Shown piece by piece: positions 1 through 53,642 of a stretch of 53,642 nucleotides of DNA. The DNA is from a virus (taxonomy: Duplodnaviria > Caudoviricetes). Where the stretch lies: positions 1 through 53,642 of IMG/VR virus record IMGVR_UViG_3300025098_000062. One strand, 5' to 3'. The notes beneath the pieces are model-generated. The model ran no database searches, was not told where the DNA came from, and saw only the letters and a list, made by a program, of their open reading frames with translations. The position numbers were made by a program, and so were the translations under genes. Within the stretch, counting starts at the first letter, position 1, and each line of letters starts with the position of its first letter.

Positions 1-10
1 TCCATCTAAT

Positions 11-559
11 ATGTTTACAAAATATACAGATGCAGAGAAAGCTGCTATAGGAATATATCCTGTAGAAGATAGTGGTACAAAAGGAGATGATAGATTTGAA
101 AATACTTCACAAGCTACATATAGTTTTAGTGCTTCTGATAAGAAAGTAACAACATCTTATACAATAACAGCTAAGTCTTTAGTAGATGTTAATGATGTAG
201 ATAAAGATGGTAATGCAATAAAAGATTACAAAGGTAATCAAACAGTAACATTAGGTTTAAAAACATTAGCTAAAAATTTAACTAAACAACGAGCTAATAA
301 TTATATATCTAGATTTAATTGGTTAGTAGAAAGATTAGCTTATGATAGTAGTAAAACTATACCAAGTGCTGTTGGAACCTATGTAGGAAATATTAAAACA
401 GACTGTGCAGCTATTGAAGCAGCTATAGATGGTGCAAGTGATATGGCAGCATTTAAAGCATTATATGAAGACACTAGAGATAGTGATGGTAATGTAACAG
501 AAATAGCAAGAATAAACAGATGGAGTGATGATTATGACGTTAAAACGTACATACGTTAA
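11..559 (+). CDS. Tail-associated hypothetical protein (5' partial; frame is open to the window edge)
   Basis: The frame is open upstream of the ATG at 11 and lies directly before the tail genes; function is inferred from context. Confidence 0.55.
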   Translation: MFTKYTDAEKAAIGIYPVEDSGTKGDDRFENTSQATYSFSASDKKVTTSYTITAKSLVDVNDVDKDGNAIKDYKGNQTVTLGLKTLAKNLTKQRANNYISRFNWLVERLAYDSSKTIPSAVGTYVGNIKTDCAAIEAAIDGASDMAAFKALYEDTRDSDGNVTEIARINRWSDDYDVKTYIR

Positions 560-629
560 GATTAAAAGATTTTTTAAAAGATTAAAAAAAAGATTATTTG
601 GTAAACTTTGCCAATGTAATGATAAATAG
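534..629 (+). CDS. Small basic peptide (31 aa, MTLKRTYVKIKRFFKRLKKRLFGKLCQCNDK)
   Basis: GGAG at 522-525 lies 8 nt before the ATG; the ORF fills the gap between the 559 stop and the 639 start. Confidence 0.4.
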   Translation: MTLKRTYVKIKRFFKRLKKRLFGKLCQCNDK

Positions 630-638
630 GAGAAATAA

Positions 639-1562
639 ATGGCATCAACATATACAAGCAGGTTAAGACTAGTAAAACAAGGAGATGGAGATAATCCAAA
701 TACTTGGGGTACTGTATTAAATGATGGTATGATAAGTCTAGTTGATGATGCTATTGCAGCTTATACTACAGTAGAAATAGGAGCTAATGCTACAGTAACT
801 TTATCAGCAGTAGATGGTTCAGGTGATGTACCACGTTCTGCTTTCTTAGAAGTTAAAGGTTCAGTAGGTGGAACTAATACAACAATAACAATGATAATAC
901 CTGCTCAATCTAAAAGCTATGTTATTAATAATACAGTTTCTGCTAATACAACTGCAAGTGATATAGTTAAAATTAAAACTGCTAGTGGTGATGGATATAA
1001 TATTCCTTTTGGTGCAGTAGGTTTAGTTATATGTGATGGTACAAGTGTATTTCCTACTAATGCTAAAGGATTAGGATTAGGTACAGCAGCTAATGCAGAT
1101 GTAGGTGTATGTGCAACTAATATTGCAGATGTATCTTTAGCAGATATTAGATATGTAAGAACTTCAGTAACAGCTAATACAACTGTACGTGGAGACTTTG
1201 TAGTAGAAGCAGGTTCATTAAAAGTAGGAACATCTGCTAGAGCTTATAATCCAATAACAACATTAACAGATGCTGCAAGTATAACAGTAGACTTTGCATT
1301 AGGTAATAACTTCTTAGTTACTATAGGTGGTAATAGAACATTAGCAGCACCAACTAATGCAGTAGCAGGTCAAACAGGAAACATATATGTAATTCAAGAT
1401 GGCACAGGTTCAAGAACATTATCATATAATACAGCATATCAATTTGTATCTGCTGCAGTACCTACATTAAGTACAGGTGCAGGAGATGTAGATATGTTAA
1501 TATATAGTGCAAGAAGTGCATCAACAATAGATTCAGTATTATTAAAAAACTTTGATAGGTAA
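639..1562 (+). CDS. Tail fibre / tail structural protein
   Basis: N-terminus MASTYTSRLRLVKQGDGDNPNTWG is of the type seen in phage tail proteins; Thr/Ala/Gly-rich beta-type C-terminus; AGGAG RBS. Confidence 0.65.
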   Translation: MASTYTSRLRLVKQGDGDNPNTWGTVLNDGMISLVDDAIAAYTTVEIGANATVTLSAVDGSGDVPRSAFLEVKGSVGGTNTTITMIIPAQSKSYVINNTVSANTTASDIVKIKTASGDGYNIPFGAVGLVICDGTSVFPTNAKGLGLGTAANADVGVCATNIADVSLADIRYVRTSVTANTTVRGDFVVEAGSLKVGTSARAYNPITTLTDAASITVDFALGNNFLVTIGGNRTLAAPTNAVAGQTGNIYVIQDGTGSRTLSYNTAYQFVSAAVPTLSTGAGDVDMLIYSARSASTIDSVLLKNFDR

Positions 1563-1565
1563 CTA

Positions 1566-3428
1566 ATGGCAAAGTCCACTCTAACTAAAATGGATTTCAA
1601 AGCTGGAATCCAAAGAGAGTCCACACAGTATGCAGAAACAGGTTCATGGTATGACGCTGATAAAGTACGTTTTAGAGCAGGTAAGCCAGAGAACATAGGT
1701 GGTTATGCAACAAAAGTATCTGCATCTTTTAATGGTGCAGGAAGAGATTTAATTACATGGTCTGATAATGACCAATTTAAAAGAGCTATGTTTGGTACAT
1801 CTCAAATGTTGTATGAACATAATGGTGACCAGATATTTGATGTTACTCCTGTATCTGCTAGTGTAACATTAGCTAGTGCATTTACTTGTGCTCTTAGTGT
1901 TAATACAGTAACAGTATCTGCAACAGCTCATGGTAGAACAACAGGTGACTTTGTATTCTTTACAAGCTCTACTACTATTGGTGGTAATATATTATTAGGT
2001 ACAGATACATATCCTGTAAGTGTTATTAATTCAAATACTTTTGCTATTGATGTTGCAACTACATCTAGTGTTGCTCAATCATCTTCAGGTAGTGGTACTA
2101 TACATTATTTAATTGCTAATGGTGTAGATAATGCAGCAACAGGTTTAGGTTATGGAGCAGGTTCTTATAATGCAGGTGTAAGTACAGTAGGAGGAAGAGC
2201 ATGGAATAGTCCTACTTCAGCAGGTGCTAGTGACTTCTTTAGTCAAATAACACAGTGGAGTTTAGATAACTGGGGTGAAGATGTGATTGCTAATCGAAGA
2301 GGAGGTACTATATATTATTGGGATGCTGATGCATCAACAAGTCCTTTAAGAGCTGTTAAAGTTTCAGGTAGTACAAACTCTACACCAACAACTGTAAATT
2401 CAATTATTGTTTCTCCTAATGATAGACATCTTATTACATTAGGAACAAATCAATTTGGAACAACAGCATCACCTACAGGAACATATGACCCTTTAACTGT
2501 ACGTTGGTCTAATCAAGAAGACTATACAAACTTTGTTCCTTCTATTAGTTCTACTTCAGGTGAAGTAATTCTTACAGATGGTACAGAAATAGTTGGAGCT
2601 AAGAGGTCACGTAATGCTGTTAACATATGGACAGATAATTCTTTATGGGCTATGTCTTTTGTTGGTCCACCTTTTATATTTAACTTTAATCAGTTAGGTA
2701 CTAATTGTGGATTGATAGCACCACATGCAGCAATAGATTATGATGGTGCATCTATATGGATGGGACATGATAACTTCTATATGTTTGATGGACAAGTTAA
2801 GAACTTAGATTGTACTGTAAGAAGATTTGTATTTGATAGATTAAACATGGACCAGAAAGATAAAATATTCTGTGGTATTAATTCTGAGTTTAAAGAAGTT
2901 ATATGGTTATATCCTTCTACTAACTCTACTGAATGTGATAGTTATGTTATCTATTCTCCTACAGAAAATTACTGGACAATAGGTTCTAGTATCTTTACAA
3001 CCTTTGCAGATAAGAATGTATTTAGTAATACTATAACAACAGGTACAGTAGGTACTGCTAATAATTTATATAACAATGAACCTGATGGTGTATATACAGC
3101 AGATGGTGTATCTCAACCTTCCTTTATTGAATCAGCAGATTTTGATATAGCGTCAGGTAATGATATAATGTTTTTAAGTAGAATTATTCCTGACTTTGAT
3201 ATAAGTGATGGTTCATTAAGTTTCTCCATTAAGACTAAAGATTTTCCTGAAAGTGGTACAGCTAGAGAGAAACCTAATCCACCACATGTTATTACTAACG
3301 CAACAACTAAGATAGATATGAGAGCTAGAGGTAGACAAGGAAGAGTAAGAGTATCCTGTAATGCAGCGAATACAAGCTGGAGATGGGGTTCAATACGTTT
3401 AGCTATACAACCAGATGGTAGAAGATAA
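1566..3428 (+). CDS. Tail nozzle / P22 gp10-like DNA-stabilisation protein
   Basis: 620 aa, beta-propeller-like composition with motifs WSLDNWGED, VRWSNQED and LGTNCGLI; located between tail and ejection genes. Confidence 0.65.
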   Translation: MAKSTLTKMDFKAGIQRESTQYAETGSWYDADKVRFRAGKPENIGGYATKVSASFNGAGRDLITWSDNDQFKRAMFGTSQMLYEHNGDQIFDVTPVSASVTLASAFTCALSVNTVTVSATAHGRTTGDFVFFTSSTTIGGNILLGTDTYPVSVINSNTFAIDVATTSSVAQSSSGSGTIHYLIANGVDNAATGLGYGAGSYNAGVSTVGGRAWNSPTSAGASDFFSQITQWSLDNWGEDVIANRRGGTIYYWDADASTSPLRAVKVSGSTNSTPTTVNSIIVSPNDRHLITLGTNQFGTTASPTGTYDPLTVRWSNQEDYTNFVPSISSTSGEVILTDGTEIVGAKRSRNAVNIWTDNSLWAMSFVGPPFIFNFNQLGTNCGLIAPHAAIDYDGASIWMGHDNFYMFDGQVKNLDCTVRRFVFDRLNMDQKDKIFCGINSEFKEVIWLYPSTNSTECDSYVIYSPTENYWTIGSSIFTTFADKNVFSNTITTGTVGTANNLYNNEPDGVYTADGVSQPSFIESADFDIASGNDIMFLSRIIPDFDISDGSLSFSIKTKDFPESGTAREKPNPPHVITNATTKIDMRARGRQGRVRVSCNAANTSWRWGSIRLAIQPDGRR

Positions 3429-4285
3429 TGACAACAATGTACAATACAACTGGTTATGACCCTGGTGCTTTTTTAACTAATTTAAAAAATACAGCATTAC
3501 AAAAGTATAATCAACAAATGGGAGCTTCAGGTGGAGCTGCAGATATTGCAGCAAAGACTGCAAGTTTACCTAATCCTGTATTTAGTAGAAAATATAATCC
3601 TAATCCAACAGGTTTAGATAGTTTACCTATAACTGGTCAAGAAATTTTACAAGGATTTAATAAAATTAATCCAATGGCTATGGTTATTGAAAAAGGAATA
3701 AATCTACCTGAAATTAATGAGTTAGAATATCAATATGGACCAGGATATACTGGAAAACCTTCTGATGCAAGACATATGGCAGCTGCTAATAATATTAGTA
3801 ATGCTGTAAGTAATCTTATTGAAAAAGGAAGTCTTGGTCTAGTTCCAGAATCAGTTTCAACTTTTATTGGAGATGCTACACCTAATGTAGCAGGAGGAAT
3901 AAAAGAATTAATATCTTTAGGATATAATGTATTACCTACTGGTGATATAACACCTTCAGAAGCTATTGATATGTTTAAAGAAGATATAGCAGCTAATTAT
4001 CAAGGAAGTTTTGGAATACCTCAAAATACAATGACTGCTAAAGATATATATGAAAAAGTTTATAGTGAACCACAAGAAGAAATTAATTTTTCAGGATTAC
4101 CTATTCAAGTAGGTTCTATATATCCTAGTTATTTTGAAGATAAAGAAGAGTTTGATAGAACTGGTAGAGGAGTATATGCAGGTAGACCTGTATATTATTC
4201 AGAAGGTCCTGACTTACCTCAAGGAGGTTTAGTATATTCAGGAACTGCAGAAGATTTAGAAAATTTTTATAGTAGTATGCAGTAA
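3428..4285 (+). CDS. Hypothetical virion-associated protein
   Basis: 285-aa ORF with TAATG coupling at both ends. Confidence 0.55.
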   Translation: MTTMYNTTGYDPGAFLTNLKNTALQKYNQQMGASGGAADIAAKTASLPNPVFSRKYNPNPTGLDSLPITGQEILQGFNKINPMAMVIEKGINLPEINELEYQYGPGYTGKPSDARHMAAANNISNAVSNLIEKGSLGLVPESVSTFIGDATPNVAGGIKELISLGYNVLPTGDITPSEAIDMFKEDIAANYQGSFGIPQNTMTAKDIYEKVYSEPQEEINFSGLPIQVGSIYPSYFEDKEEFDRTGRGVYAGRPVYYSEGPDLPQGGLVYSGTAEDLENFYSSMQ

Positions 4286-4563
4286 TGGCTAGATACCCAG
4301 AGTTACCAAGATTTGTACAAACAGAAGATGATGCTAAAGAGTTCTATCGTTATGTACAACAATGGGGAGCAGCTTTAATTAATCAGTTAGATACAAGAGA
4401 CCAAGAAGTAAATAGAAAACCTTCTACTAATATATATGCTGTTGTAACTATAACAGATATAGGTTTACCTAAGAAAGGTGATATAGCATATGCAGCATCA
4501 GCAGGTAAATTTAAAGGATACGTTAGTACAACAGCAACACAAGCATGGGAAAATTTAAACTAA
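4285..4563 (+). CDS. Hypothetical structural protein
   Basis: 92 aa, TAATG-coupled within the structural operon. Confidence 0.55.
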   Translation: MARYPELPRFVQTEDDAKEFYRYVQQWGAALINQLDTRDQEVNRKPSTNIYAVVTITDIGLPKKGDIAYAASAGKFKGYVSTTATQAWENLN

Positions 4564-4564
4564 T

Positions 4565-4732
4565 ATGAAAAACAATATTATTAAATTTCCTAAAGCTAAA
4601 AAAGAACTTGAAGAAGATAATAATGTTATAAGTAAAGAAGAAATATTAGAACAACAACACCAGCTTATAATACAACAACAAGAAATTTTAAAACAAAGAG
4701 AAAAAATACTAGAGATAATTAATGAAAAATAA
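4565..4732 (+). CDS. Small coiled-coil protein (55 aa, MKNNIIKFPKAKKELEED...)
   Basis: Not in the track. It fills the gap on the operon strand and is more plausible than the antisense 4555..4740 ORF. Confidence 0.55.
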   Translation: MKNNIIKFPKAKKELEEDNNVISKEEILEQQHQLIIQQQEILKQREKILEIINEK

Positions 4733-4949
4733 ATACTCACAACAAGATTATCTTAAAATCTTAAACAGTCCTTCTAGTACCTACTTTGGTTTAGTTAATA
4801 GAGGTATGGTTATTCCTAATGTAAATCGTTTAGATAAACTAAGTACTGTTATGAAAGATTTTCCTAAGACTAATACTTTTGTAGCTAATAATACATTAGC
4901 ACAATCTAACCCTTATTCACCTAATCAAGTACTACGGAAGAAAAAATAA
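4722..4949 (+). CDS. Hypothetical protein
   Basis: 75 aa, TAATG-coupled to the next gene. Confidence 0.5.
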   Translation: MKNKYSQQDYLKILNSPSSTYFGLVNRGMVIPNVNRLDKLSTVMKDFPKTNTFVANNTLAQSNPYSPNQVLRKKK

Positions 4950-6607
4950 TGATGATGCAACCACAACCACAATTAAATAGGATACAGCAAATGAATAATA
5001 TGATGCAAAATGTCAGGAGAGATGATGGTCTTTCTAACCTTATGGCATTACAACAAATGCGACAAATGAGACAACCTCAAATGATGCAACAACCACCAAC
5101 TGTATATAATGCACAAGGTGGCTTTCCTGATTTAAGTGGTGATGGTACAATAACACAAAAAGATATATTAATGGCTAAAGGTGTTATAGAGAGAAATCAA
5201 GGAGGACTTACAAGTTTACCTGTGATAAAAGCTTTTTCAGGTTTTAGAAGTTTTAAAATACCAAAACCTATAAGACAAATAGGTAGGACTGTAAGTAAAG
5301 GTGCACAAATGATTGGTGGTGCAGCTCAAGATGTTGTTGATGGAACATTGTCAGGTGTATCAAGTGCTTTAGGTGGTGGTAAAGGTACTGGTGATTTTCT
5401 TAAAACATTAGCATTAATGGCTGTAACTAATATATTAATTCCTGGAGGTGGTCCTTTAATGACTGCATTAAAAGCTTATGCTGTTCCTTCATTAGCAACT
5501 GGAGGATTAAATGAACTTACTTCAGACCCTTTAAGACAAGATAAATTACTAAGAGCTGCTGCAGCTGGAGCAATGCATTATGGAGCTGATAAGTATCAAG
5601 CTTATCAAGCTAAGAATGCACCTGACCCTACTTTTTCTGCAGATGCAGTTAAAGGTACTAGTCCTGAATTACAATATGCAGATAAATCAGGTGGTATGTC
5701 TTCTTCAACAACAGGAGGAATAGATTCTGGTAGTTTATCTAGTAATTATGCACAAAGCAATATAAATAATCCAAATATGTTTGAAAGAGGAATAGATACA
5801 GCAGGAGGTTATATAGATAAAGCAGGAAGTTATGTTGATTCTGCTGTAAATACAACTAAAGATTTTCTTGGAAAAGAAATAGTTCCAGGAAGATATGATG
5901 TAGCTCAACTTGGTAAAGATGCAGTAACAGCATATGGTACAACAGAAATTAAAAAAGAAATAGATGCAGCTAAAAAAGCATATCAAGATGCACAAGGACT
6001 ATCAGAACAAATACAAGCAGAAGCTGAAGGTAGACAAATGACTGCTAGACAGTTTGCTAAAGCAGCTATAGAAGACCCAGTTAAATATTCTTATATTTAT
6101 AAGTATGGAGCTAATCCACAAAGTGTAGCAGATGTTTTAAATAGAATGTATCAAGGAACAGAAGATACAGAAACTGCTCAATACTTTGAGCCTGCTACTT
6201 ATACTACAGAGTCAGGAAGACTACCTGGAGAATTAGCAGCAGCTACAGGTGGTGGTATCTCAAGTATTATTAATAATGCAAGAGGACAGAATAATCAATT
6301 CTTTCAAGGACAAGTACCTAATACAACAAGAGATAAATCAGATGGTATGAGTGATAATGAAACTATGTTAATTACTGATGAGACAGGACAAAAGCCTAAA
6401 GGTATTATGAAGATAAGTGAAAAAGAATATGTTGTATCTGCTCCTGATATGGCTATACTAGGTAATGGAGACCCTAACGCAGGAGCACAAGCATTGGATG
6501 AATTTAGAGAAGGATTACGAAAAGCTGCATATGGAACTAAAGCACATCAACCTAGACTTAACCCAAGAACAGCATTACAATCATTAGCAAACAAAGCATT
6601 TGGATAA
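4949..6607 (+). CDS. Internal virion / DNA ejection protein
   Basis: Gln/Met/Gly/Ala-rich, with an EF-hand-like DLSGDGTITQKD and a hydrophobic stretch; first of three large genes after the nozzle gene. Confidence 0.55.
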   Translation: MMMQPQPQLNRIQQMNNMMQNVRRDDGLSNLMALQQMRQMRQPQMMQQPPTVYNAQGGFPDLSGDGTITQKDILMAKGVIERNQGGLTSLPVIKAFSGFRSFKIPKPIRQIGRTVSKGAQMIGGAAQDVVDGTLSGVSSALGGGKGTGDFLKTLALMAVTNILIPGGGPLMTALKAYAVPSLATGGLNELTSDPLRQDKLLRAAAAGAMHYGADKYQAYQAKNAPDPTFSADAVKGTSPELQYADKSGGMSSSTTGGIDSGSLSSNYAQSNINNPNMFERGIDTAGGYIDKAGSYVDSAVNTTKDFLGKEIVPGRYDVAQLGKDAVTAYGTTEIKKEIDAAKKAYQDAQGLSEQIQAEAEGRQMTARQFAKAAIEDPVKYSYIYKYGANPQSVADVLNRMYQGTEDTETAQYFEPATYTTESGRLPGELAAATGGGISSIINNARGQNNQFFQGQVPNTTRDKSDGMSDNETMLITDETGQKPKGIMKISEKEYVVSAPDMAILGNGDPNAGAQALDEFREGLRKAAYGTKAHQPRLNPRTALQSLANKAFG

Positions 6608-6620
6608 GGAGTAAAACAGA

Positions 6621-9443
6621 ATGTCAATATTTTCACCACAGTTTCCTAGTCAACCAACTCCTGCTGGAGCAACAGTTGCTACGACTCAGTTTCCCACAGA
6701 GTTAGCTCCTTTTATAAAAGACATATTAGAAAAAGCTAAAGCACAACAATCAGATGCAAGTTATCAAGCATATACAGGACCACAATTAGCACAGTTTACA
6801 GATAAAGAAACTGCTGCTATGAATGCTATTGTAAATCAAGCAACAGGATTAGCAGGTACAGATGTAGCTCAAGCTTCTCCTTATTTTCAAGGAGCTAAGA
6901 CTGCTGTTGAAGGATTAGGACAACAGTTTACAGGAGACACAGCACAACAGTATATGAATCCATATCAACAAGCTGTAGTTGACCAAGCTAAAGCTAAAGC
7001 TGTAGAAGATTATGAATCTAAGATAGCACCTGGAATAGCTGCTCAAGCAGTTGCTTCACAACCTTTTGGTGGTTCAAGACAAGCTATTGCAGAAGGAATG
7101 GCAAGACAAGACTTAACAGATAAATTAACTGAGATACAAGAGAGAGGTTCAGCAGATGCTTTTAATCAAGGACGAGCTGCCTTTGAAGCCCAGAAAGCTA
7201 GAGAGTTACAACAAGGACAACAGTTTGCTCAGTTAGGACAAACTATACCACAACAAGCTTTAAGAGATTTAGCGATACAACAACAGATAGGTGAACAAGA
7301 AAGACAACAAGAACAACGAGGATTAGATTTAGCTAAATCACAGTTTATGGAAGAAAGAGAATTTCCAACTAGAGCTTTACAAGAATACTCTGCAGTAGTT
7401 AGAGGATTTCCTTTTCAACCTTCTACTTATACAGCACAAACACAATATCAACCTACACCTTCTATAGGTTCACAACTATTACAACTTGGTGGTGCAGGAT
7501 TAGGAGCTTATACACAATTTGGTGGACAACTTCCTAAACTATTTGGTGCTACTGGTGGTGGTATAGCAGATATTATACATAATCAAGAAGGAACAAATGA
7601 GCAGAATACAGGTCTTACTGAAGAGTCAGCTTTAACAACTACTTTTGAAAATAATAAAAGAGGATTTGATATAGTAAACGGAGAACGTGTACCTATAAGT
7701 TCAGAAGAATTTCATAATAGATATGGTATAGGTGGCACACAAAGAACAAATATAGAAAGTATAATAGCTCCTGAATTTTTACCTACTGAACCTGCTCCTT
7801 TTAGAATACAAATGCAAATGGAAGAAAGTGCACAAGGAGCTCCTATGGGTGGACCTTTACCTTCTCAAGAAGAAATGCAACAACAATTTTTAAATGAGCA
7901 GTTACAAAATAGACCAGCTTTTTATAATCAAGGTGGTTTAGTTACTGTTTATAATCAAGCAGGAGAGAATGACCAGAATGTAGAAGAAGACTCAAATTTA
8001 ATTAATGAAACATATACAATGTCAGAAGTTCCTGAAATTTCAGGCACTAATATAATACCAGATATATCTTATACAGAACCTAGTGCATTAGATATACAAG
8101 AAAGTGCAGCTTTTTTAAAAGGTATACCTGGATTAGATACAGCTGTTAAATCATCTCTAGATAAATTAACAGAGAATAAAAGTATATATGACGCTAAAGC
8201 TTATAAAGAAGCAATAAACCCTAATAAAGGTTTATTAAAAACTACAACTTTAGCACAAAAAAAATTAGAAGAACAAAGTGACCCTACCTCTAAATATAGT
8301 TTAGATAAAGAAGAAAAAGATAAACGAGCAGCACAGATAACTTTTGGTCAAGGCATAACTAAAGCAGCTTTAAATATAGACCCTAATGCTTCTTTTGTAC
8401 AACAGTTATCTGGATTAATAGGAGGTATTGGTAATGCTAAAGGTCAATCAACAAAAGAATATGATGCATTAACTGAAGAAAATATTAAAAATCAAATTAA
8501 TGCAGCATCTGGTGCAGTTGAATTAAATACAAATTATTTAAATACATTAAATCAAATTGAAGAAAATGTTATTAAAGCTGATGCAGCTGAACAAAATAAA
8601 CATTTAACTTTAGTTAATTCACAGATTGATAATTTAAAAACATATAATATGTTAACTGGAGATATTTATAAACATAAAGGAAATTTAGAATTAAAACTAA
8701 TAGACCAAAAACTTGCACGAGCTCAAACACAACTTGACAGAGATGAATTAAAAGTAAAAAGAGCTGAAGTTATAAATAGTATTAAAGCTGCAAATGTTAA
8801 ATCTGCATTAGAATCTATTCAAACTAATACTGATAAAAATTATAAACTAGGTAGTTTAGAACTAGAAGGTAGAAAAATATTATTAGATTATAATGCTACT
8901 ATTAGTGCATTAGATAAAGATAAAATATTAGATGCTGATGATGGTAAAAAAATTATGCAAATAACTCTTAATTCTTTTGGTTACAGATATAATGATGAGA
9001 ATCAATTAGTTGGTGAGGGTGGTTCAGCTATAGAAAATCCAAGAGATTTAGCAGCTTTTAATGCTGCATTATCTTATGCTATAGGTGAAGCAGGTGTATT
9101 AAAAGCTAGTGGTAAAGCTGTATTAGATTCTGAATTACTAAATAATATTCAATCTTTTCAAGAAAATAGAGCAACAGGATTAAGTCCAATACTAAGAGCT
9201 GCTATTCCTATGAATACAGCTGTTAAAACAAAGTTGACAGAAGAATATAATAAGTTTGTTGGAACTAGAAATGAATTTAATGCTTATATAATAGGACAAC
9301 TTTCTAATCAAGATGGAACTTATAATCCTACTAATACTTTAGGAATTGAACTTAAAAATATGGCTGCAGACCAATGGCAACAATTAAGTAAAGCTATACA
9401 AAGTGGACAAAGAGTAATACCACGAAATACAAGGAATAAATAA
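6621..9443 (+). CDS. Internal virion / DNA ejection (pilot) protein
   Basis: Gln/Ala-rich helical N-terminal half (YMNPYQQAVVD, FGGSRQAIAEG) typical of podovirus ejection proteins; AGGAG RBS. Confidence 0.6.
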   Translation: MSIFSPQFPSQPTPAGATVATTQFPTELAPFIKDILEKAKAQQSDASYQAYTGPQLAQFTDKETAAMNAIVNQATGLAGTDVAQASPYFQGAKTAVEGLGQQFTGDTAQQYMNPYQQAVVDQAKAKAVEDYESKIAPGIAAQAVASQPFGGSRQAIAEGMARQDLTDKLTEIQERGSADAFNQGRAAFEAQKARELQQGQQFAQLGQTIPQQALRDLAIQQQIGEQERQQEQRGLDLAKSQFMEEREFPTRALQEYSAVVRGFPFQPSTYTAQTQYQPTPSIGSQLLQLGGAGLGAYTQFGGQLPKLFGATGGGIADIIHNQEGTNEQNTGLTEESALTTTFENNKRGFDIVNGERVPISSEEFHNRYGIGGTQRTNIESIIAPEFLPTEPAPFRIQMQMEESAQGAPMGGPLPSQEEMQQQFLNEQLQNRPAFYNQGGLVTVYNQAGENDQNVEEDSNLINETYTMSEVPEISGTNIIPDISYTEPSALDIQESAAFLKGIPGLDTAVKSSLDKLTENKSIYDAKAYKEAINPNKGLLKTTTLAQKKLEEQSDPTSKYSLDKEEKDKRAAQITFGQGITKAALNIDPNASFVQQLSGLIGGIGNAKGQSTKEYDALTEENIKNQINAASGAVELNTNYLNTLNQIEENVIKADAAEQNKHLTLVNSQIDNLKTYNMLTGDIYKHKGNLELKLIDQKLARAQTQLDRDELKVKRAEVINSIKAANVKSALESIQTNTDKNYKLGSLELEGRKILLDYNATISALDKDKILDADDGKKIMQITLNSFGYRYNDENQLVGEGGSAIENPRDLAAFNAALSYAIGEAGVLKASGKAVLDSELLNNIQSFQENRATGLSPILRAAIPMNTAVKTKLTEEYNKFVGTRNEFNAYIIGQLSNQDGTYNPTNTLGIELKNMAADQWQQLSKAIQSGQRVIPRNTRNK

Positions 9444-12400
9444 TTGACAGAAAATAAACAATCTTTATTTAATATAAATGATTTTATTACTAAAAAAGAT
9501 TTTTTAGATAACTCTACTCCTAGTTTAAAAACTATTAATAATAATAGTGTAGGAAAAAGTTTAATAGAAATGGATAAAATATTAAATAATGTTCCTTCAT
9601 CTTCTATTAGTTCTACACCTATACCAGTAGAAAACACAGGAGAAATTTCTCCTAGTTTAAAAAATATATTAAACTCATATAATATTAAACCTCCTGTAGA
9701 TTCTTCTCCTGTTGTAGATGAACCTAGTGAAAAAGATAAATCATGGTCTGAAGATGATTTAAGAAAAGATAAAGGTTGGATTAATAATGCAAAAACTATT
9801 TATAAGTATCAAAAAGGTAAAGACTTTGAAGGTACAGATAAAGAAGTTGCATCTTGGTTATTAAATAGACATACAAGATTAGGTAATAACTTTACTAACT
9901 TAGGTTTAACAGCAGCTCAAGCAGATAACATGGATGAAGATGTAAAGAATGCTTGGGTAGATTCTATTGAAAAATATGAAAACTCTGATTGGACTTTACG
10001 TGGATTCTTTAAGGGAGCTTTTTGGTCTGTTGCTGATTTACCTACATTATTATCAGGTGGTTCATTACTCTTAGCTAAACAACTAGGAGGAAAGTATGCA
10101 ACAGCTGTAGCTAAACATAGCTTTAAAGAAATGTTAAAAAAGAATTTAAAAGATAAAACTATTAAAGAAGGTGGACGTAAATTAAGTAAAGACCAGATAG
10201 CAGAAGTAAGTAAACAGACAGGTAAAGAAGTAGCTAAACGACAAGCTAAAACTGGTGCAGTTATAGGTCCAGCTTATAGTGGTTTGTATGATGTTATGTA
10301 TCAAGATTATAAAGGTAAGATAGATGAAGAGTATGAGTATAATCCTTATAATACTGGTATAGCATTAGCATTTGGTCTTGGTTTTGGTACAGCTGCTCCT
10401 GTTGGTTTTACTCGTGCAGGTGAAAAACTATTTCGTAATAAAAGAGTAGAGAAAGCTTTTGCTAATCCTGATGAATATACACGAGAAATAAAATTAAAAG
10501 ATGCAGATGTATTTGACACTGATGAAGAAAACTTTTTAGCTAAACAACAAAAAGAAGGAGTTACAGCTCCTAATAAAAATACAGATACTCAAGATATTTT
10601 AAGTGCATTAGTAGCTCAAAAAAAAGTTGAAACAAATGGTAAAAAATTAAAAATTTTAACAGAAGGTTCTGGAGAATATAAAGAAAAAGCAAATCAAACA
10701 GACTTAGGTAATGATATAGATGATGGAGGTATTTTACAAAAAGATAAAAGAGGTAGAAACATAAAAGTAAATTATAAAGCAATACCAGAAAAAAAATATT
10801 TAGAAAAAATATTACCTAAAGATACAGAAATAAAAGCTAAAGATTTAGCACCAGTTGAAGAAAATGCACCTAAAGGACAGTTTGCTTTAGATTCTGAAGT
10901 AGGACAAGCAGACTTTGATGTAGTACTTGGAGCTAATTTTTTAGGACAATTAAATCCTGCTCAAGCAAAAGTACAAATAGAAAAAATGGCTGATAGTGTA
11001 AATGCAGGTGGTGATTTAGTTGTTAATGTAGGTAAAAGAAAACAAGGCAAACCAATAAGTGAAACAATTATTACAAAAGGAGATAAGACACTTAGAACAG
11101 GTGAAAGTAAAAAACCTGGTGAAAAGTCTAAAGATTTTACAGAAGAAATTACTGAACAAGATACAGTACTTGCAAAAGAAGAAATTGGTGTTAATAGTAA
11201 ACAAGTTAAAGCTTTATTAGAAGATAATTTTGAAGAAGTAAAGCCTGTTAGTTGGGACAAAAAAAAGAAAACTTATGTAGATGATAAAAATTCAGATATT
11301 TTTATAGCACGTAGAAGATATACTGTTGATGCTAATTTACTTGGAAATGAAAACTTAACAAATAAAGATTTTACTTTTAAAAAGTTATTTAGTTTTGGAC
11401 CTAAAATAAATAAAGATAAGATTAAATTAAATTTTACACAAAGTGCAGGTCTTCCTAAAGAAATATCTGAAGCTATAAAAGTTGCTAATAGATTAACAGA
11501 AACAATAAAACCTAAAATTAGAAGAAAAATAAAAGTTTTTAATACTGCTGTTCGTGAAACAATAGAGACAGTAGGTGATGGTAGAAAATGGAAAGACATG
11601 ACTCCTAAAGAAAGAGACTATGTTAATCATATAACAACACAAATATTTCGTGGTAAAAATAAATACATATCTCCTGATGGAGATAAAAAATATAGTCGTC
11701 TTGATTATGTAAAAGGAAAAGATAAAACATTAAGAAATGCTGACTTTGATGATTTAAATGCTGACCCTATTGAAAGTATTTCTCCTAGAGTTATAAAAGC
11801 TATTGAAGATTTACGTAAAGATATAACTACCTTGCAAAAAAAAGCTATTAAAGAAGGACTTATTGAAAAAAATACTCCATTATTAGCATCATTTAAAAAA
11901 AGTATGGGAGAAGGTACAACTGTTGATAATATAGATTTACATGTTCATAGACAATATAGAATAATTGACGATAAAGGATGGAGAAAAACACTTAAAAAGT
12001 TTTATCCTGAACGTATTGCAAGAGCTAAAAAATATTTTAAAAGTAACTTAGATAATGATACTGAGTTAGCAAAACTTTCAAATTCTATAAAAAACTATCA
12101 AGACTTAAAACCTTATTTTAAAGAAATAATTTTACTTGATGAAACTAAACCTAAAGATGCAAAACGTATTGCAGAAATATTAAATGCAAAAGAGGTTAAG
12201 TCTAAAGGTATAAATAATGTACAAGACTTTCAAGCTAAATTTGTAAAATCTGAAGAAGATTCATTAGATGAATTAGTTAATTCTTTTTTAGATAAATATT
12301 CTCCTGAAGAAGTTTCTTTTTTACGTAATAAAGGTGATTTTAATAATATTAAACCAGATGCTGATATTTTTACTAGTCCTTCTGCAAAAATTAGAAATAC

Positions 12401-14933
12401 ATTTTATAAACGAGGTAAAGTTCCTTCTCCTTTAAGAAGTTTAATGGGAGAGTATCAGAATGTAGAAGATAATTATGTACAAACTTATTATAAGTTAGCA
12501 CAAAATGTAGCAAACTATAAAATGGAAAAAGATATACAACGTATATTAAATAATAGTATTAATCCTGAAACTATGGAAAGTAGTTTATTTCCTAATGTAA
12601 AGTTTATTAGAAAAGAAGGAGATGTTTCTGTTGCTGCACCTGAAGGATATGCATCTTTAACAGATGCTACTAGATTACCTCAATTTACTAAAGGAATAAA
12701 TGTACCTCTTAGAGAAATAGACCCTAAGTTTCAACAGAAACCAACAGAACTTTATGTTCCTGAAGTTATTGCTGATGCAATTAAAAATGGTAATGATGTC
12801 AAACCTTTACAAGCAGATGGTTTTTTAGGAAATGCATGGAGGTTTTTAATAGGAGCTCAAGCTTATAGTCGTTTAGCTGTTACTGCTTTACGTCTTAGTG
12901 CTTATCCTAGAAACTTTGCAGGTGCAGGTATTAAATCTTTAGCTAATGGTAATCTTAGTGCTGAAGCAGTAAGAGAAGCTAATAAAGTATTTAAAGTTCT
13001 TAAAGGTTTTGATGACCCTAAATTTAATAGTTTATTTATGAAGCTTACAGATTTAGGATTAGTAGGACAAAGTACTAGAGCTGCTGATATAAGAAGTGCT
13101 TTTAATGAAGCAGCTGATAATCCTCTTAGACTTTGGACTATGGATTCTTTAACTAATACACAAGGATTAAAAGATAATCCTGTTAAAAGTGTTAAAGGTT
13201 TTTTAGATAAAAGCCAACAATATTTATTAGATAGATATCAGTTAATGGATGACTATTGGAAAGTCTACACATGGGTAGCTGAAAGAAATAAATATAGAGA
13301 AGTTTTATTAGATGACCCAGAAATACTTGGTACATATAAAATTGGTCAAGACAAGATAGCTAATTTTAATGGTAAAAAAGTTGGAGATGTTATTAGTCCT
13401 GATGATATTAAAAGAGGTTTTGATAGTGATGAGTTAGATGTAGCAAAAGGTAAATACAAAAAAGTTACAGTTAGTTATTTAGATGACTATGCTTCACAAG
13501 TAGTAGCTAGACATATGGATAACTATGGAGAGTTATCTAGATTTTTAAAATCAACTAGAAGATTTCCAGTAGCTGACTTCTTATCTTATAAAGCTGAACA
13601 AGTACGAACTACTTGGAATACATTAGAAGATGCTTTATATGATATTAAACGAGGAATACAATTACAAAGTGAAAGTGGTGGTACTAGAGGTGGTGCTCAA
13701 TATATGGTAGGACTTAAAAGATTAGGTTCTATTATAGCAACCTTTGGTATAAACTCTTCTATGCCTGCTGCTATAACATACTTTACATTAAGAGAAGGTT
13801 ATGAAGAAAATGGTAGTGATACTATTAAAATAGATGGTAAACTATATGAAAATCCTGTAACAGTAGACCAAGCTATGAAAGATATTTCTCGTGCTGATTA
13901 TCAAAAAGGTGCAGCTTTTGTTCCATTAGGAAAACAAAGAAAAGATGGTACATATTCAGCATTAGATTATAATCGTATTAATCCTTTTGCTCCTTTACAA
14001 GAAAACTTTAGTATTATTATGCAAGCATTTGAACAAGGTGGTTTAAGTCTTTCAGAAAAATTAAGTGAAACTATGAAGACAACTATGGTTAGATTATATG
14101 AAGAGCTTGGTCCTAGTATGGTATTAAAAGCTTTAATAAATGTATCTCAAGGACGAGATGAATTTGGTAGACCTCTTTCAAATGCTTATGAAGACCAAGA
14201 AGCATCAACAAAAGCAACAGCATATTTAAAAGAAGCTGGTAAAGTACTTGTACCAGGAATAGGTAGAGATATAAATTCACTTAGAAAAGTTTTAAAAAAA
14301 ACTGAAGGTAAAACTTTTTTTAAATATAAAGATATAGAAGGAGAAGAAAGAAGAGAATCGAGAAGTGCAGGAGGATTTCGTAAAAAACCTGTTGATGAAG
14401 TATATAAAGCTGTTGGTATTCCTATAGTTGATGTACAACCTTTAGAGTCTATGCCTTTTAAATTTGCTAATTCATTAAAAACTATTCAAAATAGTTCTAA
14501 AATATTTTTAGATGAGTTAGTTACAGATGAAACTTTAGATGTAAATAGAATTGTAGATGCATATAGAAAAGCTTTATTAGAAGAAAAAAAAGGATACAAT
14601 GATTTAAGTTTTGGTTTAATAAAAGCTAAAAGAATTATGTCTAATGAAGAAATAACTAGAAGTCTTACTCTTAATAAAAGTGACCCTTCAAAATTTAATA
14701 CTTATTTTAAAAAAATATTAAAGTTACCTTCTAAATATAAAGTAAGTGATGGCTTACAACCTAACTCAAAACAAATAGATACAAGATTAAGAAAAATAAG
14801 ATACAATAGAAGAGGAAAAAATTATCCTAAAGAATTTGACCAAATAAGACCATTATTAAAAGAAGTATATAACAGTATTAATGGTTCTGAATATAGTTAT
14901 GTAAGTAAATTAAAACCAAAGGAGAAAGATTAA
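9444..14933 (+). CDS. Large internal virion / ejection protein (1829 aa) with an embedded MTase-like domain
   Basis: Largest ORF, TTG start directly after the upstream stop; its position matches the largest podovirus ejection protein. Confidence 0.6.
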   Translation: MTENKQSLFNINDFITKKDFLDNSTPSLKTINNNSVGKSLIEMDKILNNVPSSSISSTPIPVENTGEISPSLKNILNSYNIKPPVDSSPVVDEPSEKDKSWSEDDLRKDKGWINNAKTIYKYQKGKDFEGTDKEVASWLLNRHTRLGNNFTNLGLTAAQADNMDEDVKNAWVDSIEKYENSDWTLRGFFKGAFWSVADLPTLLSGGSLLLAKQLGGKYATAVAKHSFKEMLKKNLKDKTIKEGGRKLSKDQIAEVSKQTGKEVAKRQAKTGAVIGPAYSGLYDVMYQDYKGKIDEEYEYNPYNTGIALAFGLGFGTAAPVGFTRAGEKLFRNKRVEKAFANPDEYTREIKLKDADVFDTDEENFLAKQQKEGVTAPNKNTDTQDILSALVAQKKVETNGKKLKILTEGSGEYKEKANQTDLGNDIDDGGILQKDKRGRNIKVNYKAIPEKKYLEKILPKDTEIKAKDLAPVEENAPKGQFALDSEVGQADFDVVLGANFLGQLNPAQAKVQIEKMADSVNAGGDLVVNVGKRKQGKPISETIITKGDKTLRTGESKKPGEKSKDFTEEITEQDTVLAKEEIGVNSKQVKALLEDNFEEVKPVSWDKKKKTYVDDKNSDIFIARRRYTVDANLLGNENLTNKDFTFKKLFSFGPKINKDKIKLNFTQSAGLPKEISEAIKVANRLTETIKPKIRRKIKVFNTAVRETIETVGDGRKWKDMTPKERDYVNHITTQIFRGKNKYISPDGDKKYSRLDYVKGKDKTLRNADFDDLNADPIESISPRVIKAIEDLRKDITTLQKKAIKEGLIEKNTPLLASFKKSMGEGTTVDNIDLHVHRQYRIIDDKGWRKTLKKFYPERIARAKKYFKSNLDNDTELAKLSNSIKNYQDLKPYFKEIILLDETKPKDAKRIAEILNAKEVKSKGINNVQDFQAKFVKSEEDSLDELVNSFLDKYSPEEVSFLRNKGDFNNIKPDADIFTSPSAKIRNTFYKRGKVPSPLRSLMGEYQNVEDNYVQTYYKLAQNVANYKMEKDIQRILNNSINPETMESSLFPNVKFIRKEGDVSVAAPEGYASLTDATRLPQFTKGINVPLREIDPKFQQKPTELYVPEVIADAIKNGNDVKPLQADGFLGNAWRFLIGAQAYSRLAVTALRLSAYPRNFAGAGIKSLANGNLSAEAVREANKVFKVLKGFDDPKFNSLFMKLTDLGLVGQSTRAADIRSAFNEAADNPLRLWTMDSLTNTQGLKDNPVKSVKGFLDKSQQYLLDRYQLMDDYWKVYTWVAERNKYREVLLDDPEILGTYKIGQDKIANFNGKKVGDVISPDDIKRGFDSDELDVAKGKYKKVTVSYLDDYASQVVARHMDNYGELSRFLKSTRRFPVADFLSYKAEQVRTTWNTLEDALYDIKRGIQLQSESGGTRGGAQYMVGLKRLGSIIATFGINSSMPAAITYFTLREGYEENGSDTIKIDGKLYENPVTVDQAMKDISRADYQKGAAFVPLGKQRKDGTYSALDYNRINPFAPLQENFSIIMQAFEQGGLSLSEKLSETMKTTMVRLYEELGPSMVLKALINVSQGRDEFGRPLSNAYEDQEASTKATAYLKEAGKVLVPGIGRDINSLRKVLKKTEGKTFFKYKDIEGEERRESRSAGGFRKKPVDEVYKAVGIPIVDVQPLESMPFKFANSLKTIQNSSKIFLDELVTDETLDVNRIVDAYRKALLEEKKGYNDLSFGLIKAKRIMSNEEITRSLTLNKSDPSKFNTYFKKILKLPSKYKVSDGLQPNSKQIDTRLRKIRYNRRGKNYPKEFDQIRPLLKEVYNSINGSEYSYVSKLKPKEKD

Positions 14934-15184
14934 TGCAGGATATGACTATGATATGGAATGCTGTCTTAACTATGGCTATTGGTGGATTCTTGTGGTGGAT
15001 ACGTTCTACTTCAGCTTCTATATCTAAAGTCAAAGATGAGGTACATGCAGCACGAGAACATGTAGCCTTAACATATGCAACTAAAGAAGATGTTAAAGAT
15101 GATTTACAACAACTCCTTCAAAGATTTGATAGACTTGAAGGTAAAATAGATGACATGATAAGGAGACAATCTAATGGCAATTAA
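14933..15184 (+). CDS. Small membrane protein (N-terminal TM plus coiled coil), possible lysis accessory
   Basis: TM segment IWNAVLTMAIGGFLWWI followed by heptads. Confidence 0.5.
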   Translation: MQDMTMIWNAVLTMAIGGFLWWIRSTSASISKVKDEVHAAREHVALTYATKEDVKDDLQQLLQRFDRLEGKIDDMIRRQSNGN

Positions 15185-16262
15185 AAAAGTTAAACCTCCT
15201 AGAGCTATGAAAGTTAAAACTCTTGTAGGAAGAAAACGTGGTAAAGGAGAAGGATTAACTAATGAAGAAGGATTAACTAAAGGTTCTGGACTAATTACTA
15301 AAAAAGTAGGAGAGAATTTAAAACCTGTTAAAGAAATTGTAACAGGAAAGAATATAAGAAAAACTATTATGGCTAAAGAAGGCTCATCAAAAAACAAACA
15401 AGGAGAAACCAAAGTGAATACTTATCAACAACAAAATGAAAAGAAATCATCTCAACAACAAAATAAAAAGAAATTATCATATCCAAAAACAACAGGAGAA
15501 TTTAAAATAAATCCTAATGATACTTTAACTCAAATATCTAAATTAACTGGCAAAAGTATTAAAGAAATAAGAGAACTTAATCCAGATATTGTAGATGCAA
15601 ATAAGATTAGAGCTGGAGCTGGACTAAAAGGATTAGGTAAAAGGTCTGATTATACTAATACTGATAATGTTAAAGCTAAAAAAACTAAATTAGTATTAGG
15701 TGCTGGTAGAGATAATAAGCCAGCTAAAAAAATGTCTAAGACTATAGATATGGGTGGTAAGAAAAAAACTACTCAAGAAATTAATAGAAAGTTAAGAGCA
15801 AAAGTTAATCCTAAAAGACCTACTACTAATATCTTTAAAGTAAAAAAAGGAGAGAGCACTACAAAAGCAGCAGATGCTAAAAGAAAAACTACAGGTAGAG
15901 GTTTAACAGTAAAAGGAAAAGCTACTCCTAGAAAACTTTCTAATGAAGAAAGAAGAAAGCAAGAAAGATTAAAGCGTTCTTTTAGAGCAGCCAATCAAAT
16001 GAAAGAAGGTCCAGGTAGAGATAGAGCTATGGAAAGAGCACGTAAATATATGCGTAAATCTTTACGTGGTAAATTAGTAGATGGACCTAAAGCTGCTGAA
16101 AGATATGCAGAAATACTTGGTACTAAAAATAAAAATATAAAAGTTGCTAATAAAGCAACTGGTAGTAATGCTTCTGATTATACAGAAATTAGAATGAATA
16201 CAAAATCTAAAGGTAAAGGTGCAGGTGCAGCTTTAAGAGGAATGGGAAAGGTAATAATTTAA
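15174..16262 (+). CDS. Lys-rich LysM-domain protein
   Basis: FKINPNDTLTQISKLTGKSIKEIRELNPDIVDANKIRAG fits the LysM pattern; the rest is very basic. Confidence 0.7.
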   Translation: MAIKKVKPPRAMKVKTLVGRKRGKGEGLTNEEGLTKGSGLITKKVGENLKPVKEIVTGKNIRKTIMAKEGSSKNKQGETKVNTYQQQNEKKSSQQQNKKKLSYPKTTGEFKINPNDTLTQISKLTGKSIKEIRELNPDIVDANKIRAGAGLKGLGKRSDYTNTDNVKAKKTKLVLGAGRDNKPAKKMSKTIDMGGKKKTTQEINRKLRAKVNPKRPTTNIFKVKKGESTTKAADAKRKTTGRGLTVKGKATPRKLSNEERRKQERLKRSFRAANQMKEGPGRDRAMERARKYMRKSLRGKLVDGPKAAERYAEILGTKNKNIKVANKATGSNASDYTEIRMNTKSKGKGAGAALRGMGKVII

Positions 16263-16654
16263 TGAACAACAAAAGATGGAAGTATTTTTCAGAAGATGAG
16301 CTAAGATGTAAAGGTACTGGTGAAGTTAAAATGATGGAAGAGTTTATGAATAAGTTAATTCTTCTAAGAGAGAAGCTTAATCAACCTATGGTTATTAGTT
16401 CTGGATATAGAACACCTGAACATAATGAAAGAATAGGTGGCTCAAAAAAATCTGCTCACATTTTAGGTAAAGCTGTAGACATTGTATGTTCTGGTGAGAA
16501 AGCACATGCTATTCTTACCCTTGCATTAGAGCTGGGGTTCACAGGTATAGGTGTTAAACAGCATGGAGACCATAAAAGTAGGTTCATACACCTTGATACA
16601 GTCAAAAGTGGCGTAGAAGGCATACCAAGACCATGGGTTTGGTCTTATAAGTAG
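16262..16654 (+). CDS. Endolysin, peptidase M15A family
   Basis: Zn-peptidase motifs SSGYRTPEHN, SAHILGKAVDI and FIHLD. Confidence 0.9.
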   Translation: MNNKRWKYFSEDELRCKGTGEVKMMEEFMNKLILLREKLNQPMVISSGYRTPEHNERIGGSKKSAHILGKAVDIVCSGEKAHAILTLALELGFTGIGVKQHGDHKSRFIHLDTVKSGVEGIPRPWVWSYK

Positions 16655-16734
16655 CTGGTATGATTGTAACTAAAAGGACTTTACATGCACTCTATGAGCT
16701 TTATATGGAACAAATTTTAAACAATGAGGAATAA

Positions 16735-17184
16735 ATGGACCCAATTACTGCACTTGCTGCAGCAACCACAGCATTTAACGCAATTAAGAAAGGATTCTCT
16801 GTTGGTCGTGATGTAGAAAGTATGTCTAAAGATTTAGGCAGGTGGATGGGTGCTATACAGGATGTAAAAGATGGTCATAAGAAAAGTAAAGGTAGGTCGT
16901 TTGGCTCTGTTGAAGAAGAAGCTTTGGAAACATTTGCTGCAAAGAAAAAAGCAGAGCAGATGGAATGGGATTTACGTAATTTTGTTAATTTGTCTCATGG
17001 TCCTAATGCTTGGAATGAAGTAATAAGAATACAAGCAAGTATAAGATTAAAGAAAAAAGAAGCTATAGCAGAAGCTAAAAGAAAACAAAGACGTATGATA
17101 GAGAATACTATTATAGGTGCTTGTTGTATATTTTTTTTAGGAGCAGTAGGTGTAGTTTTATATATTGTATTTAGTCTAAGATAA
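16735..17184 (+). CDS. Hypothetical protein with C-terminal TM helix
   Basis: GAGG RBS; hydrophobic C-terminus; last gene of the plus arm. Confidence 0.6.
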   Translation: MDPITALAAATTAFNAIKKGFSVGRDVESMSKDLGRWMGAIQDVKDGHKKSKGRSFGSVEEEALETFAAKKKAEQMEWDLRNFVNLSHGPNAWNEVIRIQASIRLKKKEAIAEAKRKQRRMIENTIIGACCIFFLGAVGVVLYIVFSLR

Positions 17185-17587
17185 AGTCACACTTTTTTAA
17201 TAATGTTATTACTTTTTCTTTTCCTAATATTTTTAAAGAAGCTACAATCTTTTCCTCTAACTGTTCAGGAGTATTTATATTTTCTTTATCGCTTTTATTT
17301 CCTCGTATTCTTGACAGTAGTTCTAAAGCTTTTAACGCACTGTTCCCATTATTGTTTGCTTTAGCTACAGTATATTGAGCTTCAATCTCAGACACAACAT
17401 CTACATCCGTAGTTAATTCTTTTTCTAACTCAGCTATTCTTTCCTGTACTTCTTCGTTCTGAAGAAGACGATACCCTTGATTATAAGCAGACTCTTTAGA
17501 GTATCCAGCAGTACGTGCTGCATCAGTTGCATTTCTATTTAAGCAATATGCTTGTGCAAACTTTTCTTGTTTATCATTAAGTGACAT
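17171..17587 (-). CDS. terS: Terminase small subunit (Terminase_2-like)
   Basis: LNDKQEKFAQAY..NATDAARTAGYS..SAYNQGYRLL is the classic TerS HTH. Confidence 0.8.
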   Translation of the reverse strand: MSLNDKQEKFAQAYCLNRNATDAARTAGYSKESAYNQGYRLLQNEEVQERIAELEKELTTDVDVVSEIEAQYTVAKANNNGNSALKALELLSRIRGNKSDKENINTPEQLEEKIVASLKILGKEKVITLLKKCDFILD

Positions 17588-17831
17588 AGTAATTTATTAT
17601 TCCATTTAAATATATTGATAATGATATTCCATTTACTATAAGTAGTGCTCTATCATTCCATATTAATCCTACTATAGTCCAACCTAATAAACCAAAAGAA
17701 CTAATAAATAAATTAATAGGATAAATGTTTTGAGCAGTAAACAGTATACCTATGATAAGTATAATAGAAGATACCCATTTAAGATACCAGTCTTTAGTCT
17801 TATAAGGTGTTGTTTTTTTTAGTTCTGCCAT
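17577..17831 (-). CDS. Small multi-TM membrane protein
   Basis: Three hydrophobic segments (DWYLKWVSS..., WNDRALL...). Confidence 0.6.
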   Translation of the reverse strand: MAELKKTTPYKTKDWYLKWVSSIILIIGILFTAQNIYPINLFISSFGLLGWTIVGLIWNDRALLIVNGISLSIYLNGIINYYVT

Positions 17832-18040
17832 AACTTAGTAAACTCTTTTAACTCTGAGTACCCACCTACCTTCATAAATATTTGAGGTACTGTTTTATAT
17901 CCTGATTGTTTAAATTTTTTTAATTTTTCAGGTGTATCTAATAATCTTTCTTCATACTCCCATTCTTTTTCTTTCATTAAATCTTTAGCTAGATTACAAA
18001 AATTACATCTATGTTGTGTGTATATAATAAACTTAGCCAT
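17819..18040 (-). CDS. Glutaredoxin / NrdH-like redoxin
   Basis: CNFC active site, TVPQIF and VGGY. Confidence 0.9.
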   Translation of the reverse strand: MAKFIIYTQHRCNFCNLAKDLMKEKEWEYEERLLDTPEKLKKFKQSGYKTVPQIFMKVGGYSELKEFTKLWQN

Positions 18041-18091
18041 CTTATATTACCTGCATTAATCCTATGATAATGCACCATACTAGTATTTCCA

Positions 18092-18247
18092 TTATTTTTC
18101 TTCCTTTTGTTTTGGTGTATAAATTAAATAAAAAGTCCTACAGTTAGGACAAGACATGTTTGTTTCAATAGCATAATCTTCTGTATCTTCATCACAGTCA
18201 TGGTCACCTCCCCATATTAATTCTGTATCACAATTCCAACATCTCAT
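18092..18247 (-). CDS. Small Zn-ribbon protein (51 aa, MRCWNC...CPNC)
   Basis: Not in the track; two CxxC pairs; ATGA-coupled to the upstream gene. Confidence 0.65.
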   Translation of the reverse strand: MRCWNCDTELIWGGDHDCDEDTEDYAIETNMSCPNCRTFYLIYTPKQKEEK

Positions 18248-18450
18248 TGATACATCCTTACATTAGGTTTAGTTGTATCTATTGTAACAGGTTTACATAT
18301 ACCAGTATATCTTTTTTTAGTACCTGGTACAGCAGGTTGTTTACTTATTCTAGTAGCAAAATATTTACATCTATTAATATCACGAAAATGCATATCACTT
18401 TGTTGCACAGCATCACCTAAATAAATTACTAATAGAAATACAGTAGTCAT
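18244..18450 (-). CDS. Hypothetical protein
   Basis: 68 aa, coupled overlaps at both ends. Confidence 0.55.
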   Translation of the reverse strand: MTTVFLLVIYLGDAVQQSDMHFRDINRCKYFATRISKQPAVPGTKKRYTGICKPVTIDTTKPNVRMYQ

Positions 18451-18857
18451 TATTTAAGGTTATCTCTTGCTATATTCTTAGACTTTTCAAAAGACCTCAT
18501 GGCTCCGAGTCCTAGAAGCGACATAACTAAAGTTACTAAACCTTCTACTTCTAGTTCTGGTGGTACCATCTCTGGATACCACATCATAGCACCCCATGTT
18601 AATATAGGACCGACAAAGAATTGCCAAAGTAAACCAAGACAACAGACCCACATTATTGCAGGACGAGCTCCACTAACAAATATACTAGGATGTTTAGCTT
18701 GTTCTTTATTAATATCTATTTGACCTTTTGCTAGTTCTTGTGCATGCTTCTCTGCCATAGTTGCAATAGAATGTGCTAACTTATTCTTCTGGTCTTTATC
18801 TTCTATAAATTTACCCAGCAGTTTTGTTGCTGGACCTATCAGACTTAGTAGTGCCAT
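18450..18857 (-). CDS. Holin (GTA_holin_3TM-like)
   Basis: Likely start MALLSLIGP after AGGAG; motifs IFVSGARPAIMWVC and LLGLGAMRSFEK. Confidence 0.8.
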   Translation of the reverse strand: MALLSLIGPATKLLGKFIEDKDQKNKLAHSIATMAEKHAQELAKGQIDINKEQAKHPSIFVSGARPAIMWVCCLGLLWQFFVGPILTWGAMMWYPEMVPPELEVEGLVTLVMSLLGLGAMRSFEKSKNIARDNLK

Positions 18858-19500
18858 CTTCTTCTCCTTTAATACAAGTACCAACTATTCCTTTAGTTGA
18901 TTGCCATGTTAAATAAATTTTTAAATGTTTATGTTTTTGTCTTATCTTATGACATTGATTAACCCACCATTCATTATTAAATAATGATACGTGTACGTTT
19001 CTACCTTTATGTTTTCCTTCTGGAAAAGTTTTAATTGCAGCTGCACCACAGACATTTAAGAATACTATCTTAGTTGCATGACTATATATTTTATCCATAA
19101 CCCAATCTAAATCTTGAGAAGGTACATGTTCTAATACATCTGTAGAAATAACTGCATCATACTGTTTAGTAGGTGGTTCAGCATGTTCTAGATAAGCAGG
19201 GTCATATAAAGAAAATTCTGTAATACCTAAAGTATCTTGAATAGGTTCTTTTAAATCAGGATATTTACTTCCTTTATCTGCTTTTTTAAAATCTTTAGTA
19301 TATAGTAAACCTTTACCACATCCATAATCTAAAAAACTTTTAATTTTATTTTCATCAAATATGCTTTTAATAATATAAGTTAAAGGTATTAAACTTATAC
19401 CCATAAAAGCTCGTTCATCTTTATGCATTATTTTATATGCATCTATAAGTTCTTCGTATTCTTGTGAAGGAATAACATTTGGTTCTGGGTAATTACTCAT
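18811..19500 (-). CDS. Class I SAM-dependent methyltransferase
   Basis: FLDYGCGKG, YDPA, YDAVISTDVLEHVP; likely start MSNYPEP. Confidence 0.85.
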   Translation of the reverse strand: MSNYPEPNVIPSQEYEELIDAYKIMHKDERAFMGISLIPLTYIIKSIFDENKIKSFLDYGCGKGLLYTKDFKKADKGSKYPDLKEPIQDTLGITEFSLYDPAYLEHAEPPTKQYDAVISTDVLEHVPSQDLDWVMDKIYSHATKIVFLNVCGAAAIKTFPEGKHKGRNVHVSLFNNEWWVNQCHKIRQKHKHLKIYLTWQSTKGIVGTCIKGEEDGTTKSDRSSNKTAG

Positions 19501-21829
19501 TAAATGTCCTTTCAAATGAAGGTTGTTTTGCTCTTTGTTCTTGAGATAGATTCCATAGTTCACTTATTAAAGTATCTTTACCATGAAAGTTTATACACAT
19601 CTCTAAAACATTTTCATTAAATATCTTTTCACAATCTTGTGCCATAGCTAAAAGCTCACCAGTAGTCCAAAAGTTTTTATCTTTAACAGCTACTTTAAAA
19701 TACTTAGGTCTTGGCTCTTCATCATCAGCACCAGTTGTTTCTTTTTTCATATCATCTGTAGGTTCATTCATACAAGAATCATAGCCAAACAAATCAAACT
19801 GCCTGAATCCCATAGTATGCATAATACCAATAGCTCTCATTGCTGCACAAGTACCACCTGTAATTAATGTAGAACCTTTAGGTATACCTAGTTCTTCATT
19901 AAGTGTTACTTGATTATTTACTATACCTTTCTTTTGTTCTTCTGGGTCACGTAATGATTCTGTAAATGCATGCCATCCCCATATGTCTGCTTTCTTTTCT
20001 ATTAAATAATTAGTAACAGAAGGGTCAGTCATAGATGCAACAAAGAATTTAGTTGTTGGATGTATAGTTTTAAATAGTTCTTTTCTTACTACACCATGAG
20101 TACTTGTACCAGTAATAGGTCTAGGGTCTAGTACTATACAAGCCCAAGGTTGTATACCATGCTCTAATAATTTAGGATAAGAATGTTTAACAGCTATAAT
20201 TTTTTTCTTAGGATTATTGTATATAAAATCAGATAACTTTTTATAGTCTGTAAATGGACCACCTGAAACTACAATAGCACCTTGTTGATTCATTGGATAT
20301 TTAGATAACCATTTATCTTTATCTATAAGTTTCATGTTAGCTTTAATATTATTTCTAATATAATCTTTAGGAACACAATCTCTAGGATTAACTACAATAG
20401 GTACATTTAATAATTCTTTAGGTGGTTTATCTAAATCTTTACCATGTAATATTAAATTTAAATGTGTGTGTCCTCCTCCTCTAACTCTATCTCCTGAAGG
20501 AAGAACATACTTTTTTATTTCTTTATCTATAGATTTAAATACTTCATTAGTTCCTTTAAACTTTTCTTCTACATCATTCTTATCTTTATCAGCTAAGAAG
20601 TAATGGTCCATCATTACAATAGGTATATGTTTTAAACTATCGTAATCACTCTTAGCAGTAGGTATACTATTACCACCACCTATTAAAGCAAAGTCTATAG
20701 TAGGAAGAAACTTAAATAAATTTTCTTGTTTTAAAGTTTCTCTTGAGTTACCTTTAGTTAAAACAAAAGTAAATGTTTTCTTTTTTTCTTTCATTTTATC
20801 TTTAAACTCAGTTAATCTTTTGTCTACAGCAGCCATAGTATTATGTGCTTTAACATTAAACTCTTCTAAGTCTGTCTCTGTAGTCCCATCTTCAAACAAA
20901 TCATAACCATAGTATTCTACTTTATCTGTATATTCAAAAGCAGTTAAAGCCATTTCAATAGCACGTCCTGCATTCCATGTACCAACTTCTAAAAAGTTTT
21001 TAGGTTTATAGTGACGTATTACTTCAGCTAATTGTTTATATCTATTAGGCATTATGTCAGGACTTGTTTCTTCATTAGATAAATCAAATAATCTATTACC
21101 TTCTTTATCTCTTAATGGTAATGTAGAAGGATTAATATTACCATTAAAATGTAGAATCGTATCAGTAATACTTTCTAATGTAACAGCTTTTAATCCATGT
21201 GTTAAATATATATTCATTAATCTTTCTGTAATAAATGCATCATGCCATTCTCTATATTGAAATACTTCTCCTGCTACATATGCTTTTTTTAAATCCATAA
21301 GTAAATCATATGTTGCTTGATGATTTAAATTAAAAGCCATGACAGAAGAATCAATACCTTGAGTACCATCTTCATAACTACGTAATCCTCTATATGCTAT
21401 ATGTGCATCTTCAGGTAGCATCTTATCTAAGTCAGCTTCAGTTAATCTTTTATTTACATAAGAGTCTGCATCAATCCATATTAACCAACCTTTTTTATAC
21501 ACAGCTTCTGCATGTTTAGTTAATGCAAATACTTTATGACTATTTCTTTTAGCATCTAGTTTAATATTATATGTTATTTGTCCACCTTCTGTACCATCAT
21601 GTATAGAATGCATTTCTTTAAATGTATTATACTCTTTAATATCATTAATACTTTTATAAGAAATAGAATCTTTTTTAATTAATTTATAAGAGTCTATATT
21701 ACAATCGTGATAGTAGCAGGTTAAGTTTAATGCAGGTTCAAATTGATTGTCTATAGATTTAATTAAATGATGTCCTATATTCTTATAAATAGTTTCATTA
21801 AAAGAAGTTACAAAGTTGTACTTACTCAT
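19493..21829 (-). CDS. Three-domain fusion: GT-A-like glycosyltransferase + SAM methyltransferase + DUF115/Maf-like domain
   Basis: WIDAD (DxD); FLEVGTWNAG and YYGYDLF; AIVVSGGP and GGTCAAMRAIGIMHTMGFRQFDLFGYDS. Confidence 0.7.
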   Translation of the reverse strand: MSKYNFVTSFNETIYKNIGHHLIKSIDNQFEPALNLTCYYHDCNIDSYKLIKKDSISYKSINDIKEYNTFKEMHSIHDGTEGGQITYNIKLDAKRNSHKVFALTKHAEAVYKKGWLIWIDADSYVNKRLTEADLDKMLPEDAHIAYRGLRSYEDGTQGIDSSVMAFNLNHQATYDLLMDLKKAYVAGEVFQYREWHDAFITERLMNIYLTHGLKAVTLESITDTILHFNGNINPSTLPLRDKEGNRLFDLSNEETSPDIMPNRYKQLAEVIRHYKPKNFLEVGTWNAGRAIEMALTAFEYTDKVEYYGYDLFEDGTTETDLEEFNVKAHNTMAAVDKRLTEFKDKMKEKKKTFTFVLTKGNSRETLKQENLFKFLPTIDFALIGGGNSIPTAKSDYDSLKHIPIVMMDHYFLADKDKNDVEEKFKGTNEVFKSIDKEIKKYVLPSGDRVRGGGHTHLNLILHGKDLDKPPKELLNVPIVVNPRDCVPKDYIRNNIKANMKLIDKDKWLSKYPMNQQGAIVVSGGPFTDYKKLSDFIYNNPKKKIIAVKHSYPKLLEHGIQPWACIVLDPRPITGTSTHGVVRKELFKTIHPTTKFFVASMTDPSVTNYLIEKKADIWGWHAFTESLRDPEEQKKGIVNNQVTLNEELGIPKGSTLITGGTCAAMRAIGIMHTMGFRQFDLFGYDSCMNEPTDDMKKETTGADDEEPRPKYFKVAVKDKNFWTTGELLAMAQDCEKIFNENVLEMCINFHGKDTLISELWNLSQEQRAKQPSFERTFNE

Positions 21830-22614
21830 ATTAGATAGTCCTTATCTTGTGGTAGAATGCCATTATATTTTAACCACTTAGCATCATTACACCATTCAAC
21901 AGCATATTTATTATCTTGTACTCTTGTTCCACCCCAGTCCTTAAACCAAGGTCCACCTGTAGTAAAGTGTACATTCTTAGCTTCTAATTTTTCATTTGAG
22001 TGTCCATCTAACCAGTTCCATTCTTCAGGTAGAGTTCCTATATCTGCTTCTTTATCTGGTAACCATTGAAATGTATGCAGCCATCTTCCTGTTTGAGTAT
22101 TGATAGCATCTACTGTAAGTTTTTCATTATAGTGATGTGAACAATTAAACATCATAAGACTAGACCAGTTCTTTCTTGCATAAGGTTCTTGTACTTTACC
22201 ATCCATTTTAGTTCCTTTAGGTGGTTCATACTTATGTTTAACACACCATAATGGATAATAATTATCTTGACACATGTCAAATAATTCTGTTATATCAGTT
22301 CTAATATACATATCACAGTCCATATATAAAGCTAAACCTTGATACATATTTAAATGTGGTACAAGAAATCTAGTAAAACTAAAATCAGTAGAGAAAGGTT
22401 TACCATCTATTTCATCAAAAGATTGTCCTCCTATTGAGTTAGATTTTCTAGTATATAATCCCATTCTTGAAACAACATCTTTTTTAATTGGTACAACACG
22501 TACACCTTTAGTTGCTATTCTTTCTATTGAAAACTTTAAAACTTCATAAGCTGTATGTTCTCTTGAATCATAACCAATGTATACTGTATTAGTCATTTCT
22601 TTTCTTATCCTCAT
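21826..22614 (-). CDS. GT-A fold glycosyltransferase (GT8/CDI-like)
   Basis: VYIGYD, STDFSFTRF, YMDCDM, RKNWSS, EEWNWL and HFTTGGPW. Confidence 0.85.
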   Translation of the reverse strand: MRIRKEMTNTVYIGYDSREHTAYEVLKFSIERIATKGVRVVPIKKDVVSRMGLYTRKSNSIGGQSFDEIDGKPFSTDFSFTRFLVPHLNMYQGLALYMDCDMYIRTDITELFDMCQDNYYPLWCVKHKYEPPKGTKMDGKVQEPYARKNWSSLMMFNCSHHYNEKLTVDAINTQTGRWLHTFQWLPDKEADIGTLPEEWNWLDGHSNEKLEAKNVHFTTGGPWFKDWGGTRVQDNKYAVEWCNDAKWLKYNGILPQDKDYLI

Positions 22615-22647
22615 GCTATCTCCTGTATATAATATTGTAGTGTTCTA

Positions 22648-22676
22648 ATTATAAATCATTTATATATTAAAGTCAA
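22648..22676 (-). promoter_or_regulatory. Sigma70 promoter for the glycosyl/methyltransferase cluster
   Basis: Minus strand TTGACT-N17-TATAAT in the intergenic gap. Confidence 0.75.
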
Positions 22677-22683
22677 CAAATAT

Positions 22684-24603
22684 TTATATATCTACTAACT
22701 CACATGAACCTGCAGTGCATGCTAACTCTTGTGAACCTTTTGTTGTATCTTCTTTCTCAAACTTACTAAGCTCAGACCAGTTAATATTCTTTGGCATTTT
22801 AGCTGCAAGCTCTTCATATGTAGCTTTATCTATGTCTTGATAAGGTGCTTGTTGATATGTATGGTCAGAAAAAGGTAAGAAAGATATACCAGATAGTGCA
22901 TCAAAGTTATCCCAACACCAATTACCTACGTTAATCCATTCATGTTCTTTAACAGATATAGTTACTGAAGGTTTATGTTCACACCAATGCTCTGCATAAC
23001 ACTTCCATATCTCTAGCTGTTCTATAGCTGTCATATCATCTCTGAATACAGCATTAGAATCTGCTTTCATAGGAAAAGAAAATACAGAATTATTTGGCTG
23101 CATTACATCATCTTCACAAGGTATACCCTGGTCTTTCATAAATTCTGTTAGTGGGTCTTTCTTATCTCCTCTAACTGTTCTTATGTAATAAGGATTATGT
23201 CTAGCATGAATACCACTAGCACTATCTACTAACTGACTAACTGTGCCTGAAGGTTTAACACAAGTAATAGCTGTTGATTGTGGTATGCCTAACTTCTCTG
23301 ACCACTCTTTGTTTACTGTTACAGCTTTTTGTTTCATATCTTGTAGTGTTTCTGGTAACGTACTTCTCATTCTAGATAGTATACTATTATCCATAATACC
23401 TGTTAATGATACACCAAGTAATCTTTCTTCTTCTGTATTATCTTTCCATCTCTTTCTTAGATAACCAAAGTTAGTAAGTGTAGCTTGTATTGTACCTAAT
23501 ATAGTAGCTACTTCTATTTTATTCTTTAATGTTTCTACTGTATCAGTAGGTCTACATACTACCTCAGTTAAGTTACAAAACTGATTAGGTCTAAGTATAA
23601 TTTCACTACAAGGATTAGTACCAAATGCATAGTCTGATTTACGTCTACCATTCTCTTTAGCTTTTGCTTGAGCTGATACTCTACTAAAGATACCACGTTC
23701 ACCTGATTTACTTTCATATAAAGCTAACCATTCTTTCATAAAAATACCTACATCAGGTTTCTCTGTATAAGCTACTGAGTTATTAGCTAATGCTCTTTCA
23801 GGATTTGTCTCCCACCAAGCACCAGACTTAGCAACTCTTAATCTCTGGTCTGATAAATTAGATAGAGATATAAGAGCTGACCTACGTACACCACCAACAA
23901 CTACAACTTCACCTGTTTTACATACAATATCGTGACACTCCATAGAAGATAACTTTCTACCTTTAGCTTCTTTAAATTTATTAATAGTAAAATCAATTAA
24001 ATTAAGTAATGGTTGAGGACCACTAGCTCTTCCTCCAAATGTTTTTAATCTTGCACCTGCAGGTCTTATTTTATTTGGGTCTATTTTAGGTACTCTATTA
24101 GTATAAAGAAAAGATATTAAATCTCTAAATGCTCTAGCCCATCCTTCTTTAGAATCAGCTATAGATATTACATCTTCTGTATGTTCAAACTCTCTATCAG
24201 GTATAGTAGGTAGTTTAGAAACTCCTTCTCTTTCAACAGAAAAACCTACACCTGTACCATTCATAAGTATATAAAGTATCTCATCAAAAGAACGAGGACT
24301 ATCTATAGGTACATAAGAACAATTATATCCTGATATGTTTTCTCTTTCTAGTGCTGGACCTGCTGTCATTAATGCTCTCATTGAAGGCATAACTTGTAGT
24401 CCTATAATACTATCTTCTATTCTTCTCCATACTTCAGGAGGTAATACTACACCTAAGTTTTTATCTAAATGTCCTTGCATAAAATTACTAAACCTAGATA
24501 CTGTTTCAATCCAGCTTTCTCTTCTACCTTCATCAGGTAACCAACGTGCATATCTAGATGCATGTATAAATGTTTGATAGTCTGTAGGTAAATAATTACT
24601 CAT
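22684..24603 (-). CDS. nrdJ: Class II (adenosylcobalamin-dependent) ribonucleotide reductase, monomeric RTPR-like
   Basis: MPSMRA, YNCS, GGVRRSA, TNPCSEI, VKPSGT and C-terminal CTAGSC; no NrdB gene in the window. Confidence 0.9.
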   Translation of the reverse strand: MSNYLPTDYQTFIHASRYARWLPDEGRRESWIETVSRFSNFMQGHLDKNLGVVLPPEVWRRIEDSIIGLQVMPSMRALMTAGPALERENISGYNCSYVPIDSPRSFDEILYILMNGTGVGFSVEREGVSKLPTIPDREFEHTEDVISIADSKEGWARAFRDLISFLYTNRVPKIDPNKIRPAGARLKTFGGRASGPQPLLNLIDFTINKFKEAKGRKLSSMECHDIVCKTGEVVVVGGVRRSALISLSNLSDQRLRVAKSGAWWETNPERALANNSVAYTEKPDVGIFMKEWLALYESKSGERGIFSRVSAQAKAKENGRRKSDYAFGTNPCSEIILRPNQFCNLTEVVCRPTDTVETLKNKIEVATILGTIQATLTNFGYLRKRWKDNTEEERLLGVSLTGIMDNSILSRMRSTLPETLQDMKQKAVTVNKEWSEKLGIPQSTAITCVKPSGTVSQLVDSASGIHARHNPYYIRTVRGDKKDPLTEFMKDQGIPCEDDVMQPNNSVFSFPMKADSNAVFRDDMTAIEQLEIWKCYAEHWCEHKPSVTISVKEHEWINVGNWCWDNFDALSGISFLPFSDHTYQQAPYQDIDKATYEELAAKMPKNINWSELSKFEKEDTTKGSQELACTAGSCELVDI

Positions 24604-24904
24604 TATTAAACTGCTCCTTATATTTTTCTATTGCTAACTGTAGACAGTGAATTCCTTTTTCATAATCTTCAATTACATTTCTACCTTTATTTTTATGCCT
24701 AGCTCTTGTTATATATTTAATACTATTTCCTTCTAAAAAAGTTAAATTGTTTGCTACAATATAATCTACAGGTTGAATCTTTAAATTTTTATAATGATTT
24801 CCTCCTACTTGTTTACCTCTTATAGCAACTTCTTTTAAATTTGTTTTATTAAAATCTTTTTTATCTTTAACTGTTTCTCTTATTGCATCATCCATTTGTC
24901 CCAT
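24596..24904 (-). CDS. DUF3310 / SaV-like protein
   Basis: QVGGNHY, IQPVDYI and FLEGNSIKYITR. Confidence 0.8.
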   Translation of the reverse strand: MGQMDDAIRETVKDKKDFNKTNLKEVAIRGKQVGGNHYKNLKIQPVDYIVANNLTFLEGNSIKYITRARHKNKGRNVIEDYEKGIHCLQLAIEKYKEQFNNE

Positions 24905-24916
24905 TTTATTTTCCTT

Positions 24917-25036
24917 TTATAATTTTGATAAAAAATAGGCTACTAAAACAATTAGTAACCCTATACATATTCCTACTAGTAAAAAAAATATATTAACATC
25001 ATAACTTGAATTGAAGTATAACATTAGTACATTCAT
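24917..25036 (-). CDS. Small single-TM protein (39 aa)
   Basis: Not in the track; fills the gap; hydrophobic IFFLLVGICIGLLIVLVAYFL. Confidence 0.4.
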   Translation of the reverse strand: MNVLMLYFNSSYDVNIFFLLVGICIGLLIVLVAYFLSKL

Positions 25037-25043
25037 AGTCAAC

Positions 25044-25382
25044 TCATTTAGATAACAACTTATTAATTCTTTTTCTTACATACTTAACTTCTTTTGATTG
25101 TAAAACTTTATATGCAAATCCTCTAACATATTTAGAATCTAAGTTAGCACTATCACATATGTATTCAAAGTTAGAACAAGTAACACCTACAGTAGAAAAA
25201 AACCATCCTTTAGCTTGGTCTCTAGCTACAATACTTATTTCAGTTTCATTAGATGCTTCAGGTTTTGTTGCATCTAGTAATGCTTGAAGTATTACTGATA
25301 AGAATAAAAGTCTTTCAGTAGGACAATCACTAAATGATTTCTGCAAATATTCTGTGTATAGTATTTCTTGTTTTTCTTTCAT
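25044..25382 (-). CDS. Hypothetical protein
   Basis: 112 aa in the replication operon. Confidence 0.6.
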   Translation of the reverse strand: MKEKQEILYTEYLQKSFSDCPTERLLFLSVILQALLDATKPEASNETEISIVARDQAKGWFFSTVGVTCSNFEYICDSANLDSKYVRGFAYKVLQSKEVKYVRKRINKLLSK

Positions 25383-25740
25383 TAATCCACTCTTCAGGTA
25401 TCCCTTCTCTTAAAGAACAATATTTAAAATTGTGTCTGATGCACCAACTTGCATTAGTCATCTTACCACCTTTATATAATTTAGCTTTTGGATTATCAAA
25501 TATAAATCTTATATCTAATTCTGGTTTTTGTTTTTTTATAAACAAATGTTTCTTTCTATCTTCTCTTACGAATCTACCTTTAACTTCTAATATAATTCCA
25601 TTTTCTTTTAATATAAAATCTGGAATATATCTTTTATGTTCTAACCATTCGTATTCTATTTTACCTTTTTCATATTCATGAGCTATCTTTTTATCTATAA
25701 GTAAGTTGTATATCTTTTCTTCTGACTTACTACGAAACAT
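25330..25740 (-). CDS. T7 endonuclease I-like Holliday junction resolvase
   Basis: FRSKSEE, YIPDF, EVKGRF, RKKHL and LDIRFIF. Confidence 0.9.
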   Translation of the reverse strand: MFRSKSEEKIYNLLIDKKIAHEYEKGKIEYEWLEHKRYIPDFILKENGIILEVKGRFVREDRKKHLFIKKQKPELDIRFIFDNPKAKLYKGGKMTNASWCIRHNFKYCSLREGIPEEWINERKTRNTIHRIFAEII

Positions 25741-26593
25741 TTACTTCTTCGACATTAGGTAATTTTTTAACTTGTGTAAGATGTCTAATGCCTTTTGAAT
25801 ATTTAAAACCACGTAGTCCCTTACCCTCATTAGCATCAGCCCAACATTCTCTTTTATAAGAGCAGTATACGCAACCAATCGAAAGTTTAAAGTTACCACT
25901 AACACCATCAGGTACATCAGGGTAGCACCTCTGAGGTTTAATATCTTGTACCACAACTTTTTTAAGGTGTTTAATCCTATCTTTAGCATTTATCATCTCC
26001 ATATCATGTAGTTTAAGTAAAGCAAGTGAACCATTCTGTTTATCAATAGCAAAGAAAGCAGCTTCTTTATCTCCATGAGCATCAGCATAAGCTGATATCT
26101 GTGCTATGTAACCGAAAGGGTCTTCTTCTCTTAATGTACCATGACTAAATTTTTTAAAAGAAGAAGCTGATGCACTCTTAACATCAACTAATACTCCATC
26201 TATTCTACAGTCTTGATGTCCTACAACACCTTGTACTTTAACTTCTTTCTGTTCTTCCGTAACAGTATGTCCTGCTAGTTTAGTTAAAGCTATAAGTAAA
26301 GACTCTAACATATGTCCATATAAAAACTTTATTCTAGTAGCAGGTGTAAATTGTTTTTCTTTATTAGTGTTCTTCATATCATACCATAGTTGTCTGTCTG
26401 GTTTTCCTATAGCAGATAATCTTAAATTATTTTTTCCTCTAGGTTCATTATATAGATAATCAAAAAGACATTCTTTTATTTCTTTTCCTAATTGTTCTAG
26501 TATTTTATTTGCTTCTGTCTTAGATAAGTTTGGTTTGTTTGCTAAATCAAATAGTCTATAAATATCTTCTACTAATGTATCAATGTTTTTCAT
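25730..26593 (-). CDS. PD-(D/E)XK exonuclease (Cas4/RecB-like)
   Basis: GHQDCRIDG, DVKSAS, YIAQISAY and C-terminal CVYC..C. Confidence 0.8.
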   Translation of the reverse strand: MKNIDTLVEDIYRLFDLANKPNLSKTEANKILEQLGKEIKECLFDYLYNEPRGKNNLRLSAIGKPDRQLWYDMKNTNKEKQFTPATRIKFLYGHMLESLLIALTKLAGHTVTEEQKEVKVQGVVGHQDCRIDGVLVDVKSASASSFKKFSHGTLREEDPFGYIAQISAYADAHGDKEAAFFAIDKQNGSLALLKLHDMEMINAKDRIKHLKKVVVQDIKPQRCYPDVPDGVSGNFKLSIGCVYCSYKRECWADANEGKGLRGFKYSKGIRHLTQVKKLPNVEEVNVS

Positions 26594-26597
26594 GTGT

Positions 26598-26636
26598 AAA
26601 AAAAGGGAGTAGTAAAATGAACTAAAACTACTCCCT
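26598..26636 (-). terminator. Rho-independent terminator after the SSB gene
   Basis: AGGGAGTAGT/ACTACTCCCT 10-bp stem followed by a U-run on the minus strand. Confidence 0.75.
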
Positions 26637-26653
26637 ATCCCTTCAGTTAGGAA

Positions 26654-27121
26654 TTATGCAAAAGCTGCAGAAGTATCTTCATTTGATGTATATCCATCTT
26701 TAACTACATCAAAATCTTCTTGTGGTCCTGAATCATAAGGTACAAGGTCTGTTACTTGTACTGATTTTAAATCAGCTGATGTACCTTTTCTACCTTTAAA
26801 CTCCCAATCGTATGTAGAGTATAGTACATTAACTAAGGAACCATTTCCTATTAGTGTATTGATAAGAGGTCTCTTTTGAGCATCTACTACAATAGGTGCA
26901 GCATTCTCATTACCATCTTTTCTTTTCACTTTTCTTTTTACTGTTACAAAATCTCCTCGGTCATCACCTTTGTTCTTAATAGTAAGTCCATCAGCTTTAA
27001 CCATTTCAATGTTCTTTTTATCTAAGTTACAAACATCAAGAGTCCACACACCATCTGCATCAAATGTTGTATTAGGTGATGTAATGGATGCCCAATAAGC
27101 TTTTCCTGTTATAACTGTCAT
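26654..27121 (-). CDS. ssDNA-binding protein (T7 gp2.5-like)
   Basis: ITGKAYWA, IGNGSLVNV, VQVTDLV and an acidic tail ending in an aromatic residue. Confidence 0.8.
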   Translation of the reverse strand: MTVITGKAYWASITSPNTTFDADGVWTLDVCNLDKKNIEMVKADGLTIKNKGDDRGDFVTVKRKVKRKDGNENAAPIVVDAQKRPLINTLIGNGSLVNVLYSTYDWEFKGRKGTSADLKSVQVTDLVPYDSGPQEDFDVVKDGYTSNEDTSAAFA

Positions 27122-27199
27122 ATTTAATTAACTCCTTTTTACTGTTATAAGATACATAATCATGTACCTTTTGTTATTAATAAATTTATTATTATATAT

Positions 27200-27625
27200 T
27201 TAATTATTATTGTCAATACTTTTTTTAATAATATCTGAAGAAAAAATATTCTGGATATTCATTAGATACATTTTACTTGCATTATGGTCTCCACCAGATA
27301 CTGTTTTCTTATTAGTTGTTTGTTCTACAATACGTCTAAGCATATCAGTTTTAAAAACTAATGTTGCATATACGTCTTCATTTATACATAGATTATGAAA
27401 CCAATAGTCTGATTCAGTAGCTGCTATACCACTAGGTTTACCATAGCTTTCATATTCTATTGCTATGTTACCTGTCTTTAACCACATACCTCTTTCTGAT
27501 TTCACTTCTATCTTCTTATCTTGTAACATGTCTGCTACAATCTTCTCTTTAACTAGACCATACTTTAAGTCTAAATCAAATTTCTTTCTATCTTGTATCT
27601 TTGGTTTTAATGTGTTGCTGCCCAT
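27200..27625 (-). CDS. Hypothetical protein, PD-(D/E)XK nuclease-like
   Basis: KIEVKSE, TGNIAIEY and KPSGI; likely start MGSNT. Confidence 0.55.
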   Translation of the reverse strand: MGSNTLKPKIQDRKKFDLDLKYGLVKEKIVADMLQDKKIEVKSERGMWLKTGNIAIEYESYGKPSGIAATESDYWFHNLCINEDVYATLVFKTDMLRRIVEQTTNKKTVSGGDHNASKMYLMNIQNIFSSDIIKKSIDNNN

Positions 27626-29244
27626 GTTAATCCTGCCTTCCACTCACTATCTAAAGGACAATTAAGTTTTAATATTTGTTCTGTTTGTTTAATAGATTCT
27701 TTACTTATCTGTCCAAACTTTTGTACATCTTTATGATTAACTTCAAATTGATATTCATCATGAACAGATGCTACTAAGTGAGCATCAATACCAGAAGCAG
27801 TAATCATATCCATCATACATACTAACCATTGTTTACAAACAATAGCACCTGCTCCTTGTAGTAAAGTATTTAAAGCACTATGAGGACTACGTATTTGAAA
27901 GACTCTACCATCTAATCCTTTAATAACTCCTTTTATAGAAGCTTCTTGTACATTATCACGTAATGCTGCAAGAGCAGGCATATTAGTTAAGAATCTGTTA
28001 ACTAATATTTGTCCTTGTTTAGCACCTGCATCTACAACTTTACCTATTTTAGCTGCACCTGCTCCATATAAAAAAGCATATATAAATGTTTTAGCTTGGT
28101 CTCTATTAGTTAAACCTGCCATCTTCATATTAGCTGTATGTATGTCACCTGTTAACAACTCATTAGTAAATTTAGCATCATTCATATAATGTGCTAGACA
28201 TCTTAATTCTAAACCACTCGCATCAGTACCTACCAATGTATACTTAGAAGAGTCAGATACTGTCCAACAATCTCTACATTCTTTACCATAAGGAGAATAG
28301 GTAGCAGGTACTTGAGCAAGGTTCGGAGAATTGTGTGCCATACGTCCTGTAACAGTTTTTAATGTCATTACTCTACCATGTACTTTGTTATCATCTCCAC
28401 ATAACTCTATCCAGGATTTAATTTGTGACACTCTTTTTTGTAGTAGTAAATATCTTGAAAACATTTTAGCTTCTTTCATATCAATATTATTTAATACTTC
28501 TTCATTTACTATTACATTACCTTTATCAGTTTTAAGTTTAGGTTTCCATCCTTTTTCTATTAAACGTTCAGCTATTTGTTTTCTACTACCAATATTAAAA
28601 GGTATATATTTAACTTTAGTTTTAAGTTGAACTTCTGTAGGTGGAAATATTTCTGTAGCTTCATTAGATAAACTATTAGCTTCATCTTCTAAGGATGCTT
28701 TAAGTGTAGTTGCTTTTCTTAAATCTAAAGTAAATCCATTCTCTTCTTGCTTATCTATAATAACTCTAACTTTTTTTTCTAGTTCTATAGATTCATTAGA
28801 AAATTTACTTTTCTCTTTATCTAATTCATTCATTACTTTATGAGTTAAGTTTACATCCTGTGTGCAGTACGTAAGCATATCAGGAGAATACGTATCAAAA
28901 GAATCCATATCTCCTTTTTCAAATCTTAACTTCTTTCCCCATGCATTTAGTCCATGTCCTTCTTCTCTTATAGGATTAAAGAGTTGTGATTCTATTAGAG
29001 TATCTCTTATTTGATTAGATTCAATAGACGAACCAGTAAATTTATTTAATAAAGGTGCATCAAAAGATAAACCATTATGCATTATAAATGTATCAATGTT
29101 CTTACTCCAATCTTTAAAGTCTTTACATTCTTCTTGTACCCAATGTTTAATCGTATTAGTCTTAGGACACTTAGCTACAATACAATGTATTTGAGTAGCT
29201 TCATTCTTAAAACCATTTGTTTCTATATCAACTATAGCTGCCAT
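27607..29244 (-). CDS. polA: DNA polymerase family A (T7-like) with 3'-5' exonuclease
   Basis: DIETNG, HNGLSFD, DASGLELR, AKTFIYAFLYGAG and VHDEYQ; start MAAIVD after GGAGGAG. Confidence 0.95.
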   Translation of the reverse strand: MAAIVDIETNGFKNEATQIHCIVAKCPKTNTIKHWVQEECKDFKDWSKNIDTFIMHNGLSFDAPLLNKFTGSSIESNQIRDTLIESQLFNPIREEGHGLNAWGKKLRFEKGDMDSFDTYSPDMLTYCTQDVNLTHKVMNELDKEKSKFSNESIELEKKVRVIIDKQEENGFTLDLRKATTLKASLEDEANSLSNEATEIFPPTEVQLKTKVKYIPFNIGSRKQIAERLIEKGWKPKLKTDKGNVIVNEEVLNNIDMKEAKMFSRYLLLQKRVSQIKSWIELCGDDNKVHGRVMTLKTVTGRMAHNSPNLAQVPATYSPYGKECRDCWTVSDSSKYTLVGTDASGLELRCLAHYMNDAKFTNELLTGDIHTANMKMAGLTNRDQAKTFIYAFLYGAGAAKIGKVVDAGAKQGQILVNRFLTNMPALAALRDNVQEASIKGVIKGLDGRVFQIRSPHSALNTLLQGAGAIVCKQWLVCMMDMITASGIDAHLVASVHDEYQFEVNHKDVQKFGQISKESIKQTEQILKLNCPLDSEWKAGLTWAATH

Positions 29245-29383
29245 CTTTCTCCTCCTTTCCACACCAGTTACAAGGTTCTCCTTCACCTATTTCCATTAAA
29301 CTATCTTCAACATTACAATAGTGTTTCCACATTTTTATTCTATCTGGATTTTCACTAGGTTCTTCTGGAATAATATATTTCAT
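29228..29383 (-). CDS. Small Zn-binding protein (51 aa, HYC...CNWC)
   Basis: Not in the track; fills the gap between the MTase and polA. Confidence 0.55.
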   Translation of the reverse strand: MKYIIPEEPSENPDRIKMWKHYCNVEDSLMEIGEGEPCNWCGKEEKDGSYS

Positions 29384-29395
29384 TTTATTTTCTCT

Positions 29396-30241
29396 TTATT
29401 TATTTATATTTTTAAGTATATGTGCAATTACATTTATTGTCCACCCATTTCCTAACATTTTATATCGTTGAGTTTTACTAACACTTGCTGTATAAAAATC
29501 AGGAACTGTTTGTGCTCGTTCACATTCTAATGGTGTAATATATCTTAATCCTTTTTTATCTGGTATTCCAAAAAATCTTTGAGAACTACAACCTTTTCCA
29601 TGTGAACCTTCTATCATCTGAACTTTCTCATTATCTTTTTGTATTCTTAATTTTTTATTTTTTCTTTTACTATGTCTATGAATCCAATCTAACATCTTAT
29701 TAGAATAATAATATTTATCATTTACATTTTTTTCTTTTATATCTTTATATAAAATATTTTTATCTTTAGGTATTTTAAAAGATATATTAGTCCAATATAA
29801 TCTTTTTCTATTTTGTGCTGATACTAAATTACTATTAACTTCTATTGGTTTAACACCTAATTCTTTAGATATAATATTTTCATATTCTTTTTTCATCTTA
29901 ACATTCTCATATAAAAACCAACTTGGTTTTAATTTATTTTTAATTTTAACATAATCAAAAAAGTATTGACTTCTTTTATCTTTAAATCCTAATTTTTTAC
30001 CTGCATTAGAAAAGCCTTGACAAGGAGAACCACCTAATAATAAATCAAAAAAAGGAAAATTTGCACTGAAATCTATATGAGAAACATCACCTAAATTAAT
30101 TGTATCAGGATAATTTAATTTAGTTACTTGAATACAAAACTTATCTATTTCGGCTGTAAAATAATTATTGTATTTTATATTAGCTTTATTAAGAGCTAAT
30201 TGTCCACAAGACATTCCATCAAACAAAGATAAGACATTCAT
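29396..30241 (-). CDS. DNA (cytosine-5)-methyltransferase
   Basis: LSLFDGMSCG, GGSPCQGFS, ENV, QNRKRLYW and LGNGW. Confidence 0.92.
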   Translation of the reverse strand: MNVLSLFDGMSCGQLALNKANIKYNNYFTAEIDKFCIQVTKLNYPDTINLGDVSHIDFSANFPFFDLLLGGSPCQGFSNAGKKLGFKDKRSQYFFDYVKIKNKLKPSWFLYENVKMKKEYENIISKELGVKPIEVNSNLVSAQNRKRLYWTNISFKIPKDKNILYKDIKEKNVNDKYYYSNKMLDWIHRHSKRKNKKLRIQKDNEKVQMIEGSHGKGCSSQRFFGIPDKKGLRYITPLECERAQTVPDFYTASVSKTQRYKMLGNGWTINVIAHILKNINK

Positions 30242-30242
30242 T

Positions 30243-31910
30243 TTAATCTCCTACATCAAATTGATTAGTATCGTCAAGCTTATTATCTTTAAGCTCTTTT
30301 AATCTACCTGTTGCTCTATCATAAAGTAAATTACCTGCTGCTCCTGTATCACCTGTATATCTATTCTTTAAGATACGAAGCATAGTTGTATTAGCTGTCA
30401 TAGAATCATGTGCTTGTTGATTACGTTCAAGAGCAATAACACAATCACTAAGATGTGCAATAGAAGCTGAACCTCTAAGATGTGACAGTGTAACTTCTCT
30501 ACCATTTTCGTGACCTGTATCACCTGTTGGTCTTCTTAGATGTGATACTAATAATAAACCTACACCTGTCTGTTCAACTAAACTTCTTAACTTAGTCATA
30601 AGAATATCAATAGACTTTCTTTCATCATCTCCCTCTTGTCCACTAACTAAAATAGATAGATGGTCTAAGATAATCCATTTACAATCTAAAGCTTTAGCCA
30701 TGTATTGTACACGATTTAGTATTTCATCATTATGTATAGAACCAAAGTGGTCAAAGGCATAGAACCTACCAGTTCCTATAGTAGCATCTTCCCACTTTTT
30801 TAATTGTTCTCTTGTATGTTGGTCTCTAATTTCTTTAATATATAATCTAGCACCTGCTTCAACAGACATAATATTAAATGCAGTTTTCTTAATGTTTTCT
30901 TCTAATGCTAAGACACCTATATTAGAATTAGTAGCAGTAAGTATATGATGCATTAGTTCTCTTGTTACTGATGACTTACCCATTCCTGCACCTGCAGTAA
31001 AAGTAACTAACTCACCTGTTCTCATACCATAAGTCTTATCATTAAGAGCTTGCCAAGGATACAAACATGTATCATTCTTTTGTTCTTCATATAAAGAACT
31101 TTGTAATGATTTAAGATTAATAATACCTGCTGGTGTATATACATCTGCATCCCACCATGCATCTAAGAACTTTTTACTTTCTCCTCTTTGTGCATATTCA
31201 TTAGCATCTTTGTAATCTAAACGCATAATCTTACACTTATTAGGTTCAAAGAGTTGAGCTACTTTAGATGCTGCTGCTTTACCTGGTTCGTCATTATCAA
31301 AACAAATTATAATTGTTTCAAACTTATTTAAGTATTCATAAGATGCTTTACAATCTCTTACTGCACCTGCTGCTCCTGTCTTAACAGAAACACAAGCCCA
31401 CTTAGCACCCATCATTTGATAAGCAGACATACAATCTATTTCACCTTCAGTGATAGTAACAAACTTACCTCTTGCTGCAAATAAGTTTTGTCCGAAGAGA
31501 CCTGCTGTAGATATAGAACCTTCAGCCCAGAACTCTTTCTCTTTAGTGTTACGTACCTTAGATGCTACATGTGAATTATTACTATCATAGTATTTATATA
31601 TATGTTGTGTAATATTATTGTCATTGTCTTTACGTACAGCAACATTAAACTTACTACAGGTTTCTTTATTTATTCTTCTATCATGTAGTGCTTCAGTATG
31701 TCCTTCTGTAAAATTAGTTTTAACTACACCTCTTATAGGTGCAGGTGTTATATTATTATTATTGTTCATTTGTTTCCTTTCTGGTGGTGTATAAGTGTTA
31801 CATGAAAAGCAGTACCAGTGTCCATCTTCATATAATGTATTTGCATCACTTGAACTACAGTTACTACATGCTCCTTGTTTAATTACTTTATCGTTCATTT
31901 TATCGTTCAT
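30243..31910 (-). CDS. Primase-helicase (T7 gp4-like)
   Basis: Zn finger CSNC..CFSC; TOPRIM EGEID and FDND; Walker A GAGMGKS; ILDHL and LRGS. Confidence 0.95.
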   Translation of the reverse strand: MNDKMNDKVIKQGACSNCSSSDANTLYEDGHWYCFSCNTYTPPERKQMNNNNNITPAPIRGVVKTNFTEGHTEALHDRRINKETCSKFNVAVRKDNDNNITQHIYKYYDSNNSHVASKVRNTKEKEFWAEGSISTAGLFGQNLFAARGKFVTITEGEIDCMSAYQMMGAKWACVSVKTGAAGAVRDCKASYEYLNKFETIIICFDNDEPGKAAASKVAQLFEPNKCKIMRLDYKDANEYAQRGESKKFLDAWWDADVYTPAGIINLKSLQSSLYEEQKNDTCLYPWQALNDKTYGMRTGELVTFTAGAGMGKSSVTRELMHHILTATNSNIGVLALEENIKKTAFNIMSVEAGARLYIKEIRDQHTREQLKKWEDATIGTGRFYAFDHFGSIHNDEILNRVQYMAKALDCKWIILDHLSILVSGQEGDDERKSIDILMTKLRSLVEQTGVGLLLVSHLRRPTGDTGHENGREVTLSHLRGSASIAHLSDCVIALERNQQAHDSMTANTTMLRILKNRYTGDTGAAGNLLYDRATGRLKELKDNKLDDTNQFDVGD

Positions 31911-31923
31911 TTTATTTTATCTC

Positions 31924-32112
31924 CTAATCATTATTATCCAATACAGTTCTATATAGTTCGTTAACAAAACTAGTTTTATCTTCCATAACTTCATTAACTT
32001 CTTTCTTAGCTAACTTCTTAGCTTCTTGTTTAGTATAACCTTCTTCTTGATACTCTTTAACAAAAGTCCAGAACATTCTATTTCTTTCTTTATCCCAGAG
32101 ATTTGTGCTCAT
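31924..32112 (-). CDS. Hypothetical protein
   Basis: 62 aa in the tightly packed early operon. Confidence 0.55.
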   Translation of the reverse strand: MSTNLWDKERNRMFWTFVKEYQEEGYTKQEAKKLAKKEVNEVMEDKTSFVNELYRTVLDNND

Positions 32113-32317
32113 GTATCCACCTTACTCTTTCTATTCTCTTATCTTTAGTATAATAAGTATATTTATATTTATTATTCTTGTCAACATAAGAATATTTATT
32201 TTTAGAAAATTTAGAATACAATACCATATCACATCCCATAGTTTTCCAAACTCCTTGATGTAAGTTCCAATGTTCTTCTGGAGTTAATGAGCACTGTTCA
32301 TTCGTATTAGTCATCAT
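32090..32317 (-). CDS. Hypothetical protein
   Basis: Packed early gene with an AGGA RBS. Confidence 0.5.
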   Translation of the reverse strand: MMTNTNEQCSLTPEEHWNLHQGVWKTMGCDMVLYSKFSKNKYSYVDKNNKYKYTYYTKDKRIERVRWIHEHKSLG

Positions 32318-32495
32318 GTTTTATATCCTTTTCTGCCCAGCTAATACCACCAGAAAACGTGGCTTCTGGGTTTATTTTTCTACGTAAGTAATGTAGTTCT
32401 TCTGTTAATACTTTTATTCTTATATGAGCTCTGCTCAGTTGTTCTTGTAAGTCTTTAATATTCTTTTTATATAAGTCTTCTCTTTGCTGTGTCAT
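32307..32495 (-). CDS. Hypothetical coiled-coil protein
   Basis: Packed early gene. Confidence 0.55.
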   Translation of the reverse strand: MTQQREDLYKKNIKDLQEQLSRAHIRIKVLTEELHYLRRKINPEATFSGGISWAEKDIKHDD

Positions 32496-32496
32496 A

Positions 32497-32691
32497 TTAA
32501 TGTATCCTATATATTTTAATTGAGCTAGAATTTAAATCAAAATCTATTGGTGCTATACTTAATATAAAAGAAGTAGCTTCTTCAATAGATTTAAACTTCA
32601 TTGGCATTTGAAAATCATCTACTAAATAGTCAGGTAACTCATCTTCAAAAGGACTAGCGTGAGCTATAACATAAGCATCTTTAACATTCAT
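32497..32691 (-). CDS. Hypothetical protein
   Basis: AGGAG RBS. Confidence 0.6.
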   Translation of the reverse strand: MNVKDAYVIAHASPFEDELPDYLVDDFQMPMKFKSIEEATSFILSIAPIDFDLNSSSIKIYRIH

Positions 32692-32756
32692 TATTATTCT
32701 CCTGTAGTAATGCTATTTAAGTATAGCATATATATTAATAATATAAAATAATTATT

Positions 32757-32906
32757 TTAATTACGTACTAGTATTAAGCATATCAATGATATAACTAATA
32801 CAATTGGAAAGATATAGTTTAACCAGAGTGTCTTATCTTTTTCTGCTGGTGCGAACCAGTGACCAGTACGTTTCATTCTACGTTTACGTTCAGTTTCTTT
32901 ATCCAT
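32757..32906 (-). CDS. Small membrane protein (49 aa, MDKETERKRR...LICLILVRN)
   Basis: Not in the track; GGAGGAG RBS; C-terminal TM. Confidence 0.55.
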   Translation of the reverse strand: MDKETERKRRMKRTGHWFAPAEKDKTLWLNYIFPIVLVISLICLILVRN

Positions 32907-33156
32907 CTTTTAAATCTCCTCCTCCATATGTTATCTCACAATCTGAATTACCCCATTCATTACCATGATATTCAACTAATACAACAAGACTATCATATAA
33001 TGGAATCTTATGTGTTGTTCCTTCTTCAGAATAATTTACATCTGCTTCAGAAACTACAAAACTTATTTCTTCTCTTGTTAATTTTCTATTACTTTTAATA
33101 GTATAACTTCGTGTATCTTGTGACCATTCTTCAAAGCCATATGTATACTTACTCAT
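32899..33156 (-). CDS. Hypothetical early protein (paralog A)
   Basis: AGGAG RBS; resembles 33412..33666. Confidence 0.6.
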   Translation of the reverse strand: MSKYTYGFEEWSQDTRSYTIKSNRKLTREEISFVVSEADVNYSEEGTTHKIPLYDSLVVLVEYHGNEWGNSDCEITYGGGDLKDG

Positions 33157-33422
33157 TTGTTATTCTCCTTTATTTTATTATCATTTTTACCTACTGCTGA
33201 CCTGGGCAGTACAACTACTTCTGCATCTGTTTCTATCCAGACCTTAGCACCACAAGACAAAGGCTTATCAGGACTGTATATAACTTTACTCTCACCTAGT
33301 ATCTTTACTTCGTGAGCATATGTATTACTATTATAAGTCTTAACAGTAATTACTGGGTCTCTTCTATCATTCTTGTGATTAGATTTAATAACGTGTTGGT
33401 TAATATGTATTCTAGTCTTCAT
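33153..33422 (-). CDS. Conserved phage hypothetical protein
   Basis: IHINQHVIK and YSPDKPLSCGAKVWIET; GGAG RBS. Confidence 0.65.
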   Translation of the reverse strand: MKTRIHINQHVIKSNHKNDRRDPVITVKTYNSNTYAHEVKILGESKVIYSPDKPLSCGAKVWIETDAEVVVLPRSAVGKNDNKIKENNK

Positions 33423-33666
33423 GATTTATATCTCCATGTCCATTAACTACATTAAAAGATTCTTCAGATAGTATAACATCTCTACCTATGTATGTAGTTT
33501 CTGTTTCTAAATTATCTAATTTAATTTTTTTAGATTGTCCTACAAATAAACATTTCTCTCGTACATATTCTTCTAACTCATCAATAGATAATTTATCAGT
33601 AGAAGTTACAATATATCTATCTACATTTTTATTTGTTTTTATTATTTCATATTCATATTTAATCAT
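33412..33666 (-). CDS. Hypothetical early protein (paralog B)
   Basis: Likely start MIKYEY after GAGG. Confidence 0.6.
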   Translation of the reverse strand: MIKYEYEIIKTNKNVDRYIVTSTDKLSIDELEEYVREKCLFVGQSKKIKLDNLETETTYIGRDVILSEESFNVVNGHGDINHED

Positions 33667-33916
33667 AGCTACCTCTCTCTTCATATTTAACAAACTGTAA
33701 TTTAATTCTATCGTCATCATCATGTATAGTAAAACCTAAACTGTTCCATATATCAGGACATTCATCTCCATATATGTATGTATACTTATCAGATTTTTGT
33801 TCTTTATCTTTTAAATCAGAAACATATTCAAGTATCTCATTATGTGTATATCTTTGTGCAGCATTATCTCCTACTAATGCTTCCATTAACTGTATTAATT
33901 TTTCTCTATTGTTCAT
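33659..33916 (-). CDS. Hypothetical protein
   Basis: AGGAG RBS. Confidence 0.6.
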   Translation of the reverse strand: MNNREKLIQLMEALVGDNAAQRYTHNEILEYVSDLKDKEQKSDKYTYIYGDECPDIWNSLGFTIHDDDDRIKLQFVKYEERGSYD

Positions 33917-34055
33917 TTTTATTCTCCTTGTTATTGTTACGTATTAGTATATAATCTTTTTTTCTACTCATTAAGAAATCAAACAACTTAAAATGTACAT
34001 CTTTAGTAGTAGGTTTTCTTTTAAAGTTAAGCGTAATAGTAACTGTCCATTTCAT
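33906..34055 (-). CDS. Hypothetical protein (49 aa, MKWTVTITL...)
   Basis: Not in the track; fills the gap. Confidence 0.45.
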   Translation of the reverse strand: MKWTVTITLNFKRKPTTKDVHFKLFDFLMSRKKDYILIRNNNKENKNEQ

Positions 34056-34301
34056 TTAAGTTTCCTTTATTATTTTTAATGCTTCCTCAACAGTTTGATT
34101 ATCTTTATAAACTTTCCAATTAGTTCTATCATAAGGCATAGTTTCTATTACATATTCTCCTTTAGTATTATGTCTAAAGATACACATATATATTTCTTCT
34201 ACTGTATCTCTAAATTCTTTCTGAGAATATTTAGATATATTTATTTCTTTTACTAAAGATGCAAAGTGTTGTGTTTCTATTTGATTAAATCTTTTACTCA
34301 T
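34056..34301 (-). CDS. Hypothetical protein
   Basis: AGGAG RBS. Confidence 0.6.
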   Translation of the reverse strand: MSKRFNQIETQHFASLVKEINISKYSQKEFRDTVEEIYMCIFRHNTKGEYVIETMPYDRTNWKVYKDNQTVEEALKIIKET

Positions 34302-34315
34302 CTTTATCTCCTTTA

Positions 34316-34537
34316 TTAGTTTTTAATTAATTGAATCTCTAAGAACCCTCCACCATTTCCTTCTGGGTCACGACTAACTACAACTTGATATTCTTTACCT
34401 TTATATTTTGTAATCAAAATTGGAAAAGGTTCTATGTCTGCATCTTTATCATCTAAAACATACTCTGTAATAGTATGACCTATTAATTGTTTATAATGCT
34501 TTGCCATTGCATTTTTATATTGTTCACTTGTATTCAT
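34316..34537 (-). CDS. Hypothetical protein (SRDPEGNGGGFL motif)
   Basis: AGGAG RBS, ATGA coupling. Confidence 0.6.
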   Translation of the reverse strand: MNTSEQYKNAMAKHYKQLIGHTITEYVLDDKDADIEPFPILITKYKGKEYQVVVSRDPEGNGGGFLEIQLIKN

Positions 34538-34905
34538 TTTTTATCTCCTGATATTGCACCTATTTGTGGTAAGATTTTATCTTCTATTGCATTCTCTATA
34601 TTCTCTAATAAGCTAGGTGATGTAGTAGGTTTACCATACTTATACGTAACAGTATTATTTTTTATGTCATCAACATCTGATGGCTGCAACCATACTAGTT
34701 TTTCTCTATCAGGTGTAGCTAACCAATCTATTACTGCTGTATTAATTATATAATTTTCTCCATGGTTTTCATTTAAGTAATATAAGAAATCAAAAAAGCT
34801 ATCATCACCTAGTCCATCACCAAGCTTATCATTACCATCTTTATTCTTAATAGGTTTAGTAAGTATTTGTTTTAGTTTGTCTTTATCTACGTGCCATGTT
34901 CCCAT
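34534..34905 (-). CDS. Hypothetical protein
   Basis: AGGAG RBS. Confidence 0.6.
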   Translation of the reverse strand: MGTWHVDKDKLKQILTKPIKNKDGNDKLGDGLGDDSFFDFLYYLNENHGENYIINTAVIDWLATPDREKLVWLQPSDVDDIKNNTVTYKYGKPTTSPSLLENIENAIEDKILPQIGAISGDKK

Positions 34906-34934
34906 GTCAATCTCCTTTTAATAATTTATTATAA

Positions 34935-34979
34935 GAACTATGAGTTCTTTTCTAAAAGTAAAAAAGAACTCGATAGTTC
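34935..34979. other. Long intergenic hairpin (terminator or RNase III-type processing site)
   Basis: GAACTAT-GAGTTCTTTT / AAAAGAACTC-G-ATAGTTC, 17 bp with one bulge. Confidence 0.55.
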
Positions 34980-34989
34980 GTTTTAAATG

Positions 34990-35970
34990 TTAAGCTACAT
35001 CAGCATACTGTAATGCTTTAGTTAACGCTTCTTGTTTATACTTACTTGCGTCACCATACCAAGAACTTCTTACTCTAGATGCATTACTTTTACCTAGCTT
35101 ATGGTCATACATATATGTAACTGTATTAAATGTATCCCACCAAGAATCTTTAACTAGTCCTGCACCAGGTGTACCATTGTTATGTAATCTATTAGCATAA
35201 GCTGCTTTTTTACTACGCACATAACCTTTAACTTCTTCTTCATAATGTGTCATAGGAAATAACTTACTAAAGTATTCATCTCTGCTTTCTTTAGTACTCA
35301 TTTTATTAACAAGATGTTTAGCTTGGTTACTATATTCTATCATACTATTAGAAGCTAACCCAAGTGCATCTTTAACCATGTGTGGGTCAAACTTTTTAGT
35401 ATGGTCTAAGCGTATACCATTATTGTTACTACCAAGAGCAAGCTGTAAAGTATTATTACAAACCACCCTGATTGGCGTAAACCTGACATTGAGAGAAGTA
35501 CCAAATGAATGAGGATTAGTAAACAACATATAACTTTCAACGACATCATCTTTAACCACCTCAAATGTTTCATTAACTTTAGCAAGTATCCATACTATCT
35601 TGCCATTACTTAATGAACCAGCTGTATGCATTTCCATCTTCCCTTCTTCGACCCAATCATAAAAGAAATCAAAGGCTTCTTGATTCTGAACAGGATGCCA
35701 GTTCTTACCTACTACATCTAGTTCAGTGTTATCTTCTTCTCTTATCAGTGCCATCTTATTCTTTATTAACATACCACCATGATATTGATTTAGATTATCT
35801 TGTTCAATAGCACTATTATTTAATCTAAACATTGGTACTTTCTTAACAGTCCAGTTTAACTGTGCTGCTTCCATCATTTCGTATGCACTCATATCATTTG
35901 ATACAGGTACACCTAACCCATGCCAAGGTAACTCCCCAGCATAAGCCATAGTTTCTACGTTATGTGACAT
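34990..35970 (-). CDS. DUF932 family (LGT_TIGR03299-like) protein
   Basis: MAYAGELPWHGLG, PVQNQEAFDF, TAGSL and TPIRVVCNNTL. Confidence 0.85.
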   Translation of the reverse strand: MSHNVETMAYAGELPWHGLGVPVSNDMSAYEMMEAAQLNWTVKKVPMFRLNNSAIEQDNLNQYHGGMLIKNKMALIREEDNTELDVVGKNWHPVQNQEAFDFFYDWVEEGKMEMHTAGSLSNGKIVWILAKVNETFEVVKDDVVESYMLFTNPHSFGTSLNVRFTPIRVVCNNTLQLALGSNNNGIRLDHTKKFDPHMVKDALGLASNSMIEYSNQAKHLVNKMSTKESRDEYFSKLFPMTHYEEEVKGYVRSKKAAYANRLHNNGTPGAGLVKDSWWDTFNTVTYMYDHKLGKSNASRVRSSWYGDASKYKQEALTKALQYADVA

Positions 35971-35980
35971 ATTGTCTCCT

Positions 35981-36217
35981 TCATTTTAGTTTATCAAAAG
36001 CTGCAACAGAAGTTTCTATTTCATGTTGCAACACCTCTTTATTAAACTGTCGTATCAATCCATTAATAGTATCAATCGGTACGATAGCCCAATTCTCTCC
36101 GAGCATATGTGTCAAATCATCTAAGTTATCTTGACTACATTTATCTCTTAATTCTTTATGGTCTTTCCATGTATGTTTATGTTCCCAACTACCATACAAT
36201 TTTTTATCTAGTATCAT
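35981..36217 (-). CDS. Hypothetical protein
   Basis: GAGG RBS, coupled. Confidence 0.55.
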   Translation of the reverse strand: MILDKKLYGSWEHKHTWKDHKELRDKCSQDNLDDLTHMLGENWAIVPIDTINGLIRQFNKEVLQHEIETSVAAFDKLK

Positions 36218-36402
36218 TTTGTTATCATCCTCTCTCTAATGTCTTCAACATTTGATTGTAAGTCATTGATTTTACAGACGATAGTATCTTGATTATCTAA
36301 TACTTTTTGTAGTAAATCTAAAAGTGCAGTAAAGTTTTTAGTGTAATGCATTTCAACTGCCAGGTCTTGTAATTTTTGTAAACTTGTATCTACTTTGTTC
36401 AT
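36214..36402 (-). CDS. Hypothetical coiled-coil protein
   Basis: GGAG RBS. Confidence 0.55.
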   Translation of the reverse strand: MNKVDTSLQKLQDLAVEMHYTKNFTALLDLLQKVLDNQDTIVCKINDLQSNVEDIRERMITK

Positions 36403-36520
36403 TTGTTTTCTCCGTTATAAATTTAAGTTTGTAACATGGTGGACACCAGCCTTCATCTAATTCGATAAAGACTGATGTTGCACCACACTTCACACATCTT
36501 CGCTGATAATCTTTAACCAC
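36353..36520 (-). CDS. Small Zn-finger protein (GTG start; CVKC...CPPC)
   Basis: Not in the track; two CxxC pairs; fills the gap. Confidence 0.4.
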   Translation of the reverse strand: MVKDYQRRCVKCGATSVFIELDEGWCPPCYKLKFITEKTNEQSRYKFTKITRPGS

Positions 36521-36680
36521 ATTTAATTCTTTCTAATGCAGTCAATAAGCTTCTTGAACTAATGTACTCTTTGTGTACGATATGTCTTTCTAATATATCA
36601 ACAGCCCAAGACCATGTAACAGGTTCTTCTTTGACTATTGCTTTTACTTTATCTTCAGTTATATCCATTAAACTACACAT
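36513..36680 (-). CDS. Hypothetical protein
   Basis: Likely start MCSL after AAGGA. Confidence 0.5.
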   Translation of the reverse strand: MCSLMDITEDKVKAIVKEEPVTWSWAVDILERHIVHKEYISSRSLLTALERIKCG

Positions 36681-36696
36681 ATTATTTCCTTTCATT

Positions 36697-36927
36697 TTAT
36701 GATAATGGTGTTAAATAATCTGCCCATACTTCATGCCAAGCTTCAGCTGCTGCTTCTTCAAACTCAGTCATAGAAATATGTTCAGGTCTGCTAATGCTAC
36801 CATCTTTTTCAGCAGCATTAAACTGTTGCCAGAACTCTTGTATATTCTCTGATGATTTCATCATGTCTGTACATTCGTTCCAGAATTCTTCTTGTTCTTC
36901 CATCATTTTATTTTTAACTTGTCCCAT
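36697..36927 (-). CDS. Hypothetical acidic protein (MGQVK...)
   Basis: GGAG RBS; Glu-rich. Confidence 0.6.
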   Translation of the reverse strand: MGQVKNKMMEEQEEFWNECTDMMKSSENIQEFWQQFNAAEKDGSISRPEHISMTEFEEAAAEAWHEVWADYLTPLS

Positions 36928-36928
36928 A

Positions 36929-37162
36929 TTAGTAACTCCCTAATGTGTTAATTTTATATAAGTTCTTTAACTCTTTTAGCTTTGGTGCACCTAAGTTATG
37001 TATACCTTTCAGTATGTTTACTATGTTTGAAGAGCTACAACTAAGTGCATCTGCTAGCTGCTGTATAGTTAAATTATTATCAATAGCTATCTTGTACAGT
37101 AACTTACCATGTGGTCCAATAGCTTTATCAAAGTCTTGTATTGTTAATGCTGGTCTACCCAT
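36929..37162 (-). CDS. XRE/Cro-type HTH protein
   Basis: LTIQQLADALSCSSSNIVNILKG HTH; likely start MGRPAL. Confidence 0.7.
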   Translation of the reverse strand: MGRPALTIQDFDKAIGPHGKLLYKIAIDNNLTIQQLADALSCSSSNIVNILKGIHNLGAPKLKELKNLYKINTLGSY

Positions 37163-37341
37163 TAGCTTATCCTTTCTATTAATACTCTTACACCTGGTCC
37201 ATACCAGTTGTATGTTTCTTTTAACCAAGTGCGTTTCTTTAATGCTTGGTCTAGTGTGTATGTACCATCTAGTTCTACTGTCTGTCCTACATCAGGATGC
37301 ACATCTTTGTATATTAATTTAAACAACATTTCTTTCTTCAT
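37162..37341 (-). CDS. Hypothetical protein (59 aa, MKKEMLFKLIYKD...)
   Basis: Not in the track; AGGAG RBS; TAATG-coupled to the HTH gene. Confidence 0.6.
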   Translation of the reverse strand: MKKEMLFKLIYKDVHPDVGQTVELDGTYTLDQALKKRTWLKETYNWYGPGVRVLIERIS

Positions 37342-37354
37342 TTTAATCTCCTTA

Positions 37355-37585
37355 TTATAAAGTTATATTAGCATAGAGCAATCCTAAAAGAAAGCATATT
37401 CCAAAAAACAATACAAATAAACCTGCACCAAGTAATGCATCAAACAACTGGTCTTCCCAGAACTTCTTTGATGATATATCTTGCAGGTCTTTCTGTGCTT
37501 TATATAATATTCTTGCTTTCTTTCTTTCATATCTTCGTTGGTTATCTAAGTCTCTAAGTTCTACATTGTTCATAATAATCTCCAT
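37355..37585 (-). CDS. Small membrane protein
   Basis: C-terminal TM helix. Confidence 0.55.
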   Translation of the reverse strand: MEIIMNNVELRDLDNQRRYERKKARILYKAQKDLQDISSKKFWEDQLFDALLGAGLFVLFFGICFLLGLLYANITL

Positions 37586-37769
37586 GTTATGTATAATTTT
37601 TTTAACTATTTCCGAAGGAAATAAATAGAGATAAAAAAATTAATTAGTTACGTATTAGTTACGACTTAGCATCATAGCTATCAAGTCGTATTAGTTTAAT
37701 CTAAGAATAAAAGCTAAAAGTGTTTTAGGAGAGCAAGAGAGAGCTATTACACTCTCTCCTGCCAGGCTC

Positions 37770-38063
37770 CTACTCTTCGATAGCAGGGAGGTTGCTATCG
37801 GAAGCTTTTTCTGGTACATCATCACCAAACTGTATGGTAATGTTACCTTTGGTAGTTTTACTGTGCCAAGCAGTTGCCCATACTTTTCTACCAGATGCAA
37901 CTAGATTACCTTTTTCGTCACGCACTGGATTACCTTGGTCGTCATACTTGGCTAGGTTAGCGATACCCTTCTTGAATCCACCAGCCTTTATGAATCCAGG
38001 ATTCACTCCCTTGTTATACAAAGTAATTGAAGCGATTGTATTTTGAAGTTGTTTTTTATCCAT
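37770..38063 (-). CDS. First early gene, hypothetical
   Basis: Likely start MDKKQL after AGGAG. Confidence 0.6.
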   Translation of the reverse strand: MDKKQLQNTIASITLYNKGVNPGFIKAGGFKKGIANLAKYDDQGNPVRDEKGNLVASGRKVWATAWHSKTTKGNITIQFGDDVPEKASDSNLPAIEE

Positions 38064-38159
38064 TGTTCTCTCCTTGAGAATTAAGTTAATATAACAGAAA
38101 AATGTTTTCTCTTTTTCCAAAGGAAAAAAAAGGGAGAAAAGATTTAGGGATGCCATTGA

Positions 38160-38556
38160 GATAGATAGAAGCTTATCATCATATACTAATGGATAAAAAA
38201 CCTACTTTAAAATATAATCGCTTTGATTGCTTTGGATAGCATGGAGTGTATTCTGGATGAATAAAGGTATCTCTTATAGCCAGGTATGACGACTAAGGTA
38301 ATGCAGTTCATCATGGTAGGAGCAAAAACACGACTAGCTAGTTATATATATATGTGATAGTGTGACATAATTACCAAAAAAACTAAGGTATCTTTTTTAG
38401 TGGGGAGTTACATATAGTATATATAATATATATAAGTTACTCTTAGACATCTTAGCCTATAAGTACTATATTTCTTATACTACTACTACCATATTCTTAT
38501 ATATAATATATATATATATATATAATAAGAAGAAGAATCTTTCTGAAAGAAAATTC
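38160..38556. other. Non-coding divergence region: probable genome ends / terminal repeat / origin
   Basis: Longest non-coding stretch, where the two arms diverge; (TA)n tracts and repeated AAGGTA words. Confidence 0.5.
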
Positions 38557-38585
38557 TTGCAATAAATTAAAAACTACGTTATACT
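38557..38585 (+). promoter_or_regulatory. Sigma70 promoter for terL
   Basis: TTGCAA-N17-TATACT, followed by an AGGAG RBS. Confidence 0.7.
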
Positions 38586-38604
38586 GAAATCTTAGGAGTC
38601 CTCT

Positions 38605-40158
38605 ATGCAACAAAATATCCATGATGAAGTAGCTAACAATGCAGTTTTAGACTATATGGAGCTACACCAGCATTTAAGCGAGAAAGTAGAAGCAGAAGCA
38701 AAGATAGATTTTATTACATTTGTACGTTTAATGGCTCCTAAACTCATCTCAGACTGGAAGATGGGAAAGCACATTGAGGTTATCTCAGAAAAACTAAGAC
38801 AATTAGAAAGTGGAGAGATAAAACGTCTCATGGTTTTTCTTCCTCCACGTTCCTCGAAGTCTGTAATCTGTTCTAAACTCTTTCCTGCTTGGTATATTGG
38901 TAGAAATCCAGAGCATGAAATCTTAACTGTGTCCCATAGTGACCAATTATCTAGTGATTTTGGTAGAAGTGTAAGAGATTTAGTAAATGAAGAGGACTTT
39001 TCTAAGATTTTTGGGGGAGTTTCGCTGCGTTCAGACGTAAGAGCTGCAGGAAAATGGAAAACAACGCAAGGTGGTACGTATTATGCAGCAGGTGTGAGGT
39101 CACAAATAGCAGGACGTGGTGCACATATTGCAATATTAGATGATGTGATGTCTGAAGAAGACTCATATTCAGAAGCAGGACGTAAATATGTTAAAGAATG
39201 GTACCCTGCTGGACTAAGAACACGTATTATGCCTAACGGAAGTATTCTTATCATAAATACTAGGTACCATTATGATGATTTGTGTGGGTGGTTGCTTAAA
39301 CAACAAGAAGATATGTCTGAATATTCTGTTATTCCTTGGGATGTAGTACGTATTCCTGCGTGGGTAGATGATGAAGCATCAAAACTATTAGATTTACCTG
39401 TAGGTTCTTCTTATTTTCCTGAATGGAAACCAGATGATGTACTTAAAATAGATGAAGAAGAAATAAGAGCTTCTAATGGTAGTAGATATTGGGAAGCTCT
39501 CTACATGCAGAACCCAACACCAGAAGAAGGTGGTCTAATTAAAAAGAATTGGTTACAATATTGGGAATATGAGGACCCTCCTACTTGTGATTTTATGATT
39601 CAAACATATGATACTGCATTTTCTACTAGTACTACAGCTGATTACAGTGTAATACAAACTTGGGGTATCTTTTCTATGTATGACCAAGATGAATTTGGAG
39701 ATGAAGGTTACCCTGCCAACCTAATCTTACTAGGAAACATACGAGGTAGGTTTGAGTATCCTATGCTAAGACGTATGGCTCAAGAATTATACAGTAAACA
39801 CATGCCAGATATTTGTATTGTAGAAAAAAAAGCATCAGGTCAATCTCTTATTCAAGATATGAGAAGAGCAGGACTACCAGTTAAAGAATATTTACCAGAT
39901 AGAGATAAAGTATCTAGGGTGTATGCAGCTTCACCTATGATTGAATCAGGTAGAGTATGGTTACCTAAAAATAAAAGATGGGCAGATGATTTAGTAACAG
40001 AATTATTACAGTTTCCTAACTCAGCCCATGATGACCAAGTAGATGCTTTAACTATGGCTATTCACTACATGAAAGAGTCATGGCATTTAGAACATCCTGA
40101 AGACCCATACTACGAAGATGAGCCAAGAAAAAAAAGAGTTGCGTACTGGAGAGTATGA
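38605..40158 (+). CDS. terL: Terminase large subunit
   Basis: Walker A-like PPRSSKS, Walker B IAILDD, nuclease motifs YDTA and HDDQVDA. Confidence 0.95.
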   Translation: MQQNIHDEVANNAVLDYMELHQHLSEKVEAEAKIDFITFVRLMAPKLISDWKMGKHIEVISEKLRQLESGEIKRLMVFLPPRSSKSVICSKLFPAWYIGRNPEHEILTVSHSDQLSSDFGRSVRDLVNEEDFSKIFGGVSLRSDVRAAGKWKTTQGGTYYAAGVRSQIAGRGAHIAILDDVMSEEDSYSEAGRKYVKEWYPAGLRTRIMPNGSILIINTRYHYDDLCGWLLKQQEDMSEYSVIPWDVVRIPAWVDDEASKLLDLPVGSSYFPEWKPDDVLKIDEEEIRASNGSRYWEALYMQNPTPEEGGLIKKNWLQYWEYEDPPTCDFMIQTYDTAFSTSTTADYSVIQTWGIFSMYDQDEFGDEGYPANLILLGNIRGRFEYPMLRRMAQELYSKHMPDICIVEKKASGQSLIQDMRRAGLPVKEYLPDRDKVSRVYAASPMIESGRVWLPKNKRWADDLVTELLQFPNSAHDDQVDALTMAIHYMKESWHLEHPEDPYYEDEPRKKRVAYWRV

Positions 40159-40167
40159 TGCTATACT
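40139..40167 (+). promoter_or_regulatory. Sigma70 promoter for the pqqA-portal operon
   Basis: TTGCGT-N17-TATACT with an extended -10 TG. Confidence 0.65.
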
Positions 40168-40191
40168 GTAATTTAACCCAAGGAGTATCTT

Positions 40192-40275
40192 ATGAAAAAT
40201 AAATGGAAAAAGCCAGAAATAAAAGAAATTAGCGTAGGTTTAGAAATTAATTGTTATGCGTGTGCTGAAATCTAA
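40192..40275 (+). CDS. pqqA: PqqA-like PQQ precursor peptide (MKNKWKKPEIKEISVGLEINCYACAEI)
   Basis: W-x-x-P leader and G-x-E-x-x-x-Y core as in alphaproteobacterial PqqA; AGGAG RBS at 40181; TAATG overlap with the portal gene. Confidence 0.85.
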   Translation: MKNKWKKPEIKEISVGLEINCYACAEI

Positions 40276-42779
40276 TGGCAACTGAAAAAAATCCTTTTGA
40301 ACAAATGAGACCTGCAGCTGAAAATATTATTCAGTTAGGAGCTCAACAAGAACAACCACAGACAGGAGACCCAACCTTTGAGTTGGAAGATGATGGTGGT
40401 TTAACAGTTGACTTTTCTTCCACAGAAGAGAATACAGAGATGGGAGCATCAACTGAAATAGGTGAGTGGTATGGCAACTTAGCAGAAAACTTAGACCAAG
40501 ATTTATTAGAAGATATAGGTAATGATGTTTATGATAACTTTGTTGCAGATAAAGATTCTAGGTCTGAGTGGGAGTCTATGTTTGAAAGAGGTTTTGATTT
40601 ATTAGGTTTAAAAATACAAGATACAACAGAACCTTTTGAAGGAGCATGTACTGCAGTGCATCCATTATTAATTGAATCTGCAGTTAAGTTTCAATCAAAA
40701 GCATCACAAGAATTATTTCCATCTAAAGGACCAGTTAAAGCACAGATACTTGGTAAAGTAACTCCTGAAAAAGAAATACAGGCAAATAGAGTTCAAGACT
40801 TTATGAACTATCAAGTAACAGAACAGATGCCTGAATACTTTGATGAGTTTGAAAGAATGCTTTTTCATTTACCTTTATTAGGTTCAGCATTTAAAAAAAT
40901 ATATTATGATGAAACATTAAAGAGACCTGTATCTGAGTTTGTTCCTATAGACCAGTTTTATGTTTCTTACTATGCAAGTAATTTAAGTAAAGCAGAAAGA
41001 TACACACATTTAATTTATCGTAATCCAGTAGATTTAGCAAAAGAAATACGTAATGAAGTATACTTAGATTTAGATTTACCTGACCCACAAAATCCAACAC
41101 AAACTACATTAGCAGAAAAGATGGATACTATACTTGGTTTATCTCCAAGTTCAGACATTGACCCACAATATGTATTATTAGAACAACATTGTTTTTTAGA
41201 TATTAAAGATTCAGAAAGTGAAGAAGGAGAATCTTGTCCTTACATTGTAACAATAGAAGAACAATCTAGAAAAGTTTTAGGTATTAGAAGAAACTGGAAA
41301 CCTACAGATAAAACTAAAACTAAGAATTTACATTTTGTACATTATCGTTTTGTACCAGGATTTAGTTTCTATGGTTTAGGACTAATGCATTTCTTAGGTA
41401 ACATAACCATGACTGCAACTGCAGCTATGAGAAGTTTAGTTGATGCAGGACAATTCGCTAACCTTCCAGGTGGTTTTAAAGCCAAGGGTGTAAGAATGGT
41501 TGGTGACAATGAACCTATAGCTCCAGGAGAGTTTAAAGAAGTAGAAGCACTAGGTACAGATTTATCTAAAGCTATTGTGCCTTTACCTTATAAAGAACCT
41601 TCAGGAACTTTATTTCAAATGCTAGGTTTTATGACTGCAGCAGGACAGAAGTTTGCAGATAGTACAGAACAAGTAATTGCAGATGGTTCTAACTATGGAC
41701 CAGTAGGAACAACAATGGCATTACTAGAAGCTTCAAGTAAGTTTTTTACTGCAATACATAAACGATTACATAAATCACAGAAAGATGAGTTTAGAATCTT
41801 AGCTCAAATAGACCACGACTACTTACCAGAAGAATATCCTTATGATGTTCCTATGGCAGAAAGAAATATTTTTAAAGAAGACTTTAATGGTAAAGTAGAT
41901 ATTATACCTGTTAGTGACCCTAATATTCCTTCTAATGCTCACAGACTTATGTTAGCTCAAATGGCATTACAGATGGCACAACAATCTCCACCAGGAATGT
42001 TTAACTTAGAAGCATTAAATAGAACAATATTAAATGCATCTAATATTCCTAACGTAGATGAAATACTACCACCTAAAGTAGAACCACAAGAGATGGACCC
42101 AGTATCAGATATAATGGCTGCATCTAAAGGAATGCCTATTGCAGCATTTCCAGGACAAGACCATGAGTCACATATTACTATAAAGATGGCATATTTAAAT
42201 GACCCTCAAAATGGTGCCAATCCTATTATGGCAAAGATACAACCTATCTTAGCATCTAATATACAAGAACATTCTGTAATGAAATATCAAGAACAAATTA
42301 ATGGTATGACACAGCAGAAGTTACAAACTAAAGTATCTCCAGAGCAAGCACAGAATCCTGCAGTAGTACAAGGAGCAATGGCAGAAGCTGCTCAAGAAGT
42401 ATTAAATGCAAATATGGCAATGGGTAAAGTAGAATCTCCTGAACAACAAATGGTAGATTTAGAAAAACAAAAAGTATTATTAGAACAAAAGAAATTAGAA
42501 TTAAAAGCTATGCAAGATAATGCTAAAGCAGTACTAGAAGCTCAGAAGTTAGAAATGGAGCAAAGTGAAATAATGTTAAAAGTTGCTGACCAAGCACAAA
42601 CAAAACAATTTAAAGAACAAAAAGCTCAAGCTGATAGATTATCTAAACAACAAATAAAAGCTTTAGACAATTTAATGAATATGTCCATTGAAGAAAAGAA
42701 ACAAGAAACAGAACAAGATAAGATAACAAGTAAAGAAAAGATGAAAGCAGCTGAACTTGCAACTAAGCTTGCTACATAA
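40275..42779 (+). CDS. Portal protein (P22-like, long C-terminal coiled coil)
   Basis: Follows terL; motifs HPLLIES, GSAFKKIY and LVDAGQFANLPGGF. Confidence 0.88.
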   Translation: MATEKNPFEQMRPAAENIIQLGAQQEQPQTGDPTFELEDDGGLTVDFSSTEENTEMGASTEIGEWYGNLAENLDQDLLEDIGNDVYDNFVADKDSRSEWESMFERGFDLLGLKIQDTTEPFEGACTAVHPLLIESAVKFQSKASQELFPSKGPVKAQILGKVTPEKEIQANRVQDFMNYQVTEQMPEYFDEFERMLFHLPLLGSAFKKIYYDETLKRPVSEFVPIDQFYVSYYASNLSKAERYTHLIYRNPVDLAKEIRNEVYLDLDLPDPQNPTQTTLAEKMDTILGLSPSSDIDPQYVLLEQHCFLDIKDSESEEGESCPYIVTIEEQSRKVLGIRRNWKPTDKTKTKNLHFVHYRFVPGFSFYGLGLMHFLGNITMTATAAMRSLVDAGQFANLPGGFKAKGVRMVGDNEPIAPGEFKEVEALGTDLSKAIVPLPYKEPSGTLFQMLGFMTAAGQKFADSTEQVIADGSNYGPVGTTMALLEASSKFFTAIHKRLHKSQKDEFRILAQIDHDYLPEEYPYDVPMAERNIFKEDFNGKVDIIPVSDPNIPSNAHRLMLAQMALQMAQQSPPGMFNLEALNRTILNASNIPNVDEILPPKVEPQEMDPVSDIMAASKGMPIAAFPGQDHESHITIKMAYLNDPQNGANPIMAKIQPILASNIQEHSVMKYQEQINGMTQQKLQTKVSPEQAQNPAVVQGAMAEAAQEVLNANMAMGKVESPEQQMVDLEKQKVLLEQKKLELKAMQDNAKAVLEAQKLEMEQSEIMLKVADQAQTKQFKEQKAQADRLSKQQIKALDNLMNMSIEEKKQETEQDKITSKEKMKAAELATKLAT

Positions 42780-42781
42780 GA

Positions 42782-42973
42782 ATGGACATTTTTGACGAAA
42801 TTATCAAACGATATGCTGATGAGATTCAAAACTTAAAGAATACATTAGCAGATGGTAATGCAGACTCCTATGATAGTTATAAACAAATCGTAGGAACTAT
42901 TAATGGTATAGAATGGGCACGAACCCAGTTTATTGAAACTATAAAAAAACGTAATTATACAGAAGAGGATTAA
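42782..42973 (+). CDS. Hypothetical protein
   Basis: 63 aa between the portal and GroES genes. Confidence 0.6.
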   Translation: MDIFDEIIKRYADEIQNLKNTLADGNADSYDSYKQIVGTINGIEWARTQFIETIKKRNYTEED

Positions 42974-42974
42974 T

Positions 42975-43403
42975 ATGCAACAAGTACACGTAGGAAAAGC
43001 AGTAAAGAATGATGCTTGGATAACAAAGAACGAACAGGAAGACCCAGATATTTTACCTGAATTACCAGGTTATCATGTTTTAGTTAGACCTGTAAGTATA
43101 AAACAAGAGACTAAAGGTGGAATTCTATTGCCAGATTCTACTAGAGAAGATATGGCATACTTAACGACAGTAGGTAAAGTAGTTGCAATAGGTGACTTAG
43201 CTTATGCAGATGAAGAAAAATTTAATAAAGGACCTTGGTGTAAGATAGATGATTATGTATGCTATGGTAAACATACAGGTCAAAAAATAAAATATAAAGG
43301 TATTAAATATATTTTATTATATGATGACCAAATAATTATGAGAGTAGAAAGTCCTAAGACTTTAGACCCAACATTTAATTTATCTGCTGCTAGTTCAAAT
43401 TAA
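42975..43403 (+). CDS. groES: Co-chaperonin GroES (Cpn10)
   Basis: VLVRP, mobile loop ETKGGILLP, GKVVAIG and LLYDDQII. Confidence 0.88.
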   Translation: MQQVHVGKAVKNDAWITKNEQEDPDILPELPGYHVLVRPVSIKQETKGGILLPDSTREDMAYLTTVGKVVAIGDLAYADEEKFNKGPWCKIDDYVCYGKHTGQKIKYKGIKYILLYDDQIIMRVESPKTLDPTFNLSAASSN

Positions 43404-43479
43404 ATTTCTTTAACTAAAAATTATATGATATAATAAATTTAAACGTAAATACGTTTGTCTCGTAAACAACGGAGGTAAC

Positions 43480-44433
43480 ATGACAAAGGAAGAAAACTGG
43501 GAGAAAGTAGAAGCTCCTGTAAAAGAAGAAGAAGAAAAAATAGAAGTAGAAGTAGAAAAAGATGATGCTACTCCTTCTTCAGTAGAACCAAAAGCAGAAG
43601 CACCAGCAGAAAAAGAATTAGAAGGCATTGAAACTAAAGGTGCTCAAAAAAGAATAAGACAATTAATTAAACAAAGAAAAGATAAAGAAGACCAGATAAC
43701 TCAACTTGTACAACAAAACGAACAACTACAAGGTTTAGTTAAACAAAGAGAAACAGAATTTACTTCTGTTAATCAAAAGAATTTAGAAGTAACAGAAAAA
43801 CAATTAACTGATAAATTACAAATGGCTCGTACAGCATACAAGAATGCTTATGAAGCAGGTGACCAAGACAAACTTTTATCAGCTCAAGAGATGCTTAATG
43901 AAGCTCAAGTTGATTTAAAGAATGTTAATGTTACAAAAGAAAGATTTAAAAATGTGCAACAAGCACCAAGACAGCCTGTCGCATCACCACAACAACAGCA
44001 GTATCAACAACCAGCACCAGCAGGAGACCCTAAAGCACAAGACTGGGCAAGAAATAATGAATGGTTTGGTAAAGATAATGTAATGACTGCATCAGCTCTA
44101 GCAATAGATGCTGAACTAAAAGCAGAAGGTTATGAAACTGGTGATGATGAATTTTATCAGGAAGTTGACAAAAGAATTCGAGAAGCATTTCCTACAAAGT
44201 TTCAAGAAGTGCAAGAGAATAATCGGCAGCAGGTTACGTCAAGACCTGCTCAAGTAGTAGCAGGAGCATCACGTTCTACTCCTAATTCCAAGAAAGTTAG
44301 ATTATCTAAGAATGAAGTTAATATAGCTACTAAATGGAATATACCACTTGAAAAGTATGCTCAAGAGAAAATGAAAGCTGAACAAGCTGATGGTGAGTAT
44401 ACAACAATTAATACGCAACGTGGAGGTAAATAA
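43480..44433 (+). CDS. Capsid scaffolding protein
   Basis: Acidic N-terminus, long coiled coil, located upstream of the MCP gene; GGAGG RBS. Confidence 0.7.
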   Translation: MTKEENWEKVEAPVKEEEEKIEVEVEKDDATPSSVEPKAEAPAEKELEGIETKGAQKRIRQLIKQRKDKEDQITQLVQQNEQLQGLVKQRETEFTSVNQKNLEVTEKQLTDKLQMARTAYKNAYEAGDQDKLLSAQEMLNEAQVDLKNVNVTKERFKNVQQAPRQPVASPQQQQYQQPAPAGDPKAQDWARNNEWFGKDNVMTASALAIDAELKAEGYETGDDEFYQEVDKRIREAFPTKFQEVQENNRQQVTSRPAQVVAGASRSTPNSKKVRLSKNEVNIATKWNIPLEKYAQEKMKAEQADGEYTTINTQRGGK

Positions 44434-44927
44434 TGACAACACGAACAAATACACGTAGTTCACAACTTAGAGAAAACAACATTAAACAAGAAACTGAATA
44501 TACATTTGAAGAGCCTAATCAACTTCAAATACCAGAAGCAGTTGAAGAACGCTACGCCAGCGAAGGCATATCTTTAGGATGGTTAAGAATAACTCTTAAA
44601 GGTCAAGAAGATTATGCACATATAGGGCGAAAAATGCAAGAGGGATGGCAGTTTGTTGCTAGTGATGAAGTACCTGAGATGGGAGCAACATCTATCGTGA
44701 GAGATGAAGGTCGATACAAAGGAGCTGTCTGTCGTGGAGACTTGGCGTTAGGTAAAATACCTACTGGACGTATCGAAGCAAGAAAGGCACACTATAAGAA
44801 TAAGGCTGACAAATTAATGGATGCTGTTAATTCTCAACTTATGGGAACTAATCCTTCTAGGATGCCAATCAGTAACTCAAGTAAAACTCAAACAATCAGA
44901 GGACGAACTCCTAAATTTCAAGAGTAA
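44433..44927 (+). CDS. Head-module hypothetical protein
   Basis: TAATG-coupled to the scaffold gene. Confidence 0.6.
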   Translation: MTTRTNTRSSQLRENNIKQETEYTFEEPNQLQIPEAVEERYASEGISLGWLRITLKGQEDYAHIGRKMQEGWQFVASDEVPEMGATSIVRDEGRYKGAVCRGDLALGKIPTGRIEARKAHYKNKADKLMDAVNSQLMGTNPSRMPISNSSKTQTIRGRTPKFQE

Positions 44928-44955
44928 GTTCTCTACATTTTCATAGGAGAAAATC

Positions 44956-45573
44956 ATGGCACATGCTAAAGCATTTCAAGGTTTTGTTCCTGCAAGAAAA
45001 AAGGGTGGAGCTTACAACACTGGTTCTTTCACAGAAATTTTTTCACCTACGTCAGGTGGAGCATGTAATAACAACATATTTTCTGGAGACCCTGTTGTAC
45101 TTCCTGGTGCAAACTTTGCAACCATTTCACCTTTTATCGCAGCGACATTAAAACCTTCAGGAATATTTGCTGGTTGTTCTTATGTCCTAAATGGCGAACA
45201 AAAGTTTAGTCGTTATTGGGGAACAGGGACTTCAGCAGCTGGTTATTCAGATGTTAAATTTTTTATAATAACTGACCCTGACCAAACTTATTACATTCAA
45301 TGTTCATTGTCACTTTCAGCAAATGAATTAATGGTAACTAAAAACTATAATGTTACAGTTAGTTCAACAGCAAGTTCTGGTAGTACAGTAACTGGACAAT
45401 CAAGTTACTACTTAATGGCTTCTTCAGGAGCTGAAACAGAACAAGCAGCAAGAGTAATAGGTAAGAAAAGAGATGGAGAAGAAACTGATGATTCAGATGC
45501 TTATCCAATCGTTGAAGTATTTTTAAACACGCACAGAGACAGATACGTCACTGCTACTGCGTCAACAGCATAA
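44956..45573 (+). CDS. Capsid decoration / minor capsid protein
   Basis: Ser/Thr/Gly-rich, directly before the MCP gene; AGGAG RBS. Confidence 0.55.
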   Translation: MAHAKAFQGFVPARKKGGAYNTGSFTEIFSPTSGGACNNNIFSGDPVVLPGANFATISPFIAATLKPSGIFAGCSYVLNGEQKFSRYWGTGTSAAGYSDVKFFIITDPDQTYYIQCSLSLSANELMVTKNYNVTVSSTASSGSTVTGQSSYYLMASSGAETEQAARVIGKKRDGEETDDSDAYPIVEVFLNTHRDRYVTATASTA

Positions 45574-45585
45574 GGAGAATAAGAC

Positions 45586-46533
45586 ATGGCTATAAATAGA
45601 GCTAGTATTAGTAAAGAACTCCTTCCTGGATTGAACCAAGTATTTGGGACGGAGTATGGTGAGGTAGCTGACGAACATGCACCTCTTTTTGAAATAGAGA
45701 ACTCAGATAGAGCTTTTGAAGAAGAAGTTCTATTTACAGGGTTTGGCACTGCACCTACTAAAGGTGAAGGTGAATCCATTTCTTACGATAACGCACAAGA
45801 AAGTTATACAGCTCGTTACGACAACGAGACTATTGCTTTAGCTTTTGCAGTTACTGAAGAAGCAATGGAAGATAACCTTTATGATACTTTTGCAAAGTTA
45901 AGAGCAAAAGGTTTAGCTAGAGCAATGGCAAACACTAAGCAGGTTAAAGCTGCTAAAATCTACAACAATGGTTTTAGTACAGCAGGTGCTGATGCAATAG
46001 GAGATGGGCAACCATTTTTTAGTGACTCTCATCCAACAATATCTGCAGGTGTTCAAACTAACACTGCAACTGGAGCAGCTTTATCAGAAGCAGCTATTGA
46101 GACTGCAGTAATACAAATTCAGAAACAAGAAGATGATAGAGGTATCTTAATTGGTGCTCAATCAGTATCACTTCATGTTCCTACAGATTTGATATTTACT
46201 GCTAATCAAATATTAGGAAGTGACTATTCAACTGCTATTGGAGTTAATCCAACAACAGCAGCAAATGGTGCTACTAATGTTAATGACATCAATGCTATTA
46301 AGAGTATGGGAATGATGCCAGGTGGTATATTTGTAAACAGAAGGTTTTCAGATATTAACGCATGGTTCATTAAGACTGACATACCTAATGGTACTAAGAT
46401 GTTTAATAGAACTCCTCTACAAACTAAGATGGAACCTGACTTCGATACAGGTAACCTTAGATTTAAAGCCAGAGAAAGATATTCTTTTGGAGTATCTGAC
46501 TGGAGAGGTTGGTTTGGTAACGCAGGTGCGTAA
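45586..46533 (+). CDS. Major capsid protein
   Basis: MAINRASISKELLPGLN, SDRAFEEEV and FKARERYSFG; strong RBS; followed by a terminator. Confidence 0.88.
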   Translation: MAINRASISKELLPGLNQVFGTEYGEVADEHAPLFEIENSDRAFEEEVLFTGFGTAPTKGEGESISYDNAQESYTARYDNETIALAFAVTEEAMEDNLYDTFAKLRAKGLARAMANTKQVKAAKIYNNGFSTAGADAIGDGQPFFSDSHPTISAGVQTNTATGAALSEAAIETAVIQIQKQEDDRGILIGAQSVSLHVPTDLIFTANQILGSDYSTAIGVNPTTAANGATNVNDINAIKSMGMMPGGIFVNRRFSDINAWFIKTDIPNGTKMFNRTPLQTKMEPDFDTGNLRFKARERYSFGVSDWRGWFGNAGA

Positions 46534-46544
46534 GCATTAATAAC

Positions 46545-46581
46545 TTAGGGAGGGTGATGCTCACACATCCTCCCTAACTTT
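46545..46581 (+). terminator. Terminator hairpin after the MCP gene
   Basis: TTAGGGAGGGTG/CATCCTCCCTAA stem, then CTTT. Confidence 0.7.
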
Positions 46582-46592
46582 AAGGATTTAAT

Positions 46593-46862
46593 ATGGCTAA
46601 TAATATTACAAGTAAATTTCTAGCTGGTACTGGTGTTATTGTAACAACAACTAATATTACAAGAGTAGTAGCTATCCATGCATATTCAACTGTTAATGGA
46701 ACATTTGCTATTTCAGATAGTACTGGAGATAAAATAAAATTTCAAGTTCCTACTAGTGGTCAAGCAGATATTTATATAGGTGACCAAGGCGTAAGCTTTA
46801 GTGCTACAGTTAGTGTATCTACACCTGGAGCTAATGGTGGCGTAACACTATTTGTAGGATAA
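46593..46862 (+). CDS. Small structural protein
   Basis: 89 aa, beta-rich, after the MCP gene. Confidence 0.6.
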   Translation: MANNITSKFLAGTGVIVTTTNITRVVAIHAYSTVNGTFAISDSTGDKIKFQVPTSGQADIYIGDQGVSFSATVSVSTPGANGGVTLFVG

Positions 46863-46866
46863 GATA

Positions 46867-47547
46867 ATGCCTAACTATGCATATCTTAAAACAGATATAA
46901 TAAACACAACAGAGAACGATTCAGCTGAGTTTGAGAATCAAATTCCTTTTTTAATTGAAAAAGCTGAAATACGTTTAACAAAAGATTTAGATGATGTAGG
47001 ACTAACTGAGTTTAGTTCTTTTTCTTTTACAGCTTCTAATCCTGTAGTTAGTCTTCCAGCTGACACAAGAATTATAAGAAGTGTAAATTATAAGACAAGT
47101 GTATCTTCTAATATAACAACTCTTCTACAACGACCTTATGAGTATGCTATAGATTACTTTCCTCATGCAAGTGCATCTACAGGTACTCCTAGGTATTATT
47201 CCAGAAAAACACAAACAGCTATTTATGTAGTACCAACTCCTGCTTCTACTTTAACAGGAGAAATATCTTATGTGCGTAGACCAATAGGTTTAGCTAGTGC
47301 AACAGGTGTAAGTGTAACTACATCTAATTACTTTAGTGAGTTTTGTTATGATGCATTATTTTATGCATGCATGATGGAAGCAGCAAGGTTTAATAAAAGT
47401 ACAGAAGATTTACAACTATATCAAGGTGACTATGTAAATGCAGTAGAAGGTTTACGTAATCAAGCAAGAAGGTCAAGACAAGATAATATGGAGACTGCAG
47501 CTAATCCTAGTGGTGGTCCTAATGTTTTAGTTAAAGGGAGTAATTAA
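46867..47547 (+). CDS. Head-tail adaptor-like protein
   Basis: GTPRYY, VVPTP and DALFYA pattern; gene position. Confidence 0.6.
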   Translation: MPNYAYLKTDIINTTENDSAEFENQIPFLIEKAEIRLTKDLDDVGLTEFSSFSFTASNPVVSLPADTRIIRSVNYKTSVSSNITTLLQRPYEYAIDYFPHASASTGTPRYYSRKTQTAIYVVPTPASTLTGEISYVRRPIGLASATGVSVTTSNYFSEFCYDALFYACMMEAARFNKSTEDLQLYQGDYVNAVEGLRNQARRSRQDNMETAANPSGGPNVLVKGSN

Positions 47548-47549
47548 TT

Positions 47550-47783
47550 ATGGCTAAATATAAAAAACCTAAAGTAAAAGAAATAACAGATAAAATTATT
47601 CCAACTGAATCACTAGAAGAATATATGGAAAGAAATAACATAACAGTAGATGAAATGTTTGGAATAAAAGGAGAAGACTATGCTACAGGTGGTATAGTAA
47701 AAGTTAAAAAGAAAAAAAAGAAAATGAAAAAACCTAGAGGTGTAGGAGCAGCATTAAGAGGTTATGGAAAGGCATGTAAATAA
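47550..47783 (+). CDS. Small basic protein with C-terminal GVGAALRGYG tag
   Basis: Lys-rich; YATGG motif. Confidence 0.65.
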   Translation: MAKYKKPKVKEITDKIIPTESLEEYMERNNITVDEMFGIKGEDYATGGIVKVKKKKKKMKKPRGVGAALRGYGKACK

Positions 47784-47890
47784 TGACAATAGGTAGGTCA
47801 AGTATTAGAATGCAATTAACTAAAAGATTACAAAATAAAAAAGTTAAAAAAAAGAAAAAGAAAAAAATATATAAAAGAAAAAAAGTATGA
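47783..47890 (+). CDS. Very basic 35-aa peptide (MTIGRSSIRMQLTKRLQNKKVKKKKKKKIYKRKKV)
   Basis: Not in the track; TAATG and ATGA coupling at its ends. Confidence 0.55.
   Translation: MTIGRSSIRMQLTKRLQNKKVKKKKKKKIYKRKKV

Positions 47891-53642: not shown

Follow-up and report, generated by a model that had tools for sequence, protein, structure and literature searches.

The marine phage genome analysed here carries, between the genes for its large terminase subunit (terL) and its portal protein, a 27-codon pqqA, which encodes the precursor peptide of the redox cofactor PQQ. With a probability of roughly 0.7, it is regarded as a genuine stand-alone phage gene that came from low-GC marine Alphaproteobacteria able to make PQQ and is kept by selection as an accessory gene; supply of precursor to the host PQQ pathway would be its likeliest role.

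The pqqA gene and its phage context

The window, i.e. the whole stretch of DNA analysed, is a 53.6-kb virus record with 31% GC. Its features around pqqA are as follows:
38605–40158, + strand: terL, large terminase subunit, 517 aa (Terminase_6C 3.2e-15, Terminase_6N 8e-05)
40139–40167, + strand: TTGCGT-N17-TATACT, claimed promoter; present as letters, unsupported as a promoter of pqqA
40181–40185, + strand: Shine-Dalgarno-like AGGAG, 6 nt before the pqqA ATG, read from the sequence
40192–40275, + strand: pqqA, 27 codons, PQQ precursor peptide (ORF, translation, PF08042 and TIGR02107, kept in relatives)
40273–40277, + strand: TAATG, pqqA stop overlapping the portal start, read from the sequence
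40275–42779, + strand: portal protein gene, 834 aa (phrog_1216 portal protein, 1.1e-34)
42782–43403, + strand: orf63 and a GroES-like co-chaperonin gene (Cpn10 1.1e-12; phrog_3188)

The rest of the window is phage-like, with a T7-type primase-helicase, DNA polymerase A, endonuclease I, capsid, holin and endolysin; pqqA, a metabolic gene of host type, lies within a bona fide phage genome, with terL upstream and the portal gene downstream. TerL shares 40.7% identity with TerL of Pelagibacter phage HTVC027P, and the phage is distantly related to HTVC023P-type pelagiphages (TerL about 40%).

The 27-aa ORF that an initial annotation had placed between terL and portal was confirmed by reading the sequence; it is translated as MKNKWKKPEIKEISVGLEINCYACAEI. 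Both curated PqqA models, proposed there as a check, scored above their cut-offs and over their full profiles: PF08042 with 29.4 bits (cut-off 21.1, positions 1–19) and TIGR02107 with 35.9 bits (cut-off 20, positions 1–21). A six-frame PqqA profile search gave a single match in the entire record (34 bits), and the same search matched 0/14 control genomes. The leader contains W5..P8 and G16, W-x-x-P starting 11 residues before the Gly, and this W-P-G spacing is identical to that of bacterial copies. The cross-linking residues are Glu18 and Tyr22 (E18-I-N-C-Y22, thus with E-x3-Y present), and this Glu and Tyr were kept in all 13 copies of pqqA found among 80 TerL-selected relatives. The subtype can be written as W..P..-VGLEINCYACAE[IL]. 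Judged by its sequence, the ORF is a real gene, a PqqA.

No pqqBCDE genes had been noted in the window, and this was upheld: with bacterial PqqB-E as tblastn queries no match fell below E 0.86, and none of the four turned up when 42 window ORFs were scanned against Pfam; nor was a dehydrogenase gene found in the window. PqqB-E were likewise not found in 199 viral loci or in the 117 viral pqqA loci described below, and PqqC was absent from 4/4 relatives that were 93–100% complete. The lack of pqqBCDE does not exclude membership in PqqA, since bacteria are known to have orphan copies and also carry this subtype at the head of pqqABCDE.

Occurrence and selection in phages and bacteria

Copies of this pqqA subtype were sought with degenerate DNA patterns, and >117 IMG/VR contigs were found to carry it. 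All 117 sampled viral copies were intact and 24–27 aa long; an SD-like motif, loosely defined, lay upstream of 115/117, and 89/117 were located −1 to +17 nt from the start of the next gene. The gene occupies at least three genome slots and also occurs in several other phage types. Most relatives with pqqA carry it at the portal/GroES-like junction, where the window has no copy. A different subtype, a PqqA type of 23 codons (MWTKPSATEMRFGFEVTMYVCNK), was also seen in IMG/VR loci. The expectation that the gene is widely missed is plausible in view of the number of contigs that carry it. Gene callers usually apply a minimum of 90 nt, so that pqqA, with 84 nt including its stop, may often stay unannotated.

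In a collinear 9.2-kb block from terL to capsid, 94–96% identical to a relative without pqqA, the sole gap was at 40168–40271. Among relatives in which both main slots were visible, 8/15 had no pqqA in those slots, and one relative (G038, 93% complete) had none anywhere; a benefit of the gene would thus be conditional at best, given the 8/15. Gaps at the terL-portal junction ranged from 30 to 3500 bp in 72 loci, and this junction is a general, hypervariable cargo slot in this phage family. The position of pqqA may therefore reflect insertable sites and not the timing of need, so that the gene would not necessarily serve energy supply during packaging, as had been proposed. For the slot-1 cargo of other relatives, a Pfam scan left 9/10 proteins without a family, and none was PQQ-related.

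In the closest cultured phages (HTVC027P, HTVC023P, 023Pt_psg01 and DSL-LC04), pqqA was detected in 0/4 at E up to 1. SAR11 bacteria are not known to synthesise PQQ, and the absence from these four phages fits a SAR11 host without this pathway. A tblastn search of the 27-aa peptide against 50,697 GenBank phage records returned nothing at E up to 10, a result that says little, as a peptide so short finds only close copies.

Because the 117 viral copies were chosen by a pattern fixing nine residues, E-x3-Y included, conservation at these nine positions is not independent evidence. Selection was hence read from positions outside the pattern: in a comparison of 91 distinct variants of the DNA, the five codons that follow the Tyr gave pS 0.70, pN 0.10 and dN/dS 0.05, the leader having a dN/dS of 0.54. 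Glu8 and Val11 (numbered from the Trp) were invariant despite synonymous change. Viral pqqA of this subtype is under strong purifying selection.

In bacteria, the strict motif W..P-x7-GLEINCY was searched in genome_contigs. It yielded 97 stretches, every one of which encodes a PqqA-like peptide; at least one PqqB-E homologue lay in the 8-kb locus around it in 59/97 and all four in 41/97. In one locus (L099, from a 'Rhodospirillaceae bacterium' SAG), the peptide heads pqqA-B-C-D-E, and the four enzymes pass NCBIfam equivalog cut-offs. This PqqA is of the same length class as the phage peptide, passes the same HMMs and is identical to it at 19/23 positions from the Trp, with an identical VGLEINCYACAE core; the phage copy differs by a 4-residue N-terminal extension (MKNK) and by standing alone between terL and portal, whereas the bacterial pqqA precedes pqqB, C, D and E. 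Five low-GC genomes with the peptide subtype had PqqE above cut-off (5/5), a TIGR03075 PQQ alcohol dehydrogenase above cut-off in 4/5 and a GSDH-type dehydrogenase in 4/5. Second pqqA copies occur near polA in low-GC Alphaproteobacteria.

From the Trp onward, the window peptide is identical to bacterial peptides at no more than 20/23 positions, and some viral copies are fully identical to bacterial ones (MWKSPVVKEVAVGLEINCYACAEI). Likeness at the DNA level was limited to 23–43 nt of the core, and host assignment by it failed. The same subtype heads pqqABCDE of low-GC marine Alphaproteobacteria, which bears out the view that the gene points to a PQQ-producing host and suggests PQQ-making low-GC marine Alphaproteobacteria as that host. 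As a guess, the bacteria with this peptide belong to the AEGEAN-169/HIMB59 group, whose 27–32.5% GC and 1.26–1.84 Mb are consistent with them (PMC10308909); PQQ is unmentioned in the available part of that report on AEGEAN-169.

Two readings would deny the gene a function in the phage. That the short ORF is no gene at all, having arisen by chance in an intergenic spacer, might be suggested by the length of only 27 codons and by the unsupported private promoter described below. The probability of this reading is negligible and it is already contradicted, as judged from the two curated HMMs passed with no control genome matching and from the conservation of the ORF with synonymous change; the absence of pqqA in relatives is, moreover, precise and cassette-like. 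A neutral passenger, a fragment of host DNA picked up at a junction prone to recombination and of no consequence to the phage, would accord with the hypervariable cargo site and with close relatives that manage without pqqA. We consider it unlikely, since such a fragment would not be expected to stay intact in every sampled viral copy under strong purifying selection, to retain an SD-like motif and a short distance to the next gene in most copies, or to turn up repeatedly, in three or more slots and in several types of phage.

Expression signals at the pqqA-portal boundary

The AGGAG ribosome-binding site and the TAATG overlap with the portal gene, both described in the initial annotation, were found as claimed, the pqqA TAA (40273–40275) overlapping the portal ATG (40275–40277). 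The 16 nt before this portal ATG contain no SD-like motif, so translation of portal is probably coupled to that of pqqA. In two relatives without pqqA (L005 and L006), the portal ATG has an AGGAG of its own.

The private promoter proposed for pqqA could not be sustained. TTGCGT (40139–40144) and TATACT (40162–40167) are present as letters with 17 nt between them; TTGCGT agrees with TTGACA in only 3/6 bases and sits within the terL coding sequence, where it encodes the TerL C-terminus. A promoter scan did not list the site, and it gave 16 promoter-like sites in 38000–43600, fewer than in shuffles (25.1, sd 5.7). Both hexamers are retained in L005 and L006, which lack pqqA.

RNA-library contigs that join pqqA to the portal start come from three runs (two studies), which is no proof of transcription, as DNA can occur in such libraries and contigs give neither starts nor levels. 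Among the contigs listed, none bridges terL into pqqA, the pieces ending at 40173 and beginning at 40174–40203; contigs break at variable sites, and this break therefore points to no transcript start and to no promoter. A depth peak at 40238–40304 was rejected as a sign of pqqA expression, as it stems from contigs of other pqqA variants matching only the conserved core.

Proposed role and meaning

In the proposed mechanism, pqqA would be part of the late terL-portal transcript and use its own AGGAG for translation, with the portal gene translationally coupled. Host PqqD would bind the 27-aa peptide, PqqE would then cross-link Glu18 and Tyr22, and PQQ would be completed by a host peptidase, PqqB and PqqC. 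As one PqqA is consumed per PQQ, the phage copy would keep up or increase the supply of precursor as gene expression in the host falls, and the periplasmic PQQ-dependent alcohol and sugar dehydrogenases of the host, hence its energy supply, may be sustained through a long infection. The late-operon position counts against this, since a cofactor pathway of several steps would have little time to run if the latent period were not long.

Precedents for the supply reading come from bacteria. In the source texts as available, Methylophilaceae have 3–12 pqqA copies, the other genes being single-copy (PMC4109929), and in a PQQ-producing strain with five pqqA copies, an orphan pqqA ranked among the copies with the highest expression, with a peak when PQQ synthesis rose most (PMC9851590). 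From these cases of copy number and expression, PqqA dosage probably matters. Like the window copy, the orphan copies of Methylophilaceae, of this strain and near polA represent a precursor gene multiplied apart from its enzymes, which fits precursor supply as the dosage-sensitive step; unlike it, they are chromosomal, the window copy being on a phage within a late structural operon. Cyanophage psbA, which encodes the D1 protein, lets a phage supply a fast-turnover component of the host energy system. The principle is alike, in that a consumed or fast-turnover component is supplied and not the whole system; protein and pathway are unrelated, and the comparison is an analogy only.

The peptide could also act against the host pathway or outside it. 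As a decoy or inhibitor, the alternative offered in the initial annotation, it would bind host PqqD or PqqE without productive turnover and so stop PQQ synthesis or divert the radical-SAM enzyme; the leader recognised by PqqD in known systems (W..P...E) is indeed kept. The leader alone would suffice for this, however, yet core and tail are the parts under the tightest constraint, the core is letter for letter that of operon-encoded bacterial PqqA and some viral copies match bacterial ones throughout, so that a decoy is very unlikely. Very unlikely, too, is a precursor of a non-PQQ product, or a peptide acting by itself. The unusual C-Y-A-C core, in which the Tyr is flanked by two Cys, would speak for it, as would a second match, to the StsA sactipeptide precursor, which at 14.1 bits is weak and far under the cut-off of 42. 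The same Cys-containing core heads, however, a canonical bacterial pqqABCDE with four enzymes above equivalog cut-offs, and the window yielded no maturase of any kind.

The novelty attached to the gene in the initial annotation was overstated. According to the accessible parts of both sources, a virus-encoded PqqA was reported in 2020 for the Lake Baikal virus population VP_266 (Coutinho et al. 2020, Microbiome 8:163, PMC7678222), and PqqA is listed among viral genes in PMC13188868. As far as described there, VP_266 is likewise an uncultured aquatic phage with a stand-alone pqqA, read as an AMG for PQQ-dependent dehydrogenases. It differs in being assigned to methylotrophic Methylophilaceae and in carrying a methanol dehydrogenase gene, whereas the window has the alphaproteobacterial subtype (VGLEINCYACAEI) and no dehydrogenase gene. 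Papers on OM43 phages leave pqqA unmentioned, the one mention of PQQ in PMC9004378 being a medium supplement, and no experimental test of any viral PqqA was found in the literature searched.

Tentatively, and at somewhat less than even odds, stand-alone pqqA may be a gene on which marine phages have converged: those that infect at least two unrelated lineages of streamlined, PQQ-dependent bacterioplankton, the low-GC Alphaproteobacteria (from the present data) and OM43/Methylophilaceae (from the literature), would each have captured their own host's version and moved it between slots, with coupling to portal in the present case. If true, precursor supply and not enzyme level would be the infection-sensitive bottleneck of PQQ-dependent energy metabolism, and the lysis of infected cells could release notable amounts of PQQ, a vitamin-like cofactor that can be shared, into the surface ocean.

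The analysis extends virus-borne pqqA from methylotroph phages to a large uncultured marine phage family whose PqqA matches that of low-GC Alphaproteobacteria, and shows viral pqqA to be abundant (in this subtype alone, as counted above), strongly constrained and repeatedly repositioned. For uncultured phages, pqqA offers a cheap host clue, as the host must make PQQ, and it draws attention to PQQ-dependent dehydrogenases as a route to energy that is worth protecting in streamlined marine bacteria. The gene is, in addition, a simple and testable example of a phage that provides a substrate peptide to be consumed instead of an enzyme.

The pqqA gene and its genomic setting

An open reading frame of 27 codons, with the translation MKNKWKKPEIKEISVGLEINCYACAEI, was located between the large terminase and portal genes. 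The peptide scored 29.4 bits with PF08042 (gathering score 21.1) and 35.9 bits with TIGR02107 (cut-off 20), in both cases over the full model length, and thus passed the check with PqqA models. A six-frame PqqA search returned a single match in the whole window record and none in 14 control genomes. Based on these results, the neighbouring genes and reading of the sequence, the initial annotation was confirmed in respect of the reading frame, its position, the AGGAG ribosome site and the TAATG overlap with the portal gene.

Features of the window used in the analysis
17174-17587, minus strand, small terminase (Terminase_2, 6.7e-18)
18814-22614, minus strand, block of methyltransferase, 778-aa protein with MptE-like domain and GT8-like glycosyltransferase (domain scans)
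29360-30250, C5 cytosine DNA methylase (PF00145, 1.3e-42)
38605-40158, plus strand, large terminase terL, upstream of pqqA (Pfam scan)
40139 and 40162, plus strand, claimed promoter TTGCGT-17 bases-TATACT, present as letters
40181-40185, plus strand, SD-like AGGAG, six bases 5' of the pqqA ATG
40192-40275, plus strand, pqqA (reading frame, PF08042 and TIGR02107)
40273-40275, plus strand, pqqA stop TAA, overlapping the ATG of the next gene as TAATG (sequence reading)
Downstream of pqqA, plus strand, portal, 834 aa (phrog_1216, 1.1e-34)
42975-43403, plus strand, GroES-like co-chaperonin (Cpn10, 1.1e-12; phrog_3188)

The window portal ATG is not preceded by an SD motif, the AGGAG being placed before pqqA instead; translation of the portal gene is thus probably coupled to that of pqqA. 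L005 and L006, two relatives without pqqA, carry their own AGGAG before the portal ATG. A promoter belonging to pqqA itself, as previously proposed, was unsupported: TTGCGT agrees with the consensus in 3 of 6 bases and is coding sequence for the C-terminus of TerL, the site was not listed in a promoter scan of 38000-43600 (16 promoter-like sites, against 25.1, sd 5.7, in shuffles), and both hexamers are kept in two relatives without pqqA. Contigs from RNA libraries (three runs, two studies) bridged pqqA and the portal start at 40203-40390, 40174-40482 and 40187-40468, which is compatible with co-expression of the two genes; such contigs do not prove transcription and give neither starts nor levels. 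Separate contigs (runs X1, X2 and X3), one of them at depth 31, matched the conserved pqqA core at 40237-40275 and continued into unrelated flanks; these are other pqqA variants of the same subtype within the same libraries.

According to Pfam and PHROGs scans, the window (53,642 bases, linear class, about 31% GC, estimated 70% complete) is an ordinary lytic-looking tailed phage, encoding a T7-type primase-helicase, DNA polymerase A, endonuclease I, a class II ribonucleotide reductase, the C5 cytosine methylase, a small terminase, a holin, an M15 peptidase, the major capsid protein, SU10-type adaptors, a DNA-ejection protein and the GroES-like co-chaperonin. Neither an integrase nor a tRNA was seen in the window. 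The GroES-like gene lies just upstream of the head genes and is conserved in relatives. The nearest cultured phages by TerL were the Pelagibacter phages HTVC027P and HTVC023P, 023Pt_psg01 and DSL-LC04 (38.5-40.7% identity), and none of the four yielded pqqA at E up to 1. The small terminase is located about 21 kb from terL on the opposite strand; in HTVC027P it is likewise on the opposite strand, but about 4.7 kb upstream of terL.

Distribution and conservation among viruses

TerL search of IMG/VR gave 388 relatives, the best 80 of which (77-100% identity) were used. By profile search, pqqA was present in 13 of these 80, with Glu and Tyr of the E-x3-Y motif in all 13 copies. Six copies, all from the closest relatives (88-100% TerL identity), shared the window's position between terL and portal; the other seven followed the portal gene and preceded orf63 and the GroES-like gene. 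Of the 80 loci, 72 showed the terL-portal junction, and pqqA filled it in 6; it is a general cargo slot, since its length ranged from 30 to 3,500 bases. The equivalent of 40159-40274 was hypervariable in loci L010-L081, where it held one to three genes, the largest encoding 1119 aa; nine of ten cargo proteins scanned had no Pfam family and one had a GNAT acetyltransferase domain. Where both slots were visible (15 loci), pqqA occupied the first in 4, the second in 3 and neither in 8.

L005 and L006 lack pqqA at 98% TerL identity to the window, and the gene was found nowhere in G038, the 93%-complete record of one such relative. The alignment of G038 covered 68% of the window, with about 90% identity; in the collinear 9.2-kb terL-to-capsid block (94-96% identity), the sole gap was the pqqA cassette at 40168-40271. 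The C5 methylase, which is without counterpart in G038, is another presence/absence difference.

IMG/VR was also searched with the strict pattern W-x2-P-x7-G-L-E-I-N-C-Y, which gave at least 117 stretches. All 117 matches listed encode intact peptides of 24-27 residues; among them, 115 had an SD-like motif (loose definition) before pqqA and 89 had the next start at -1 to +17 bases from its stop. Of the 117 copies listed, 42 were in the portal|GroES-like slot and 2 in the terL-portal slot, 26 lay either at a contig end beside homologues of window genes or elsewhere among such homologues, and in 47 the locus held nothing homologous to a window protein. These 47 loci share nothing but pqqA with bacterial pqqA loci. 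Some, judged by their gene content, clearly come from phages of another type: one record (55 kb, 100% complete) has a different portal/adaptor, and another differs in its terminase and a tail protein.

Single loci were also recorded. L308 (IMG/VR, 60,236 bp, estimated 16% complete), which may be a very large phage, carries a VGLEINCY-type pqqA and no window-protein homologue in the stretch examined. L139 (9,650 bp), titled as a contig of an uncultured Anaerolineales MAG, has a portal 66% and a capsid 75% identical to those of the window, with pqqA after the portal; it is a phage of the same family, probably mis-binned. In L294, L319, L393 and L409, pqqA adjoins the methyltransferase/MptE-like/GT8-like block. 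Two more subtypes of viral PqqA occurred in IMG/VR loci L179-L297, one ending ...VGLEINSYACAEK (about 14 loci, 33-38% GC) and one of 23 codons (MWTKPSATEMRFGFEVTMYVCNK type), L187, L195, L225 and L179, L183, L185 being examples across both; no PqqB-E homologue was found in their loci. Counted with the window's subtype and the 23-codon one, a type ending GLEINSYACAEK is the third in IMG/VR loci.

Selection was assessed with 91 distinct viral DNA variants from the matches listed, at positions left free by the search pattern, as conservation of the nine residues fixed by it counts for nothing as evidence. The five codons after Tyr gave pS 0.70, pN 0.10 and dN/dS 0.05, the leader positions dN/dS 0.54; Glu8 and Val11 (counted from Trp) were invariant with varying codons.

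Bacterial homologues and likely host

The DNA pattern for the same peptide, run against one genome per prokaryote species, gave 97 stretches, all of them coding for PqqA-like peptides that fit MW[KT]xPxxxE[VI]AVGLEINCYACA[ED][LIV]. By record title, nearly all were marine Alphaproteobacteria MAGs or single-cell genomes, including 'Rhodospirillaceae bacterium', 'Candidatus Pelagibacterales bacterium', MarineAlpha9 and TMED. At least one PqqB-E homologue was present in 59 of the 97 8-kb loci and all four in 41; for the 40 loci with phage-like GC (<36%), the counts were 26 and 19. In L099, a bacterial locus, the peptide heads pqqA-B-C-D-E, with four enzymes above NCBIfam equivalog cut-offs. Five low-GC genomes (1.0-1.6 Mb of sequence) all had PqqE above cut-off. 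A methanol/ethanol-family PQQ dehydrogenase was above cut-off in four of the five (one genome had up to two, with two further paralogues under the threshold), and a GSDH-type dehydrogenase was present in four of the five. Among 31 genomes drawn as relatives of one low-GC bacterium, 19 had pqqA above cut-off.

From Trp onward, the window peptide is identical to the L099 operon PqqA at 19 of 23 residues and to one other bacterial PqqA at 20 of 23. Given this identity and the shared subtype heading pqq operons, the phage gene is, on sequence comparison, homologous to genuine operon-encoded PqqA. As its most likely host, a low-GC marine alphaproteobacterium of the VGLEINCY-peptide kind can be named. 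DNA likeness between the phage gene and bacterial copies extends over no more than 23-43 bases of the core.

Nine low-GC alphaproteobacterial loci (L084, L089, L090, L103, L104, L108, L112, L114, L159) hold a second pqqA, an orphan lying apart from the pqq operon; in L090, L103, L104, L108, L112 and L159 it is close to a polA-like gene for a family A DNA polymerase. In one genome of 1.6 Mb, pqqA matched twice, and there were as many as four paralogues of PQQ alcohol dehydrogenase.

Role of the phage gene

The window was said to be without pqqB, C, D or E, which was borne out: no tblastn match to bacterial PqqB-E queries had an E value under 0.86. PqqC was absent from all four related virus records estimated 93-100% complete, and PqqB-E homologues occurred in none of the loci of the 117 viral pqqA stretches listed. 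The best-supported reading is that the phage would supply the sole consumed component of PQQ synthesis. Expressed from the late operon, phage pqqA would keep precursor flowing as host expression fails, and PQQ-dependent periplasmic dehydrogenases could thereby be kept going. Bacteria themselves multiply pqqA separately from the enzyme genes: PMC4109929 gives 3-12 copies for Methylophilaceae, and in PMC9851590 an orphan pqqA was one of the copies with the highest expression, its peak coinciding with the steepest rise in PQQ synthesis.

If the peptide instead acted as a decoy rather than a PQQ substrate, core and tail would be needless, whereas these are its most constrained parts and identical to operon copies; this role is therefore less likely. 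A neutral-passenger role for pqqA, without benefit to the phage, is favoured to some degree by the many relatives lacking the gene, but conflicts with the intact copies, the sequence constraint and the repeated repositioning.

Virus-borne pqqA as such is already known, and the window case adds to it. PMC7678222 reports a virus-encoded PqqA from Lake Baikal, in a virus population attributed to Methylophilaceae, and PMC13188868, a 2026 sediment study, lists pqqA among virus-encoded genes; beyond these two, literature searches on pqqA with phages, OM43 or pelagiphages brought up no paper and no experimental test. New are the alphaproteobacterial PqqA subtype on a phage, its abundance in a large uncultured phage family distantly related to HTVC023P-type pelagiphages, the several genome slots occupied by pqqA, and the apparent translational coupling of pqqA and portal.
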